Made by a program: the position numbers and the translations under genes. This document shows positions 1 to 64,000 of a DNA stretch of 64,000 nucleotides, piece by piece; the first letter of the stretch is position 1, and every line of letters begins with the position of its first letter. The stretch is taken from NCBI GenBank assembly GCA_044222185.1, contig JBGANV010000003.1:352001-416000 (forward strand), in the 5' to 3' direction. This DNA is from Planctomycetota bacterium (GTDB lineage: Bacteria; Planctomycetota; GCA-002687715; CAIWVZ01). Under the pieces are notes generated by a model. It made no database searches and was not told the DNA's origin. It saw nothing but the letters and a program-made list of their open reading frames with translations.

Positions 1-313
1 ACATCGTGTTGTGGTTCGGTGACGCCAGCGTCGACATCGCGACGGTCGCGTTGGGGAACGTCCCGCCGACGAAGGCGGCCCCGGTCGACCGGCGGAATTC
101 GATCTGCGTGATCGTGACGGGGCACTGATGCGTCATCTGCGTCCAGTCGTATGCGAACTGCCAGAGCTGCGCGGCTGCCGTGTTGAACGGAAGGCTCGTG
201 GCGTAGTTCCCGTCGAGCGTGTCGTAGCCCTTCGGCAAGGTCGCGGTGAATTGCGCCTGAGCGGCGACGGAAAGTGCAACCGCAAACAGCGCGGCATGTG
301 TCATGGATTTCAT
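1..313 (-). CDS. Secreted hypothetical protein, 5' part (runs off window start)
   Basis: Read manually on the minus strand: AGGAG RBS (322-326), then ATG at 313. Translates MKSMTHAALFAVALSVAAQAQFTATLPKGYDTLDGNY... with a signal peptide (AQA) and stays open to position 1. Confidence 0.8.
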   Translation of the reverse strand, partial: MKSMTHAALFAVALSVAAQAQFTATLPKGYDTLDGNYATSLPFNTAAAQLWQFAYDWTQMTHQCPVTITQIEFRRSTGAAFVGGTFPNATVAMSTLASPNHNTM

Positions 314-338
314 GGTTGTTTCTCCTGTCAGTCGTCGC

Positions 339-1733
339 TCAGAAGCGGACGCGAGCCACCGGCGAGTAGTTGATCAACAGCGACGCCCCGTCCAGGTAGA
401 CGACGACGGCATCCATCGAGACGCCAGCCAGTGCCGACGCGCTGCCGCTCGGGAGGATGAAGGGAGCATCCGGGTAGAGGCCCGGAATGCCGACGTTCAG
501 GAAGTGGAACGGGCTGCCCGCCGCGGCCGGCGTGTTCGCGAACGAGAACGTCGTCAGATCCGGGTACAGGCCGAGGAACCAGCCCGCGCCTGCGAGCGCG
601 TTCGTGTCGAACGAGAACAGCGTATAGCCGTGGATCCAGCCCGTCGGCGGGATCGGTGCGGCGAGATACACGTCACCACCGCCGCACGTCGCGAACGTGA
701 ATCCGGCTGCCCCGACGCTGATGTAGTTGATGTAGGTTCGCGTCGATTGCGTTGCGCCGTCGGAGACGGTGAGACTCACGGTGTAGCTGCCGGGAGCCTG
801 GTACGGATGGCAGGGGTGCTGCGTCGTGTCGTCGACGAGCGTGTCGCCGTCGAAGTCCCAGGCCCATTGCGTGATGCCCGCGGGGCTGGGTGTCGTCGAC
901 TGATCGGTGAATTTCACCAGGAGCGGCGCGCTCCCCGAGAGCCGACTCGCGGTGAAGTTCGCCTGTGCCTGGGGCGGCGCGAGCTCGGTGTTCATGCCCG
1001 CTTGGATCTGGGCCTGGGAACGCGCTTCGCTCCAGAAGCGGAACTCGTCGATCGATCCGTTGAACGGGTCGCCAGCACCGACGACGCCGCCGAGCATGAA
1101 GTTCGTTCCGATGGCACCGGGCGCGGCCGCCTGCTGCTGATCGAGGTTGCCGTCCACGTAGCCCGTGATCGTGCTCGCCGCGGCGTCGAAGACCAACGCC
1201 AGGTGATGCCAGTTCTGATCGCAGACGTTTGCGAGCGGCGCCGTCGCTGAACCGGAGGTGGCCGAGGCACAGGCGCCACAGAGGTTGCCCGTGTTGCCGC
1301 CGAGGTAATGGGCTCCGGGACCGTACCACCCGATGTAGCAGCGGAACGTCGCCGTGGAGTAGTCACCGAAGAGGCGACCAAGCTGCCCGCCGGTGTAGGT
1401 GAAGTTCGTCTTCATCCAGCACTCGATGGTGTAGCTCTGGCTCAAGTTCGTGGGGCCGTTGCTCAGGAGGCGCTGCCCGCCGACTCCGCCTGGATTCCAG
1501 GCGCCGGTCCCGAGACGCGGCGTCGCCGTGTTCCAGTTCACGGGGATGATGGCCGACTCGAAGCTCGGCGCGGCCGGATTGCCACCGCCCTGGGGGATGG
1601 CGTAGTTGACGACCTGATTGCCCGCGCCCTCGTTGAACTTGTAGTAGTAGACGTCTGGATAGGTCAGCACGCCCTGTGCTGCTGCGACGCCTGCGAGAAC
1701 GAGCATGGCTGAAAGCACGTGTCTTCGTGACAT
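339..1733 (-). CDS. Secreted LamG/concanavalin-A-like plus PKD domain protein
   Basis: GAGGAG RBS before ATG 1733; signal peptide MSRRHVLSAMLVLAGVAAAQ. LamG motifs YYYKFNEG, YTIECW, WHHLALVFD, YVDG, FNGSIDEFRFW. PKD motifs APLLVKFTDQS, WAWDFDGD, YQAPGSYTVSLTV. Confidence 0.85.
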   Translation of the reverse strand: MSRRHVLSAMLVLAGVAAAQGVLTYPDVYYYKFNEGAGNQVVNYAIPQGGGNPAAPSFESAIIPVNWNTATPRLGTGAWNPGGVGGQRLLSNGPTNLSQSYTIECWMKTNFTYTGGQLGRLFGDYSTATFRCYIGWYGPGAHYLGGNTGNLCGACASATSGSATAPLANVCDQNWHHLALVFDAAASTITGYVDGNLDQQQAAAPGAIGTNFMLGGVVGAGDPFNGSIDEFRFWSEARSQAQIQAGMNTELAPPQAQANFTASRLSGSAPLLVKFTDQSTTPSPAGITQWAWDFDGDTLVDDTTQHPCHPYQAPGSYTVSLTVSDGATQSTRTYINYISVGAAGFTFATCGGGDVYLAAPIPPTGWIHGYTLFSFDTNALAGAGWFLGLYPDLTTFSFANTPAAAGSPFHFLNVGIPGLYPDAPFILPSGSASALAGVSMDAVVVYLDGASLLINYSPVARVRF

Positions 1734-1940
1734 GCGAAACTCCTCATCAGAATCGACGGCGGAAACGCGGGCGTCCGGAAACGGCCCTTCCAGAGGGGCG
1801 CAACGGCGCGAATGGCGCGTTCGGCGGCTCCCCACGACGAAGCCGGGGAAGCCGAGCGGCGATCATACAGAGGGGCGCGAACCGTGGACAGTGCGAGGAT
1901 GCCCGCCGGCGTCGACCCCGGGGCTGAGCGTTCCCGTGCC

Positions 1941-3935
1941 TCAGTAGTCCTTTCGAAGTCGAGTCCCACCCACGATTTCGACGGATTCGAAGGGCGGTTC
2001 GCCGCCCCCGGGCAGCAGCACCAGCTGGCCCTCGCGGCGAAGCAGGCGAACCCGCCATCTGCCCGGCCGAAGACCCCGCAGAAGGTAGGTTCCCGTCGCG
2101 TCGGTGGCGGCCTGCGCGATCGGGGGCTGATCCTCACTCGAGTCGAAGACGGCAAACACGGTCGCCGCCGTGTCGAAGGTCCCGTCCTTCGCCTGCACGC
2201 GGCCGAACATCGCGCCAGCCCGTTGCAGAACGATCGTGGGCACCTCGTACGAGGCGATGACACCCGTCGAGAACTCCGTCGTCGCGAGACTCACGTGATC
2301 AGGATGCTCGACCTCGACCCTCACGTTGCCCGGTGACGTCAGAAGCTCGAACCGCCCGTCGTCGTCGGTGCGCTCCGTTTCCGCTGATCCCGACCGCGGC
2401 ACCACGCGAAGGTCTTTCGGGCCGGACGGATCCCGACGGTGAACGAGGACGGTCGCATCGGGAACGGGCCGCCCCTGGTCATCCAGAACGCGGCCGACGA
2501 GGAGCATCCCCGTCGGGACGGAGATCTCGATGTCGGAACGCAGCTCGCCACGTCCCACGTCGAAGGGCCCCGCCGCGAACAACGGATGCCCATCCGTGGA
2601 CACGACGATGAAATGACGGCCAGGACGAACGTTCGCGAAGTGGAACGTGCCGTCCGCGGACGACACGTAAAGGCGACTCAACGGAACGCCCAGGTTCGTG
2701 TCGGGCGATGCCGACAGCCACGCGGTGTACGCGGTGATCGGTTTTCCAGTGGCCTTTTCCAGAACGCGGCCGGCCAGTCCGGCCTGTCGCGGCATGCGGA
2801 TCACCACCATTTCCGTGGGCGGCGAGCCCGAGCCTTCCCGGGCGACGTGCGCCGACGCGATCGCCGAGCGTGCACCGTCCTCGACGCGCGCGACGAGCCT
2901 GTACAACCCGGGCCGGAGGTGGTCGAAGCGGAACGTCCCGTCGCTTCGCGTCTCCACCGTCAGGGTCGGCAGGTCGGGGTCGACGCTCTCGCCGTCGGAT
3001 TCGAGTTGCACGACGTCCAGGTCGACCATGGCGCCCCCGACGCCTTCGTCGCTCCCCTCGCGCTTCACGGTGCCTTCGAGCGGTGAGCCTGAGAACAACT
3101 CGATGCCGATGGGGCCCGCTTCGCCCCGCGCTGGAATCTCGACGATGGCGCGTCCGCCGGGCGCCAGGTCGGCGGCGATCGCTCGCACGGTCTTCCGTCC
3201 CGCCGCGAGATGATCGATCACGAACGTTCCGTCCACCGCGGTCGTCGCCGAGCCTTCGGCAACGAGGTGGAAGCTCCTCGAAACACCGGCGTAGACGGCG
3301 ACACGCGCTCCGGCGACCGGCGATCCGCCGAACGTCACCGTGCCTCGCAGCTTCGCGCCGCCATCGAGTCGAACGTCACGGACGAGCGCGACCTCGTCGC
3401 AGGGCTCGATCCCGCCGACGTCTCGCGGAGCGAAACCTGCGGCGCGCGCGGCCAACAGGAAGCGCGCGTGGCGCGGGAACCCCTCGATGAAGTACCGGCC
3501 GGCGGCGTCGCTGTTCGCCCGGCCGGCGATCGGGCCCGGCAGCGGTGTCAACGGCGTCGATCCCAGGTCGACGTGCAGCGTCAGCTCGACATCCGCGAGC
3601 GGCTTCCCGTCTGCATCCTGAACCTGCCCGGAGAGCGTTGGCGGCGGAAGGAGGTCGCGCCGGACCCGCGGCGCCCTCGGGACCTTCCTGGGCTCCGTGC
3701 GCCGCGCAGCGTTGGCGTCCGCGTCCGGCCCGCTTACACCGTGCGACTCCGAACCGTCGGCTGCGCGCCCGACGGGGTCCGCGACATCGGGGCGGACCGT
3801 CGGCGACGTGGAGGACGGCCCGTCACGATCGCTCACGAGCGTCGTGACCCAGACGACGGCCGCTCCGACACAGAGCACGATGGCGACCGCACCGAGCGTC
3901 GAGGCGATGGAACGCATCACGGCAGAGGCTGGCAT
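1941..3935 (-). CDS. Membrane-anchored carboxypeptidase-regulatory-like domain repeat protein (paralog 4)
   Basis: N-terminal hydrophobic helix and Pro/Ala linker, then repeated G-x-V-x-D-x-x-G-x-P ... T-x-x-D-G-x-F ... L-x-PG-x-Y units. Confidence 0.85.
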   Translation of the reverse strand: MPASAVMRSIASTLGAVAIVLCVGAAVVWVTTLVSDRDGPSSTSPTVRPDVADPVGRAADGSESHGVSGPDADANAARRTEPRKVPRAPRVRRDLLPPPTLSGQVQDADGKPLADVELTLHVDLGSTPLTPLPGPIAGRANSDAAGRYFIEGFPRHARFLLAARAAGFAPRDVGGIEPCDEVALVRDVRLDGGAKLRGTVTFGGSPVAGARVAVYAGVSRSFHLVAEGSATTAVDGTFVIDHLAAGRKTVRAIAADLAPGGRAIVEIPARGEAGPIGIELFSGSPLEGTVKREGSDEGVGGAMVDLDVVQLESDGESVDPDLPTLTVETRSDGTFRFDHLRPGLYRLVARVEDGARSAIASAHVAREGSGSPPTEMVVIRMPRQAGLAGRVLEKATGKPITAYTAWLSASPDTNLGVPLSRLYVSSADGTFHFANVRPGRHFIVVSTDGHPLFAAGPFDVGRGELRSDIEISVPTGMLLVGRVLDDQGRPVPDATVLVHRRDPSGPKDLRVVPRSGSAETERTDDDGRFELLTSPGNVRVEVEHPDHVSLATTEFSTGVIASYEVPTIVLQRAGAMFGRVQAKDGTFDTAATVFAVFDSSEDQPPIAQAATDATGTYLLRGLRPGRWRVRLLRREGQLVLLPGGGEPPFESVEIVGGTRLRKDY

Positions 3936-3986
3936 CGGCGAGCCGACAACGCAATTCGCGGACCGGGGACGCCAGCGCCCGGGCGA

Positions 3987-5063
3987 TCAAAGGTCCAGGC
4001 TGGCGATCTGGCGGGCGGCGAGGGTCACCGTCGCCTCGGGCCTGGACTCGCGTCGCCCGCTCCCCCCGTCCGGAGTCTCACCCACCAATCGGGCTTCGAG
4101 CCGGAACTGGCCCGGTGGGAGATCCGGAAGGTCGTAGCTGCCGTCGTCACGCACGTTCCCCCAGTGACGCAGCAGCAGCGGCTCCGCGCGGCCGTCGTCT
4201 CCGAGCCGCGTTGCACAGACGCGGAAGCGTGCGCCGGGGGTCGACGCAGTCGACACGTGGCCGAGAACGCGGCCCGCCGGCTCCATCACGATGGGTGCGG
4301 CGAGCGACATGGTGGACGACGCCGGCTTGACGGTGAAGTGCCTGGTCACGACCGTCGCGAACCCGGGCGCGACTGCGATGACCGCGAACGTCCCCTCCGG
4401 TAGGTGCGGGAATCCGAAGCATCCGTTCGCATCGCACCGCAGGAATCGCCGCTGCGCCCGGGACTGCGCGAGACATTCGTCCCGCTCCGGCGTCGATTCA
4501 GCTCCCAGGCGCCTGGGCTCGATCGCAACGGAGACCCCGGCGACGGGAGTACCGCCCTGATCCACGACGCGTCCCATCACGAGGCAGCCGCGCTCGAGAT
4601 CGATGCGGAACTCCGCGACGCTTTCGTTCGCGCACAGCCTGACCCGACGCCCCAACGCAGGCGCGAAGCCCTCCGCGGTGACGACCGCCCACACCTCGCC
4701 TGGCGGGTTCTCGAACGCGAATTCGAACCGCCCGCTCGCCCGAGACTCGAACGTGCAGGACTCGATCAGCGAGAGTTCCCACTCATCGCGCTCGTGTGAC
4801 ACCGACACGGTGAACGCCGCGGGGGCGCCCGGCTCCGCGCTCTTCACGGAGCCCGAAAACCGGGCCGGGCCGCGCGCGGGCGGCGCTGGTGCAGGGCCGG
4901 TGCCGAGCGGCGGCGTGGTCGCGTCGGGTGGCGACGCAACGGACGCCGGGCGAGAGAGCCAGGCGTCCGCCGCAAGCACGACGGCCACCAGGAAAATGGC
5001 ACCGGAGGCGAGATGAAGCCGGTTGTAGCCAGCCGGAGTCTCGTCAGCAGGCCGGTCACTCAT
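3987..5063 (-). CDS. Membrane-anchored carboxypeptidase-regulatory-like domain protein (paralog 3, short)
   Basis: TM helix GAIFLVAVVLAA; repeat units GRVVDQGGTPVAGVSV, LPEGTFAVIAVAPGFA, DGSYDLPDLPPGQFRL. Confidence 0.8.
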   Translation of the reverse strand: MSDRPADETPAGYNRLHLASGAIFLVAVVLAADAWLSRPASVASPPDATTPPLGTGPAPAPPARGPARFSGSVKSAEPGAPAAFTVSVSHERDEWELSLIESCTFESRASGRFEFAFENPPGEVWAVVTAEGFAPALGRRVRLCANESVAEFRIDLERGCLVMGRVVDQGGTPVAGVSVAIEPRRLGAESTPERDECLAQSRAQRRFLRCDANGCFGFPHLPEGTFAVIAVAPGFATVVTRHFTVKPASSTMSLAAPIVMEPAGRVLGHVSTASTPGARFRVCATRLGDDGRAEPLLLRHWGNVRDDGSYDLPDLPPGQFRLEARLVGETPDGGSGRRESRPEATVTLAARQIASLDL

Positions 5064-5119
5064 GGGCGACGGCGGCCCGCGAGCCGCCGGACGTCAGGGA
5101 CGTGCGTGACGGCGCACAA

Positions 5120-7240
5120 TCAGAGGTCGACTTCCTTGACCTCGCCTTCGCCGAGCGTGAACACCGCGGACGACGAAGCACCATCCTTGGCTTGCTTGAG
5201 GATCGACGCGAGGTCGATCGTGCCGTTGCGCTGCGCGACCGTCACGCGATAGGTGCCGATCGAAAGCCCGGTGACCTCGAAATGCCCCTCGGCATCGGTG
5301 TACGCCGTGCGCTGGGAACCGAACCCGGCACCGTTCGTCGCCACCGGAGCCACCTGCACCATGGCCTTCGGATCGGGCTTTCCATCGGTGGAGACGCGGC
5401 CGCGAATCGTGCAGCCGCGCGAGAGCTGCAGGTCGGGCGCCGAGACCTCGCCGCCCTTCGACACGACGACGGGCGAGCTCGTCAGAGGTCCGAACGTCGG
5501 ATGGCGCACGGAGAGCGCGTACCGCCCTTCGAGCAGGTTCGGGATCGTGTAGTTGCCCTTGCTGTCGGTGCGGCCTTCCTTCATCTCGCGGCGCATGTTC
5601 GCCTTGATCAGGCTCAGGAAGGGATTGTCGGGCTGGCCTTCAGGCTGAGCACCTTCTGCAGTGACGATCGCGTCGGCGACGCCCTGGCCCTGATTGTCCA
5701 CGACGCGTCCTCGAATCGTCGCGCCCCGGTGGAGGCGGATCTCCACGTTCTCGCGACGCTCGCTCTGGTTCATCGTGATTTCCTCGCTCTTGCCGCCGGC
5801 GTATCCGGGGGCTTCGGCGAGGAGCCAGTACTTGCCAGGGCGGACGTCGATGTACTCGAACTTCCCGTCCGTGAATCGGGGAGCGCTGAACGATCGCTTC
5901 GTGTGGGGCGCGATGTAGGTGTCGTCGGGCGTCGTCGTGAATCCGATGGTGAATGCGAGCACGGGCCTCCCGGTCTCGTCGTCGACCACCCGGCCCAGCA
6001 CGCGGCCGTTGGACACGAGCTGGAAATTCACGCCGTCCGAGCCGGTCTCGGCAGTCTGCTGCGGAGCCTGCATGTACCCGCTCGCCGCGACGGAGACGAC
6101 GTAACTGCCGCACTCCAGTCCCGGGAACTCGAATCGGCCGTCGTCGCCCGTACGGACCGTCTCGCTGAGCATGGCGGGCGGGGCAACGGGCGCCGTGATC
6201 TTCACGGACGGATTGACAGCTTCCGCCTCCTCGCCGGCGGCGGCGCCGTCGTCGTCACCCTTGCCCTGCTGTGCACGGAGTTTCGCCCGCACTTCACGGG
6301 CCGCGAGCTTCGCCTGCTCGGGGTCGAGCTTGGGTCCGACGGCGAGCGGGCGAGCCGTGACGAGCGCGCCGCCGACGGCCGTGCCGGTCTCCTGCGACGT
6401 GATCAACCCGCCGAGCTTGCAGCCCTCGCCCATGATGATGTCGACGTGTTCGACGTTCTTGTTCGCTTCGACGTTGACCGTCTGGCGGCCGTTCGTCGCA
6501 AAGCCGACCTGGCGCGCCATCAGTTTCTTCACGCCGGGCTTCAGGTTCGAGACGACGTAGTTGCCGGTGGCATCCGACGTGGCGACCTTCTCGACCGCGC
6601 CGAGCGGATCCCAGGTGTTCGTGTTCAGGTCGTACGCCGTGATGGTGACACCGGCGAGTGGCGCACCGCTCGCCGTGTGGATCGTCCCCGAGATCGCTGC
6701 CCCCGTCGTCAGCGTGACCTTCAGGTTGCCGCTCTTGGGATCCTTCAGCTCGACCGGGAAGTAGCGCTCCATGGAGTATTCGGGGTGCGACACGCGGAGC
6801 ACGTAGCGCTCGGCCGTCGAGAGATCCTGGCGCGCGAAGAAGAAGAGGCCGTCACCCTTCGTCGTGCATTGGGCGCGGACGTCGTTCTCCTGGGGCTTGT
6901 TGATCAGTGCCGAGTTGTCGACCACGAGTTCGCAAAGGGCCGAGTCGACGGCGGCGCCGCTGCTGTTCTGGACGATGCCCATCACGCCTGAATCGATGTT
7001 CCCCATGTCCTCCTTGGCGTTGAACGTGGAGACCTTGACCGGGGCAGCGCCATCGGTCTTCGGAGCCGCCTTGTGGTCGACCTGCGGCAGCGTCGGTCGG
7101 TCCTGGAGCGGACCCGCCGTGTCAGCGCGCCCGGGCTTCACGGGGCCCGACCCGCCGTCGCCCGCGACGAGGAAGTACCCGACGCCGATCCCGGCGAGGG
7201 CGAGGAACGCAACGACCGCAATGACTCCGGTTCGGTTCAT
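5120..7240 (-). CDS. Membrane-anchored carboxypeptidase-regulatory-like domain repeat protein (paralog 2)
   Basis: Likely start MNRTGVIAVVAFLALAGIGVGYFLV (ATG 7240); about six repeat units, e.g. GRVVDDETGRPV, GRVVDNQGQGVADA, TDAEGHFEVTGL. Confidence 0.85.
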   Translation of the reverse strand: MNRTGVIAVVAFLALAGIGVGYFLVAGDGGSGPVKPGRADTAGPLQDRPTLPQVDHKAAPKTDGAAPVKVSTFNAKEDMGNIDSGVMGIVQNSSGAAVDSALCELVVDNSALINKPQENDVRAQCTTKGDGLFFFARQDLSTAERYVLRVSHPEYSMERYFPVELKDPKSGNLKVTLTTGAAISGTIHTASGAPLAGVTITAYDLNTNTWDPLGAVEKVATSDATGNYVVSNLKPGVKKLMARQVGFATNGRQTVNVEANKNVEHVDIIMGEGCKLGGLITSQETGTAVGGALVTARPLAVGPKLDPEQAKLAAREVRAKLRAQQGKGDDDGAAAGEEAEAVNPSVKITAPVAPPAMLSETVRTGDDGRFEFPGLECGSYVVSVAASGYMQAPQQTAETGSDGVNFQLVSNGRVLGRVVDDETGRPVLAFTIGFTTTPDDTYIAPHTKRSFSAPRFTDGKFEYIDVRPGKYWLLAEAPGYAGGKSEEITMNQSERRENVEIRLHRGATIRGRVVDNQGQGVADAIVTAEGAQPEGQPDNPFLSLIKANMRREMKEGRTDSKGNYTIPNLLEGRYALSVRHPTFGPLTSSPVVVSKGGEVSAPDLQLSRGCTIRGRVSTDGKPDPKAMVQVAPVATNGAGFGSQRTAYTDAEGHFEVTGLSIGTYRVTVAQRNGTIDLASILKQAKDGASSSAVFTLGEGEVKEVDL

Positions 7241-7430
7241 GTCTGGAGCTCGGATTGGATGCAAACGACCCGCAACGGCGCACGACCGTGCTCGGGGCGA
7301 CCTCTTCGACGTGAGACTGTATCGGCAAATTCCCAGAGGGCCGAGCGGCGCCATGGCCTGGGATGGAAATCTCCGCCGCGGGACGGGTTATCTGTCGAGC
7401 GAGGTGGCTGGCGGCGGCCGCGAACGCGCG

Positions 7431-9509
7431 TCAGAAGTCCGCGTCGACCGTCCCGCCCTCGACCACTTCGATGGACCTGGTGGCCCCGCTGGGCCGGTCG
7501 GGGTGGACGATGGGGCCCAGGTCGATGGTCCCCTCCTTCATGGTGACGCTCAGGCGGTAGGGCCCCGCTGGGAGAGATGCGAAGACGTAACCGCCGTCTG
7601 CGTCAGTGGTCGCGATCCGTTGGGGCTCGGCACGTCGCGCCGGGTCCATGGGGACCAGCTCCAACCGCGCCTTCGCGTCGGGTTCGCCGCTCTTCGTGCG
7701 GACCTTTCCCCGGATCTGACCGGCCGCGCGCATGAGGATGTCGGGGTGGCGAAACTCGGCGCCGGCGGCAATCGTGAACACCGGGGTGATCTCCGTCGCG
7801 AACGACGGGTGCGACGCCGTGAGGCGGAACTCCCCCGTCATCACGCCCGCGAGGCGGAACGTTCCATCGGCCGCCGACTTCGCAGTGAGGATTGCCTTGC
7901 GCGCCTGCCCCTGTGTCAGGCCGATGAACGGGTTGTCGGCCCGGGAGTCGGTCATGCCCACCTGGCTGACGGCCACTTCCGCATCCGCGACGGGTTTCCC
8001 CGACCGATCCACGAGCCGCCCGAGGACTGCAACGCCGCGGACGACGCGAACCTCCACGCGCTCGCGCCGCTCCCCTTCGGCGAGGGTGATCTCCGCGCTT
8101 CGACCTCCGGCCCAGCCCTTCGCCTGGACGAGCACCCAGTACCGCCCTGCGGGAAGGTCGACGAGTTCGAACGAACCTCCGATGGTGCTGGGGGGCGCGA
8201 AGATCCGGCGCGTCTCGGGCGGGATCAACGTGACCTTGGGGTTCGTCACCACGCCGATCTCGAAGTGCGTGAGGGGCCGACCCGTCTCGTCGTCGACGAC
8301 ACGCCCGGCGACGGAGCTGCTCGGCGACAACGCCAGGATCACGTCCGGCACCCCTGCATCGACGTTCCGCTCGACCTGCGGCGATCTGAAGCCCGGCGCC
8401 GACGCCGTCAGCAGGTAGGGCGCGGTCTCGACGCCCTCCACGAGGAAGTGGCCGGTCTCGTCGGTCCTCACCGACAACGGAAGGAACGCGCTCTTCTTGG
8501 GTTTCACGTCGGGCCCGGCTCCAGGCGTCCGATCGCGGGCTGCGGCCTGCGGGTCGCGCACCTTGGGCGCTGGACGCGCCGTCACGAGAGCGTTGGCGAT
8601 CGGCGTCCCCGTGGCCCCCGAGAGGACGACGCCGCCGATCGACGCGCCATCCTGGAAGATGAAGTCGACGAACTGAAGGGACTTGCCCTCCTGGAGCTCG
8701 AGCGCAGCGCGTCCCGTGACCGCGAGGCCGGGATAACGGGCGAGGATGCGCTTCGTCCCGGGCCGCAGACGGTTGAGGACGTAGCGGCCATCCCGATCGG
8801 TCATCGTCTCCGTCTCGAAAACTCCATCCGGCGCCGAGTCCGTGAACTCCGAGTAGTAAGCCGTCACCCGGACGCCGCCCAGGACCTGGCCGGTCTCCCG
8901 TTTCGCGACACCCGTGATCGAGAACCCCGGCTGCATGAGCGCCAGCAGCCGTCCCGCGCGCCGGCCGCGCGGATCGACGAACGGCAGCCGCTCCGGAGCG
9001 TAGTCGGGATGCGTGACGCGGATCACGTAGCGCTGGCCGGCGACGACGGTCGGCGGGCCGAAGTGGAATTCACCGTCGGCCCCCGTGATGAGAGTCTCGA
9101 CGGTCGGGCCTTCCTGCGTCTTCGCCGGGATCGTGCTCGTGTCGAGGATGAGCGCGCAGCGCGCTCCGGCGACGGGGCGTTCGTCGGGACCATGCACGTG
9201 ACCGCGCAACGTGAGCTCGGACTCCGGCTCCGCCACCACGGGCTCCGTCTCGGCGAACGGCTTCGGCACGAGCTCGCCACCGCCGGACGAGCCGCGCGTC
9301 GTCGAGCGCGTCGCCGTGCCAGCCTCGGTCAGGGCCGGAGGTGGAACCGGGTCGCGGCGTTGATGTTCGCCGTCGCCGCTCGTGAGCTTCAGAATCAGCG
9401 CGACGACGCCGACGAGAACGAGGAGAGCTCCGAATGCCGCGGCCTTCCCGCGCGAGGCTCCGGACGTGGCGGACGTCGCACGGCTCGGCTCTGGATCGGT
9501 TGATGTCAT
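7431..9509 (-). CDS. Membrane-anchored carboxypeptidase-regulatory-like domain repeat protein (paralog 1)
   Basis: TM helix AFGALLVLVGVVALIL; repeat units colinear with paralog 2 (GRVVDDETGRPLTHFEIG vs GRVVDDETGRPVLAFTIG; DNPFIGL vs DNPFLSL). Confidence 0.85.
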   Translation of the reverse strand: MTSTDPEPSRATSATSGASRGKAAAFGALLVLVGVVALILKLTSGDGEHQRRDPVPPPALTEAGTATRSTTRGSSGGGELVPKPFAETEPVVAEPESELTLRGHVHGPDERPVAGARCALILDTSTIPAKTQEGPTVETLITGADGEFHFGPPTVVAGQRYVIRVTHPDYAPERLPFVDPRGRRAGRLLALMQPGFSITGVAKRETGQVLGGVRVTAYYSEFTDSAPDGVFETETMTDRDGRYVLNRLRPGTKRILARYPGLAVTGRAALELQEGKSLQFVDFIFQDGASIGGVVLSGATGTPIANALVTARPAPKVRDPQAAARDRTPGAGPDVKPKKSAFLPLSVRTDETGHFLVEGVETAPYLLTASAPGFRSPQVERNVDAGVPDVILALSPSSSVAGRVVDDETGRPLTHFEIGVVTNPKVTLIPPETRRIFAPPSTIGGSFELVDLPAGRYWVLVQAKGWAGGRSAEITLAEGERRERVEVRVVRGVAVLGRLVDRSGKPVADAEVAVSQVGMTDSRADNPFIGLTQGQARKAILTAKSAADGTFRLAGVMTGEFRLTASHPSFATEITPVFTIAAGAEFRHPDILMRAAGQIRGKVRTKSGEPDAKARLELVPMDPARRAEPQRIATTDADGGYVFASLPAGPYRLSVTMKEGTIDLGPIVHPDRPSGATRSIEVVEGGTVDADF

Positions 9510-9581
9510 GTGATGGCGGAGGTTGGACGACGGTTGGCGTTCAGGATTCCAAAGGTGCGCGTGAAGGTATTATCGGTCGCG

Positions 9582-11678
9582 ATGAGGGCACTTCGACAGC
9601 TGGCGATCCTCGCCGGGGTCTCCGCGGTCGTCGGAGCGCAGTCTCCGGCAGATCCAGGGTTCCGAGTCTATCTCTGGTTGGAGGGCGCCTTCGACCTCAC
9701 GGCGACGAGCGTGGCGGCGATCCGGGACCTGGGGTTCGGCGGCGTGAACGCGGAGAGCCCGGCGGACGTCGAGCGGGTCGGGCCGACGGGAATGCCGTTC
9801 TACGTCGACCACGCCGTGCCGAAGGGTTTCCTCCACATCAGGCCCGAAACCTTCACCAGTGCGCGCGATGCGTTCCGCAAGTCCCCCGGCGCCGCGACGC
9901 TGGGTCGCCCCACCTGCCTTCGGGACCCCGCGGCACTCGCAGACGCCGAGGCCGCATTGAAGCGCGTCGCACAGGTCTGTCGGACGTTCCGGCCGGACTT
10001 CGTGTCGCTCACGGACGAGCCCTCCGCGACGCGTGGGATCAACCCGATCGACTGGTGCCAGGACGCCCGGTGCGTGACCGCACTTCCGGCCTTCCTCACC
10101 GAGCGCTGGGGGGACGCGCAGCGCGCGCGCGAGGTCTGGGGGACGCATTGGCCCGCGAACGCTCCCCCGGTTCCCGTGGATACGGAGGACGCGCGGCGCG
10201 CAGCGTTCCACGCCATCGGTCCACCTTCGTTGATCGCCGCATGGAACGACACGCGCAGCTTCGCCGACCAGGCCTTCATCGACGCCGTGGCGCACCTCGC
10301 GAGCGGCCTGCGGCGTGAGCTTCCCGGCGTGCCGGTCGGGCTGAACGGCGTGTCCATGCCAAGCGCCTTCGGGGGCTTCGACTGGGAGCAACTCGCGCCC
10401 GTCCTCGACGCCATCGAGCCCTACGACAACGGCGCCGCGCGAGACCTCATCGAAGGATGCGCGCGACCGGGAACGTCATTCGCTCACACGTACTTCCCGG
10501 AGAGTCGAGATGCGACGAGTCTCGCGCATGAGCTGTGGCATTACTTTCTGAAGGGGGATCGGGCCGCGATCTTCTTCAGCACGCGCCACTGGCTCATGGC
10601 GAACGACCCCAAGCGCCCGACGCCGCTACTCGAGGCGGTCGCGCCCCTGCTGAAGGAACTGGCGAGCGATGCGCTGGCACCCTGGCGTCGGTCGCGGCGC
10701 CTTCGGCCGCAGGTCGCGATCCTGCACTCCATGGCGTCGACACGCGCGCATTGGCTCATCGACACGCGACACGACGGAACGAGCTGGTTCAACCGCCTCA
10801 GTTCCTACGAGGACGAGAACTCGTCTGAAGCCGTCAACCGCGCCGCATGGACCGCGTTGCTTGCGGACCTGGGGCTCTCGTATCGGTTCGTATCGACGAT
10901 GGATCTGCGCAGCGGCGCGTTGGCGAAGAGCGACGTCTCCGTGCTCGTGCTCCCGCGAACCATCGCGCTCAGCGACACCGAGGCACGCGCCATCGAACAC
11001 TTCTCGCAGGCACACCTCGTCCTCGCTGATCGGGACATCGGGCTGTTCACGCACCGCCTGGAACGCCGACAGAAGCCCGCCCTCGACGACCTGTTCGGCA
11101 TCACGCGCGCGGGCCCCGTCGACCTCTCGACGCTCGGGGATCTCACCGTTCGTGGTCCCACGCCGGCGACGCCGCACGAACGTGCGATCACGGCCGCGGG
11201 CGCAGAGAGCGGAGCATCCATCGATGGCGTCCCCGTCCTTTTCGCGCGGGGTTCCGCCGGCGGGCGAGCCGTCTATCTGAACCTTCGCATCGGCAGCTAC
11301 TCGAAGGACCGGGTGAGCGACCCGGACCGCGCCGCGCGCCTGCGCAACTGGATCCGCCCGCAGCTCCTGGGGAGTCAGATTCGCGCCAGGGTCGACCTCC
11401 TCGAACGGGCGACGGGGCGACAACCCCTCATCACCACTCACGTCCGGACGGATGGCGACGACCTGCTGGTGGCGTTCGAGGCGCCGCTCCCAGCCACCGA
11501 CTCCCGTCCTGGAAGTGAATCCCGGCCGCATGCCGCGCCCGTACCATTCGTCGCCCTCGTCCCCGGGACCTTCCAGTTCACGGACGCCGTCAGTGGCGCC
11601 GAGCTCGGCTCCGGGAACCGGATCGAATCCACGACCAGCCCCGATCGGCCGAGAATCGTCCGTCTCCGCCGGCGCTGA
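9582..11678 (+). CDS. Secreted glycoside hydrolase, clan-A/GH42-like, with beta-galactosidase trimerisation-like domain
   Basis: Signal peptide MRALRQLAILAGVSAVVGAQ; SLTDEP acid/base-like motif; PQVAILHS...LADLGLSYRFV...VLVLP...LSDTE trimerisation-domain pattern. Confidence 0.65.
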   Translation: MRALRQLAILAGVSAVVGAQSPADPGFRVYLWLEGAFDLTATSVAAIRDLGFGGVNAESPADVERVGPTGMPFYVDHAVPKGFLHIRPETFTSARDAFRKSPGAATLGRPTCLRDPAALADAEAALKRVAQVCRTFRPDFVSLTDEPSATRGINPIDWCQDARCVTALPAFLTERWGDAQRAREVWGTHWPANAPPVPVDTEDARRAAFHAIGPPSLIAAWNDTRSFADQAFIDAVAHLASGLRRELPGVPVGLNGVSMPSAFGGFDWEQLAPVLDAIEPYDNGAARDLIEGCARPGTSFAHTYFPESRDATSLAHELWHYFLKGDRAAIFFSTRHWLMANDPKRPTPLLEAVAPLLKELASDALAPWRRSRRLRPQVAILHSMASTRAHWLIDTRHDGTSWFNRLSSYEDENSSEAVNRAAWTALLADLGLSYRFVSTMDLRSGALAKSDVSVLVLPRTIALSDTEARAIEHFSQAHLVLADRDIGLFTHRLERRQKPALDDLFGITRAGPVDLSTLGDLTVRGPTPATPHERAITAAGAESGASIDGVPVLFARGSAGGRAVYLNLRIGSYSKDRVSDPDRAARLRNWIRPQLLGSQIRARVDLLERATGRQPLITTHVRTDGDDLLVAFEAPLPATDSRPGSESRPHAAPVPFVALVPGTFQFTDAVSGAELGSGNRIESTTSPDRPRIVRLRRR

Positions 11679-11699
11679 ACCGCCTCAGATCCGGACCAA

Positions 11700-11746
11700 G
11701 CACCACATTTGGGCCAGGTCACAGCCACACCCACCACATCTTGGGC
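11700..11746. promoter_or_regulatory. Tandem NrdR-box-like operator pair
   Basis: GCACCACATTTGGGCC (11700-11715) and CCACCACATCTTGGGC (11731-11746) both keep the conserved C4,A6,A8,T9,T11,G13 of the NrdR consensus acaCwAtATaTwGtgt and start 31 bp apart. Confidence 0.5.
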
Positions 11747-11806
11747 GTCGCGGACTGCCGCAAACCGCCACCGCCGCGCTTGCAACAGGCCTGTGGAGTT
11801 CTTGCG

Positions 11807-11834
11807 TTGACCACCCCCCCGGTAGTTCTATAAT
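11807..11834 (+). promoter_or_regulatory. Near-consensus sigma70 promoter
   Basis: TTGACC (11807-12), 16-nt spacer, TATAAT (11829-34), in an intergenic region of a GC-rich genome. Confidence 0.75.
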
Positions 11835-11840
11835 CCCCGC

Positions 11841-12040
11841 GCTGTCGACGGAGAGCGTCTTGTTCACGTTGCCAGCGGCGCCCGAAGAACACCGGGTCCG
11901 CACCCGCCGACTTCCGGCTCGACGCAAGACAAAGCTCGGATTTGGCCACGATTGGAAAAGGTCCCGTAACTCCTGATCCGTCCCCGATCCGACTTCCGAG
12001 ACCCCCGGTGCCTTCAAGTGCCGGGGGTCTCGTCCTTTTC
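11841..12040 (+). other. About 200-nt transcription unit: structured ncRNA and/or 38-aa basic sORF (11860-11976)
   Basis: Lies between the promoter and the terminator. Stems GAGC-GTCTTG/CAAGAC-AAA-GCTC, CGGCG/CGCCG, CCCG/CGGG, TCGGAT/ATCCGA. GGAG RBS 6 nt before TTG 11860, giving (M)FTLPAAPEEHRVRTRRLPARRKTKLGFGHDWKRSRNS. Confidence 0.5.
11997..12040 (+). terminator. Intrinsic terminator-like hairpin
   Basis: CGAGACCCCCGGTGC-CTTCAA-GTGCCGGGGGTCTCG followed by TCCTTTTC. Confidence 0.75.
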
Positions 12041-12161
12041 AGCGACCACCTCAGCTCGTCGCACACCCGCGCCCGCAACGTTCACGGCGCCGCCGGCAAT
12101 CGATCGGCGGGTGCCACTCCCGCCGGCGAAATAGTTCCCGCGCCCAAATGAGTCCCCTAAG

Positions 12162-14150
12162 ATGCGTGCCGACTCTCGTGCGAAGGCACGGCGCCAGTTC
12201 CCGTTGATGGTCTATCTGCTGCTTCAAAACGAAGTCCTCGAGAACGTTCCGTTCGACCTCACGCGTGAGCTCGTTCTCGTTGGCCGGGGCGCCGACGCCC
12301 ACATCAAGGTCGACCACCCGAGCGTCTCGCGGATCCACGCGCGGATCGAGCGAACGAGCGACGCGCTGCTCGTCGAGGATCTGGGGAGCCGCAACGGGAC
12401 GTTCGTGAACGACCGTGCAGTTGCATGTCCCACGGCGGTCCACCCCGGTGACCGCATCCGCTGCGGTGAGGTCGTGTTCGTCGTTCGCGAGCGCGACGCC
12501 GCGCCGGGGGTATCCGCCGCGGCACCGGCGCTCACGCGACGCACGCTGGTCGGCGCGGCCGTCGTGATCCTCGCTTGTTGCGCCGCAGCCGCGTTCGCAT
12601 TCACGCGAACGCGTCATGAGGAAGACCGCTCTCCCGCGCCAGTCGCCACGGCGCCAGCCGAGCCGGTCACGAACGCGAGACCCTCGAACCACGCAGCGAT
12701 GCAAGAGCTTCCGGTGGTCGTGGAGCCGCAACCCGAACCTCATTCACGCCCGGTGATCGTCGAGGCCCCGCCAGTTCCCAAACCCCAGCCGCCGACGGAA
12801 GTCGTCGAGTCGCCTCCTGCGCCGACGGCAGCGGCGACGCTGACGCCGATGGAAACGGCCGCGCCCAAGCCGGCTCCCGCGACCGAGGCGCCGTTCCCGG
12901 ATCGACTCGCCGAGGCCCGCGCGGCTGGCTTCGAGGCCGTATCGGCCCTGCTCGCCGATTGCGACCGCCGCGCCCTTCACGACGAAGCCGACCGAACGCT
13001 CGCCGTCGCCCTGGAGATGCGCCCCGAGGACGCCACGCTCCGTGCGCGCATCGGAGACCGCCGATACCTCGGTCGCTGGCGATCTCACGCCGACCTCGTG
13101 AAGCTGGGCGTGCTCGATGACGCCGGAAAACTGCGTGGATCCGACACCGACCGAGCCCGCGTGCGCCGCCTCTACATCGACCTGGTCGGACGCACGCCGC
13201 TTCTCACCGAGCTTCCGACCGCCCTCGCCATGAGTCGCGAGGAGATGGTCGACAAACTCCTCGCGTCCGCGGAGCACGCATCACTCTGGTACGAGGACGA
13301 GCTCTTCTACTTCCTCCTGCTCGACGATTTCCGCCCGTCCGAGGACCGGCTGAACGACCTGCCCGGGCGCCTCGCGGCGGCACAGGTCACCGTCAAGGAC
13401 GGGATCGGCGAGATCGTGAAGTCCCAGTTCTTCAACGCCCGCAATCCGGGGAACGACACCTACGTCACCGTGATCCTCGAGCAACTGCTCGGCATCACGG
13501 TGCAGAAGGACCCGCGACTCCTCGAATCCGGGAAGAAGATGTACGACGGCTACGCGACGTCGATCTTCGGGAAGCGCGGCGCGTCGCAGGGTGACTTCGT
13601 CGAGATCTCCATGCAGCAGCCGGCGTTCTCGTCCTTCTACGTGGCGCGCGCCGGCCGGCGCCTCTTGGGCCAGGACCTCCCGAAGAAGGAACTGGACCGC
13701 CTGGCGGCTCAGTTTCATGGCGAGCCGCGCACGTTCCTGGCGATCGAACGCGAGATCGTCCTGTCGGCGGCCTACACGGAAACGTGCAAGACGCCGCGCA
13801 AGAAGACCGATCAGCAGTTCGTGCGCACCCTCTACCACGACCTTCTCGCGCGGGCGCCGACCTACCAGGAGCTGCGCAACATGCGCAACGCGACCCAGGC
13901 GCTCGCCGACCCGGTGGGGATCCGCTCCGTGATCATCAAGGCGATCCTGGAGTCGGAGTCCGTGGCACCGCCGCCGAAGAACGAGATCAAGCCCGCGACC
14001 TGGATCCCCGATCAATTCCTGCACATGCTGGGACGATCGCCGAGTCCCGCGGAACTCGAGACGTTCCTCGACGTCTGGAAGACGCCCGCGTGCCGCCCGT
14101 CGACGATCCTGCATGCCATCCTCACGAGCGCCGAATATCAGCACTACTGA
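12162..14150 (+). CDS. FHA domain, TM helix, Pro-rich linker and DUF1549/DUF1553-like helical domain
   Basis: FHA motifs VGRGADAHI, SVSRIHARI, EDLGSRNGTFVN; TM LVGAAVVILACCAAAAFAF; repeated RRLYIDLVGRTP / RTLYHDLLARAPTYQE / LHMLGRSPSPAE, ending AILTSAEY. Start may be 12207. Confidence 0.75.
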   Translation: MRADSRAKARRQFPLMVYLLLQNEVLENVPFDLTRELVLVGRGADAHIKVDHPSVSRIHARIERTSDALLVEDLGSRNGTFVNDRAVACPTAVHPGDRIRCGEVVFVVRERDAAPGVSAAAPALTRRTLVGAAVVILACCAAAAFAFTRTRHEEDRSPAPVATAPAEPVTNARPSNHAAMQELPVVVEPQPEPHSRPVIVEAPPVPKPQPPTEVVESPPAPTAAATLTPMETAAPKPAPATEAPFPDRLAEARAAGFEAVSALLADCDRRALHDEADRTLAVALEMRPEDATLRARIGDRRYLGRWRSHADLVKLGVLDDAGKLRGSDTDRARVRRLYIDLVGRTPLLTELPTALAMSREEMVDKLLASAEHASLWYEDELFYFLLLDDFRPSEDRLNDLPGRLAAAQVTVKDGIGEIVKSQFFNARNPGNDTYVTVILEQLLGITVQKDPRLLESGKKMYDGYATSIFGKRGASQGDFVEISMQQPAFSSFYVARAGRRLLGQDLPKKELDRLAAQFHGEPRTFLAIEREIVLSAAYTETCKTPRKKTDQQFVRTLYHDLLARAPTYQELRNMRNATQALADPVGIRSVIIKAILESESVAPPPKNEIKPATWIPDQFLHMLGRSPSPAELETFLDVWKTPACRPSTILHAILTSAEYQHY

Positions 14151-14164
14151 GATTGGACCCCGTC

Positions 14165-15349
14165 ATGACACGATCGAAACTCAACCGACGCGACTTCCTG
14201 CTGGCGACGGGCGTCGCCATGGGGACCGCCGCCGCGGCGCGGGCCGGAGTGACGCTTCCGTCGCGGGAGCTGCTTCTCCCGACGCGAGCGCCATACAAGA
14301 CGCAGCGGGTGATCCTCGTGGCGTTCGCGGGCGGTGTTCGCAGCCGTGACACGATCGGCGCGCCGCAGAACGTCCCGAACCTCATGAAGATCGCCAAGGC
14401 CGGCGTCGTGTTCCCGAACACGCGTTGCTCGAACCTCGGCCACTTCGGCGCCGCTCTCTCGATCTTCACGGGTGTCCAGGACTACGCGGGCATCCGCGAG
14501 AACGACCGCGGCGACTACCCGACGATGTTCGAGTACCTGCGCAAGCAGCTCGGGCTCTCGGCATCCGACGTGTGGCTCTCGGCGACCGGCGGCGTCCAGC
14601 AGCAGAACTTCACGTACTCCTACCACCGCGGCTACGGCCAGAAGTACGGCGCCAACCTCATCTCGTCGGACGGGATCTTCAACGCAGAGTTCCAGGGCAT
14701 CCTGAACTCGTTCGGCAAGGTCCAGATGCCGACGGAACAGGAGAACGACGCGCTCCAGCGCCTCCGCACGGCGATGACCGCGGAAGCGAAGGACCGCGGA
14801 CTCGCCGGAGCGGACCTGAACTCGCCGGAGGCTCTGCGCTCGATCGAGAAGTTCATCCTGGAGGAGCTCAACCAGGACACGGCGCGGCTGACGGGGCCCG
14901 GATCCGGCGACGCCAAGACCATGCGCGTCGCATCGAACCTCTTCCGCGGCTTCAAGCCCAAGGTCCTCGGCGTCGTGCTCCAGCAGGCGGACGTGGCGCA
15001 CGGGTCCTACAACGGCTACGTGGAAGTCATCCGGCGCAACGACGACGAACTGGGCAAGCTCTGGCAAGGGATCCAGAACGACAGGGCGCTCCGCGACACG
15101 ACGTCGATCTTCATCCTCCCCGAGTTCGGCCGAAACAAGGACCTCAACGAACGCAACGGGCTGGACCACGGCGACGGAAGCCTCGATCTCCAGAACATCG
15201 CGCTCGTCGCGGCAGGCCCGGACATCAAGGCGAACCAGATCGTGAAGAAGGACATCCACGCCACGGACGTCTGCCCGACGATCTGCGAGATTCTCGGCGC
15301 CAAGCCCGAGCTCGCGAAGGGCAAGGTCATCCGCGATGCCCTCGTGTGA
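14165..15349 (+). CDS. Tat-exported alkaline-phosphatase-superfamily / DUF1501-like protein
   Basis: Twin-arginine signal LNRRDFLL; VILVAFAGG, DVAH, PEFGR, NGLDHG, AAGPDI, TDVCPTI motifs. Confidence 0.75.
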   Translation: MTRSKLNRRDFLLATGVAMGTAAAARAGVTLPSRELLLPTRAPYKTQRVILVAFAGGVRSRDTIGAPQNVPNLMKIAKAGVVFPNTRCSNLGHFGAALSIFTGVQDYAGIRENDRGDYPTMFEYLRKQLGLSASDVWLSATGGVQQQNFTYSYHRGYGQKYGANLISSDGIFNAEFQGILNSFGKVQMPTEQENDALQRLRTAMTAEAKDRGLAGADLNSPEALRSIEKFILEELNQDTARLTGPGSGDAKTMRVASNLFRGFKPKVLGVVLQQADVAHGSYNGYVEVIRRNDDELGKLWQGIQNDRALRDTTSIFILPEFGRNKDLNERNGLDHGDGSLDLQNIALVAAGPDIKANQIVKKDIHATDVCPTICEILGAKPELAKGKVIRDALV

Positions 15350-15416
15350 GCCCTGACGCCGCGCCACCGACGCCCGGCTCGCTGATGGGGCGCGGCCCGA
15401 TGCGAACTTCCAACCC

Positions 15417-18400
15417 ATGACGACCTCGCCCGAGCTCGCATCGACTGGGATGATCCGGCCGGTCCTCGCGGCAGTCGTCGTGGCGGCGATCGGTGCAGTC
15501 CTGCTGCCCGGTCCGGCGGGTTCCGTCGTCGCGCGCCCGACCGACGGCCCGCACGTTCGCCCTGGAGCGGAAAGCTCGGGATGCGAGACCTGCCACGCCG
15601 GAATCGAGGACATGCATCCCGCGTTCGCGCTGACCTGCGTCGACTGTCACGGGGGCAACGGCACGGCGACGACGGCGGATGGCGCACACGTCAAGCCCGA
15701 GCGCGCGCTCCCCAACGACGAACGCATCGTTCCCCTCGACTACGACCTTTCGTTCCGCCGCTTCGTGAACCCCGCTGACCTGCGCGTCGCGCAGCAAGCC
15801 TGCGGGGGCTGTCACGCAGGGATCGTCGCGGACGTGAAGAAATCGCTCCACGGGACGACCGCGGGCCATCTCTCCGATGGCTTGTTCGAGAACGGCGTCG
15901 TCAAGAAGCGTGGGACGTCCTTCTCGATCTTCCCCGTCGCGCACGAGAGCACGCCCAAGTCCCCGCACGGGCTGAAGGAGCTGTCGCCGGTTGGCGGCTT
16001 CCAACCCTCGGCGCCCGCCGACGAAATCCCGACGCACTATCGCGACGTCGTCCGCAAGAACTGCATGCAGTGCCACCTGTGGTCCCGCGGACGCGCGGTT
16101 CGCGGTCGGTTGGGACTGGACGGCGACTATCGCTCGGAAGGCTGCGCAGCGTGCCACGTCACGTACTCCGATACCGGGTTCTCCACCTCGGCGGACACGA
16201 AGATCGACCACAAGGAACCCGGTCATCCGTTGAAGCACGCGATGACGAGCAAGATCCCCACGGACACGTGCACGCGCTGCCACTACGGCGACGCACAGAT
16301 CGGGCTGTCGTTCCGCGGACTGGCGCAGCTCGTTCCCGGCCAACCAGCCGGCCCCGACGTCCCGGGAACCACCGCCAAGCGCCTCAACGGAAACTTCTAC
16401 GTTCGCGACGATTCGATCACGCCGCCGGACGTCCACCACCAACGCGGCATGCACTGCATCGACTGCCACACGTCCCGTGACACCATGGGCGACGGTGAGA
16501 TCTACCCGGTGATGGATCATGCGGTCGAGGTGGAGTGCTCGACCTGCCACGGGACGATCGAGGCGGAGGCGGACCTCAAGACGGCAGCCGGTCGGTCCAT
16601 GAAGAATCTCGTCCGCGAGGGACAGGAAGTCTTCCTCGTGTCCAAGGTCACGGGTGCGCGCCACCGCGTCAAGCAGGCGAAGAACGTCGTCGACGCCCTC
16701 CATCCGGACTTCCGACCGATGGCCCGCGAAGCGATGACGAAGGAGCACGGGAAACTCGAGTGCTACGCCTGCCATGCCGGCTGGACCGTGAACTTCTACG
16801 GCTTCCACTTCGACCGCAACGAGTCTTTCACGCAGCTCGAGCTCATCTCGGGCCAGCGCACGCCCGGCCGCGTGAACACGCTCGAGAAGGTCTTCGCGAC
16901 GTTCAAGCAATTCCAGCTCGGTTTGAACCACGAGGACGCATTCAGCACCTACGTGGTCGGGTTCAGCACGTTCTGCACGGCCTATGACGCCACCGGAAAG
17001 GTCGTCATCGACCAGCGGATGCCGAAGAGCGCGAACGGGTTGTCGGGGATGACCCTGATTCACCATCAGACGCACAGCACGAGGCCCGAGGCGCGATCCT
17101 GCGTCGAGTGCCACCGCTCCGGCTCCACGTGGGGGTTGGGGTCGGGTTCGTTCCGGCTGGGACGTGGCCTCGTCGCCAGCGCGACGCCCAAGGGTGTGGC
17201 CCTCGTCGCAACCGATCGCAAGACGATCGCCCAGTCCGTCGCCATGGCGGAGGTGCCCGTCGAGAATGCGCGGGACGTCGCCGTCGTCACGGATCCCATC
17301 AACGGCTTCACCGAGACGATCTACGCGGCGACGGCCCAGGGCATCACGGTCATCTCGACGGCGAACCCGGCGTTCCCCGACGTGCGGGCGAAGATCGCCG
17401 TGGAGGGAGGCGTCCGCGCCGTGCTCGCGACCGACCGCACGCTCTACGCCGCGAGCGGCCGTGGCGGCGTCCTCGTCTACGAGCTGAAGGATCGCCTCAA
17501 ACCCGAACTCGTCGCCCGCGTCCCCGTGCAGGATGCGCGCGGCCTCGCACACGGCTCGCTCTGCCTCTTCGTAGCCGACGGTGTGAACGGGCTCACGACG
17601 CTGGACGTCGCCGACCCGCGCAATCCGTCCATCCTCTCGAACCTGAAGCTCGGCCGTGTGTCGCCCACGGACCCGCCTGACGCGGGCTGCGAACGCGTTG
17701 CCGTGTTCTTCCAGTACAGCAGGCCCGCCATCGGAGACGCGCCGCGGTCCCGAGCGCGCCATCTCGCCGTCGCTGGGGGCCTGGGGATCGGGCTTCACCT
17801 GATCGACGTCACCGAGCCGACCCGGCCATTCATCATCAAGTCGTTCGGCGGAAAGAACGCGCTCGAGGGGATCAACAACGGCCGCCTCGTCGGCGTGGAG
17901 ATCGTGAGCAAATACGACCTGGGAAGCGCGGGCGGCGGCATCCCCTCGGTCGAGAACGACTACGTCTATGCCGCCATCGCCGGTGAACGGAACAGCGTCC
18001 AGATCCTCCGCGTGTCCGATCCGCGCAAGGCCGAGCGCGTCGAGACCATCCGCCTCGACGCCCGCCCGACCGGCCTCGCGACGCTTCGCCTGTACAACCC
18101 GCCGTTTCTGGTTCACGACCTCGTCATCCCCACGACCAAAGGCCTGCGCATCGCCGACGTGACTCGCTCCGAGCAACCGGCGATCGTCGCCAAGATGGAC
18201 GATCTCGTGTGCTCGGGCGGCGTCGCCGTCGAATCCATGCCGTTGGATCGGGTGATCACCGAGGAAGGGATCCAGTTGAAGGACATCGCCCACGAACACG
18301 CCCGCTACGTGACCGCCGCAGAGCTCCGGCGCATCCTTCGGACGCGGATCCCGTACAATGCCCCCGACCCCGCAGACGACCAGCCCGACGAACTCCCGAA

Positions 18401-18422
18401 CAAGGAGAAGCGCCCAAAATGA
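15417..18422 (+). CDS. Secreted decaheme c-type cytochrome with C-terminal LVIVD-like beta-propeller
   Basis: 10 CxxCH motifs: CETCH, CVDCH, CGGCH, CMQCH, CAACH, CTRCH, CIDCH, CSTCH, CYACH, CVECH. C-terminal repeats LYAASGRGGVLVYE, LFVADGVNGLTTLDVADPRNP, GLHLIDVTEPTRP. N-terminal signal or anchor. Confidence 0.9.
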   Translation: MTTSPELASTGMIRPVLAAVVVAAIGAVLLPGPAGSVVARPTDGPHVRPGAESSGCETCHAGIEDMHPAFALTCVDCHGGNGTATTADGAHVKPERALPNDERIVPLDYDLSFRRFVNPADLRVAQQACGGCHAGIVADVKKSLHGTTAGHLSDGLFENGVVKKRGTSFSIFPVAHESTPKSPHGLKELSPVGGFQPSAPADEIPTHYRDVVRKNCMQCHLWSRGRAVRGRLGLDGDYRSEGCAACHVTYSDTGFSTSADTKIDHKEPGHPLKHAMTSKIPTDTCTRCHYGDAQIGLSFRGLAQLVPGQPAGPDVPGTTAKRLNGNFYVRDDSITPPDVHHQRGMHCIDCHTSRDTMGDGEIYPVMDHAVEVECSTCHGTIEAEADLKTAAGRSMKNLVREGQEVFLVSKVTGARHRVKQAKNVVDALHPDFRPMAREAMTKEHGKLECYACHAGWTVNFYGFHFDRNESFTQLELISGQRTPGRVNTLEKVFATFKQFQLGLNHEDAFSTYVVGFSTFCTAYDATGKVVIDQRMPKSANGLSGMTLIHHQTHSTRPEARSCVECHRSGSTWGLGSGSFRLGRGLVASATPKGVALVATDRKTIAQSVAMAEVPVENARDVAVVTDPINGFTETIYAATAQGITVISTANPAFPDVRAKIAVEGGVRAVLATDRTLYAASGRGGVLVYELKDRLKPELVARVPVQDARGLAHGSLCLFVADGVNGLTTLDVADPRNPSILSNLKLGRVSPTDPPDAGCERVAVFFQYSRPAIGDAPRSRARHLAVAGGLGIGLHLIDVTEPTRPFIIKSFGGKNALEGINNGRLVGVEIVSKYDLGSAGGGIPSVENDYVYAAIAGERNSVQILRVSDPRKAERVETIRLDARPTGLATLRLYNPPFLVHDLVIPTTKGLRIADVTRSEQPAIVAKMDDLVCSGGVAVESMPLDRVITEEGIQLKDIAHEHARYVTAAELRRILRTRIPYNAPDPADDQPDELPNKEKRPK

Positions 18423-19342
18423 ACCGCCTGCTCATCGCGTGTGCGCTCCTCGTTGCGACGTCCGCGGCGCCTGCGCAGGACACGCCGGCAAAGACCGCGG
18501 ATGCGGTCATTCGCAAGTACGACACCAACCACGATGGCTACGTCGGTTACGACGAGCTGAAGGACCCCGAACTCCTCAAGAAGTACGACAAGAACGGCGA
18601 TAGGCGCATCACGGCTGCGGACTTCCTGGCGGCCGAAAAGCTCGGTGGCGGCAAGAACGAGATGATGATGACCCTCGCGCTCGAGTACGAGGGATTCCAA
18701 TCGATCACCAAGTTCGACACGAACAAGGACGGAAGCTTCGACGCCGCCGAGTTGCGCTTCCTGTTGTTCACCATCTGCAGCCGCGATCGGGATCAAGTCA
18801 TCACCGAACGCGAGGCGCGGGTGTCCCCCGTCCCACCGGCGGCCGGCGCGCTCCTGACCGAGGGCTGGTTGTTTCGCGAGTTCAAGGCGCTCGACGGCGA
18901 CGGGGACGAACTGATCACGATGAAGGAGTTCCGAGTCCCCGAAGCGTGGATGAAGGCCCTCGACAAGAACCGCGACGGGAGGATCTCGTTCGACGAGTTC
19001 GCGCACGCGCAGGTCGACGCCATGGGCGGCTACATCGCGAAATACGGTGAGCTGTTCGTGGCTCTCGGGCAGCGGCAGAAGGTCGATCGCGCCAATTGGA
19101 CGGGCGACGTCGCCATGTTCAACCGGATGGACGAAAACAACGACCAGGTGGTGACGCTCCAGGAGTTCGACCGATACGCGCGAAGCCTCCGGACGGTGCT
19201 CGGGCTCGCATCCGACTTCGTCACACGCTTCGACATCGACGGGGATGGCAAGGTCGCCCGAATCGAGTTCCCAGGCAATGACACCATGTTCAGCAGGATG
19301 GACCGCAATGGCGATGGCTTCATCGCGGCGAACGACCGCTGA
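18419..19342 (+). CDS. Secreted multi-EF-hand calcium-binding protein
   Basis: ATGA overlap with the cytochrome stop; signal peptide MNRLLIACALLVATSAAPAQ; about nine EF loops (DTNHDGYVGYDE, DKNGDRRITAAD, DTNKDGSFDAAE, DGDGDELITMKE, DKNRDGRISFDE, DENNDQVVTLQE, DIDGDGKVARIE, DRNGDGFI...). Confidence 0.9.
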   Translation: MNRLLIACALLVATSAAPAQDTPAKTADAVIRKYDTNHDGYVGYDELKDPELLKKYDKNGDRRITAADFLAAEKLGGGKNEMMMTLALEYEGFQSITKFDTNKDGSFDAAELRFLLFTICSRDRDQVITEREARVSPVPPAAGALLTEGWLFREFKALDGDGDELITMKEFRVPEAWMKALDKNRDGRISFDEFAHAQVDAMGGYIAKYGELFVALGQRQKVDRANWTGDVAMFNRMDENNDQVVTLQEFDRYARSLRTVLGLASDFVTRFDIDGDGKVARIEFPGNDTMFSRMDRNGDGFIAANDR

Positions 19343-19424
19343 ACTGCCGCGCCTCGCGTCCACGTCCGGGCTCGGCGCGCGGCGTACCGGAGAGACTCTC
19401 GTGCATTCACGTCCCCGCGCAGCC

Positions 19425-20741
19425 ATGCTCTTCCTCGCGCTCGCAACGTCATGGGCGACGCTGGCACAGGATCCGGGCGTCACGACCTCGGAAGACGTGG
19501 GCACGGCAAGAGTGGTCGTCGTTTGCGCGCCGACGCTCCCGAAACAGGCGCTCTTCGCCTGCCTTCCGATTGGGCTCCTCACCGACGATGCGGGAGCCGC
19601 GCAGTTCGCTCACCTGCTGGAACACATGTTGATCCGGTCGGTCGATCCGGGCGGCCTGGAGGTCGACGGCCAGGCCATCAACGGGGAGACGAACGGATCC
19701 CTCGTGCGATTCGAAGTGATCGGCCCTCCGTCCAAACTCACGGAGATGGCCGGCCGGCTTCACCGATGGCTTGCGGCGCGCGAGTTCTCGCCGCGCGTCC
19801 TCGAGACCGAGAAGCTCCGGATCCAAGAGGAGGAGCAGTCGACGGTCGCGGGGGGATTTGCCGCGAAGTGGGCGTCCGCGGCCTGGTCGCAGGTCGTGCT
19901 CCACGGGCGATCCCACGCCGCCGTTCACGGAGACGTCGCGCAGGCGTCGGCTCCGGCGCTCGCCGCCTACGCTGCCGCACGCGTCCGCCTCGATCGGCCA
20001 TTCACCATCCTCGCCGTCGGACCGTCCCGCCACGACGAGGTCGTCGGAGCGATCCGGTCGGCGTTCCCGCCGGCGGATGCCCAGCCCGGGCGGGGCGCCG
20101 TCGATGCCGAATCTCGCACCGCGACGCGACCGGAAACGCGACCCACGCGGACCGCCATCGCAGCCACGTGGGACCTGGACGTCCGCCACCGCCTCGATTG
20201 GATCGTCGTTCGAGTCGGGTCGGCCGCAGATCGCCTGGCGGCGGCGGCCGTCGCGCAGGAACTGCAGCGAATGGCCGCGATGCGTTCACGCGCGGGCAAT
20301 GCTCCCATGATCCTCACTTCAGCCGACGCGTTCGCGCCCGACCGGATCCTCCTCGCCGCGGGCGCGAGCTATCGGACCGACGCCGAGGGTGATTCGATCT
20401 CCACCCGCCTCGCGTCGCTCGCCAATGCGTTGGGGAAGGTCGCGAAGAGCACCCTCTGGAACGGCCGGGCCGAACTGGTGCTGAAAGAGGTCGCCGGACC
20501 AGATCTCACACTCGCGGCCTCATCCACGGCTCTCGCCTCGATGCCGAAACGGGTGCGCGACCTCGCCGGCATCAACATGGCCCTCGGCGCGATGGTGCCC
20601 TATCTGGGAGTGGGTGCGACGCCCGCGACGCGCTCGGGTGTCGATGCCGCAGACGTTGCCGCTGCCATGAAGGCCATCGCAGCGGATTTCGCGTCGGCCG
20701 AGTCACGTGGCTCGTTGACGCTCACGCCGGTCGGCAAGTGA
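19425..20741 (+). CDS. Secreted M16 (insulinase)-like zinc peptidase
   Basis: Inverted zinc motif HLLEH, INGET, downstream ETEKLRIQEEE; signal-like N-terminus; start uncertain (GTG 19401 is possible). Confidence 0.65.
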   Translation: MLFLALATSWATLAQDPGVTTSEDVGTARVVVVCAPTLPKQALFACLPIGLLTDDAGAAQFAHLLEHMLIRSVDPGGLEVDGQAINGETNGSLVRFEVIGPPSKLTEMAGRLHRWLAAREFSPRVLETEKLRIQEEEQSTVAGGFAAKWASAAWSQVVLHGRSHAAVHGDVAQASAPALAAYAAARVRLDRPFTILAVGPSRHDEVVGAIRSAFPPADAQPGRGAVDAESRTATRPETRPTRTAIAATWDLDVRHRLDWIVVRVGSAADRLAAAAVAQELQRMAAMRSRAGNAPMILTSADAFAPDRILLAAGASYRTDAEGDSISTRLASLANALGKVAKSTLWNGRAELVLKEVAGPDLTLAASSTALASMPKRVRDLAGINMALGAMVPYLGVGATPATRSGVDAADVAAAMKAIAADFASAESRGSLTLTPVGK

Positions 20742-20796
20742 CGCGGCCCAACCGTCGCCCTCGTGCCGCCGCGGCCGCGGCGTATGATCTCGCCCC

Positions 20797-21759
20797 GTGG
20801 AACCGATCTTCCCGCGTGCGCTGAAACCCGGTGACAAAGTCGCCGTCGTCTCCCCCGCCGGCCCGCTCCGCGAGCGCGAACCGCTCGACGCCGGCATCAA
20901 GCGCCTGAAGAAGTGGAACCTGGAACCCGTGCTGATGAAGCACGCCCTGGACAGCTTCGGGTACCTGGCGGGACAGGACGCAACCCGCATCCTCGATCTC
21001 CAAGCGGCGATCGACGACCCGAAGATGCGGGCCATCTTCTGCACCCGCGGTGGCTACGGAATCACGCGGCTGCTCGGCAAGCTCGACCTCACGGCGCTGC
21101 GCACCGACCCGCGCCCCGTGATCGGCTACAGCGACATCACGGCGTTGCTCCTGGCCATCCGGCAGATGACCGGTCTCGTGTCGTTCCACGGACCCATGGT
21201 CGCGACGGGCCAGGGCTGGGCCTTCGACGCGAGGACGGAGGAACTTCAGCGAAGCCTCCTGTTCGATGCCCAGAAGGAACGCGTGATGCCGCTCGATACG
21301 ACGGAGCCGGCACCGCACGTCATGGTGCGCGGAATCGCAGAGGGACCGCTCGTCGGTGGCAACCTGTCGCTCCTCGCGGCTCTTCAGGGAACGGCATGGG
21401 CGCCGGACATGGCAGGTGCCATTGCCTTCATCGAAGACACCGAGGAGGCTCCGTATCGGATCGATCGCATGCTCACGCAGCTCATCCAGACGGGCTTCTT
21501 CAACCGCGCGGCGGGCGTGATCCTGGGGGACTTCCACAAATCCGATGCGCCCTCCGGGACGGAAGCCACCGACTTGAAGTGGGTTCTGCAGGACCGCCTG
21601 GGGACGCTGAAGATTCCTGTCGCGTACGGATTTCCATTCGGGCACCGGGGGCGCGCGTGGACGATCCCGGTCGGCGTCCGCGCGACGCTCGTCGCGAACG
21701 ATCCAGCCCGTCCCCCGCAGTTGACGCTGACGCAGGCCGCAGTCCAGACGCGTCGGTGA
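20797..21759 (+). CDS. ldcA: LD-carboxypeptidase (peptidase S66)
   Basis: LKPGDKVAVVSPAGP, CTRGGYG, IGYSDITAL, FHGPM, GGNLS, FIED, PFGH. Confidence 0.9.
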   Translation: MEPIFPRALKPGDKVAVVSPAGPLREREPLDAGIKRLKKWNLEPVLMKHALDSFGYLAGQDATRILDLQAAIDDPKMRAIFCTRGGYGITRLLGKLDLTALRTDPRPVIGYSDITALLLAIRQMTGLVSFHGPMVATGQGWAFDARTEELQRSLLFDAQKERVMPLDTTEPAPHVMVRGIAEGPLVGGNLSLLAALQGTAWAPDMAGAIAFIEDTEEAPYRIDRMLTQLIQTGFFNRAAGVILGDFHKSDAPSGTEATDLKWVLQDRLGTLKIPVAYGFPFGHRGRAWTIPVGVRATLVANDPARPPQLTLTQAAVQTRR

Positions 21760-22006
21760 CCGCGCTGCGGACGTGCCGCGCACGTCACCATGGCCGGACG
21801 CGATCTCATGTCCGCGAACAGGAAACGGCCATCGACGTCCGATAGCTCTCGCATCAGGCGTTCGAGCGAAAAGCGGCCGATGTTGGCTCAATTTCGCGCA
21901 CTTTTCCCGTGGTAGTCTCGGTCGATCGCGCGTCGGCACCCCATTGAGGACCGGTGTGTGGCCGCGGCTCGCCGCGGCACCCCGCACAACTCGGAAGTAG
22001 TTTTTC

Positions 22007-23857
22007 ATGAGAGTTCTCCTCTCGCACTCGGACTTTGCGCCCGCATCGCTGGCGCTCGTCAACGTGAAGGGGTTCGCGCTCGCAGATGCACAGGTCCGCG
22101 ACGCTACTTCGATCGAGATCCTGACGTCGCACGTCTCGGAGGACCCGACGGCGTACGTCGAGCGGTTGGCCGACGTGGCCCGTCGTCACGCCCCGGACGT
22201 CGTCGGGCTCTCCGTCTACATCTGGTCGCGCGACCGCATGTACGAGGCCACGCGCCGCGTGCGCGAGATCCTCCCCGACGCCTTGATCGTCTGGGGAGGG
22301 CCGGACGTCTCCGACGCCGACTACGCGCTGGAGCTGATGCAGGAGAACCCGGGCGTCGACGTGATCGTCCGCGACGAAGGCGAACAGACGTTCCGCCGCC
22401 TCCTCCGTCACCGGCTCGGGGTCGGCTCACCGCTCGCGGAGATCCGAGGGATCACGTGGCGTGATCGCGCGACGGGCCGGATCGAGTCCACCGGCACCGT
22501 CGACTTCCTCCAGAACCTGGACGAGATCCCATCGCTCATGGACTCGCCGGACATCGACGTCAGCAAGGTCGACTCGCTCGCGATCGAGACGTTCCGCGGC
22601 TGCTACATGGGCTGCAACTACTGCTACTGGGGCGGGACCACGCGGCGCGCCTTCTCCGATTCGCGCGTCTACTCCGACCTCGGCAGGATTCTCGCGCTCC
22701 CGAACGTCAAGAACCTGTGGTTCTTCGACTCCATGTTCGGATACAAGAAACAAGCGGCGAAGGACATCCTGCGCTTCATCATCGCCCGAAAGAGCCCCGG
22801 GCTCTCCATCACCTTCTTCCCGAACCTCGACTTCCTCGACGAAGAGCTTTGCTCTCTGTTCCGCGAAGCCAACGTCTACATCGAGGTCGGCATCCAGACG
22901 ACGAACGCGGCCGCGTACGAGAACCTGAACCGCAAGTGGGATCGCCCGTTCCTCGACAAGAAGATCCCTCTCCTCGAGCAGTACGGCCTGAAGTCGAACG
23001 CCCAGCAACTGATCCTCGGCCTCCCGGGCGACGACCTGCGCGGGTTCCGCGCGTCCATCGACTACGCGTTCGCCACCAACCCGGAGTGCATCTACGTCTT
23101 CCCGTTCTCGCTGCTGCCGGCGACCGGTTTCTGGCGAAGGCGGAACGAGTTCGGACTGAAGATCGACGGTCAATTCCGGATCGTCTACGAATCGACGACG
23201 TTCAGCGAGTCCGACATGATCACTGGCGGCCTCATCATGGTCGGCGCCAAGTGGTACGGGAGATTCCCCGGCCTCGCTCAACGCGCAGTGAAACTCCTCG
23301 GCGTGAGCGCCTCCGAACTGTTCGAACGGTTCGGGATGACGTTCGCGGCCGACGTCTGGGGGTTGCCGCTGAAGCCGGAGCACTCCCCAGCGCTCCGGCG
23401 AAAGCTGCTCCTCCAGGCGTTCCCGGAGCATGACGAGCAGTACCTCGTCGCAGAAGCCCTCCGGCGCACGGTGGCTCGATACTTCGGAGGACGCGGGTTC
23501 GAAGCCGTGATCGACGAGATGATCCGGCACGAGCAGTTCCTGAACACGGATCAGATCCTCGTCGACGGCGTCTCCGATCCGGCGTCGGTCACGGCCGCGA
23601 TCGAGACCTGGCGCTCGCACCCCGACGCCGCGCCTCTGACGGAGGTGGCCCTGGACGTGTTCCACCCGCAGCCCCCCGGGCCGGCGGCACCATCCCCGTG
23701 GGCGCCGATCCACTTCCTCGCCTACCCGCTCCCGGCCCCACGCGACTTCTTCAAGAAGGACCGCCCCAGGTATCAGATCGTCGTGTTCCGAGACGGCCCG
23801 CCGTCGACGATCACGCGAACGCCACGACGGCGCGCGGTTCCGGCACGAGCCCGGTGA
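22007..23857 (+). CDS. Cobalamin-binding radical SAM protein
   Basis: B12-binding region PDVVGLSVYIW...IVWGGPDVS...RDEGE; ETFRGCYMGCNYC (CxxxCxxC); EVGIQTTN; LILGLPGD. Confidence 0.9.
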   Translation: MRVLLSHSDFAPASLALVNVKGFALADAQVRDATSIEILTSHVSEDPTAYVERLADVARRHAPDVVGLSVYIWSRDRMYEATRRVREILPDALIVWGGPDVSDADYALELMQENPGVDVIVRDEGEQTFRRLLRHRLGVGSPLAEIRGITWRDRATGRIESTGTVDFLQNLDEIPSLMDSPDIDVSKVDSLAIETFRGCYMGCNYCYWGGTTRRAFSDSRVYSDLGRILALPNVKNLWFFDSMFGYKKQAAKDILRFIIARKSPGLSITFFPNLDFLDEELCSLFREANVYIEVGIQTTNAAAYENLNRKWDRPFLDKKIPLLEQYGLKSNAQQLILGLPGDDLRGFRASIDYAFATNPECIYVFPFSLLPATGFWRRRNEFGLKIDGQFRIVYESTTFSESDMITGGLIMVGAKWYGRFPGLAQRAVKLLGVSASELFERFGMTFAADVWGLPLKPEHSPALRRKLLLQAFPEHDEQYLVAEALRRTVARYFGGRGFEAVIDEMIRHEQFLNTDQILVDGVSDPASVTAAIETWRSHPDAAPLTEVALDVFHPQPPGPAAPSPWAPIHFLAYPLPAPRDFFKKDRPRYQIVVFRDGPPSTITRTPRRRAVPARAR

Positions 23858-23982
23858 CACCAGGGCGCGCGTTCTGAGGTCCTCGACCGCGGACACGCGC
23901 GCCGAGTCCAAAGCGCAAGCCCCGTTATGATCCCGCCCATGTTCCGCACTCCCGCCCACGCGAACGGCCGAGCCCGGACCTC

Positions 23983-25482
23983 GTGACGGCGCCGCAGCCC
24001 AGAGACTCCAGGGCGATCGCATCCAGCCGAGCGATCGTCCTCGCCGCCGTGCTCCTCGCGACCGGACTCGCGCTCCATGGGATCTCGGACGCCTGGGAGG
24101 AGGGTTTCCGCGGCATCAACGGCGGCTTCTACCACGGCAACTTCGTCCGCCATTACCTCGAAGCCGGTCTTGCGGCGACGCACGGCGCCGCCGCGATCAA
24201 GTCGATCCCGGGCAATCCGCCCACGCTCTTCTTCGACCATCACCACCCCACGGGTTATCCGCTCGCGCTGGCCGCCGCCGCAGCCGTGTTCGGCCTCTCC
24301 GAACTCACGCTGCGGGTTACCGCATTGCTGATGTTCCTGCCGGCCGTCGTCGGCCTTGCCGCCCTCGCGCGGCGATTCGGCGGCGGGCAGCGCTCGGGCG
24401 TCGCGGCGCTCCTCCTCGTGCTGTTCCCGCTCGGTGGCTACTGGGGGCCCATGGTGAGCGCCGACGGCGGCGTACTCTCGGCAGGCCTGTGGACGCTCGT
24501 GCTGTTCGTCGACCAGGTGCGCGCCCCAGCCCGGTGGCGCGGCCTCGCACTCGCGCTCCTGTACGTCGTCGGCGGCTCCCTCGACTGGGGCTATCACTTC
24601 TTCGGCGCCGCCTGCTTCCTCATCGCCTGGTTGCTGCCCGAGCGACGGCGGGCGCTGATCACGGTTGCCGCGCTCGCGGTCGTGAGCTGCGTCCCCATCG
24701 GCATCTGGGCCGTCCAGGGAATCGCCGTGTACGGTTCGGTGAAAGGGCTGGGGGCAGCGCTCGAAACCATCTTCGACCACTCAGCACGAACGAGTCCGAC
24801 GCTCGGAGTCTTCGCCGGAACGGTGGGAGGGTACGCGTGGAAGTGGATCACGTGGCCGGGCCTGGCGGCGCTCGCGCTGGGACTCGTCCTGGGCTGGAGG
24901 CGACGGAGTGACGGGACTCCCGATCCATTGCCGCGGCTCGCAGCCATCCTGATCGTGCCCGGCGTCCTGATGTGCACGTTCCTCCCCGGACACGCGGTGG
25001 TGCACGACTTCTGGATCCTGCACTCCCTGCCGGGCGTGGCACTGTTCGCGGCGTGCGGCATCGACGCCGTCGCCCGACGCTTCGGAGCGCAGGCGACGAC
25101 CGTCGCGATCGTGCTCACGCTCGCAGCCGGCGTACCGGGCGGCGTCCGCACCTGGGTGGCGGTCGAGGAACACAGGACGACGCGGTTTCGAGACACGGCC
25201 GCGCTCGTCAGCAGTCTCCTCGAGCCCGGCGACATCGTCTGCACGACGGCGTCATTCGACATCGAGAGCTACTACATCCCGACGTTCGTCTTCCCATTCC
25301 AGCAGACGGTCGAGGCATTCGATTTGGCCGTGAAAGGGCTGGCGCTCCTGCCGCCGGGCGTGAAGCGGATGGTCTACGTGATGGGGCCCGAATGGGCGGG
25401 GAGCGCGCTCGACCAGTCGATCGCAGCCCGCTACCCTCGCGAAGTCCATGGGGGATGGATCGTCTACAGGGTCCCCCGCTGA
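23983..25482 (+). CDS. GT-C fold (ArnT/PMT, family 39-like) polytopic glycosyltransferase
   Basis: Many TM helices; DHHHPTGYPL...FGLSELTLR pattern typical of ArnT/PMT-like enzymes. Confidence 0.7.
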   Translation: MTAPQPRDSRAIASSRAIVLAAVLLATGLALHGISDAWEEGFRGINGGFYHGNFVRHYLEAGLAATHGAAAIKSIPGNPPTLFFDHHHPTGYPLALAAAAAVFGLSELTLRVTALLMFLPAVVGLAALARRFGGGQRSGVAALLLVLFPLGGYWGPMVSADGGVLSAGLWTLVLFVDQVRAPARWRGLALALLYVVGGSLDWGYHFFGAACFLIAWLLPERRRALITVAALAVVSCVPIGIWAVQGIAVYGSVKGLGAALETIFDHSARTSPTLGVFAGTVGGYAWKWITWPGLAALALGLVLGWRRRSDGTPDPLPRLAAILIVPGVLMCTFLPGHAVVHDFWILHSLPGVALFAACGIDAVARRFGAQATTVAIVLTLAAGVPGGVRTWVAVEEHRTTRFRDTAALVSSLLEPGDIVCTTASFDIESYYIPTFVFPFQQTVEAFDLAVKGLALLPPGVKRMVYVMGPEWAGSALDQSIAARYPREVHGGWIVYRVPR

Positions 25483-25492
25483 AGGAGTCGCC

Positions 25493-26257
25493 ATGGCTTT
25501 CGTGACCGGGCCCAGTGGAATCCCCATCGCCTACGACCTGGACCTGGGCACCGCGGATCCCTCGACCGGGATCGTGTTCCTTCACGGCTTCGCTTCGATC
25601 CGACACGGCGAGAAGGCCGCCCTGTTGCGAGACCGCTGCCGGGTCCTCGGGTGGTCGTGCCTCGTCTTCGACGCCCGGGGACACGGCGAATCCGGCGGAA
25701 GCTTCAAGGACTTGACGGTCAGTGGCTATCTGGAGGATGCCAGGGCGGTGATCGCCGGTCCGGGAGCCGGACTCAGGCGCATCCTTCTCGTGGGATCGAG
25801 CCTCGGCGGCCTCGTCGCCCTGCACCTGGCGGCACGAACGCCGGGCGGGTTTGCGGGGTGCGTCGCCCTCGCCCCCGCCCTGCGATTCGCTGAGCGACAC
25901 CTTGCAGCGGCCGGTGCCGAAGGTGCCCGAAAGTGGCGCGAGTCGGGGGTCCGCCGGCTTCGCAACGATTGGATCGAAGTCGACGTGGGCTGGGAGTTCA
26001 TCGCGGACGGCCTGTCGTTCAAGGAAGACGAGCTGGTCGCGAAACTTGCGACGCCGACGCTCATCATCCACGGCATGCAGGACGAGGTGGTCCCCGTGCG
26101 CGGGTCCACCGACTTCGCGCTCCGGTTCGCGCGCCCCGGAGTCGACCTCGTGCTGATCGGAGAGGGCGACCACCGACTCAACACGGTGAAGGCTCGGGTC
26201 CAGTCCATCATCGAAGAGTTCGCGCACCGGCTCTTCGCCGATCCGTCCTCGCGATGA
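25493..26257 (+). CDS. Alpha/beta hydrolase
   Basis: AAGGAG RBS; FLHGF, FDARGHGES, GSSLGG nucleophile, HGMQDEVVP, GDHRL. Confidence 0.9.
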   Translation: MAFVTGPSGIPIAYDLDLGTADPSTGIVFLHGFASIRHGEKAALLRDRCRVLGWSCLVFDARGHGESGGSFKDLTVSGYLEDARAVIAGPGAGLRRILLVGSSLGGLVALHLAARTPGGFAGCVALAPALRFAERHLAAAGAEGARKWRESGVRRLRNDWIEVDVGWEFIADGLSFKEDELVAKLATPTLIIHGMQDEVVPVRGSTDFALRFARPGVDLVLIGEGDHRLNTVKARVQSIIEEFAHRLFADPSSR

Positions 26258-26403
26258 CGGCCCTCCGTGAAGCTGATACTCGCAGCCTCGTACCGCGCAC
26301 GACGTCGCCGCATGCCAAACCCCGCGGCGTCGTCAATAGGTCGGAGCGACTTTCCATCCGAGAGCGAGCGCGTGATTCCCCGCATTTTTCCATGAAAACG
26401 GGC

Positions 26404-26432
26404 TTGCCCTCCTTGGGGGACCGACCCACAAT
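26404..26432 (+). promoter_or_regulatory. Putative sigma70 promoter of the HU gene
   Basis: TTGCCC, 17-nt spacer, CACAAT. Confidence 0.45.
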
Positions 26433-26487
26433 CTGCGCGTCCAGCCGGGAAAACCGGTGTTTTCTGCTGCCTCGAAAGGGAGACGAA

Positions 26488-26805
26488 ATGGCCAACGATG
26501 GAAAGAAGCCGCTGACGAAGTCCCAGTTCCTGAACGCCCTCGCCGAGCCCACTGGGCTCTCCCGCAAGCAGGTCGCGGGCCTGATGCAGGAGCTCGGGAA
26601 CCTCATCGGCAAGCAACTGAGCAAGAAGGGTCCCGGCATCATGACGATCCCCGGCCTGATGAAGGTCAAGGTCGTTCGCAAGCCGGCGACGAAGGAGCGT
26701 GAAGGGATCAACCCGTTCACGAAGGAGAAGATCACCATCAAGGCGAAGCCGGCGCGGAACGTCGTCAAATGCGTTCCCGTGAAAGCCCTGAAGGAAATGG
26801 TCTGA
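26488..26805 (+). CDS. HU-family DNA-binding protein
   Basis: AAGGGAG RBS; LTKSQFLNALAEPTGLSRKQV; KPATKEREGINPFTKEKITIKAKPA. Confidence 0.9.
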   Translation: MANDGKKPLTKSQFLNALAEPTGLSRKQVAGLMQELGNLIGKQLSKKGPGIMTIPGLMKVKVVRKPATKEREGINPFTKEKITIKAKPARNVVKCVPVKALKEMV

Positions 26806-26830
26806 TCCCCAGGAATTCCTGACGGAACTC

Positions 26831-26875
26831 GAGCGCGCCGGTCACGCAGATGCGTAGCCGGCGCGTTTGTGTTTT
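26831..26875 (+). terminator. Intrinsic terminator after HU
   Basis: GAGCGCGCCGG-TC-ACGCA-GA-TGCGT-AG-CCGGCGCGTTT followed by GTGTTTT. Confidence 0.6.
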
Positions 26876-26894
26876 CGGGCCGGGTGGCGTGCGA

Positions 26895-27425
26895 TCACTC
26901 GACGAGGATCACGCCCACGTCGTCGCCTGCGAGCACGACATCGCGCGGGTTCGTCTCGACGACACCGTCCGGACCCGCTGAGATCACCCAGAGCCGATCG
27001 CCGCTCCGGATCGCGCGCAGATTCACGAGGTACGAGCGGCCCCACGGATCGATGGGCACGGCGTCGAGGTACGGACCCTTCCACGCGGCGCCGAGTCCGA
27101 AGTCGTCGCGCACGAGCAGCGACGAGATGGGCCGGGTTCGAGAAGCCACGAGAGCGCGGCCGTTCGGCGTGACGCCCGGGCCATAGAGCACGTCGGGCCA
27201 GGACTCGCAGCGGGCGACGTCCGTGCGCGCGTCGCGCAGCGCGAACCGCATCGAGAGTCCGATCTGGTTCAAGTCCGCGAGCGCGCGGCGGCGGGATTCG
27301 GATTCGGTATCCCCGCCCAGGGTCGGGCCGACGATCGCTGCGACGACGCACGTCGCCAGCGCGAACGACAGTCCCGGCAGTACCGAGTCTCTGAATTTCC
27401 AGGGCTTCGAAGGGATTCCGGACAT
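26895..27425 (-). CDS. GspG/T2SS pseudopilin-like protein (orphan)
   Basis: C-terminal T2SSG-like motifs WKGPYLDAVPIDPWGRSY and ISAGPDG; N-terminal hydrophobic helix. Confidence 0.7.
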   Translation of the reverse strand: MSGIPSKPWKFRDSVLPGLSFALATCVVAAIVGPTLGGDTESESRRRALADLNQIGLSMRFALRDARTDVARCESWPDVLYGPGVTPNGRALVASRTRPISSLLVRDDFGLGAAWKGPYLDAVPIDPWGRSYLVNLRAIRSGDRLWVISAGPDGVVETNPRDVVLAGDDVGVILVE

Positions 27426-27471
27426 GCGCCAGCGCCGACGAACCTGCGCAACGAAGCAGGTTCCTCGCGAC

Positions 27472-27500
27472 TCATCGACGCGGCAGCCGACAGGACTTGA
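27472..27500 (-). promoter_or_regulatory. Sigma28-like promoter upstream of the GspG-like gene
   Basis: Minus strand TCAAG, 16-nt spacer, GTCGATGA. Confidence 0.5.
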
Positions 27501-27509
27501 CCGTCTCGA

Positions 27510-27908
27510 TCAATTCGCGCGCCCCTGGCCCACGAAGAACGCGGTGACGGCATTGGCGAAGCGGAACAGGAGGAAGGCCCACGCCTGGATGCGGTGACGA
27601 CGCAGCATGGGCGCTCCGCGGAGGAGCTTGCGCCCGACGACGACCTGGGCGACCCACAGGATGACGGCGGCGACGGAGACCGCGATGTGAAACTTCAGCA
27701 GCCCGGTCTTCGCGGTGGCGATCTGCTCCACGGCGCTGCGCTGCAGCTCGATCAGCACCACCAGCAAGAGGTCGGTGATGAAGCACCCCATCATGATCCG
27801 CACGTGGAGCTGACGCTGCTTGTGAAGCAGGACACCGACGAGGATCACGACGAACGTGGCGGCACCGGCCACGTCGAAGAACGTGCGAGGGATTCCCAGG
27901 TCCAGCAT
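27510..27908 (-). CDS. Small membrane protein, DUF420-like
   Basis: Four hydrophobic helices with conserved-looking His residues (HVRIMMGCF, KFHIAVS, RRHR). Confidence 0.65.
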   Translation of the reverse strand: MLDLGIPRTFFDVAGAATFVVILVGVLLHKQRQLHVRIMMGCFITDLLLVVLIELQRSAVEQIATAKTGLLKFHIAVSVAAVILWVAQVVVGRKLLRGAPMLRRHRIQAWAFLLFRFANAVTAFFVGQGRAN

Positions 27909-27990
27909 GAGGCGCGGATGCTAACCCGCGGCGGAGGGTTTCCGCACGCGCGTGCCGCTCTTTTCGACGGGTGGCTGAGGGCCGGTGCGA

Positions 27991-28353
27991 TCAGCGCCGC
28001 GCCTTCTCGGCGCCGTCGTCGGGCGTGAGGATTTCCGTGACGCGGAATCCGTAGCGATCCCCCACCACGACGACCTCGCCTCGCGCGACGAGACGATCGT
28101 TCACGAAGAGGTCCACGGGCTCGCCGGCGGCGCGTTCCAGTTCGATGACCTGACCGGGCACGAGCGACACGATCTCCGAGATCTTCTTCTCCACCGTCCC
28201 GATGCTGACGGTGACCGGAACGCTCACGTCGAGAACCATGTCCAGGTTGGCGACGTCGACACCGCCGTCCCGGTCGCCAGCCGGCGCCATGTCCTGAAAA
28301 GCCGCCGGACTGACCGAGGTGGAATCGGCCGATGGAATCGCGGAGTCACTCAT
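27991..28353 (-). CDS. fliN: Flagellar motor switch protein FliN
   Basis: LDVSVPVTVSIG...GQVIELERAAGEPVDLFVNDRLVARGEVVVVGDRYGFRVTEI. Confidence 0.92.
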   Translation of the reverse strand: MSDSAIPSADSTSVSPAAFQDMAPAGDRDGGVDVANLDMVLDVSVPVTVSIGTVEKKISEIVSLVPGQVIELERAAGEPVDLFVNDRLVARGEVVVVGDRYGFRVTEILTPDDGAEKARR

Positions 28354-28359
28354 GGCACG

Positions 28360-29352
28360 TCATGTCTTCTTCGATGGCGGCGTTGGTTCGGGTTTCGGGG
28401 CCGGCTTCACTGCCGCCGGCCGCGCGACGCGGTAGGTGAAAGAGCCGTTGTGCTGTCCCAGGAAGCCCACGTACTTGGGCTTCCCTTCCACGAGCAGCTC
28501 GCAGCCCTCGTTGATCTGCCGATCGAGGACGATGACGTCGTCCTTCTGGAGGCCGACGAGGTCGCGAAGGCTGAGGTTGGCCGTACCGAGGCGCACCGCC
28601 ACTTCGACGTGCGCGCCGGCCACGTTCTTCAGCAAGTCGCGCTCGAGATTCGCGCGGTTTGGCGGGCTGACGACCGGCCGAGGCTCATGCTGGAGGTGAG
28701 GCTCCAGCCCGCCGAGCGGGATCGCGAATTGGATCGTGGCTCCGTCGGCGAATTGCCCGAGGCGATAGCGGGCCAGGAGCATGATGTCCTCGACGCGGAT
28801 GTCGCGGACGTAACGGGCGACGGCCACGGGGCGGGTCACCTGGGCCTTGAGGGTCGTGTAGGGCTGCCACGCGAAGACGTGTGCGGCGAGGATCAGGCGG
28901 ACGACGTCGTCGAGGACCGCGATCTCCGTCGCCGAGAGCTCGCGCGGCTCACCGGTCGGCTCACCACTACCGCCGAGAAGGCGATCGATCGTGGCGTACG
29001 CGAATGCGTGGTCGATCACGAGGAACCCCGCCTCGCGAAGGGGCGAGAGCTCGATCACGTACCCGCACATGGGTTCGGACAACGAGTCGCGCACGTTGCC
29101 GAAACGCATCTGCTCCAGGCCGTCCAGGCTGACCGTCAGATCGCGGTTGAGGAGCGCCGAGAGGTCGTTCCGCAGGATGCGCGCCGCCTGCTCGTGCCGC
29201 AGTGTCACGGCCTCGAGCGACGACTTCGGCACCCGGGACGGGGTGTCGAGGTCGTAATCCGACACCTCCGCCTGCTCGCCGCCGCCGGCGCGGAACAGCT
29301 CCAGCAGCGAGTCGATCTCCGGGAGTGTCAGGTTGCGTTCGAGCGTCTGCAT
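28360..29352 (-). CDS. fliM: Flagellar motor switch protein FliM
   Basis: Start MQTLERNLTLPEIDSLL (CheY-P-binding LSQxEIDALL-like); IDRLLGG, RELSATE; C-terminal SpoA domain LRDLVGLQKDDVIVLD; directly upstream of fliN. Confidence 0.88.
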   Translation of the reverse strand: MQTLERNLTLPEIDSLLELFRAGGGEQAEVSDYDLDTPSRVPKSSLEAVTLRHEQAARILRNDLSALLNRDLTVSLDGLEQMRFGNVRDSLSEPMCGYVIELSPLREAGFLVIDHAFAYATIDRLLGGSGEPTGEPRELSATEIAVLDDVVRLILAAHVFAWQPYTTLKAQVTRPVAVARYVRDIRVEDIMLLARYRLGQFADGATIQFAIPLGGLEPHLQHEPRPVVSPPNRANLERDLLKNVAGAHVEVAVRLGTANLSLRDLVGLQKDDVIVLDRQINEGCELLVEGKPKYVGFLGQHNGSFTYRVARPAAVKPAPKPEPTPPSKKT

Positions 29353-29392
29353 CGTCTGAGAAGGAACGCGAGTTCCCGTCCCTTCGCCGGTC

Positions 29393-29420
29393 GTATCGTC
29401 TTGTTTCGCGGCGCGCCTTC
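29393..29420 (-). promoter_or_regulatory. Sigma28-like promoter upstream of fliM
   Basis: Minus strand GAAG, 16-nt spacer, GACGATAC. Confidence 0.4.
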
Positions 29421-29440
29421 TGCCCGAGCCGCCCGATCCA

Positions 29441-29459
29441 CCGTCGGATTTTGCGACGG
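29441..29459. promoter_or_regulatory. Palindromic operator/enhancer-like site upstream of fliM
   Basis: CCGTCG-N7-CGACGG; the same GTCG-N7-CGAC layout occurs upstream of fliO. Confidence 0.45.
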
Positions 29460-29569
29460 CGTCCGGAATGCGGGCACCGCGGCCGCACGGCAGGCCGCCG
29501 CCGAAGCGGACAGCGAGGGGGAATGCGGCAGCGGAGGTGGCCCTCCGTCGGACGCATCGTGAACCTCGA

Positions 29570-32221
29570 TCAAGGGTCGATCGGGCGTGCCGGCCGGACA
29601 CCGAGGTGCGACTGTTTGTAAGTCGGGTCGCTGTGATCGCGGTAGGAGGAGCGCGCGGGCGTGGATCGCGTGAAGTAGCTGCCTCCGCGGAACACCCGGT
29701 ATGCCGGCGCGTCGCCTGCATCCCGAAGGCCGTCGGCGCGACGCCAGACATCGAGCGCGTATCCCTCGATGAAGCCATCCAGGCACCACTCGGCCACGTT
29801 GCCGTGTACGTCATGCAGGCCGAAGGCATTCGCCGCCAGGCTGCCAACCGGCGCGTGGACGAACCATCCATCGTCCCACGGCTCGAAGCTCCATCCCTCG
29901 TTCTTCGATCGCGCGTAGAGGTCCTGAAGGTTGGCCGCCATCGCCAACCGCTCCGGAGCCTGCCCTGGCCACCACGGCGTGGTCGTCCCGGCGCGGCACG
30001 CGTATTCCCACTGCGCTTCCGTGGGCAAGATCAAACCCAGGCGCGGAAGGCACCCGCGATCGCCCTGGCAGTCGTTCCAGGAAACGAGCTCGACCGGATG
30101 ACGCAGGTCCGCCTTCGACCCCTCGAACTCGACGCGGCACGAGTACATCGCCGGATTCGATCCGGTCGCGCGCAGCCACTGCGCCTGGGTCATCTCGTAT
30201 TTCGAGAGGAAGAACGGAGCGACTGTGACGGTTCGCACAGGACCCTCGTACGAGTCGGCACGGCGGTCACGGTTCGGGCCGTCCTCCGGCTCATCCGGTG
30301 AGGGGGGCTGGGCCCCGATCTGGAACTTCCCTCCGGGGATCAGGACGAAGACGAGGCCCGTGTCCTCCGTGATGATCAGGCGACCGTCGCCGTCGCGCGC
30401 CGGGATCGGGTCGGTTCCAGCCGCCGCCGTCGCGAGGTGGACGAATTCCCAAAGGTGCGAGTGGGGATCGGGGCCGATGGGGATGAGCCCGAGTTGGTAG
30501 CTCAGCCGGAATCCGCCGTACGGGCCCGAGGGTGATTCGGTTGCTGCTTGCGCGCTCTCCCACCGGCTCAGGTACCGACCCCAGGTAGCGCCCTCGACGG
30601 TCTCCGCGAAAGCCAACCGCGCTCGAATCGACGTAGGGGGGCCACGGCCTTCACGCGAATTGACGAGCGCTCGGATGTCACCAACCAGTTGAACCTGCGC
30701 GTTGTACTCGGACTGAAGGTCGGGGTCGCCGAACTTGACCTCGAAAGTACCCCCATCGACCGAGCCCCGTCGTCGCACCGGGACGACCTGGCCCCGCATC
30801 GCAAGCGAGCGCAGCGCCTCCTCATGCTCGGGAAGTCGGGCCACGACCTCATCCGCCCGGCGAATCCACGCACGCAGCGCCGGCACCATCTCTGGACCCG
30901 GAGGAAACAACGTCTCGGCCTCGAGTCGAAGTTGTGCGATGCGGCTCACGTCGCGCTCGCACTCGTACTTGACGAGCGTTCGGTAAAGGTGGATCAAGGA
31001 AGCCACTGAGAGAATCAGCAACAACGACCCCACTCCGATCGCCGCACCCAGTGCCGGGTTTCGCCGGAGCCATCGCACGAACCTGCCAAAGGTCCCCGTA
31101 CGCCGCGCAAGCACCGGCTCCCCGTGGCGCAGGCGCCGAAGGTCCTCGGCGAACGCTTCCGCCGTCGCGTAGCGCCGATCGAGGTCTTTCGAGAGTGCCG
31201 TCGACAGGACGACCTGAAGGTCGCGCGAGCACCGCTGCCGCGAGCGCGCCGGATCGAACGGCTCTCTCTCGAGGATTGCGTGGTACGTCGCGTGGCGCGT
31301 CGGGCCATCGAATGGCCGCTCCAGCCACAACGCCTCGAAGAGCGTGACCCCAAGTGCCCAGATGTCCGCCCGGCGATCGTGGCGTCCAGCCCCACCGCGA
31401 AGCCATTCCGGCGCGATGTAATTCGGCGTCCCCACCAGATCACCCGTCAGGGTCAGGCTCGGGGCCGTCGACTCCACCTCCTTTGCGAGGCCGAAGTCGA
31501 GCACGACGACGGCGTCGTCCGGCGTGATCATGATGTTGCCCGGCTTCACGTCACGGTGGATTACACCGGCTTCATGCGCGGCGTGCACGGCGCGGGCGGC
31601 GTCCTCCACGATCCGGAGCGCTCGCGCGACGCCTGGGTCCTTGATGGAGAGTGCCCGCTGTGGCGCGGGTGCCCCCAGCGATCCCGGCGACGACTCCGCT
31701 CGACGCTTCCGCTCGCGGGCCACCTCGTCCGCCAGCGTTCTCCCCTCGACGAGTTTCATCGCGACGTAGGAGCAATTGCCGTCCGATCCCACGTCGTAGA
31801 TCGGACAGATCCCTGGATGATCGAGGCGCGCCGTCAAGAGGGCCTCGCGTCCAAGGCGTGCGACGTCGGCGCCGATCCCGGCCCGATCCGCCGTGAGCAC
31901 CTTCAGTGCGATGACGCGATCGAGCCACGTATCGCGCGCCCGAAACACCGTGCCCTGTCCGCCCCGCCCGAGTTCGTCGATCAGGACATAAGGACCGACG
32001 CTCGTCCCGCTTCGTGGCACCGGAATGCGGGAATCCATCGGCGTCGCACGGGCTGCCTCGGAGAGGAGAAGAGCGAACTCTTCGGCGACGACATCGGTGA
32101 ACCGTGAATGTCGGGCCTGATAGTCCTCGAGGCGTCGGAGGCGACCGTCGTGGAGGTCGCGCGCCATGGCCATCCCCACGTCGATTCGCAGGTGCTCTCG
32201 TGCAAGCGGCGACAGGCTCAC
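29570..32221 (-). CDS. Ser/Thr protein kinase with TM helix and C-terminal FGE-sulfatase (SUMF1-like) domain
   Basis: LGRGGQGTV, ALKVL, HRDVKPGN, LDFG, GTPNYIAPE, ADIWALG; TM AAIGVGSLLLILSV; FGE motifs YEMTQAQW, PVELVSW, LPTEAQWEYACRAG, NAFGLHDVHGNVAEWC, RGGS. Confidence 0.92.
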   Translation of the reverse strand: MSLSPLAREHLRIDVGMAMARDLHDGRLRRLEDYQARHSRFTDVVAEEFALLLSEAARATPMDSRIPVPRSGTSVGPYVLIDELGRGGQGTVFRARDTWLDRVIALKVLTADRAGIGADVARLGREALLTARLDHPGICPIYDVGSDGNCSYVAMKLVEGRTLADEVARERKRRAESSPGSLGAPAPQRALSIKDPGVARALRIVEDAARAVHAAHEAGVIHRDVKPGNIMITPDDAVVVLDFGLAKEVESTAPSLTLTGDLVGTPNYIAPEWLRGGAGRHDRRADIWALGVTLFEALWLERPFDGPTRHATYHAILEREPFDPARSRQRCSRDLQVVLSTALSKDLDRRYATAEAFAEDLRRLRHGEPVLARRTGTFGRFVRWLRRNPALGAAIGVGSLLLILSVASLIHLYRTLVKYECERDVSRIAQLRLEAETLFPPGPEMVPALRAWIRRADEVVARLPEHEEALRSLAMRGQVVPVRRRGSVDGGTFEVKFGDPDLQSEYNAQVQLVGDIRALVNSREGRGPPTSIRARLAFAETVEGATWGRYLSRWESAQAATESPSGPYGGFRLSYQLGLIPIGPDPHSHLWEFVHLATAAAGTDPIPARDGDGRLIITEDTGLVFVLIPGGKFQIGAQPPSPDEPEDGPNRDRRADSYEGPVRTVTVAPFFLSKYEMTQAQWLRATGSNPAMYSCRVEFEGSKADLRHPVELVSWNDCQGDRGCLPRLGLILPTEAQWEYACRAGTTTPWWPGQAPERLAMAANLQDLYARSKNEGWSFEPWDDGWFVHAPVGSLAANAFGLHDVHGNVAEWCLDGFIEGYALDVWRRADGLRDAGDAPAYRVFRGGSYFTRSTPARSSYRDHSDPTYKQSHLGVRPARPIDP

Positions 32222-32847
32222 GCCGACGTCTCCGCCGCACCGTCACTCTCGAACAGCTCGGACAGGTCCGTGCCGACGTGATGACGCAATTGGGTGGACA
32301 GCCGGCTCCAGCGCTTGCGTGCAGCGGCCTCCGTGATCCCCAGCAGCTCCGCGGTCTCGCGATGTGGCAGGCCTTCGAGCTGGCAACCCACGATTGCCCG
32401 ATCGGCGTCGTCGAGTCGCCGAACGATCTCGACGAGCCGCGTGACGACCTCGTCCCGCGCCGCGCGTCGGCTGATCGATGTCACGGCATCGGGGACGTCG
32501 GATGGGACGTCCTTCGCCCGCGCATCCGGCCGCCGATAGCGGCGGCGGACCTGCCCCAGAAGGACGTTCCGTGAGATCCCAAAGATCCACGCCCGGAACG
32601 AGCCCTTCTCGCGCTCGAAGCGATTCAGATCCTCGAGGGCCGCGCGCCAGACTTCCTGCATGAGGTCCTCGGCTTCGATACCGAGCCCGGACCCGCCACC
32701 CGCAGTCACCCGCACTGACACCCACGCCGCCACGGCCGGCGCGATGCGCGAGTAGAGCTCGGTGAACCGGCTTGCGTCGCCCTGCTGGATCTCCCTGACG
32801 ATCCGTGACGTGATGTGGCCGTCATGGTGCGGCGAATGCTCGCTCAT
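32218..32847 (-). CDS. ECF sigma factor
   Basis: GGAGG RBS; GDASRFTELY, EAEDLMQEVW, SFRAWIFGISRN, EGLPHRETAELLG; stop overlaps the kinase ATG (ATGA). Confidence 0.88.
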   Translation of the reverse strand: MSEHSPHHDGHITSRIVREIQQGDASRFTELYSRIAPAVAAWVSVRVTAGGGSGLGIEAEDLMQEVWRAALEDLNRFEREKGSFRAWIFGISRNVLLGQVRRRYRRPDARAKDVPSDVPDAVTSISRRAARDEVVTRLVEIVRRLDDADRAIVGCQLEGLPHRETAELLGITEAAARKRWSRLSTQLRHHVGTDLSELFESDGAAETSA

Positions 32848-33029
32848 GGCCGTTCCTCCGGATCCGGCCACTCCATACATCCGCGACCGAAAGCTGGCGC
32901 GGATCCTACCCGCTCCCTGCATTTCGTGAAGTGTCGGTCACATCGGGGCGCGATCGGCAAAGGACGTTCGCGGGGAAATCGGACTGGTTCCAGCTCACCC
33001 CCGTCGCACCTCACCACACGGAGATCACC

Positions 33030-34352
33030 ATGACGACCGATCGAGCCATACTGAATCACGCTTCCCACGCCTTTGCGGCGTCGCATCACCGTTTCGCGCG
33101 GATATTCATCATCGCGGCCGCGATATCGGCCGTGGGACGATGCCAGACGTGTCCGACGGCATTCTCGTACTTCGAAGGGTTCAACGTGTCGGGCACAGGA
33201 GCGTTTCCGCTCGTCGCGGGGCCGCAGTACTTCGGGCTCTTCTGCAACCCCCTCGGATGCCCTTCGCCGCCGCCCGGACTGCCGTGTCCACAGTTCACCG
33301 TGAGCGGCGGCGTGCTGCAGCAGCGGAGTTTTGGTCTTCAGGGCGAGCACCTCTATGTAACGCTGACGGCTCTTTCGAACGGCGTGCTCGGCAGCGGCTC
33401 CCTGATCCCCACTCCGTCCCAGATCCCCACGGTGACACCCAACCCGGCAACCGGCGTCGGTACGCGTTGGTTCTTCGAGGCCCGCCTGCGCGTGATCCAG
33501 ATCTCCGGCGTCGGCGTCGTGTTCGAGGCGCGCGATGGCGATGGCCAGATCGACTACATCGCGACGATCAGCGCCGACACGTCCGGATGCGGTCTCGGAG
33601 GGCTCACGGGCCGCGTCGCCATCGGAGCCGGCTCGGCCCCTGCCGCGTCGGCGTGCCTTCAGCACATCGACCAGTTCCACGTCTACACGATGGAAGGAGA
33701 CTCCAGCACGGGACTGACGCATCTTTGGATCGACGGAACACTCTCGCTTTCCGCCGTGCTGCCCATCAGCTCCCCGCCCGCACCGCCCACCACCGCCCGT
33801 GGCTTCGCATTTGGTGACAACGGCTGCGACGCCACCACGGGCTCCGCCGACGCCGACTGGGACTACATCTGGATCGGCCAGGGATCGGCCGCGCCGCTCG
33901 GGCTCGGTCAACCGAACAGCGCGGAATCGCGGCTCCAGATCAACGATGCCGGCGGCGGCGTCGCGGCCGGCCCGGTCTGCCTGGACGTCTTCGGATCGAC
34001 GCCACTGACGATGCGCTGGGCCGGTCCGCCGTCCGCACACGTGATTCTCGCGACCAGCGGTGGCCCGATGGCAGGACAGCCGACCGGCAGTTGCCGCGGC
34101 CTCGTCGACCTGAATCTCCTAGGCGCGTCGATCGTGGTGAACTCGGCAGCTGGAGGCTACCCCAACGTCCTCTTCCAACTCGATGGAACGGGATTCGGCC
34201 AACAGTCGTTCTCGCTTCCGTTCCCGCCGAACACTCCGATCTTCCTCCAAGGTGCCGTGCTGCAGCCACCGCCGCCACCATCTGGATCGAACCTGGGGCC
34301 ATGCGCTGGCAACTACGTCCTGACGTCCGCGTTCTACATCACGAAACACTGA
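33030..34352 (+). CDS. Secreted protein with lectin/LamG-like beta-sandwich and C-terminal domain
   Basis: GGAG RBS; hydrophobic signal RIFIIAAAISAVG; FEARLRV, FHVYTM, LWIDG, FAFGD, WDYIWI beta-sandwich pattern. Confidence 0.7.
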   Translation: MTTDRAILNHASHAFAASHHRFARIFIIAAAISAVGRCQTCPTAFSYFEGFNVSGTGAFPLVAGPQYFGLFCNPLGCPSPPPGLPCPQFTVSGGVLQQRSFGLQGEHLYVTLTALSNGVLGSGSLIPTPSQIPTVTPNPATGVGTRWFFEARLRVIQISGVGVVFEARDGDGQIDYIATISADTSGCGLGGLTGRVAIGAGSAPAASACLQHIDQFHVYTMEGDSSTGLTHLWIDGTLSLSAVLPISSPPAPPTTARGFAFGDNGCDATTGSADADWDYIWIGQGSAAPLGLGQPNSAESRLQINDAGGGVAAGPVCLDVFGSTPLTMRWAGPPSAHVILATSGGPMAGQPTGSCRGLVDLNLLGASIVVNSAAGGYPNVLFQLDGTGFGQQSFSLPFPPNTPIFLQGAVLQPPPPPSGSNLGPCAGNYVLTSAFYITKH

Positions 34353-34370
34353 CCGCCTACGCGGCGGTCA
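34350..34370 (+). terminator. Hairpin at the end of the secreted protein gene
   Basis: TGACCGCC-TACGC-GGCGGTCA (no U tract). Confidence 0.35.
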
Positions 34371-34771
34371 TCTCGCGGGCGCGCGCCGGCAGAGACTCGC
34401 CCCGTCCCCACACTCGCGCCTGCGAATCCGATTTGAGTGATCGCCGGCGGTCTCGACCTGCCAGCGCTCCTCGTCGCGAAACCAACACGACGGGCGTGCG
34501 CGAACTCCTACCGCGCGGAGCGTCGAGGCGCGGCCGCCGTGCTCAGCCGGCTGCCCGGAGCGTCCGTCGTGGACGTCGTCACACGATGCCGTCGACTCCT
34601 TCATGTGCGACGGGCAGCACCGATGGCGCGTCGGGCAATTCGACGACTCCGGGGGCCACTTGCCGACTATCGCGGCGGCGGCTCGAAGCTGGCCGCGGCG
34701 TGGTCGCCCGCGCCTTTGGGACGGCGCACGGAGCCCTGCCGTCCGGCCGCGTGAAGCGCCGCGCCCCCCCG

Positions 34772-35584
34772 CTACGCCATCACCCCGCAGTCGATGTTCA
34801 TCGCCTGCCCGGTGATGCCGGCGGCGAGAGGCGACACGAGGTAGCGCACGTAACCGGCGACTTCGTCCGGCTCGAGCGCGCGGCCGAGCGGGACGTTCTC
34901 CATCATCCGACGCTGGGCCTCGCGGACGTCGCATCCCATCTGCGTCGCGAGGCGAGAGAAACTGGCCTCGGACATCTCCGTCGTCACCCAGCCCGGGCAG
35001 ACGGCGTTCACGGTGATCCGCTCTCGGGCAAGATCGCGGGAGAGCGCACGGGTGAACCCGACCAGGCCGGCCTTGGAGGCGCAGTAGCCGTGGTACTCGG
35101 GGATCCCGAATCGAGCGAGAACCGACCCGATCATCACGATGCGGCCGCTGCCGTCGCGAGGGATGCTGGGGAGCAGCCGCCGCGTGAGCCGCATGGGCGC
35201 CGTGAGATTCACGGCCATCTGCCGATCGAAGGTGGCGAGGTCCGGGTCCGTCAGCGGCGACGGTCCGCCGATGGCCGCGTTGTGGACGAGAACCGTCAGG
35301 GGCTTGTCGCCCTGGGCGGCCCAATCAGCGAGCGCATCGGTCGCCGCACGGTCCGAGAGGTCGGCGGAATAGAGCGCAGCGAGGCCGCCAGCACTCTCGA
35401 TCTCGTGCGCCGTGCCCTGAAGCAGCTCGAGACGGCGCCCGGTGATCAGGACCTGGAATCCGTCACGCGCGAGCCCGACGGCGATTGCGCGGCCGATCCC
35501 CGTACCAGCTCCCGTCACGAGTGCGGTCGGACGGGGCGCTTTGGACTTCTCATCGGCCTTCGAGGCGGACTTCGGCTTCGTCAC
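34772..35584 (-). CDS. Short-chain dehydrogenase/reductase
   Basis: TGAGTGIG, HNAA, YCASK, NAVCPG. Confidence 0.9.
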   Translation of the reverse strand: MTKPKSASKADEKSKAPRPTALVTGAGTGIGRAIAVGLARDGFQVLITGRRLELLQGTAHEIESAGGLAALYSADLSDRAATDALADWAAQGDKPLTVLVHNAAIGGPSPLTDPDLATFDRQMAVNLTAPMRLTRRLLPSIPRDGSGRIVMIGSVLARFGIPEYHGYCASKAGLVGFTRALSRDLARERITVNAVCPGWVTTEMSEASFSRLATQMGCDVREAQRRMMENVPLGRALEPDEVAGYVRYLVSPLAAGITGQAMNIDCGVMA

Positions 35585-35648
35585 GGCGCAGGAGTTTGGG
35601 ATGGGTGACCAAAAGAGACAAGCCCGCGGTCCTGAAGGTGCAGGAAGT

Positions 35649-35676
35649 CAAAGCGCGACGCTCGGCCGGTCGATGC
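35649..35676 (+). promoter_or_regulatory. Sigma28-like promoter upstream of the small Cys protein
   Basis: CAAAG, 15-nt spacer, GTCGATGC. Confidence 0.4.
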
Positions 35677-35698
35677 AGGAGCGAGAGGTCTGCCCGCC

Positions 35699-35893
35699 AT
35701 GGAAGACTGCGCAAAACCGAGGGACGCCCGCCCGCACATCGGCGTGATGTTCGACTGCTGCCAGGTCTACGTCCGGATCTATCGAAGGCCGGATCAACCC
35801 GCCTACCTCGCGCGGTGCCCGAGGTGTCTGCGCTCGGTGCGCGTCGAAGTCGCCGAGGGGGGCGAGGACGCGCAGTTCATCCGGGTGTCGTGA
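35699..35893 (+). CDS. Small Cys-rich, putative Zn-binding protein
   Basis: 64 aa with FDCC...CPRC; beta-strand pattern; AGGAG/GAGG upstream. Confidence 0.65.
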   Translation: MEDCAKPRDARPHIGVMFDCCQVYVRIYRRPDQPAYLARCPRCLRSVRVEVAEGGEDAQFIRVS

Positions 35894-35904
35894 ACCGCGG
35901 CTCC

Positions 35905-35984
35905 TGTCGCGGAATCCGACGGTCGCCCCTGCCGGCTTCCCCGCCACCAGCGTCCAGGAATCCGACACCGTCGGAGAAATCGCC
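35905..35984. promoter_or_regulatory. Clustered enhancer-like sites upstream of the sigma54 promoter
   Basis: TGTCG-CGGAATC-CGACGG (35905-22), GTCC-AGGAATC-CGAC (35952-66), GTCG-GAGAAAT-CGCC (35970-84); direct repeat GGAATCCGAC at 35911 and 35957. Confidence 0.5.
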
Positions 35985-36019
35985 GCGAAAACGCCGGCCA
36001 GGCGCACGCTTCACCGCCG

Positions 36020-36035
36020 TGGCATGAGCGTTGCA
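36020..36035 (+). promoter_or_regulatory. Sigma54 (-24/-12) promoter of the fliO operon
   Basis: TGGCATG-AGCG-TTGCA matches TGGCAYG-N4-TTGCW. Confidence 0.75.
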
Positions 36036-36049
36036 ACGGAGATGCGGCC

Positions 36050-37138
36050 ATGAGCCCCGTTTCCGGTCGTGTGTCTAACCCGAGCCTTGCCGCGATGCTC
36101 CGCCGTCCCGCGGTGAAACCGTTGGTCGTGAGCGGTCTCCTCGCCGTCGGCTGCCTTGGCGTCTTCTGGATTGCCGACCGCATCGGAGCCTCGGTGACAC
36201 CGAAGCACCCACCGGCGACCCGCGACGTCGCCTCCTCCGAGGATTCGTCGACCCCACCGCGAGCCGCGAAGAACGACGAAACCCGCTCGGCGAGCCTCCT
36301 CGATGGCACGCCCGAGATCTCCGGCGGCCGGTCGAAGAAGTCGGCGCTCGACGCGGGCCACGCGTCCGTCGACTCCGGCGCCGGCGCGCAGAAGGCGTTC
36401 GGCAAGACCGCGTCCGACCGTGGCGCGGCATCCCAGCAATCACTCACCTCCGACGGGTCGCGATCCACGCTGAACCTGGCGGTCACCATGATCGCGTTGC
36501 TCGGAGCGTTGATCGCCGTCTTCGTCGTCCTGCGCCGCATGATGAGGAACTCGCGGATGGCGCCATCCGGCAAGAAGACTCTCGTCATTCGCGACGCGCT
36601 GTCGCTCGGCCCGAAACGCTCCGTTTACGTGATCAAGGTGGACAACCGCTCGCTCGTCGTCGGCTTGAGCGGCGATCAAATGACGCTGCTGAGCGAGTTC
36701 TCCGACGACTCCGAGGCGCCGTCTGCGGCCGCAGAGCCGGCTGCCGAGCCGTCCGAGGACGCCGAGGCGGCACGCCCGGCGCCGGGCGCGCTCGCAGCCG
36801 TGTACGCGAGCCTCGCCGCCGAGACGGTCGACGTCATCGAAACGGAGAACCAGGACGTCGAGCCCGACCCCGTCGAAGAACCTCCGCCTCCCCCGCCGCG
36901 GCAGAAGGCTCCGAGCGCACCCGAGCGCGCCCAACCCACCGCGCCCGTCGCGGCGTCACGGCCCCTCACCCAATCGGAACCGACGCCGCCCTCGCGTTCC
37001 CAGGCCCGCGCCTTCCCCTTCGACTACGTCTCGCCCGAAGACGCGCGCGCATCCAAGCGCCGCGTCGAGCGCGTTCCGCCGAAGTTCCGCCACCTTCTCG
37101 AGAAGGCTGCCGCCGCATCGAACGGGGGTCGGAAGTGA
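36050..37138 (+). CDS. fliO: FliO-domain flagellar biosynthesis protein with long low-complexity extensions
   Basis: TM helix then LVIRDALSLGPKRSVYVIKVDNRSLVVGLSGDQMTLLSEF; precedes fliP. Real start may be ATG 36095. Confidence 0.8.
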   Translation: MSPVSGRVSNPSLAAMLRRPAVKPLVVSGLLAVGCLGVFWIADRIGASVTPKHPPATRDVASSEDSSTPPRAAKNDETRSASLLDGTPEISGGRSKKSALDAGHASVDSGAGAQKAFGKTASDRGAASQQSLTSDGSRSTLNLAVTMIALLGALIAVFVVLRRMMRNSRMAPSGKKTLVIRDALSLGPKRSVYVIKVDNRSLVVGLSGDQMTLLSEFSDDSEAPSAAAEPAAEPSEDAEAARPAPGALAAVYASLAAETVDVIETENQDVEPDPVEEPPPPPPRQKAPSAPERAQPTAPVAASRPLTQSEPTPPSRSQARAFPFDYVSPEDARASKRRVERVPPKFRHLLEKAAAASNGGRK

Positions 37139-37890
37139 AGCTCATCCGCCTCGCGTTGATCGTGCTCGTGGCGTTGGCGCCGATCTCCGCCCAGACGCCG
37201 CAACCAAAGACGGCCCCGGCCGCCACGCCCGCCCCCACATCCACGGTCGAAGGGCTCAACGACATCTCGGGCCCGTTGAAGGTCGTTCTCGTCCTGACGG
37301 TGCTCGCGCTCGCACCCGCGATCCTGATGACGGCGACGTCGTTCACCCGGATCCTGATCGTGTTGTCGTTCGTACGGCGCGGCCTCTCGATTCCGGAACT
37401 GCCTCCGAACCAGATCCTCATCGGGCTCGCGCTCTTCCTGAGCCTGATCGTGATGCGCCCCGTGATCCAGGACGTGAACACGAACGCCGTCCAGCCCTAC
37501 CTCGCGAACCAGATCACGCTCACGCAGGCGGCCGATGCGGGCAGCCACTCGATCTCGGAGTTCCTCCTCCAGCACGCACGCGACGAGGACATCCACCTGT
37601 TCCTCGACCTCTCGAAGGCAGAGACGCCCGCGACGGCGGAGGACGTCCCCCTCACGATCCTCATCCCGGCGTTCGCGCTGTCGGAGCTGCGCACGGCGTT
37701 CCAGATGGGGTTCCTCGTCTACCTGCCCTTCCTGATCCTGGACCTCGTCGTGTCCAGCATCCTGCTCTCCATGGGCATGTTCATGCTGCCGCCCGTCATC
37801 ATCTCGACCCCGTTCAAGATCCTGCTCTTCGTCCTCGTGGACGGCTGGGATCTCGTCATCCGCTCGCTGGTCCAGTCGTTCCACATGTGA
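37135..37890 (+). CDS. fliP: Flagellar export protein FliP
   Basis: TSFTRILIVLSFVR, PPNQILIGLALFL, PAFALSELRTAFQMGF, MGMFMLPP, KILLFVLVDGW. Confidence 0.97.
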   Translation: MKLIRLALIVLVALAPISAQTPQPKTAPAATPAPTSTVEGLNDISGPLKVVLVLTVLALAPAILMTATSFTRILIVLSFVRRGLSIPELPPNQILIGLALFLSLIVMRPVIQDVNTNAVQPYLANQITLTQAADAGSHSISEFLLQHARDEDIHLFLDLSKAETPATAEDVPLTILIPAFALSELRTAFQMGFLVYLPFLILDLVVSSILLSMGMFMLPPVIISTPFKILLFVLVDGWDLVIRSLVQSFHM

Positions 37891-37894
37891 CTCG

Positions 37895-38161
37895 ATGAAC
37901 CAAGAACTCGTGATCGAACTCGCACGCGAGACCGTCTACACGGCGCTGCTCCTCGCAGCGCCAGCGCTGGCCGTCGGACTCATCGTCGGAATCGCCATGG
38001 CGGTGTTCCAGGTCGTGACGTCCGTGCAAGAGCAGACGATGGCCCTCGTTCCCAAGCTCTTCTGCGTCATCGCGGTGCTGCTCCTCGTCCTCCCATGGAT
38101 GCTCACGACCATCGTCGAGTTCACGCGCCGCATGTTCATGGGCATGGCGACGCTGCGCTGA
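37895..38161 (+). CDS. fliQ: Flagellar export protein FliQ
   Basis: VGLIVGIAMAVFQVVTSVQEQTMALVPK...PWM. Confidence 0.95.
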   Translation: MNQELVIELARETVYTALLLAAPALAVGLIVGIAMAVFQVVTSVQEQTMALVPKLFCVIAVLLLVLPWMLTTIVEFTRRMFMGMATLR

Positions 38162-38167
38162 CACGTC

Positions 38168-38947
38168 ATGGATTTCCTCCCCCTGCTCGAGGCGAAGACG
38201 CGGTTCATCGGCCTCCACGCCGTGCGCGTCCTCATGGCGATGTCTGTCCTCCCGGCGTTCGGGAGCGGATCGGCATCGCGGTACGTGAAGCTCGCCCTCG
38301 GGCTGTTCCTCGGCGTCACCGTGGGGATCGCCCGCAGCGACGACGGGTGGCTCGATCCTGGTTGGCACCCGCTCGGCCTCGGCATCGCCGTCATGCGGGA
38401 GGGACTGTTCGGCTTCATCCTCGGCTGGCTCGGGCGATTCTGGCTCGAGGTGTGCCGCATGGCCGGCGGGCTCATCAGCAACGAAATGGGTCTGAACACG
38501 GCAAATCAGATCGACCCCACGTCCGGTCAGTCCGTGCCGTTGATCGGGTTCCTGTACGAGACGGTTGGATTGATCCTCTTCTTCGGGATGCGCGGCCATC
38601 ACGCGCTGCTCGGCGGCCTCGTTCGATCGTTCGACGGCGTCCCGCCGGGGGCGTTCAATCCCGATGACCGCGTGCTGTGGGCCATCTCGACGTTCGTGAC
38701 CGGGCTGGTCGAAACGTCGCTCCGGGTCGCCGCGCCCGTGTTCGTCGTCCTCGTCCTCACGTCCGTGATGGTGGGATTCATGGCTCGCGTCGCCCCGCAG
38801 TGGCACGTCCTCGACAGCTCGTATTCGATCCGGATCGGCGTCGCATTGATCGTGATCGTCCTCACACTTCCCCACATCCGCCCGCTGCTCGAACACGTCA
38901 TGGACGTGTCGCACGATCAGCTCGAGGTTCTCTTCGCGAACGAGTGA
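38168..38947 (+). CDS. fliR: Flagellar export protein FliR
   Basis: Polytopic; REGLFG, AGGLISNEMGL, IDPTSG, GHHALL, MARVAPQ; lies between fliQ and flhB. Confidence 0.92.
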   Translation: MDFLPLLEAKTRFIGLHAVRVLMAMSVLPAFGSGSASRYVKLALGLFLGVTVGIARSDDGWLDPGWHPLGLGIAVMREGLFGFILGWLGRFWLEVCRMAGGLISNEMGLNTANQIDPTSGQSVPLIGFLYETVGLILFFGMRGHHALLGGLVRSFDGVPPGAFNPDDRVLWAISTFVTGLVETSLRVAAPVFVVLVLTSVMVGFMARVAPQWHVLDSSYSIRIGVALIVIVLTLPHIRPLLEHVMDVSHDQLEVLFANE

Positions 38948-38950
38948 ACC

Positions 38951-40009
38951 ATGGCGGAAGACGATCGCACAGAGCTCGCCACGGGGCGCCGCCTCGATGA
39001 CCTGGCCGGCAAGGGCCAGTTCGCCTATTCGAAAGAGGTCTCGGGCGCCCTCACCTTGTTCATCATCGCCGCCGCGCTGAGCGCCACCGGCTCGGATCTC
39101 GTCGATCCTCTCCGCAGCATGTTCATCCGGTGCTTTTCGCTGGAAGACCACCAGCAAATCGCGGTCGCGGGCGTGGCGACGTTCTTGTTCGACACCTCGC
39201 TTCGCTCGGGACTGGTGATCGCTCCGCTCCTCCTGGTCGCCTTCACGGTCGTCCTCGTCTCGGGGTTCTTCCAGATCGGATTGCGCATCGACACGGGACG
39301 CCTGGCGTTTCGCTGGGAACGTCTGGACATCGCGGCCGGCTTCAAGCGCATCCTCAAGCCCGGCGGCTTCGTGCCACTGAGCTACGCGCTCGCGAAACTC
39401 ATCGCCGTCGGATGGATCACCTGGGGAGTCGCCGAGCCGTTGGTGATGAACTCGGGCGGACTCGCGCAGGTTCCGCTGCGCGACCTCATCGCGTTGCTGA
39501 CGGATGCGGCGCTTCGCATGGCCTTCCGCGTCGGCACCTTCCTCCTCCTCATCGCGGGGTTCGACTTCTTCTTCCAGCGGTGGAAGTTCTCGAAGGACAC
39601 CATGATGACGAAGCACGAGGTGAAGGAGGAGAACAAGCAGGCGGAAGGCGACCCGGTCATGAAGGGCAAGATCAAGTCGCGCCAGCGCGAGATCGCCCGA
39701 TCGAAGATGATCCGCAACGTGCGCAAGGCGACGGTCGTCATCCGAAACCCCACGCACTTCGCGGTCGCACTGAAATACGAGCGCGGCGTCGACGGCGCGC
39801 CGCGCGTCGTCGCCAAGGGACAGGACTTCCTCGCCCTGCGGATCATCGCCGAAGCCGAGAAACACAAGGTTCCGGTGGTCAGCAAGCCGGAAGTTGCGCG
39901 CGAGCTGTACCGCACCGTGAAGGTCGGGAACGTCGTGCCCGAGACCCTGTACAAGGCGGTGGCCGCGATCCTCGCCTTCGTGTTGCGCCAGAAGCAGAAA
40001 AGAGCCTGA
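38951..40009 (+). CDS. flhB: Flagellar export protein FlhB
   Basis: RTELAT, MTKHEVKEENKQAEGDP, autocleavage NPTH, APRVVAKG. Confidence 0.96.
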   Translation: MAEDDRTELATGRRLDDLAGKGQFAYSKEVSGALTLFIIAAALSATGSDLVDPLRSMFIRCFSLEDHQQIAVAGVATFLFDTSLRSGLVIAPLLLVAFTVVLVSGFFQIGLRIDTGRLAFRWERLDIAAGFKRILKPGGFVPLSYALAKLIAVGWITWGVAEPLVMNSGGLAQVPLRDLIALLTDAALRMAFRVGTFLLLIAGFDFFFQRWKFSKDTMMTKHEVKEENKQAEGDPVMKGKIKSRQREIARSKMIRNVRKATVVIRNPTHFAVALKYERGVDGAPRVVAKGQDFLALRIIAEAEKHKVPVVSKPEVARELYRTVKVGNVVPETLYKAVAAILAFVLRQKQKRA

Positions 40010-40012
40010 TCC

Positions 40013-42184
40013 ATGGCGGAAGCCGTGACGAAGTCGATTCCCGAGCCGGCCCTGCTCCGCAACGCGGACTACGCCCTCGCCGGCGCGCTGCTCGCCGTCT
40101 TGTGCGTGCTGCTCGTGCCATTGCCCACGCCCGTCCTCGACCTCGCCCTCGTCGTGAACGTGAGCACGGCCCTCTTGATCCTCGTGATCACGCTGTCGTG
40201 CCGCCAGCCGCTCGACTTCTCGACGTTCCCCAGCTTGCTCTTGTTCACGACGCTGACCCGGTTGTCGCTGAACGTGGCCTCCACACGACTGATCCTCTCG
40301 AAGGGCCACGCCGGCAGCGTCATCCAGGCCTTCGGCGACTTCGTGCTCGGCGGCAACCTGATGATCGGCCTCGTGATCTTCCTCATCCTGGTGATCATTC
40401 AGTTCGTCGTCATCACGAAGGGCTCCAACCGCATCTCGGAAGTGGCCGCGCGGTTCACCTTGGATGCCATGCCTGGCAAGCAGATGGCCATCGACGCCGA
40501 ACTGAACGCCGGGCTCATCAGCGAGCACGTGGCGCGGGCCCGACGTGAAGTCATCACTGCCGAAGCCGAGTTCTACGGTGCCATGGACGGTGCCGGAAAG
40601 TTCGTTCGCGGTGATGCGGTCGCCGGCTTGATCATCACCGTCGTCAACATCCTGGGCGGTGTCGGCATCGGGTTCTTCGACGGGCTCTCGGCCGTCGACG
40701 CGCTGAAGAAGTACGCAGTCCTCACGGTCGGTGACGGCCTCGTGTCGCAGGTCCCGGCGCTCCTCATCACGATCGCCTCGGGCATCCTCGTGACGAAGCA
40801 GCGCGGCCAGCACCAGCTTTCGCGCGAAATCACTGCGCAGTTCATGTTCTCGCCGCGCGCGACGCGCATCGCGGCGACGCTGGTGACGATCCTCGGATTG
40901 GTTCCGGGGCTGCCCATGGTCCCGTTCGTCGGCATGGGTCTGGGCCTCTTCCTTTTCGCGAATTACAGCGCGAAGAATGCGCCAGCGCGAACGGCCAGCC
41001 CCGACGGGACCGCGGCCAAGGCGGAAGACGGGGGCCGCGATGGCGCCAACCAACCAACGGCGGGCGCCGCGGGCCCGGACGCAAGCCCGGAAGCCCTGGG
41101 CGAGCTCATGAAGGTCGACCGTCTCGCACTCGAGATCGGCTACCGGCTGATCCCGCTCGTCAGCGCGGAGAAGCGCAGTCCGCTCCTGGACCACATCGCC
41201 ATGCTGCGCCGGCAATTCGTTACGCAGCTCGGGTTCCTCGTGCCGCCGATCCGCATGAAGGACAACCTGGCCTTGGAGCCGAACGCCTATCGCCTGCTCG
41301 TCAGCGGACAGGAGGTGGCGCGCGGGAAGCTCTACCCCGATCACTACCTCGCCATGAACGCCGGCTTCGCACGGGAGGAAATCTCGGGGATCAAGACGAA
41401 CGACCCCACGTTCGGTCTGCCCGCGACCTGGGTGCCGTCGGCACGCAAGGTCGAGGCCGAGAGCCTGGGCTACACCGTGGTCGACGCCGAATCCGTGCTC
41501 ATCACACACCTGACCGAGGTGCTGAAGGAACATGCGCACGAGATCCTCTCCCGCGACGACGTCCAGAAGCTCGTCGATCGGGTCAAGGAGGTGTCGCCCG
41601 CCGTCGTCGCCGAATTGGTGCCGGACACCATGGGCATCGGGACGATCCAGGCCGTGCTCGCCAACCTCCTGCGCGAGCGCGTCCCCGTCCGCAACATCCC
41701 GGGAATCCTCGAGGCGCTCGCGGACCACGGCAAGAAGGTCAAGGACCCGGACACACTCACCGAACTCGTCCGTCAGCGGCTGAGCCGCACGCTGCTCGAA
41801 CTCCACGCGGCCCCAGGCGCCGTCGTCCAAGGGATCACGCTCGAGCCCCAGGCCGAGCAGATGCTCTCGGACGCCCTCGGGGGCAGCAACGATCCCAAGG
41901 TCACGTCGATCCTCTCGCCGACGACCATGCGCCGTCTCCAGGACAACGTCGCCGTCGCCTGGCAGGCGGCGCAAGCCAAGGGGAAGGAACCGGTGTTGTT
42001 GGTCCGGGCGTCCGTCCGTCGCTACCTGGCGGACCTCATGAGGGCGATGACGCCGCGAATCCCCGTCCTGTCTTTCAACGAGGTGACGTCGGCCAAGTCC
42101 ATCGACGCAGCCGGCACGGTCGCCGTGCTGGAACCCGTTGCGCCGGAACGGCGCCAGGCCGCCGCGTCCGCCGGGGCCAAATAG
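40013..42184 (+). CDS. flhA: Flagellar export protein FlhA
   Basis: LSLNVASTRLIL, RISEVAARFTLDAMPGKQMAIDAELNAG, FYGAMDGAGKFVRGDA. Confidence 0.97.
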   Translation: MAEAVTKSIPEPALLRNADYALAGALLAVLCVLLVPLPTPVLDLALVVNVSTALLILVITLSCRQPLDFSTFPSLLLFTTLTRLSLNVASTRLILSKGHAGSVIQAFGDFVLGGNLMIGLVIFLILVIIQFVVITKGSNRISEVAARFTLDAMPGKQMAIDAELNAGLISEHVARARREVITAEAEFYGAMDGAGKFVRGDAVAGLIITVVNILGGVGIGFFDGLSAVDALKKYAVLTVGDGLVSQVPALLITIASGILVTKQRGQHQLSREITAQFMFSPRATRIAATLVTILGLVPGLPMVPFVGMGLGLFLFANYSAKNAPARTASPDGTAAKAEDGGRDGANQPTAGAAGPDASPEALGELMKVDRLALEIGYRLIPLVSAEKRSPLLDHIAMLRRQFVTQLGFLVPPIRMKDNLALEPNAYRLLVSGQEVARGKLYPDHYLAMNAGFAREEISGIKTNDPTFGLPATWVPSARKVEAESLGYTVVDAESVLITHLTEVLKEHAHEILSRDDVQKLVDRVKEVSPAVVAELVPDTMGIGTIQAVLANLLRERVPVRNIPGILEALADHGKKVKDPDTLTELVRQRLSRTLLELHAAPGAVVQGITLEPQAEQMLSDALGGSNDPKVTSILSPTTMRRLQDNVAVAWQAAQAKGKEPVLLVRASVRRYLADLMRAMTPRIPVLSFNEVTSAKSIDAAGTVAVLEPVAPERRQAAASAGAK

Positions 42185-42210
42185 TGCTTTTCGGAGTTCT
42201 CGTCCCCGGC

Positions 42211-42239
42211 TGAAGTCCCAACGGAAAAGAGACCGATAA
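42211..42239 (+). promoter_or_regulatory. Sigma28-like promoter upstream of orf-fliA
   Basis: TGAAG, 16-nt spacer, ACCGATAA (compare the GCCGATAA -10 consensus). Confidence 0.55.
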
Positions 42240-42276
42240 GAGTCCAAGACGCCCCAGGCGTCGTGTTTGAAGACCG

Positions 42277-42546
42277 ATGAGCGAGAAGGAAAAGAAAGCA
42301 TCTCCCGCCCGTCCACCCTCGGCTGCTGCCGGGCACGTCGCGGGCGTATTCGTGGGAGCGGTCGTCGGCATGTGCACGGCCCTGGCCGGGCTCGTCGCCG
42401 GCGTACCGGCACCCGAGATCCTTCTGCGCTCCGTCGGTGCCGGCGTCGTCGCCAAGATCGCCGCGGGCCTCGTCGTCGGCCTCGGCATCCGCAGCATCGT
42501 GATCGAGCGCAAGAAGACACAGGCCGCGACGGAGGGTGACCGTTGA
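42277..42546 (+). CDS. Small two-TM membrane protein
   Basis: 89 aa, two hydrophobic segments; TGATG coupling to fliA. Confidence 0.7.
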   Translation: MSEKEKKASPARPPSAAAGHVAGVFVGAVVGMCTALAGLVAGVPAPEILLRSVGAGVVAKIAAGLVVGLGIRSIVIERKKTQAATEGDR

Positions 42547-43301
42547 TGGACTCGACTCCACACCCCGCGATGACGACGGCCGAACGCAACCGGCTGATCG
42601 AGGAGTACCTGCCTCTCGTCCATCACGTCCTCGGCCGGTTGACCATCCACCTGCCCTCGACGCTCGATCGCGAAGATCTCTTCGAGGTCGGCGTGCTCGG
42701 GCTGATGCACGCGGCCCAGACGTTCAACCCGTCGCGCGGCGCCGCGTTCAAGACGCACGCATTCACCCTCATCCGTGGCGCGATCCTGGATGAGATCCGC
42801 AAGCACGACCCAATCCCCCGCTCGCGGCGCGACCGAGTGAAGCAGCTCGGCGAGGTGGAGGCGAAGCTCGAAGACGAACTCGGGCGCGCTCCCACGCCCG
42901 AAGAGATGGCGGAAGCGTCCGGCCTCACCGTCGAACAAGTCGAGGAGTCGCTGGTCAACGCCCACGGCGCGGCCATGCTCTCGCTCGAGGACCACGACTC
43001 GGGAAGCAACGACGAGCTGCGGCTGATCGACTGCCTGCGACTGCCGCGAACCGAGGATCCTCTGGACCTCGTCGCGCGCCGTGAACTGAAAGAGCGCCTG
43101 TCGGCGGCGATCCAGCGGTTGCCGGAGCGTGAGCGCCACGTCATCGTCCTCTACTACGCCGAGAGCCTTCGCCTGAAGGAGATCGGCGCGATCCTCGGCA
43201 TCACCGAATCACGCGTGTCACAACTGCACGCGCGCGCCATCCTCCGGCTGAACCGCGAGGTCCTCGGCGCACACCCCGAACTCTCCCAACCCGAGCCGTG
43301 A
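42546..43301 (+). CDS. fliA: Sigma28 (FliA/WhiG family) sigma factor
   Basis: RNRLIEEYLPLV, EDLFEVGVLGL, IRGAILDEIRKHD, LGRAPT, LRLKEIGAILGITESRVSQLH. Confidence 0.93.
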   Translation: MDSTPHPAMTTAERNRLIEEYLPLVHHVLGRLTIHLPSTLDREDLFEVGVLGLMHAAQTFNPSRGAAFKTHAFTLIRGAILDEIRKHDPIPRSRRDRVKQLGEVEAKLEDELGRAPTPEEMAEASGLTVEQVEESLVNAHGAAMLSLEDHDSGSNDELRLIDCLRLPRTEDPLDLVARRELKERLSAAIQRLPERERHVIVLYYAESLRLKEIGAILGITESRVSQLHARAILRLNREVLGAHPELSQPEP

Positions 43302-43304
43302 GCC

Positions 43305-43550
43305 ATGAAGAACCGGCCGACGTTGATCAAACGGAGTCAAACCCGTCTCTCCCCCGAGTCCGTCGTCACGGGTGAAGGAGTCCAGGCGGGTATCTCTCGC
43401 GCGCCGGCGCCCCGCAAGGGCGACCAGCCGCTCGTGAACGTCCGCCGCAGCGGCGACGTCATCGAAGCCTTGGAAGTGACGTGTCCCTGCGGGCGCTCGA
43501 CCGTCATCGAATGCCTGTACGACGCGAAGAAGACGGAAGTCACACCATGA
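43305..43550 (+). CDS. Small Cys-containing hypothetical protein
   Basis: 81 aa; IEALEVTCPCG...IEC; 3 nt after fliA; ATGA overlap with the next gene. Confidence 0.7.
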   Translation: MKNRPTLIKRSQTRLSPESVVTGEGVQAGISRAPAPRKGDQPLVNVRRSGDVIEALEVTCPCGRSTVIECLYDAKKTEVTP

Positions 43551-44020
43551 AACTCACAACGACCCTCCTCGCATCCGCGATCGCCTTGTGCGTGTCTACG
43601 GGTTGCACCTCGGCCGAGGCCGAGCGTGTCGCGCGGGCGAAGCACACGAACGATGCGGCGTCCAACGGTTACCTGAAGGACGGGCCGACGATGGCCCTCG
43701 ACGACGGCGCGCGTCTCGAAGACCCGACGACGCTCCGCCTCCTCGACGAGAAGACCCAGGAGCTGGCGCGCCAGAAGAAGAAGAACGAGGATCTCGAGGC
43801 CGCCCTCGCGCAGAAGTCGGCGGAGATCGAAGTGCTTCGCAAGGACGCCGCGACTCACGCCCAGGAGAAGGAACGCCTGAACGGCCTCCTGAGCGACGCG
43901 ACGGAGCACGAGCGCGCCGCCGTCGAACGCGCCCTCGCGGCCGACATCGCGCGCTTGAAGATGGAGCAGGAACTGCTCCGGACCAAGCTCGGGAACCTGG
44001 TCGGAGAAACGAACAAATGA
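43547..44020 (+). CDS. Coiled-coil lipoprotein
   Basis: MKLTTTLLASAIALCVSTGC lipobox-like signal; long E/K/L/A heptad region. Confidence 0.75.
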   Translation: MKLTTTLLASAIALCVSTGCTSAEAERVARAKHTNDAASNGYLKDGPTMALDDGARLEDPTTLRLLDEKTQELARQKKKNEDLEAALAQKSAEIEVLRKDAATHAQEKERLNGLLSDATEHERAAVERALAADIARLKMEQELLRTKLGNLVGETNK

Positions 44021-44766
44021 GCGTCGTGACTTCGGGGCGGTCCGTTCTTTCGGCATGGCGAGGCCGGCTGATCGTGGCGGCACCACGGATTCCAGAAGGC
44101 CAATGCCGGCGGACGAACCTGCCCCGAGGCCACCGCGCGCTCGTGGCGATCGGCCTCGCGCTCAGCATGATCGGCAGTGGAGGCTGCAAGTTCGCGGGCG
44201 ATCCCACGCCGCCGCCGGTCGACCTGGCCACGTCCCACGAGGCCGAGGCCCAGACGGTGGCGAAGGTACGGCGCGTCGTCGTCCCGCCATTCCAGGACCT
44301 CACGGGTTTCCCCCGAGAGGCCGAACAGACGAGGCAGGCGTTCCTGCGGGCGCTCGGCCGGCGCCAGCGCTTCGAGCTCATCCCCCTGGGGGAAACCGAG
44401 CTGCGCGAAGTCCTGCCGCGCGAGACGTTCCAGAGCGGAACGATCGCGAAGGACATGCTGATTTCCGCCGCGCGGCGCTATCGGGCCGACGGAGTGCTGT
44501 TCGGCGTCGTGACCCACTACCGTCCCTATGACCCGTTGGTCCTCGGCCTGAAGCTCGAGATGGCGTCCGCCGATACGGGTGCCGTCGTCTGGGCGACGTC
44601 CGGGCTTTACGACGCCGCCACGCTCGACGTCACACAGGACGTCCACAACTATCACGACACCCAGCTCGCGGGATCGAGTTCGTTGGAAGGCTGGCGCCTG
44701 ATCCTGATGAGTCCATCACGCTTCACCGATTACGCCTGTGCCCGTCTCGCCGCGACGCTGAAGTAG
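44017..44766 (+). CDS. Putative lipoprotein, DUF799/CsgG/FlgO-like fold
   Basis: LALSMIGSGGC; RRVVVPPF...ADGVLFGVVTHY...LEMASADTGAVVW pattern; start uncertain. Confidence 0.65.
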   Translation: MSVVTSGRSVLSAWRGRLIVAAPRIPEGQCRRTNLPRGHRALVAIGLALSMIGSGGCKFAGDPTPPPVDLATSHEAEAQTVAKVRRVVVPPFQDLTGFPREAEQTRQAFLRALGRRQRFELIPLGETELREVLPRETFQSGTIAKDMLISAARRYRADGVLFGVVTHYRPYDPLVLGLKLEMASADTGAVVWATSGLYDAATLDVTQDVHNYHDTQLAGSSSLEGWRLILMSPSRFTDYACARLAATLK

Positions 44767-44831
44767 CGCGTCCGGAAATCGAGCATCGCATCGACGACAA
44801 TCGCATGTCGCCCGCATAGAATCCCCGCACG

Positions 44832-46703
44832 ATGCTGATCACCCTCATCGTGTCCGCTTCCCTTGCGGTCCAGGTGGTGGCCGGAGGCATCGCCCTTCGG
44901 ATGCTTGGGAGATCCGACCGGCGAGGGCCGTGGTTGTTGCTCGCCGTCGCCATGCTCTTCATGGCGGCCCGCCGGGGCCTGACGCTTGCCGACCTGGTCT
45001 TCGGCTCGAAAGCCAAGCCACTCGACACGCCTGCGGAACTCGTCGCGTTCACCATCTCGGCGCTCATGCTCGCGGCAGTACAGGCGTTTGCGGGTCTGAT
45101 CCGTGAGCGTCAACGCGAGGCCTCGGCACTGGCCACCAGCGAAGCGCGATACCGGAACCTCGTCGAGACGTCGCACGACCTCATCTGGTCCGTCGACGAA
45201 GAGGGTCGTTGGACGTTCCTGAACGCCGAGGCGACGCGTCGGATCTATGGCTGCGAGCCCCAGGAGATGCTCGGACGCAGCTTCGTGGAATCCCTCGCAG
45301 ACGACCGGAAGGCGATCGATCCGGACACCCACCGCAAGATCCTCGAGGGCGCGCGCGTCGTCGACTTCGAAACGACCCACCTTCGCCGGGACGGCCGACG
45401 AGTCACGCTGCGTTTCAACGCGATCCCCCTGCGGGATGAATCAGGCAAGGTGGTCGGAACGACCGGCACGGCGACGGATGTGACGGCAGCACGTGACGCC
45501 GAGCGCAAGGAGAAGGAACTCCAGGATCGACTGGTCGAATCCCAGCGACTCGAGAGTCTCGGCGTGCTCGCCGGCGGCATCGCGCACGACTTCAACAATC
45601 TCCTCATGGCGATCAGCGGCAACGCCTACCTGGCGCTCGACCTCCTCCCCACCGGATCGGAGGTGCGGAACGCCGTGCAGAGCGTGATCCAGGCCTCCGA
45701 GCGAGCGACGACGCTGACGCGTCAGATGCTCACATACGCCGGCAAGGGACGTCACCAGATCTCCTCCATCGACATGTCGAAGGTCGTGCGCGAGATCTGT
45801 CCCCTCGTCGTTCCGACGGTCTCCAAGAAAGTCCAACTCGACCTGGACCTCGACCCCCAGATTCCCCCCATCGATGGTGATGACGGCCAGATCCAGCAGG
45901 TCGTGATGAACCTGGTCATCAATGCCGCCGAGGCCCTGGCCGACAAGGTGGGGAGCGTCTCGGTGCGAACGTTCGTTCGGTTCGCCCACGACGGCGAATT
46001 CACGAGCCGCCTCGGCGCCGAGTCGTTGCCAGCCGGGCGCTACGTCATGCTCGAGGTCGAAGACACGGGCTGCGGCATGGACGCGGAAACCCAGCGCCGG
46101 ATCTTCGAGCCGTTCTTCACGACCAAGTTCGTCGGACGCGGCCTCGGGCTCTCGGCGTTGCTTGGAATCGTGCGCAGGCACCACGGCGGACTCGCCATCG
46201 ACTCGGAAGTCGGCGTGGGCACGACGTTTCGCCTGGCGTTTCCCCCGGGGGCGACGGCACCTGCGCCGACGCAAACGCCCGCACCCGTGGCCGATTCACG
46301 AGGCAATGCGCTCATCCTTCTCGTCGACGACGAAGACGGCGTCCTGCGGATCGCGCGGACGGCACTCGAGCGCGCGGGCCACACCGTCGTGACGGCGTCG
46401 AACGGACGAACGGCCATCGAGGTCTTCGCCACCGTCAAGGACCGCGTCTCGCTCGCGATCCTCGACATGAGCATGCCGGAGATGGACGGCGCCGAGACGC
46501 TCGACGCGCTTCAACGCGTCCGCCCCGGGTTGCGCGTCATCCTCGCCAGCGGGTACCACGACCATCTGGACGACCCGTTGCGGACGCACGCAGGCCCCGT
46601 GAGCTTCCTGCCCAAGCCCTACACGCCCGGGCAACTCGTCGGCCTCGTCCATGACATGCTCGCGCGCGCGCCGCGGCCCGATGCCGCCGCGACCTCTTCG
46701 TGA
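44832..46703 (+). CDS. Membrane PAS-domain hybrid histidine kinase (CckA-like architecture)
   Basis: Three TM helices; PAS/PAC; GGIAHDFNNLL; FEPFFTTK; GRGLGL; receiver LVDDE...ILDMSMP...LPKP. Confidence 0.93.
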   Translation: MLITLIVSASLAVQVVAGGIALRMLGRSDRRGPWLLLAVAMLFMAARRGLTLADLVFGSKAKPLDTPAELVAFTISALMLAAVQAFAGLIRERQREASALATSEARYRNLVETSHDLIWSVDEEGRWTFLNAEATRRIYGCEPQEMLGRSFVESLADDRKAIDPDTHRKILEGARVVDFETTHLRRDGRRVTLRFNAIPLRDESGKVVGTTGTATDVTAARDAERKEKELQDRLVESQRLESLGVLAGGIAHDFNNLLMAISGNAYLALDLLPTGSEVRNAVQSVIQASERATTLTRQMLTYAGKGRHQISSIDMSKVVREICPLVVPTVSKKVQLDLDLDPQIPPIDGDDGQIQQVVMNLVINAAEALADKVGSVSVRTFVRFAHDGEFTSRLGAESLPAGRYVMLEVEDTGCGMDAETQRRIFEPFFTTKFVGRGLGLSALLGIVRRHHGGLAIDSEVGVGTTFRLAFPPGATAPAPTQTPAPVADSRGNALILLVDDEDGVLRIARTALERAGHTVVTASNGRTAIEVFATVKDRVSLAILDMSMPEMDGAETLDALQRVRPGLRVILASGYHDHLDDPLRTHAGPVSFLPKPYTPGQLVGLVHDMLARAPRPDAAATSS

Positions 46704-46726
46704 CCGGCGCACGAGGACGCGTCGCG

Positions 46727-48829
46727 TCAGGTCGCGCCGTCGACCTGGATGCGTGCGAAGTCCGCGATTCCGCTGAAGAGCGTCCGCAACTCCATGAGCA
46801 GCCGCACGCGGTTCTCGCGGGTCGCGCGATCGTCGGCGATGACCATCACGCTCTCGAAAAACGCATCGACGGACGGCTTGAGCTGAGAGATGCGGCGCAG
46901 GGCACCAGCGAAGTCGCCACGCGCGGTTGCAGCTTCGACGTCGGCACGGGCCCCGACGTAGGCAGCGTGGAGTTTGCGTTCGGCGTCTTCGTTGAACCGG
47001 GCCGGATCGACCTGCCCCGCGACGACGTCCTTCCCGTTCTTCTCGACGATGTTCACGGCACGGCGGAACGCTGCCGCAAGAAGCAGGAAGTCGGGCTGGC
47101 CGATCATCTGCCCCAGGGCCACGAGCCGCTCCCGCGCGATCACGATGTCGTCGAACCCCGTGGCGAGAACCGACTCGACCACGTCGGCCCGCTGCGTTTC
47201 GCCGAAGAGGACCTTCAGCCGACCGCGGAAGAACTCGAGGACCTGCGTGCGAACGTCGGGCTCGCCGGGTTTGCGCTTCGCGTCGACGAGCTTCGGTGCG
47301 AGGAGACGAAGCGCTTCGTCGACGGCGCCCGCGAGCGAGAAGTGCAGCCCCTTCGCCAACGTCACGTTGATGATCGCGATGCAGGCGCGCCGCAGCCCGA
47401 AGGGATCGGCTTGGCCCGTGGGCGGCTTGCCGATCCCAAAGATGCCGGTGAGTGAATCCAGGCGGTCGGCGAGTCCGATCAGCGCCCCGGGGATCTGCGA
47501 CGGCATGTCGTCGGACGCGGTGCGCGGCAGGTAGTGCTCGAAGATCGCCAATGCGACTTCTGTCGGCTCTCCGTCATGGCGCGCGTACTCGCGTCCCATC
47601 ACGCCCTGCAGCTCCGGGAATTCGCCCACCATGCCGGTGACGAGGTCCGCCTTGCACAGCGCAGCGGCCCGGTCGACGGTCCGTTCCACGGGGCCGTTCC
47701 CCGTCGCCTGCGCGAACCAACGCGCGAGGGCTGTGATTCGCGCGACCTTCTCCGCGGTCGTGCCGAGCTGCTGCTGGAACACGACGCGCTCGAGGCGGGG
47801 CAGGCGCGCTTCGAGCTTCGTCTTGCGGTCCTCGTCGAAGAAGAAGCGGCCGTCGGCCAGCCGCGCCTTCAGGACGCGCTCGTACCCCCGCAGCGACAGC
47901 CTCTCGTCGCGTACCGGGGTGTTCGACACCGCCACGAAGTGCGGGAGCAGCTTGCCGGCCGAGTCCGTGACCGAGAAGTACCGCTGGTGGCCCTTCATCT
48001 CCTGGATGAGGACCTCGGGCGGCAGATCGAGGTGGCGGGCGTCGAAACTTCCCAACACCGCGTTGGGCAGCTCGACGAGATTCGTCACCTGATCGAGGAG
48101 CGAGGGATCGTCGAGCACCTTCCCGCCCGCACGCTCCGCGGCCTGCCTGACGCGAACGAGCGTCAGCGCCTTGCGTTTGGCGATGTCCGGAACGACGTTC
48201 CGGGTCTCGAGTCCGGCCTCGTACTCGGATGGCTCGCCGAGGACGATGGGCGAAGGCGTGAGGAAGCGGTGCCCGAACGACGTCCGCCCCGACGCGACGT
48301 CGGCGAACGTGACCGGAACGACTTGGGAGCCCAGGAGCGCGACGATCCACTGAACCGGACGCGCGAACGACAGGTCGACGTCGCCCCAACGCATGGACTT
48401 CTTGAACGCGATCCCATGCGCTGCGGCGTGCAACGCGGCCGTGACGATCTCCATCGCCGGCTTGCCCGGGTCGACGACCGTCGTGCCGAGGTATTCACCC
48501 TTCGGCGACTGCACTCGTGCCAGCTTGTCGACCGAGAGTTTCACGCTCTCGGCGAACTTCTCGGCGGCCTTCGTGGGTTTTCCCGACGGATCGAATGCGG
48601 CCTTCACCGATGGGCCGAGCACGTCGCGCGTGACGTCACTGGATCGGTCGGCGAGGCCGGTGACGAGGATCGCGAGGCGCCGCGGTGTGCCGAACGTGCG
48701 GACGTCTCCGAAGGCGAGCCTCGCCTCCGTCAGTTTCTCCGTGACGATCCGTCGGATGTCCGCCAGCGCCGGCTCGATGAACGACGCAGGAATCTCCTCC
48801 GCACCGATCTCGAACAGCAAATCAGCCAC
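46727..48829 (-). CDS. glyS: Glycine--tRNA ligase beta subunit
   Basis: [61 protein letters not shown]. Confidence 0.96.
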
Positions 48830-49793
48830 GGGCAGCCTCCGTCGGGGCGTTCATCTTGATCGCTTTCCAGGCGTCGGACGCTGCCGCACCTTCGAGGATC
48901 GGGAGCTGCTCGCCCACGGTCCACTTCGTCTTCGTGAGCGGGTAGCCGAGCCGCTCGCGCATCTTCAGGTAGCCCTCGGCGCACAGCCGCGCGTTGTCGC
49001 GGACGCGTTTGATGAACGCGGCGCGCTCCGTGACGGAGATGGCGCCCCGCGCGTCGAGCAGGTTGAAGGCGTGCGAGCACTTCAACGCGTAGTCGTAGGC
49101 CGGCAGCGGAAGCTCACAGCCGATCATCCTCCGACACTCCTTCTCGTAGGAGTCGAAGAGCTGGAAGAGCATGGCTGCATCCGACTGGCGGAGCGCGTAG
49201 TGGCTCATCTCGACTTCGTTCGCGTGGAAGACCTCGCCGTAGCGCACGCCCTTCACCCACTCGACGTCGTAGATGTTCTCCACGTTCTGGAGGTACATGC
49301 AGATGCGCTCGAGGCCGTAGGTGAGCTCGGCGGACACGGGCTTGCAGTCGAATCCGCCGCACTGTTGGAAGTAGGTGAACTGCGTCACCTCCATGCCGTC
49401 GCACCACACTTCCCAGCCCAGCCCCCAGGCGCCGAGCGTGGGGGACTCCCAATCGTCCTCCACGAACCGGATGTCGTGAGCGAGCGGGTCGATCCCGAAC
49501 GCCTTGATCGAGTCGAGGTACAGGGCCTGGACGTTCTTCGGCGCAGGCTTCAGGATCACCTGGAATTGGTGATGCTGGAACAGGCGATTGGGGTTCTCGC
49601 CGAAGCGCCCGTCAGCCGGGCGGCGCGACGGCTGGACGTAGGCGACGTTCCACGGTTCCGGGCCGAGCGCGCGCAGGAACGTCGCGGGGTGCATGGTCCC
49701 GGCGCCGACTTCGAGGTCGTAGCCCTGGACGATGATGCAGCCCTGCTTCGCCCAGAAGTTCTGGAGCGTGAGGATGAGATCCTGGAAATACAT
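48822..49793 (-). CDS. glyQ: Glycine--tRNA ligase alpha subunit
   Basis: [59 protein letters not shown]. Confidence 0.97.
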
Positions 49794-50082
49794 GGTGCGG
49801 CTGTCCCCCGTTCGCGATCGCGAAGGCCGCGACGCTACGAATGCGGTTCGCTGCGGGCAAGAAGTCGGCGGCCGGACGCCGCGCCCCGCGCCGCGGAGCG
49901 CCGATCGTACGAGCGGCAGCGCCGTCGATTCCCTCGTCGCCACTCGAGCATCGAACCGGCCGCAGTCCTCTCACGCCCGCCGTCAATCCACGCCAGTGGG
50001 CCGCGCGAGGACGCGCGGCAGTCCGGCCCCGCGCCGCGGAGACGGCGGTCGCGTGGCGCTCCGGCACCAGCGCAGGAAGGCG

Positions 50083-53000
50083 CTACAGCTTCCGCACGGC
50101 GTCCCCCGCGGATTCGACGATCACGTCACCGCTCGCAAGATCGACGAGCACGAGCCGCGCCCGCCCCGAGCCGACGGGGATCTCATAGGCCTTGCCGGCG
50201 ATCTCGACCCTGCGCACGGCGTCGCGCGACATCTCGTTGCACACGACGACCAGTGCCGACGCCTTGGTGTAGAAGACGTTCGCCGCAACGGGGTCGATCG
50301 ACGGACTGAAGCGCGCGCCGGCCGTCCGCAGGGCCTGCGCGTAGAGCGCCCGCAGCGGCATGGCCTCGCGAGCGAACTCGAGCGGGAGCGGCTCGTGCCA
50401 CACCGCACCTTCGAGCTTGTCGAGCGGCGGCCCGTCGGCGGCGCGAAGCCACTCGCTGCAGCGTTCGTCGAACGTGGCGATCGCGTTCACGTTCGACGAC
50501 AGGATCCACGAGGTCGGTTCACGCGTCATGACGGGCCGATGCCCGCCGCGAATTCCCAGGCTCGCGAGTTCCTGCGGCGCCAAGCCCGAGTCGATGCAGT
50601 CGAGCCCGCCCGTCACGAGGACCTTCGTCCCCGAATCCGAAAGTTGCTTGACGATCCGGGAGAGTCCCGCGTGCATCCACTCGGGCGCCGGGACGATCGC
50701 GAGCTTCCATTTGGGCGCCGGCGTGGGCAGCGGCGCCACGTCCGAGACGACCTCGGGAACGACACCGAAGTGCTCGGCCAGCGTGCGAACGCACTGCTTG
50801 ACCGCGTCCATGTTGCGCGGCCGCCCCGCGAAGTGCCGCGCGTGCGGGATCACCAGCCCCACCTCGCCGGGCTCGTAGTCGTCGAGTCGCGTGCGCGCCT
50901 TCTCGAAGAACGCGGCGAAGGAGTCGACGACTCGCAGTTCGGGCTTCGCGGTGCCGTCGGGTCGATTGAACCCGATGACGGCCTCGTTCTCGACGGGCAT
51001 GTAGGGGTTGATGTTCCACGCCCACTGCACGGCGCCGCATCCGCCCGCCATGAACGCGTAGGCGAACTTGCGCTCGAGGAGGCGCGCCGCGGTCTCGGGA
51101 GTGCGCCACGGGAACCCGCGGTCGCTCTCGAGCCGCATCATGCCCGTCTCCTGGATCAGGCTCGGCTTGCCGAGGGCCTTGGTGACGACGCCGTCCCACA
51201 AGAGGTCGTCGTTGTTCCACCAGGTGTGCACGGAGGTGTAGTCGACGGACGACTCGTAGAAGAGCTGGGATGGCCGCACCGTCGTTCCGCCTTCGTCCTG
51301 CCCGAGCGTGACGAGCGGTCCGGCGCCCGCGACCTTCAACGTGTCGCGCAACTGCGCGGCCCAGCCGGCGACGGCGTCGTTGGTGAAGCGGACGAAGTCC
51401 AGCGCCTTGCGTGGCCGTTTGCCCTCGCGCCACGGCGTGTAGGCCAGTTCCTCGACCTTCGGCAGGCCGAGCACGTCGGACGACGCGTCGTCCCACGCCA
51501 GTCGCAGACGCGATTCGTCCAGTCCGCCGTAGGCCTTCGTCAACCAGCTCCGCCACTCGCGCTTCTCGAACTCGTCGCCGATGGGACGGTTGTTCCACAA
51601 CTGATCCGCCGGCGAATAGGACGGCTCGTTGATCAGGTCGTAGTGGACCCACCCGCAGTCGCGATAACGGCGCGCGATCAGCGTGAGGAGCGTCTTCTGG
51701 CCCTCGAGCGCCCGCGGATCGAGGAACGGGTTCGCGCCTCCGAACATCGGTGGTTGGAACGCGAACAAGTTGAAGCACACGTAGATGCCGTGCCGCGCGG
51801 CCGTGAGCACGAATGCGTCGAGCGCACGCAGGACGCCGTCGTCGATGGCGCCGGAGTCGAGCATGGCTCGCGTCCAACCGGTCCAGAGTCCCGTTCGCAC
51901 GAGGTTGATCCCGTGCTGCTTCATCATGGCGAAGTCGCGATCCCACACGGCCGGGTTGGGCTCGAAGAGGAACTTGCGATGCACGTCGGACGCCATGTAG
52001 GTCGTGCCGATGATGGGCATGGGTTTCCCGCCGGAGCGGATCCACGACCGCGAGATCGCAAGCGGTGGCGCGGCCGGTGCGCGGTCGACGCCTCCCACCC
52101 AGACGGCGCAGCGGCTGACGTCGACCGTCGAAAAGGCCGCCGTCGTCACGTCGATCGCGTAGAGGCCCTCGGTCGAGGCGAATGCACGCGCGGGAATCAC
52201 CAGTTCGGACGTGGCCACGGTCCCGTCTCCCACGAGCGGGGGCCCCGCCCAGCGCGTCGGGGAAGACGGTCGCGTGTCGCTCGAGTTCGAGACGAGGGCT
52301 TCGACCGCCGCCGAGCCCAGCGGCAAACGTCGTCGGGGCGAACGCGCGGTGACGCGCACGCGTGCGTCCTCCGACGTGGATAGGGTGGCCGCAACCGGGC
52401 GCACGTCGAACGCGATGGCTCCCGCCTTCGCCGTCGCGATCGTGTATCGGATGAAGTCGTCCGAGAGCGGCGCGTCGCACGGCACGAAGACCCAACGCCC
52501 GCCGGCCTCCGTTCCGCGAATCCGATCGACTTCGACGAACGCGCAGCCGCGCGCGACGCCGCTGGCGTCGACCATGTGGATGAAGGGGCGGACGATCGCA
52601 TCCCGCGGCCCGCTCGATCCATCCTCCTTGTCGAAATCGCGCTTCGTCGTCAGGCGAAGCGTGAGCGTCCACGTGCGCTTGGGCGCCTGGAACGTTTCCA
52701 ACCATCCCATGCGCGCGAGCGGGCGAACGGTCAGTCCATCGCAGGGGATCTCCTCGCACGGCCCGATGAGGAGTTCGCGCGCGAACGTGGGCGTGCGAGG
52801 CGCCGATTCGTACGTCTCCTCCCCGGGCTTGCCCGTCGCCAGGACGGGGACGTGGAACGGCGCGCCGCCAAAGACGACCAGGCTTCCACCATTCGCGATG
52901 AACGCCCGGATCTGTGGCCACGCCTGGATTGGGAACGCCGACCCGTGGGTGAACACCACCGTGTCGTAGCGCTCGGTCGTCAGCCGCTCGATGAACTCGG

Positions 53001-53202
53001 GAACCGACGAGATCACGTCCGAGTCCTGGTTCGAGACGACGCGCGCAAGCGTCGCGTCGTCGATGGGCGCCGCGTCGATCGTCGGGAACCCCTTGGGGCG
53101 GAACACTGCAGTCCGCGACGCGCGCGCGTCGGCGATCTGCGCCATCGACCCGACTGTGAGCGTTGCCACGAGGAGCACCAACCGAGCCGATCCCGTCGTC
53201 AT
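50083..53202 (-). CDS. Large secreted clan-A glycoside hydrolase (GH5/GH42-like)
   Basis: Signal peptide; WDRDFAMMKQHGINLVRTG; YDLINEP acid/base; SVHTW; LIQETG nucleophile-like; trimerisation-like C-terminus. Confidence 0.75.
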   Translation of the reverse strand: MTTGSARLVLLVATLTVGSMAQIADARASRTAVFRPKGFPTIDAAPIDDATLARVVSNQDSDVISSVPEFIERLTTERYDTVVFTHGSAFPIQAWPQIRAFIANGGSLVVFGGAPFHVPVLATGKPGEETYESAPRTPTFARELLIGPCEEIPCDGLTVRPLARMGWLETFQAPKRTWTLTLRLTTKRDFDKEDGSSGPRDAIVRPFIHMVDASGVARGCAFVEVDRIRGTEAGGRWVFVPCDAPLSDDFIRYTIATAKAGAIAFDVRPVAATLSTSEDARVRVTARSPRRRLPLGSAAVEALVSNSSDTRPSSPTRWAGPPLVGDGTVATSELVIPARAFASTEGLYAIDVTTAAFSTVDVSRCAVWVGGVDRAPAAPPLAISRSWIRSGGKPMPIIGTTYMASDVHRKFLFEPNPAVWDRDFAMMKQHGINLVRTGLWTGWTRAMLDSGAIDDGVLRALDAFVLTAARHGIYVCFNLFAFQPPMFGGANPFLDPRALEGQKTLLTLIARRYRDCGWVHYDLINEPSYSPADQLWNNRPIGDEFEKREWRSWLTKAYGGLDESRLRLAWDDASSDVLGLPKVEELAYTPWREGKRPRKALDFVRFTNDAVAGWAAQLRDTLKVAGAGPLVTLGQDEGGTTVRPSQLFYESSVDYTSVHTWWNNDDLLWDGVVTKALGKPSLIQETGMMRLESDRGFPWRTPETAARLLERKFAYAFMAGGCGAVQWAWNINPYMPVENEAVIGFNRPDGTAKPELRVVDSFAAFFEKARTRLDDYEPGEVGLVIPHARHFAGRPRNMDAVKQCVRTLAEHFGVVPEVVSDVAPLPTPAPKWKLAIVPAPEWMHAGLSRIVKQLSDSGTKVLVTGGLDCIDSGLAPQELASLGIRGGHRPVMTREPTSWILSSNVNAIATFDERCSEWLRAADGPPLDKLEGAVWHEPLPLEFAREAMPLRALYAQALRTAGARFSPSIDPVAANVFYTKASALVVVCNEMSRDAVRRVEIAGKAYEIPVGSGRARLVLVDLASGDVIVESAGDAVRKL

Positions 53203-53614
53203 GAGCGTCCCTTCTCGAAGTGCGACGCGAAATCATACAGCAGGCGAACTCGCACTGCCGCCCACGCGACCGAGGGGCGCCGCGGGCGTACGGACTCGGA
53301 CTCCCAATCGGGGCCGCGCGCGTGGCAGCCGTCGGCCCGAGCGTCGTGCGTGCGGGCCCAGCGGCTTCTCTCAACGGCTTATTCCCCGAATCAGATCGCG
53401 CTGCTCTGATGGCGCCGGCTCATCGGAATCTCCCGAGGTCCCGGCGTGGCTTGGGCCAGCACGACCGCGGACGCTCCCAAGGCCAGTCGACACGCACGCG
53501 CCGGCCGCCCGCGTATCGCAAAGAGATTCCATCCCTCCGCGGGAATGCCGCTGACGTCAGGCCGCGACACTTCCCATGTCTGCTCCCGCCTGAAGGAAGT
53601 CGAGGAGAAGCGCC

Positions 53615-56600
53615 ATGAGGTCGACCCTGAGATGGAAATCCTTCGCCCTGGTCTGCGCAGCCGTCACTGCCGCCATCGTCCTGCAACCTCAGTACCGATC
53701 ATCGGACGTCACATCGACTCAGCGTCCGGGCTTCACACTCACGGCGACGACCGTCGCGGACGCGCCGCTGCCGATGCCCGCCGCGTCGCAATCCCCATTC
53801 GTGGTGCCCGTGGCCTATGCGCCGAACGAGGGGCAGTGGGACGCGGACGTCCGCTTCGCCGCCGAGATCGGGGACGTGAACGTTCGCCTCGGCGACCGCG
53901 GATGGACGCTCGGCCTCGCGCGAAGAGAACCGGATCCCGCGGCGGCACGGTGTGCCCTTCGCGCGGAACGGAGCGTGACGCGCGTCGTCGCCGAAGCGAC
54001 GGTGCGCATGACGTTCCGAGGCGCACGCGAACCGTCGACGATGACGCCTGAGGGTCGCCTCGCGGGAATCGACATGTACTTCGCGGGCGACGATCCCGCG
54101 CGGTGGCGAACCGCGGTCCCGCGCTATGCAGCCGTCCGGTATGACGAGCTGTATGCCGGCGTGGACGTACGCGCGTACTCGACCGATGGCCACTTCGAGT
54201 ACGACGTCTTGCTCGAGCCTTGGGCGGACATCGGCGCCGTGGAGGTCGCAGTCGATGGCGTCCGCGCGATCTCCGTGGACGATGGCGGCGGAATCGTATT
54301 CGACACGGCCGCGGGTCTCTTGCGGCAGCCTGCACCCTCGGCGTTCGTCCGAACCTCGGATGGCGGACGGAGGCGCGTGCGCTGCGTGATCGAGCCCCGC
54401 GGAACCGACGCGTTCGGTTTCCAGGCTCCGGACTGGGACGGCGCCAGCGCGCTCGAGGTCGACCCGGGACTCATCTACTCGACGACGTACTCGGGTCAGG
54501 TGTTCGGAGTGGCGATCGACGTGAACGGCGTCGTCACCTTCGGCACGCTGACGGGCGTGCTCGTTCGCGTGAACCCGTCGCTCCCCGCCGGGCAGCAGCT
54601 CGTCTGGACTGCCTCGCTGTCGGGTGCCACGCTCTGGGATCTCTTTCTCGAGCCGGGCGGCGCCGTCGTGGCGACGGGACGGACTACGTCAGGTTCGTTC
54701 CCGACGACGGTCAACGCCTACGATCGCACGTTCAACGGCAACAACGACGTCTTCATCACGCGCCTCGATCCGTCGTTGCCCGCCGGCCAGCAGCTGACCT
54801 GGTCGACGTTCCTCGGAGGCAGCGGGATGGAATGGGGCGGCTACGGCGTCTTCGTCGAGCCGTCCGGCGTCGTGGCCGTCTGCGGTTCCACCGAATCCGC
54901 CAACTTCCCCATCACTCCCGGTGCGTTCGATTCGACGTTCGGCGCAGGCGGGCAATTCGGGGACGGCTTCGTGTCCGTCTTCGATCCGTCCCTCGCCGGG
55001 ACCCAGCAACTCCTCTACTCGACGTTCGTCGGCGGAGCCGGCAGCGAACTGCTCACGAGCATTCGGGGTGGAGACCTGATCACGGTCGCCGGCTGGACGA
55101 CGTCGCCGGACTTCCCCACGACCGCGAACGCCTGGGACCGGACCCTCGCCACGCAGGACGTCTTCATCACGCAGCTTCGTCCCGCGCTTCCTCCGGCGGA
55201 ACAGCTCGCCTACTCGACGTACTTCGGTGGAAGCGGCACCGAGGGAAACTCGCCGCGGACACCGCCCATGATCGACGCCGCGGGCACGATCACCGTCGCG
55301 GGGAGCACGAATTCCGCGGACTTGCCCACGACGCCTGGCTCGTGGGATCGCACGTACCACGGCGGCACGGACGCGTTCGTCGCGCGCCTGGATCCGTCCC
55401 GTCCGCCCGCAGGGCAACTGATCTACGCGACCTACCTCGGAGGAGCGGCGATCGAAGAGGTGTACGGCTCCGCGAGCGACCTGAACGGCATGGTGACGCT
55501 CGGGTGCATCACCCGCTCGCAAGACTGCCCCACGACTCCCAACGCGTTCGACTCGACCTTCGGCGGCGGAGTCAGTGACGCGTACGTGGCGCGCATCAAC
55601 CCGACGCTCGCAGCTCCCCATCAACTGACCTACGGCAGCTACCTCGGTGGCAACGGCTCCGAGGAGGTCCAGGACATGGCGCTCGCGAGGAACGGAAGCG
55701 TCGTCGTGGGCGGTCGCGGCAGCAATGCAACCTTCCCGGTCACTCCGACGGGAACTGCGGGACTCAGTGGCTTCGTCACCGTCATGGACGTCCCGCTCAC
55801 GTTCCCGAACGAAGCGCCGACGGCGCAGGCGGGCGCGGATCAGGCCGTGCATGCCGGCGCCACGGTGCATCTCGACGGCTCGGCGTCGTTCGACGACAAC
55901 ACGTCGCCGTCGGCGCTGTTGTATGCCTGGGCACTCGTCGCCGTACCGCCAGGAAGCACGGCCGTGCTCAGCGGTGCATCGACGCCGTTCCCGTCGTTCG
56001 TCGTGGACATTCCGGGAGACTATGCCATCGACCTCGTCGTCACGGACGAGGAGGGAGCGAGCAGCGACCGCGACCAGGTCGTGGTCTCGTCGTTCAACGT
56101 GGCGCCGACGGCGTCGGCCGGACTGGACCAGCTGACGATTCTCGGCAACGTCACGACCCTGGATGGCACCGGCAGCTTCGATCCCGATCAGGACCCCATC
56201 GTGTTCGCCTGGGTGATGACGTCGCGACCGACGGGGAGCCTGGCGTTCCTCGCGAACGAGATGACGGCCACGCCGTCGTTCGCTCCCGACGTCGAAGGGA
56301 CGTACACGATCTCTCTGATGGTGAGCGACATCTTCACATACTCGGCGGTGGACGAGGTCGTCGTGACCGCGATCACGGGCACCCATTACGCGGAGAACGT
56401 CGTCACCGTCGTCGCTGCCGACGTCTTGAGTCTCCCGCCGGCTTCGGTCACGAACGTCGGCAACCAGACGTCGCTCAACCAATTCCTATCGAACGCCGTC
56501 CAGCAGATGCAGTCCGACAGGATCGCCCTCGCGCGGCGGAAACTGGAGGACGCACTCGCCCGCGTCGACGGCTGCGCGTTGCGCGGTCAGCCCGACACGC

Positions 56601-56692
56601 AGGGGCCCGGCCGCGATTGGGTCACCGACTGCGAAGCGCAGGCGCTGATCTATGCGGAGATCCTCGCGGCGTTGAACGCGCTCGCGCCGTGA
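53615..56692 (+). CDS. Secreted SBBP-type beta-propeller protein with two PKD-like domains
   Basis: GAGGAG RBS; N-domain PNEGQW...YDELYAGVD...EYD...DP; about six repeats [DN]PSLxxxQQLxYSTFxGGxGxE...SxxFPTT; PKD-like APTAQAGADQ...LDGSASFD and APTASAGLDQ...LDGTGSFDPD. Confidence 0.85.
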   Translation: MRSTLRWKSFALVCAAVTAAIVLQPQYRSSDVTSTQRPGFTLTATTVADAPLPMPAASQSPFVVPVAYAPNEGQWDADVRFAAEIGDVNVRLGDRGWTLGLARREPDPAAARCALRAERSVTRVVAEATVRMTFRGAREPSTMTPEGRLAGIDMYFAGDDPARWRTAVPRYAAVRYDELYAGVDVRAYSTDGHFEYDVLLEPWADIGAVEVAVDGVRAISVDDGGGIVFDTAAGLLRQPAPSAFVRTSDGGRRRVRCVIEPRGTDAFGFQAPDWDGASALEVDPGLIYSTTYSGQVFGVAIDVNGVVTFGTLTGVLVRVNPSLPAGQQLVWTASLSGATLWDLFLEPGGAVVATGRTTSGSFPTTVNAYDRTFNGNNDVFITRLDPSLPAGQQLTWSTFLGGSGMEWGGYGVFVEPSGVVAVCGSTESANFPITPGAFDSTFGAGGQFGDGFVSVFDPSLAGTQQLLYSTFVGGAGSELLTSIRGGDLITVAGWTTSPDFPTTANAWDRTLATQDVFITQLRPALPPAEQLAYSTYFGGSGTEGNSPRTPPMIDAAGTITVAGSTNSADLPTTPGSWDRTYHGGTDAFVARLDPSRPPAGQLIYATYLGGAAIEEVYGSASDLNGMVTLGCITRSQDCPTTPNAFDSTFGGGVSDAYVARINPTLAAPHQLTYGSYLGGNGSEEVQDMALARNGSVVVGGRGSNATFPVTPTGTAGLSGFVTVMDVPLTFPNEAPTAQAGADQAVHAGATVHLDGSASFDDNTSPSALLYAWALVAVPPGSTAVLSGASTPFPSFVVDIPGDYAIDLVVTDEEGASSDRDQVVVSSFNVAPTASAGLDQLTILGNVTTLDGTGSFDPDQDPIVFAWVMTSRPTGSLAFLANEMTATPSFAPDVEGTYTISLMVSDIFTYSAVDEVVVTAITGTHYAENVVTVVAADVLSLPPASVTNVGNQTSLNQFLSNAVQQMQSDRIALARRKLEDALARVDGCALRGQPDTQGPGRDWVTDCEAQALIYAEILAALNALAP

Positions 56693-56733
56693 GCGGAGCG
56701 TCGTCGGCCGCACGACGGCCGATGGAACTCCGC
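56693..56733 (+). terminator. Hairpin between convergent genes
   Basis: GCGGAG..TCGTCGGCCG-CACGA-CGGCCGATGG..CTCCGC. Confidence 0.4.
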
Positions 56734-56922
56734 AGACCGACCGCGTGAGGTGCGCCGCATCCACTCGAAGTGAGCCCGCGGCGCACTGCCGCGGGTTCGT
56801 TGCCGGGGGCGGCCGCAAGGCCCCACGCCGCGTGGTCCTCGACCCGAACGCGAACCTCCAGGGCCAGAGCCTCTCGGTCCCAAGAGCCGGATGCCGCGCG
56901 CACGCAACCCGCGCCGCCCGAC

Positions 56923-59478
56923 TCAGAACCCCAGGATCGTGGTCGTCTCCCGCGGCGTGAGCCGCTGCGTCGAGAGGATCGCGGCCTGCCAGTGGACGGT
57001 CGCACCCGCGAGGGCGGGGACCGGCGGCACCAAGGCCGTGATCGTCGTGTTGCCGTTGGCGTCCAGGTTGCCCGTGACCGTCGTGATGGCCGTCGCGAGG
57101 TCGATGGCGAGCCGGCCCCACGGTGAAATCACCTGGGACGGCGAAAGCAGGCCCGTCGTCGGAACGAGCAGCCATGGGGCCGTCGGCGGGCCGACGATCT
57201 CGAGCGTCGTGATCCGGCCCACACGCGGGAGGTCGCCATGTCCCAGATGCCGAGTCATGTTCGTGATGAAGTATCCCCGGTCGCAGAAGGGATCGAGGTC
57301 ACCGTCTCCGTCGTAGTCCACGGGGATCAACGCCGACACGGTCGTGGTGCCGTTCACCACACCCTCGGATGGCGCGAACGTTCCGGCTCCGAGCGAGCGT
57401 TTCCATTCCCGCGCGCCGAGCGCATCGGCGAGGCCGTCGCCATCGATGTCCGCCAGCGCCCAGCCATCGTTGGTCTGGGCTGTCAGCGTCGTGAGGACTC
57501 CCGCCACGGTGAACGCGAGGTTGCCGTTGTTCACGAGCACGGAGTCGCCGGCGATGAGGTCCATGTCGCCATCGCCATCGACGTCGCCCGCGGTGATCGT
57601 GTATCCGGTCGTCGGAGCCGCGATCGAAACCTGCGGACCCAGCGTGAACCCGCCCACCCCACCGACCATGGTGTTTCGGCAGACGCGAACGGTCGGGGGG
57701 TTGTCGGTGAATGCGGCGAGGTCCTTCCGACCATCGTTGTCCAGGTCCACGGCCACGATCGCCACGGCGCTCGTGTTCGTTGGATTCGTCACGCTCGAAG
57801 CGACCGTGAACGTTCCGCCGCCCTGGTTCAGCAGGATCTCGAACTGCGACGCGGCGCCAGCGTGGGCCACGGCGATGTCGAGCCGCCCGTCGTTGTCGAA
57901 ATCCGCCGCGGCCTGCGCGACCACGTTCGTGACGGGCGCGTTCGTCGTCATTCGGGAGAAGTCGCCGTTGGAGTCCGAGGCGAGGATCGCGGGCACGGGC
58001 GTCGAGGACGAGAAGACGCTGACGTCGATGCGTCCGTCTCCGTCGAAATCACCCGGAACCATCACGGCCAGACTTGGCGGCGGATTCGCCGGCACGACGG
58101 GGTTGGGATTCGCCAGCTGGAAGGTCCCCGCGCCGTCGTTTCGTGCGAGCGCCAGCGTGAAGATGCCGACCCCCGCCGCGGGAGGATGGACGCGCGCGAT
58201 GACGTCCACGTCGCCATCCCCTTCCGCGTCGGCGAACGCGAACACCTTGGTGGTGAGCGGTTGAAACAACAGCGGCAATCCGCCCGAGGTCCCCGCGTCG
58301 AGGTCGTTGAACGTTCCCACGCCCGAGTTGACTTCGATGTGCACGGTCTCGGACTTGACCGCCCGCGTGGCGATGTCCCGCAGGCCGTCGCCATCCAGGT
58401 CCGCGACGATCGCTGGAACGCGGAACGGGAACGTGAGCACCATCGCCGCGATCGTCACCGCGAAGGCGCCGCCGCTCGCCGCGACGGGGCCTGGGAATGA
58501 CGATCCGATGACGACTTCATCCGCTCCGTCGCCGTCGACGTCGAGGGCGCCGACAGGGACCACGTTGGCGGCCAGGGACCCATTGAACAACGTCGTCAGC
58601 GTCCCGGCGCTCCAGGTGATCACCGTCAGAGGTGAGCCGGAGTTGACGGCCGTTCCGATCGCGATGTCCGCGCGGCCGTCGCCGTTGAAGTCGCCGATCC
58701 CGGTCGACCAACCCAAGTGCGACAGATCCATCTGCCCGCTGGGAGCGAAGACCCCGCCGCCCGTGTTCCGCACCACTTGCGCCCTCGAAGCAAATCCAGG
58801 GGCCGGCAGGACCGAGTAGATCAGATCCACCAGTCCATCGCCGTCGAAATCGGCAGCGGCCCGGACCGAGCCGCCCTGTACGGCCGTGGGGAGCGCATTG
58901 AGGACGGGGACGAAAGCGTTGCCGCCGAGGTTCCGCAGGACTGCCTGGCTGAACGGGGACGGGCCGAACGTGAACACCAGATCGGTCTGCCCGTCCGCAT
59001 CCACGTCAGCCGGCACGATCCACAGGATCGGAGCCGGTGACAGGGATCCGAAGGTCGCGACGGACACGAACGTCCCGCCGATCAGCTTGTGGATTTCAAA
59101 CCCGCTGCCGGACCCGACGATCATCTCCGCCGCCGGGTCGTTGTCGACGTTGGCGAAGGCTCGGCCGGTCGGGTTGCTGACGGCCAGCGGCACGGGGCCG
59201 CGCACGTAGTGTCCGTTTCCGTCATTGAGGAAGAAGCGGGTCACCGGCGGCGCGGCGTTCACCTTCAAGTCCGTCGCGAGGAAGTCCACGTCGCCGTCGC
59301 CGTCGATGTCGCAGAACGTTTCGCCCTGAATCGAGATCCCGTGCGGGATGGGCGTCTCCGGCTCGCGGAGCACCGTGGATTGGGCCGAGGTCACGCCGCA
59401 CAGCACCAGCGCGGCGACGAATGCGACGTGCCAGGACACACCGGAAGACGCAGTGGGCTCGTTGCGGTACGAGATCAT
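56923..59478 (-). CDS. Secreted FG-GAP/VCBS repeat protein
   Basis: Signal peptide; 14 DxDxDG-type loops (DIDGDGDVD ... DYDGDGDLD), consistent with two 7-bladed propellers; C-terminal domain of about 105 aa. Confidence 0.9.
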   Translation of the reverse strand: MISYRNEPTASSGVSWHVAFVAALVLCGVTSAQSTVLREPETPIPHGISIQGETFCDIDGDGDVDFLATDLKVNAAPPVTRFFLNDGNGHYVRGPVPLAVSNPTGRAFANVDNDPAAEMIVGSGSGFEIHKLIGGTFVSVATFGSLSPAPILWIVPADVDADGQTDLVFTFGPSPFSQAVLRNLGGNAFVPVLNALPTAVQGGSVRAAADFDGDGLVDLIYSVLPAPGFASRAQVVRNTGGGVFAPSGQMDLSHLGWSTGIGDFNGDGRADIAIGTAVNSGSPLTVITWSAGTLTTLFNGSLAANVVPVGALDVDGDGADEVVIGSSFPGPVAASGGAFAVTIAAMVLTFPFRVPAIVADLDGDGLRDIATRAVKSETVHIEVNSGVGTFNDLDAGTSGGLPLLFQPLTTKVFAFADAEGDGDVDVIARVHPPAAGVGIFTLALARNDGAGTFQLANPNPVVPANPPPSLAVMVPGDFDGDGRIDVSVFSSSTPVPAILASDSNGDFSRMTTNAPVTNVVAQAAADFDNDGRLDIAVAHAGAASQFEILLNQGGGTFTVASSVTNPTNTSAVAIVAVDLDNDGRKDLAAFTDNPPTVRVCRNTMVGGVGGFTLGPQVSIAAPTTGYTITAGDVDGDGDMDLIAGDSVLVNNGNLAFTVAGVLTTLTAQTNDGWALADIDGDGLADALGAREWKRSLGAGTFAPSEGVVNGTTTVSALIPVDYDGDGDLDPFCDRGYFITNMTRHLGHGDLPRVGRITTLEIVGPPTAPWLLVPTTGLLSPSQVISPWGRLAIDLATAITTVTGNLDANGNTTITALVPPVPALAGATVHWQAAILSTQRLTPRETTTILGF

Positions 59479-59720
59479 CGATTGACTTGGGTCTGGGGGG
59501 TGGAGGTGGACATTCCGCGGCTTGGAACGGGTGCGGTTTGCCCGTCATAGAGGTTACACCGCCCACCTGTCAACGACCGGGCGCCGCAGACGGGTGACCG
59601 TCGCACCGACGCTCGGAGCCTGGCGCCCCGAAGCCGACGGCTCCGCGAAATCGACCGCGGAGTGACGATTCCCGCAACGAAGGAGCCCGACCGGCATCCA
59701 ATCCAGTGAAGGACGATTCC

Positions 59721-60590
59721 ATGACACCTCCACCACCGCAGGTTTTCTCCGAACCACTCCCCGACGTCGTGATGCCGGCATGCAGCCTCCAGAAGGTCCT
59801 GAAGGGCCAGAAGGCGCTCGTCACCGGTGCGAACTCGGGCATCGGAAAGGGCGTCGCGATCGCACTCGGCCATGCCGGCGCGGACGTCGTCGTGAACTTC
59901 AAGGCGGGGCCCGAGGCCGCGCAGGAAGTCGTCGCCGAGATCCAACGCTGCGGCAGCCGCGCGTTCGCTCACCAGGCGGACGTGTCGAACGAATCGGACG
60001 TCGCCGCCATGTTCGCGCGCATGAAGGACGAGTTCGGCACCATCGACATCCTGGTGAACAACGCGGGGCTCCAGCAGGACGCGCCGTTCGAGTCGATGAC
60101 GCTCGCCCAGTGGAACCTCGTCCTGAACGTGAACCTCACGGGCCAGTTCCTCTGCGCCCGCGAAGCCGTGCGGGAGTTCAAGCGGCGCGGCGTGCGCCCC
60201 GAGATCTCGTGCTCGGCCGGCAAGATCGTCTGCATGAGCTCGGTTCACGAGGTCATTCCGTGGGCCGGCCACGTCAACTACGCCGCATCCAAGGGCGGCG
60301 TGATGTTGATGATGAAGAGCATCGCGCAGGAAGTGGCGCCCTACCGCATCCGCGTGAACTCCATCGGCCCCGGAGCGATCCGCACGCCGATCAACACGAG
60401 CGCGTGGAAGACTCCGGAGGCCTACGCCGACCTGATGAAGCTCGTGCCCTACAAGCGCATCGGCGAACCCTCCGACATCGGCCAGGCCGCCGTGTGGCTC
60501 GCGTCCGACGCCGCCGACTACGTCACGGGCACGACGCTCTACATCGACGGCGGGATGACGCTGTATCCGGGGTTCGAGACGGGCGGCTGA
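59721..60590 (+). CDS. Glucose 1-dehydrogenase-like SDR
   Basis: TGANSGIG, NNAG, SSVHEVIPW...NYAASKGG, TGTTLYIDGGMTLYPGF. Confidence 0.85.
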   Translation: MTPPPPQVFSEPLPDVVMPACSLQKVLKGQKALVTGANSGIGKGVAIALGHAGADVVVNFKAGPEAAQEVVAEIQRCGSRAFAHQADVSNESDVAAMFARMKDEFGTIDILVNNAGLQQDAPFESMTLAQWNLVLNVNLTGQFLCAREAVREFKRRGVRPEISCSAGKIVCMSSVHEVIPWAGHVNYAASKGGVMLMMKSIAQEVAPYRIRVNSIGPGAIRTPINTSAWKTPEAYADLMKLVPYKRIGEPSDIGQAAVWLASDAADYVTGTTLYIDGGMTLYPGFETGG

Positions 60591-60686
60591 GGACGGCATC
60601 GCGATGGAGCCACCCTCGTGGGTCGTGCTCGCGGGGCTCGCGAACGCCCGTCGTTCTCACTCCGCGCCGCGCCGACGACGCCGACG

Positions 60687-61898
60687 TCACGGTTGGAGCA
60701 CGAACGCCGAGGTCCCGCCGAGCGCGTAGGTGCCGCTCGTCGCATCGTAGGTGGCGACCTGGAAGTAGAACGGCACGTAGAACCAGGAGGGCGGGAGCGG
60801 CAACGGCGGGAAGCCGATGATCGACGATCCCGCCGCACTCATGTTCGCCGATCCCATGGCGGCGATCGCCGAGGTATCGATCAGCACCTCCCCGAGGAAC
60901 GGCGATGGGGCCGTCTGGAACGCGGCGGCTGGCGACACCGCGATCGCGAATGTCGTAGCCGGTGTCGAGACGAGGAGCGACACGGTCACGAAATGGACGG
61001 CTGACGTGATCCACGGCCCCGGGTTCACGATCTCCGGCAGCAACGCGGCGGAGATCACGGTGCCGGTGTATCCGGGTGCGGTGTACCCGCCGTGGCCGGT
61101 GCCACCCTGCAAGCTCGTGCCATGGACGGTTGCCACGCCATCCGTCACGAGCCCTGCGGACGGGGGAACGATGAAGAAGGGGCTGACCCCGAATCCGTGT
61201 CCACCCTGCACGATCCCGCTCCCGAACACTCGGACCGGGGAATTCACGAGGACGACGCCGGGAAACGACTGCGTGACGACCGCGGGATTTCCGGGGCCGA
61301 TGAACGTGTGGGCACCCGTGATGCTCGATGAGTCGATCGTCACACGGCTGTTCGTCGCCGCGACCCCTGCGGTCCCCGCGGGCACGATGGCGCCCGAGCT
61401 CCCACTGACCGTGCAGTGAGAGATCGTCGTGTGAGGCGAGTTCTCGATCACGATCGGCCCGACTGAACAGCGATGGATTCCCGCCTCCGCATCGACGATC
61501 CGCACGCCGCTCGTCGGCGTCGTGGCGCCGAACGGCATGGCTGCGTCGGTGATCGTCAGTCGGCCAGGCCCGAGGCACTCGAATCCCGCAGTCACGGTGA
61601 ATCCGTTGATGAACACCGGTCCTGACGACGGGGTGTTCGTCACGGTGATGTGGCCCGACACGACCGTCGCTCCGACACCCGCGCCGACGATCGTGAGTCC
61701 CTTGCCCGACAGCGTGAACCCCGCATAGCTGCCCGATTGCACCAGGAGGACGTCTCCATTCGTCGCGGCATCGATGCCCGCCTGGATGCCGACGAACTGG
61801 ATTCCCGGACCCGCGGTGGGTCCGACGACGTACACGGCCTGCGCCAGACTGACGTGCGTGAGGACGACGATCCAAGCGAACCAGCAAATGCGCGACAT
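60687..61898 (-). CDS. Secreted right-handed beta-helix-like protein with C-terminal domain
   Basis: Signal MSRICWFAWIVVLTHVSLAQA; IQAGIDAATNGDVLLVQSGSY...KGLTIVGAG beta-helix cap. Confidence 0.75.
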   Translation of the reverse strand: MSRICWFAWIVVLTHVSLAQAVYVVGPTAGPGIQFVGIQAGIDAATNGDVLLVQSGSYAGFTLSGKGLTIVGAGVGATVVSGHITVTNTPSSGPVFINGFTVTAGFECLGPGRLTITDAAMPFGATTPTSGVRIVDAEAGIHRCSVGPIVIENSPHTTISHCTVSGSSGAIVPAGTAGVAATNSRVTIDSSSITGAHTFIGPGNPAVVTQSFPGVVLVNSPVRVFGSGIVQGGHGFGVSPFFIVPPSAGLVTDGVATVHGTSLQGGTGHGGYTAPGYTGTVISAALLPEIVNPGPWITSAVHFVTVSLLVSTPATTFAIAVSPAAAFQTAPSPFLGEVLIDTSAIAAMGSANMSAAGSSIIGFPPLPLPPSWFYVPFYFQVATYDATSGTYALGGTSAFVLQP

Positions 61899-61995
61899 GC
61901 CCTGACCCTCCCGGCCCGGTAACGCGCTTTCGCCGCGCCCGTTCGAGAATCGACGCGCTGTCGATCCGTCGAACACCGCTGCCGTGCTGCGCACC

Positions 61996-63012
61996 TCACT
62001 CCTCCCAGATGTGCACCTCGAACCGCCCCGTCGAATCCGCGGCACCGCGATACATGCCCTCGGAGTTGAACTCCATGGCGATGGAGCCGTCGGCGCCGAC
62101 GGCGATGAGCCCGCCGTCGTCCTTCTGCAGCTTGTCGTGAATGATCGCGTGGGCCGCCTCGCGCACGGTCGAGTGTCGATATTCGATCTGGGCCGAGAGG
62201 TCGCGCGCGACGCCGTGGCGCATGAAGACTTCGCCGGTGCCGGTGCAGGAGACGGCGCACGTGCGATCGTCGGCATAGGAACCCGCTCCGACGAGCGGCG
62301 TGTCGCCCACGCGACCGAACCGCTTGTTCGTGAGTCCGCCGGTGGACGTGGCGCACGCGAGGTGACCGCGGGCGTCGCGCGCCACGGCGCCGACGGTTCC
62401 GTAGCCGGAGCCGCCTCCGCCAGATCGCGCCTCCTCCGCCTTCACCTGCTCCCAGGCCTGGCGCCGCGCGTCCGTGTCGAACCACGTGTTCGGCACGCGC
62501 TCGAGGCCGCGCTCGTCGGCAAACTTCTCCGCGCCATCACCGGCCAGGAGGATGTGCTTCGTGTGCAGCATCACCTCCCGCGCGAGCGCGATCGGATGGC
62601 GCACGGTCTTCACTCCGGTGACGGCACCGCACGCGAGCGTTCGTCCATCCATGATGCAGGCGTCGAGCTCGTGCGTACCGGCGTTCGTGAACACGGCGCC
62701 TCGGCCCGCGTTGAAGTGCGGATCGTCTTCCAGGATCTGGACGACGGCCGCGACGGCATCGAGACTCTCGCCGCCGGATTCCAGGATCCGCGCCCCCTCG
62801 CGCAGCGCTCCATCGAGCGCCGCGCGATATTCCGCCGCCTTGGCGTCGCCCATGGACTTCGAGATCGTGCCCGCTCCGCCGTGGATCGCGATCGCCCAGC
62901 GCACGGGGGCCGTACGGTTCAGCTCGCGCTGCGACGTCGTCGACGTACACGCGACGAGCAGGAGCAGGCCAAGGCACGTCGATAATCGGTCTCGCATGAG
63001 TCGGATCTCCAT
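61996..63012 (-). CDS. iaaA: Isoaspartyl peptidase/L-asparaginase (Ntn hydrolase) with lipoprotein signal
   Basis: AIHGGAG, LEDDPHFNAGRG, ELDACIMDG, GTVGAVA (catalytic Thr), TSTGG, GRVGDTP; LLLLVAC lipobox; start may be 62997. Confidence 0.92.
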   Translation of the reverse strand: MEIRLMRDRLSTCLGLLLLVACTSTTSQRELNRTAPVRWAIAIHGGAGTISKSMGDAKAAEYRAALDGALREGARILESGGESLDAVAAVVQILEDDPHFNAGRGAVFTNAGTHELDACIMDGRTLACGAVTGVKTVRHPIALAREVMLHTKHILLAGDGAEKFADERGLERVPNTWFDTDARRQAWEQVKAEEARSGGGGSGYGTVGAVARDARGHLACATSTGGLTNKRFGRVGDTPLVGAGSYADDRTCAVSCTGTGEVFMRHGVARDLSAQIEYRHSTVREAAHAIIHDKLQKDDGGLIAVGADGSIAMEFNSEGMYRGAADSTGRFEVHIWEE

Positions 63013-63141
63013 CGGACGTGCCCACTATCGGCGCCGCGGATGCAAACGGCAACCCGCCGAGCCCTGGCGGCGCGCGCCCGGCTGCCTACCGGGCGGCCGC
63101 AGCCGTCAACATTCCGAATTGGCAGCGGTGACCGCGCCCGC

Positions 63142-63169
63142 TTGACAACCTGGGTTCTGCGCGCATCCT
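63142..63169 (+). promoter_or_regulatory. Putative sigma70 promoter
   Basis: TTGACA, 16-nt spacer, CATCCT. Confidence 0.45.
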
Positions 63170-63259
63170 CTCCGCACTCGATGGCGGGCCCTCCCGCCCG
63201 GTTCGGAGCCGGGGGATCCCTTTCCCCCGATCACCCCCCTTTCTTGGACAGGAACTCTC

Positions 63260-64000
63260 ATGGCTGCGACGCAAACGAAGGGTTCACACCGCTGGCGGTT
63301 CTTCCGCGCAGGCGGCGTGGACCAGGTGCGAATCGAAACCGGTGCCGACATCGCGCATCTCGCGAACCTCGATCAGAAGCTCTGGGTCGCGTTGAGCTGT
63401 CCGGTGAAGGGCTTGGAGTTCGACCAGCGCACGCTCGAACTGCTCGACGTCGACAAGGACGGCCGCGTTCGTGTGCCCGAGATCCTCAACGCCATCGAGT
63501 GGCTCAAGTCCGTCCTGAAGAACCTCGACGGCCTGGTGAAAGGCGAAGACGGCGTGCCGCTCTCGGCGATCAACGACAAGTCGCCGGAGGGTCAGAAGCT
63601 CCTGGCTTCGGCCCAGCTCGTTCTCGAGAACCTGGGCAAGGCCGGGGCGACCGTGATCACCGTCGGCAACACGCTCGAGACCGAGCAGATCTTCAAGACG
63701 GCCAAGCTCAACGGCGACGGCATCGTTCCAGCGCCGTCCGTCGACGACGCCGCCGCGAAGAAGACGCTGGAGGACATCCTCGCCACGCTCGGAGGCGAAA
63801 CGGATCGCAGCGGCCTTCCGGGCGTGTCGGAGGCGAAGCTCGAGGCGTTCTTCAAGGCGTGCGCGGACTACGTCGAGTGGCTGAAGAAGTCCGAGGCCGA
63901 CAAGGCCGCGATTCTTCCGCTCGGTGACGCGACGGCGGCCGCCTGCGACGCCATGGATGCGGTCGCCGCGAAGATCGACGACTTCTTCGCCCGATGCCGA
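63260..64000 (+). CDS. Conserved-looking hypothetical protein with EF-hand-like loop, 5' part (runs off window end)
   Basis: Read manually: AGGA RBS, then MAATQTKGSHRWRFFRAGGVDQVRIETGADIAHLANLDQKLWVALSCPVKGLEFDQRTLELLDVDKDGRVRVPE..., open to the end. Confidence 0.8.
   Translation, partial: MAATQTKGSHRWRFFRAGGVDQVRIETGADIAHLANLDQKLWVALSCPVKGLEFDQRTLELLDVDKDGRVRVPEILNAIEWLKSVLKNLDGLVKGEDGVPLSAINDKSPEGQKLLASAQLVLENLGKAGATVITVGNTLETEQIFKTAKLNGDGIVPAPSVDDAAAKKTLEDILATLGGETDRSGLPGVSEAKLEAFFKACADYVEWLKKSEADKAAILPLGDATAAACDAMDAVAAKIDDFFARCR

Follow-up and report, generated by a model that had tools for sequence, protein, structure and literature searches.

A stand-alone transcription unit of ~199 nt in the genome of an uncultured member of the Planctomycetota would, in our reading (to which we assign a probability of about 0.75), produce a non-coding RNA that acts in trans as an antisense regulator, and by inference as a repressor, of the mRNA for a Lys/Ala-rich, histone-H1-like protein. 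The predicted sRNA-target pair is well supported by the co-variation of two unlinked loci, a form of backing rarely obtained from sequence alone, and belongs to a known kind, i.e., trans-antisense control of a histone-like protein. What is new is the complementarity of an invariant sRNA loop (11955-11970) to the leader of a tiny Lys/Ala-rich gene. Regulatory RNAs of the Planctomycetota are almost unknown; a table in a 2022 review (PMC9029176) counts only eight distinct sRNAs across the PVC group, and our literature search found no paper on a planctomycete sRNA. A class represented only by metagenome-assembled genomes (MAGs) now yields both an sRNA and its probable target.

The RNA gene: locus, conservation and expression

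Coordinates are positions in the window, i.e., the whole 64,000-nt stretch of DNA that was analysed (G000:C7:352001-416000). G000, the window's own genome, is an assembly of 7,084,855 bases (7.08 Mb) in 16 contigs, with ~68% G+C and a completeness of 93.8%. On the plus strand, a -35 hexamer (TTGACC, 11807..11812) is followed after a 16-nt spacer by the -10 hexamer TATAAT (11829..11834). Together they match 11 of 12 consensus positions, and theirs is the one such site in the interval 10500-13500, for which shuffles give an expectation of 0.1. Across both strands of the whole 7,084,855-base assembly, the pattern TTGAC[AC]-N16-18-TATAAT occurs exactly once, at this promoter. Transcription is predicted to run from 11841, a start inferred 7 nt past the -10 hexamer, to 12039, the end of the U-tract, giving a plus-strand transcript of ~199 nt. 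The intrinsic terminator hairpin (11997..12032, plus strand) has 15 pairs, 11 of them G-C, with a 6-nt loop, and the U-tract TCCTTTT (12033..12039) follows directly. An earlier sequence-only reading of the stretch had picked out this promoter and a strong terminator as enclosing a short unit, and both elements are confirmed.

Folding of 11841-12040 gives a minimum free energy (MFE) of -88.6 kcal/mol (z = -4.30), with one of 200 shuffles equally stable. In the MFE fold, the 5' domain (11841..11931, plus strand) comprises a small hairpin and a three-way junction closed by 11857-62/11925-30. The 3' domain opens with helix P1, for which the 5' strand is UCGGAU (11936..11941; columns 18-23 of alignment A5) and the 3' strand, supported by covariation, is AUCCGA (11987..11992). 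P1 encloses seed 1, GAAAAGGUCCCGUAAC (11955..11970, plus strand), which consists of the apical hairpin GG[UCCCGUAA]CC, with its invariant loop, and its flanks. The helix 11936-41/11987-92 proposed in the sequence-only reading is thus real, being P1; the long interrupted stem proposed alongside it has as its MFE counterpart the pairing of 11857-62 with 11925-30 and inner helices, in a 5' domain whose sequence is not conserved.

No known RNA family accounts for the locus. A scan of the whole window with Rfam 15 (4227 models, 6S RNA included, as had been suggested for this unit) gave no family at the gathering threshold; within 11000-13000, four matches had E<=10, and all lie clear of 11807-12040. 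Likewise, two sRNA homologues (L012, L014) and two target leaders (L075, L109) matched no Rfam family above chance. ARAGORN found neither tRNA nor tmRNA in the window, and the SRP RNA, RNase P RNA, and tmRNA of G000 are all encoded at other loci. The two proteins encoded upstream of the sRNA gave no match in Pfam or NCBIfam.

BLASTN located a syntenic homologue in three of three genomes of the sister genus, each with a strong promoter, an RNA of ~176-178 nt, and a similar terminator. Run against 40 relatives, it returned the three homologues of genus g2 and otherwise chance matches only; since it reached no further, a covariance model was required. The first such model (R1), built from the conserved 3' half, matched all 23 genomes of the order, though its match in genome G007 was false. 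An improved version (R2) located the genuine copy in G007, which scored 39.5 bits and was confirmed on inspection by eye. With R2, each of the 23 class genomes (all those of one GTDB class, spanning 4 families and 13 genera, and the same set as for the order) holds one match, at 39.5-107.5 bits, with next-best matches at <=28.2 bits; in G000, too, the gene is single-copy. In a sample of 151 genomes from across the phylum, seven class members scored 72-102 bits and the other 144 genomes gave no sRNA under filters that were stricter and could miss weak relatives; eight matches of 25-31 bits among these were terminator-only or the end of a tRNA. By these searches, the sRNA gene occurs once in every genome of a single uncultured class of Planctomycetota. 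Pattern scans extended the range of carriers: among named GTDB records all are MAGs, labelled Planctomycetota, Planctomycetia or Planctomycetaceae, with one Kuenenia MAG, and metagenome contigs gave four loci, among them two new members (L067, L069). A further candidate, L053, from the genome contigs, was rejected as a false positive made up of the end of a coding region and a terminator.

The promoter is shared along with the RNA. In 22 of 22 homologues examined, a near-consensus promoter (GTTGACC-N16/17-TAtaaT) stands 211-394 nt upstream of the terminator end (a range in which the value for L023 is inflated by a masked N-run), and the -35 element at the equivalent place reads TTGACC, TTGACA or TTGCCA in all 22. 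Families f1 and f3 have RNAs of 176-225 nt, and family f2 has longer ones of 254-360 nt. The 5' part of the RNA is conserved in neither sequence nor length. The 3' part is conserved and contains, in order, P1 (UUCGGAN/NUCCGAA), a middle helix that varies, the apical GG[UCCCGUAA]CC hairpin, and the terminator; the GGUCCCGUAA block is intact in 20 of 23 genomes (alignments A4 and A5, with G007 treated separately).

In an alignment of 22 sequences fitted to a model, which in itself favours the structure, pairing extends to 95.8% of cells, and both sides have changed in 14 of the 23 pairs. None of 500 shuffles equalled this observation, and controls in which the structure was slid along gave at most 6 pairs changed on both sides. 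P1 is 92% paired across the 22 sequences (4 of 7 pairs changed on both sides), and the terminator hairpin is 98.7% paired (6 of 11). When the full-length RNAs were folded independently, almost every MFE structure contained the conserved hairpin and the terminator. The sequence-only reading had called for an alignment of homologues to set covariation against codon-level conservation; here conservation tracks RNA pairing, not codons.

The stretch is matched by public sequencing runs of activated sludge, wastewater, and bioreactors. Four RNA-library runs from four studies each hold one contig in the interval 11500-12500, and each contig lies wholly within the predicted unit: X11 (11849-12036, 188 nt), X15 (11848-12004, 157 nt), X17 (11854-12004, 151 nt; the RNA status of this run is a guess), and X19 (11849-12039, 191 nt, with six differences, a strain variant). 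Contig starts at 11848 and 11849 sit 7-8 nt past the predicted start (~11841), and two of the contig ends (12036 and 12039) fall within the U-tract, with no loose ends. The four runs gave no coverage beside the unit, an absence that carries no evidential weight. Since contigs prove neither the ends nor the strand of a transcript and RNA libraries may contain DNA, we take these data as a supporting hint that the gene is expressed, and abundantly transcribed. Judged by its class-wide conservation with compensatory pairs, the unit is a non-coding RNA gene; with no Rfam match and with short RNA-library contigs inside it, the first of three proposals made in the sequence-only reading, a novel sRNA, has held up.

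Complementarity to the leader of an unlinked Lys/Ala-rich gene

The complement of the invariant loop occurs in G000 at seven 10-mer sites, one of which is the sRNA gene itself. One site extends to 16 nt, at G000:C7:591082-591097, on a minus-strand mRNA outside the window; by our own estimate, ~0.003 such sites would be expected by chance. The site belongs to the leader of an ORF of 28 aa composed almost only of Lys, Ala, and Gly. The unit that carries it begins with a promoter (TTGCAT-17-TAACTT) and continues with three hairpins: one at the 5' end, one bearing the site, and one in which UACCUUCC is paired to the Shine-Dalgarno (SD) sequence GGAGGUA. A UUG start, the 28-aa ORF, and an intrinsic terminator follow. 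The sRNA and target genes are 227 kb apart in G000 and 19-30 kb apart elsewhere.

The pattern TTACGGGACC-N25-60-TGGCNAA was matched in 20 of the 23 class genomes, and in 19 genomes the match was judged a true unit; two extra matches look like chance, and a control with the reversed pattern gave two matches. In G009, the target unit carries one substitution, lies at a contig end, and was located separately from the pattern, while that of G017 was located through its ORF. In G014 and G015 (89-90% complete), the pattern search found no target unit and matched only the antisense of the sRNA gene itself. Target ORFs start with MAK(K/A/T). They are 21-30 aa long in families f1, f4, and part of f3, and elsewhere form Lys-rich repeats of 69-154 aa; all are nearly pure Lys/Ala/Thr/Arg/Val/Gly, with no hydrophobic stretch. 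Of four target proteins scanned against Pfam, the 154-aa form matched HC2, the family of the chlamydial histone H1-like protein, with E = 3.5e-6 and a sub-threshold score of 27.7 bits (the cut-off being 40); a second gave E = 0.17, and the other two gave no match. By composition, and by this one sub-threshold Pfam match, the predicted protein is histone-H1-like.

In 19 of 19 leaders folded, the SD lies inside an MFE hairpin (UACCUC/GAGGUA, with variants). RNAalifold, applied to 17 target leaders aligned with MAFFT, recovered no more than four pairs of this SD hairpin; because the MAFFT alignment is not structure-aware, leader structure was taken from the per-sequence folds.

The main predicted contact (contact 1) joins the sRNA loop 11955-11970 to the leader hairpin located 32-41 nt upstream of the start codon. 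In cognate pairs, the contiguous Watson-Crick duplex measures 9-18 nt, with a mean of 14.15 (20 of 20 genomes that have both partners), against a mean of 11.5 for 364 non-cognate cross-genus combinations; these lengths are anchored on the invariant core, and genomes within a clade are not independent. When partners were permuted with one representative for each of the 13 genera, none of 5000 permutations equalled the observed total pairing. The flanks of the core switch jointly in sRNA and leader, matched insertions included. After GUAA, the sRNA has C where the leader has G, ACC where it has GGU, ACCC where it has GGGU, AACC where it has GGUU, GC where it has GC, and CCCUU where it has AAGGG. 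Before GG, sRNA AAAA faces leader UUUU (AAAAGG/CCUUUU), AU faces AU (AUGG/CCAU), and GAU faces AUC. These joint switches show that the predicted complementarity to an unlinked mRNA is conserved and is held by compensatory changes.

Departures from this pattern are few. G006 has one uncompensated mismatch, leaving 9 contiguous bp, and G021 has one G-U pair. In G017, divergence has affected both the sRNA loop and its leader site, and cofolding no longer joins the two; when that genome was searched with the complement of its altered loop, nothing turned up but the sRNA gene itself and mismatched chance sites. This looks like a correlated loss of contact 1. In all eight pairs tested by cofolding, the duplex is favoured by -10.7 to -24 kcal/mol, net of the cost of opening both hairpins.

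A second sRNA-mRNA contact (contact 2) probably exists beside the first. Most relatives have a conserved terminator loop of unusual size (12-16 nt), with complementarity to the target mRNA around its start codon. The loop's longest complement there is at least 8 nt in 11 of 20 genomes, 5-7 nt in six, and at most 4 nt in three, and it covers the start codon in 14 of the 20. The cognate mean is 7.15 nt, whereas 400 shuffled loops averaged 4.3 nt and reached 8 nt at most. Three compensatory switches can be read by eye among the paired forms GCCAAUUCCC/GGGAAUUGGC, GCCAAAGC/GCUUUGGC, AAGUCCC/GGGACUU, and UGAUUCCC/GGGAAUCA. G000 itself shows contact 2 weakly or not at all (loop of 6 nt; 6-nt complement at +6..+11), as do G002, G007, and G009 (3-4 nt); G017 keeps it. 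In the G000 dimer fold, the stretch just 5' of seed 1 pairs with the start region instead, an observation on which we do not lean.

Sign of regulation and competing readings

Given its co-variation with the leader site, the sRNA most likely controls synthesis of the Lys/Ala-rich protein. As a probable first step, the apical hairpin loop would kiss the complementary leader hairpin, and this loop-loop kiss would spread into a duplex of 12-18 bp. The terminator loop would then sit on the start codon and the bases around it, blocking initiation. Alternatively or additionally, the duplex may trigger cleavage that strips the target mRNA of its protective 5' hairpin. Contact 1 could not block initiation directly, since at 32-41 nt upstream it lies outside the normal ribosome footprint; were it to act alone, duplex-specific cleavage or the blocking of a standby site would be more likely. 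Either way, a potentially nucleoid-condensing protein would be held in check. A protein partner of the usual kind was sought in G000 (93.8% complete), where neither Hfq (PF17209) nor CsrA (PF02599) gave a match, and an Hfq-dependent sRNA or a Csr/Rsm sponge was rejected for want of either partner gene there.

We infer that the sign of regulation is repression of translation. Both repression and activation are conceivable, because the SD is already held in a hairpin (19/19 leaders) that persists in most of the eight dimers. Activation would use the same pairing with the opposite sign, the sRNA opening the SD hairpin of the Lys-rich gene or protecting its mRNA from decay. Burial of the SD in a conserved anti-SD:SD hairpin would leave translation off by default and dependent on an activator, and contact 1 is upstream of that hairpin, the position at which known anti-antisense activators pair relative to an SD-sequestering hairpin. 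However, the sRNA has no pairing to the anti-SD strand, and the SD hairpin is unchanged in most of the eight dimers; moreover, a terminator loop lying on the start codon, as its complement would in 14 of 20 genomes, would block initiation. We therefore consider activation unlikely, though it deserves to be kept in view.

Far less probable is that the main job of the RNA lies elsewhere, with other mRNAs or a protein bound at the invariant loop and the Lys-rich leader serving as one target among several or as a decoy. The strongest promoter of the genome seems excessive for a single target, the large 5' domain is left without an explanation, and a second complement of 13 nt exists in G000 (G000:C16, minus strand, ~5425). 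Against this, the co-variation is specific to the Lys-rich leader, and in G017 loop and leader have diverged together. A genome-wide duplex scan of G000 also gave no excess over shuffled seeds, leaving no other target conspicuous: RNAduplex energies for the loop 11955-11982 against 21,185 start-codon windows were distributed like those for two shuffled seeds and one reversed seed, which makes the scan uninformative as a single-genome target prediction.

We give very little credence to a cis-acting leader or attenuator for read-through into the downstream FHA-domain gene and cytochrome genes; the third proposal of the sequence-only reading was such an attenuator for the cytochrome operon. This would suit the next gene being co-directional and 30-170 nt downstream at every locus seen, but that gene is FHA-DUF1549 in f1 and f3 and a different, secreted-looking gene in f2, and at several loci it has, by eye, its own -10-like box past the terminator. 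No antiterminator alternative was seen by eye either, and compensatory changes have preserved the stem of the terminator, which is very stable. The attenuator was dropped because the downstream gene is not constant and because complementarity to an unlinked mRNA explains the conserved loops.

Next to negligible is the remaining proposal of that reading, a translationally repressed mRNA for a 38-aa basic peptide: the TTG ORF does exist (11860..11976, plus strand, with TGA at 11974-11976 and GGAG ahead at 11850-53), but no shared ORF was found in 21 homologues and no homologue of the 38-codon ORF in the other 20 RNAs, the frame through the invariant GGUCCCGUAA block varies among genomes, two close relatives differ by a 1-nt indel inside the putative frame, and homologue L014 is devoid of any ORF of at least 12 aa.

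Relation to known antisense systems

Planctomycetota are noted for condensed nucleoids, and a target that is a histone-H1-like protein would tie RNA regulation to nucleoid organisation. Antisense repression of the Lys/Ala-rich mRNA has a parallel in one well-studied case, IhtA-hctA of Chlamydia (PMC4355289, PMC3469542, PMC8343073), in which a loop of the sRNA is described as covering the AUG of the histone-like hctA mRNA and a G/C-rich contact of 6-7 nt around the AUG as sufficient (PMC4355289, PMC3469542). Both are sRNAs of the PVC superphylum that pair, here by prediction, with the mRNA of a small, basic, Lys-rich protein, histone-like in Chlamydia and putatively so here. A hairpin loop may also cover the initiation codon here as in Chlamydia, its predicted complement including that codon in 14 of 20 genomes and being weak in G000, G002, G007, and G009. 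The two systems differ in that the main planctomycete contact is a perfect duplex of 12-18 bp located 32-41 nt upstream, that its start-codon contact is made by a terminator loop and is variable, and that the planctomycete target is a peptide of nothing but Lys/Ala/Thr repeats whose length varies widely. No homology between the two RNAs is detectable, as judged indirectly from the absence of an Rfam match.

This likeness invites a broader and more tentative proposal, namely that the two-contact sRNA is a chromosome-compaction switch, keeping the H1-like protein off for as long as no signal silences the sRNA. We regard this as possible yet doubtful, and hold to the same doubtful degree that such a switch would be a convergent or anciently shared counterpart of the developmental switch formed by IhtA and HctA in Chlamydia. 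If the compaction-switch proposal were true, it would imply a hidden resting state, with a condensed nucleoid, in an uncultured class of wastewater and marine Planctomycetota, and would suggest RNA control of H1-like proteins as a theme across the PVC group.

Other antisense systems share individual features with the pair. OxyS contacts two sites of the fhlA mRNA through two loops, one of the sites being at the translation start. The planctomycete RNA would likewise direct two hairpin loops at separate sites of a single mRNA, the translation start among them; it differs in that contact 1 is far longer and perfect, resembling a cis-antisense RNA, and in that one of the two loops is that of the terminator. 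IstR-1, the type I antitoxin RNA of tisB, binds a distant upstream site in the leader that precedes a very small ORF. Here, too, there is long, near-perfect complementarity to a leader far upstream of the ribosome-binding site, the product may be harmful in excess, and standby-site repression or RNase III cleavage is plausible for contact 1. In contrast with tisB, the planctomycete product is not a hydrophobic membrane peptide, and the two genes are 19-30 kb apart (227 kb in G000); a type I toxin-antitoxin pair was accordingly rejected, as no target ORF has a hydrophobic stretch. For E. coli, one paper describes sRNA terminator loops that serve in base-pairing (PMC11979758). Those RNAs use the same pairing surface as contact 2 would, in other organisms and with other RNAs and targets.

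A length of ~190 nt, a very strong promoter, and a universal, single-copy occurrence within a lineage also recall 6S RNA (RF00013). This candidate was rejected: the locus has no RF00013 match, and the MFE folds have neither an end-to-end closing stem nor a central bubble, the sRNA folding instead into separate 5' hairpins, a 3' hairpin domain, and the terminator. A full-length, sub-threshold RF00013 match is present elsewhere in G000 (G000:C1:77549-77724, 42.1 bits), and 12 of the 23 class genomes have such full-length, sub-threshold matches (29-42 bits) at other loci.

Probable target mini-gene and its placement relative to the sRNA gene

The probable target of the sRNA, i.e., the Lys-rich mini-gene whose mRNA leader is complementary to the sRNA loop (seed 1), lies on the minus strand beyond the window (G000:C7:590880-591200; loci L075, L076, and L105). 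In the window's own genome (G000), this mini-gene comprises a promoter, three leader hairpins, a Shine-Dalgarno sequence, a UUG start, an open reading frame, and an intrinsic terminator, with the reading frame encoding a Lys/Ala/Gly-rich product of 28 aa. Its homologues range from 21 to 154 aa, varying through Lys-rich repeats. In this variable repeat number, they resemble the chlamydial histone H1-like protein Hc2, for which such variation is reported (PMC2848022).

In 11 genomes (G003, G005, G006, G008, G009, G011, G016, G018, G019, G020, and G021), the sRNA and target genes share a contig, are separated by 18.7-29.7 kb, and are divergently transcribed. The two genes are 227 kb apart and convergent in G000, a spacing and orientation that suggest a rearrangement. 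Separately, 13 nt complementary to seed 1 (GTTACGGGACCTT) occur on the minus strand of G000:C16 at ~5425 (reverse-strand coordinates), within an open reading frame or at its start; this match may represent a second sRNA target, or chance.

Genes flanking the sRNA

Upstream of the sRNA, a plus-strand gene (window 9510-11678) encodes a 722-aa protein with no match in Pfam or NCBIfam; language-model features point to similarity with GH42-type glycoside hydrolases (score 0.99), which we treat as a lead only. An orthologue of this gene precedes the sRNA in families f1, f2, and f3. Downstream, the FHA-DUF1549 gene is listed at 12162-14150; within 12157-12210, comparison with relatives indicates that its true start is probably the ATG at 12207. 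A -10-like TAAGAT is present at 12157-12162, and relatives carry TAGAAT or TACAAT immediately 3' of the sRNA terminator. In f2, the co-directional gene 3' of the sRNA instead encodes a secreted-looking protein with the common motif LPHVAGS...YEVLLP (L012, L017, L019, L024, and L026).

Long-form sRNAs and the terminator stem

Additional conserved elements are present in the long-form sRNA homologues of f2 (L011-L013, L017-L019, L024, and L026), namely (i) a GUUACC-N4-GGUAAC hairpin directly 5' of P1, a helix of the conserved 3' domain, and (ii) a GUGGA(A/C) ... UCGA(A/G) motif upstream of that hairpin. Conservation of the terminator stem, by itself, is not specific to the sRNA, since terminators of the same form, with GAGACCCC(C/G)GG ... 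CC(C/G)GGGGUCUC ahead of a U-tract, are found repeatedly at unrelated loci across the phylum (L043-L050, in other Planctomycetota).

A candidate 6S RNA

A full-length, sub-threshold match to 6S RNA was found on the plus strand at G000:C1:77549-77724 (42.1 bits versus a gathering score of 46.4). Comparable sub-threshold matches are present in 12 of the 23 class genomes, together suggesting that this lineage has a divergent 6S RNA overlooked at Rfam's threshold.
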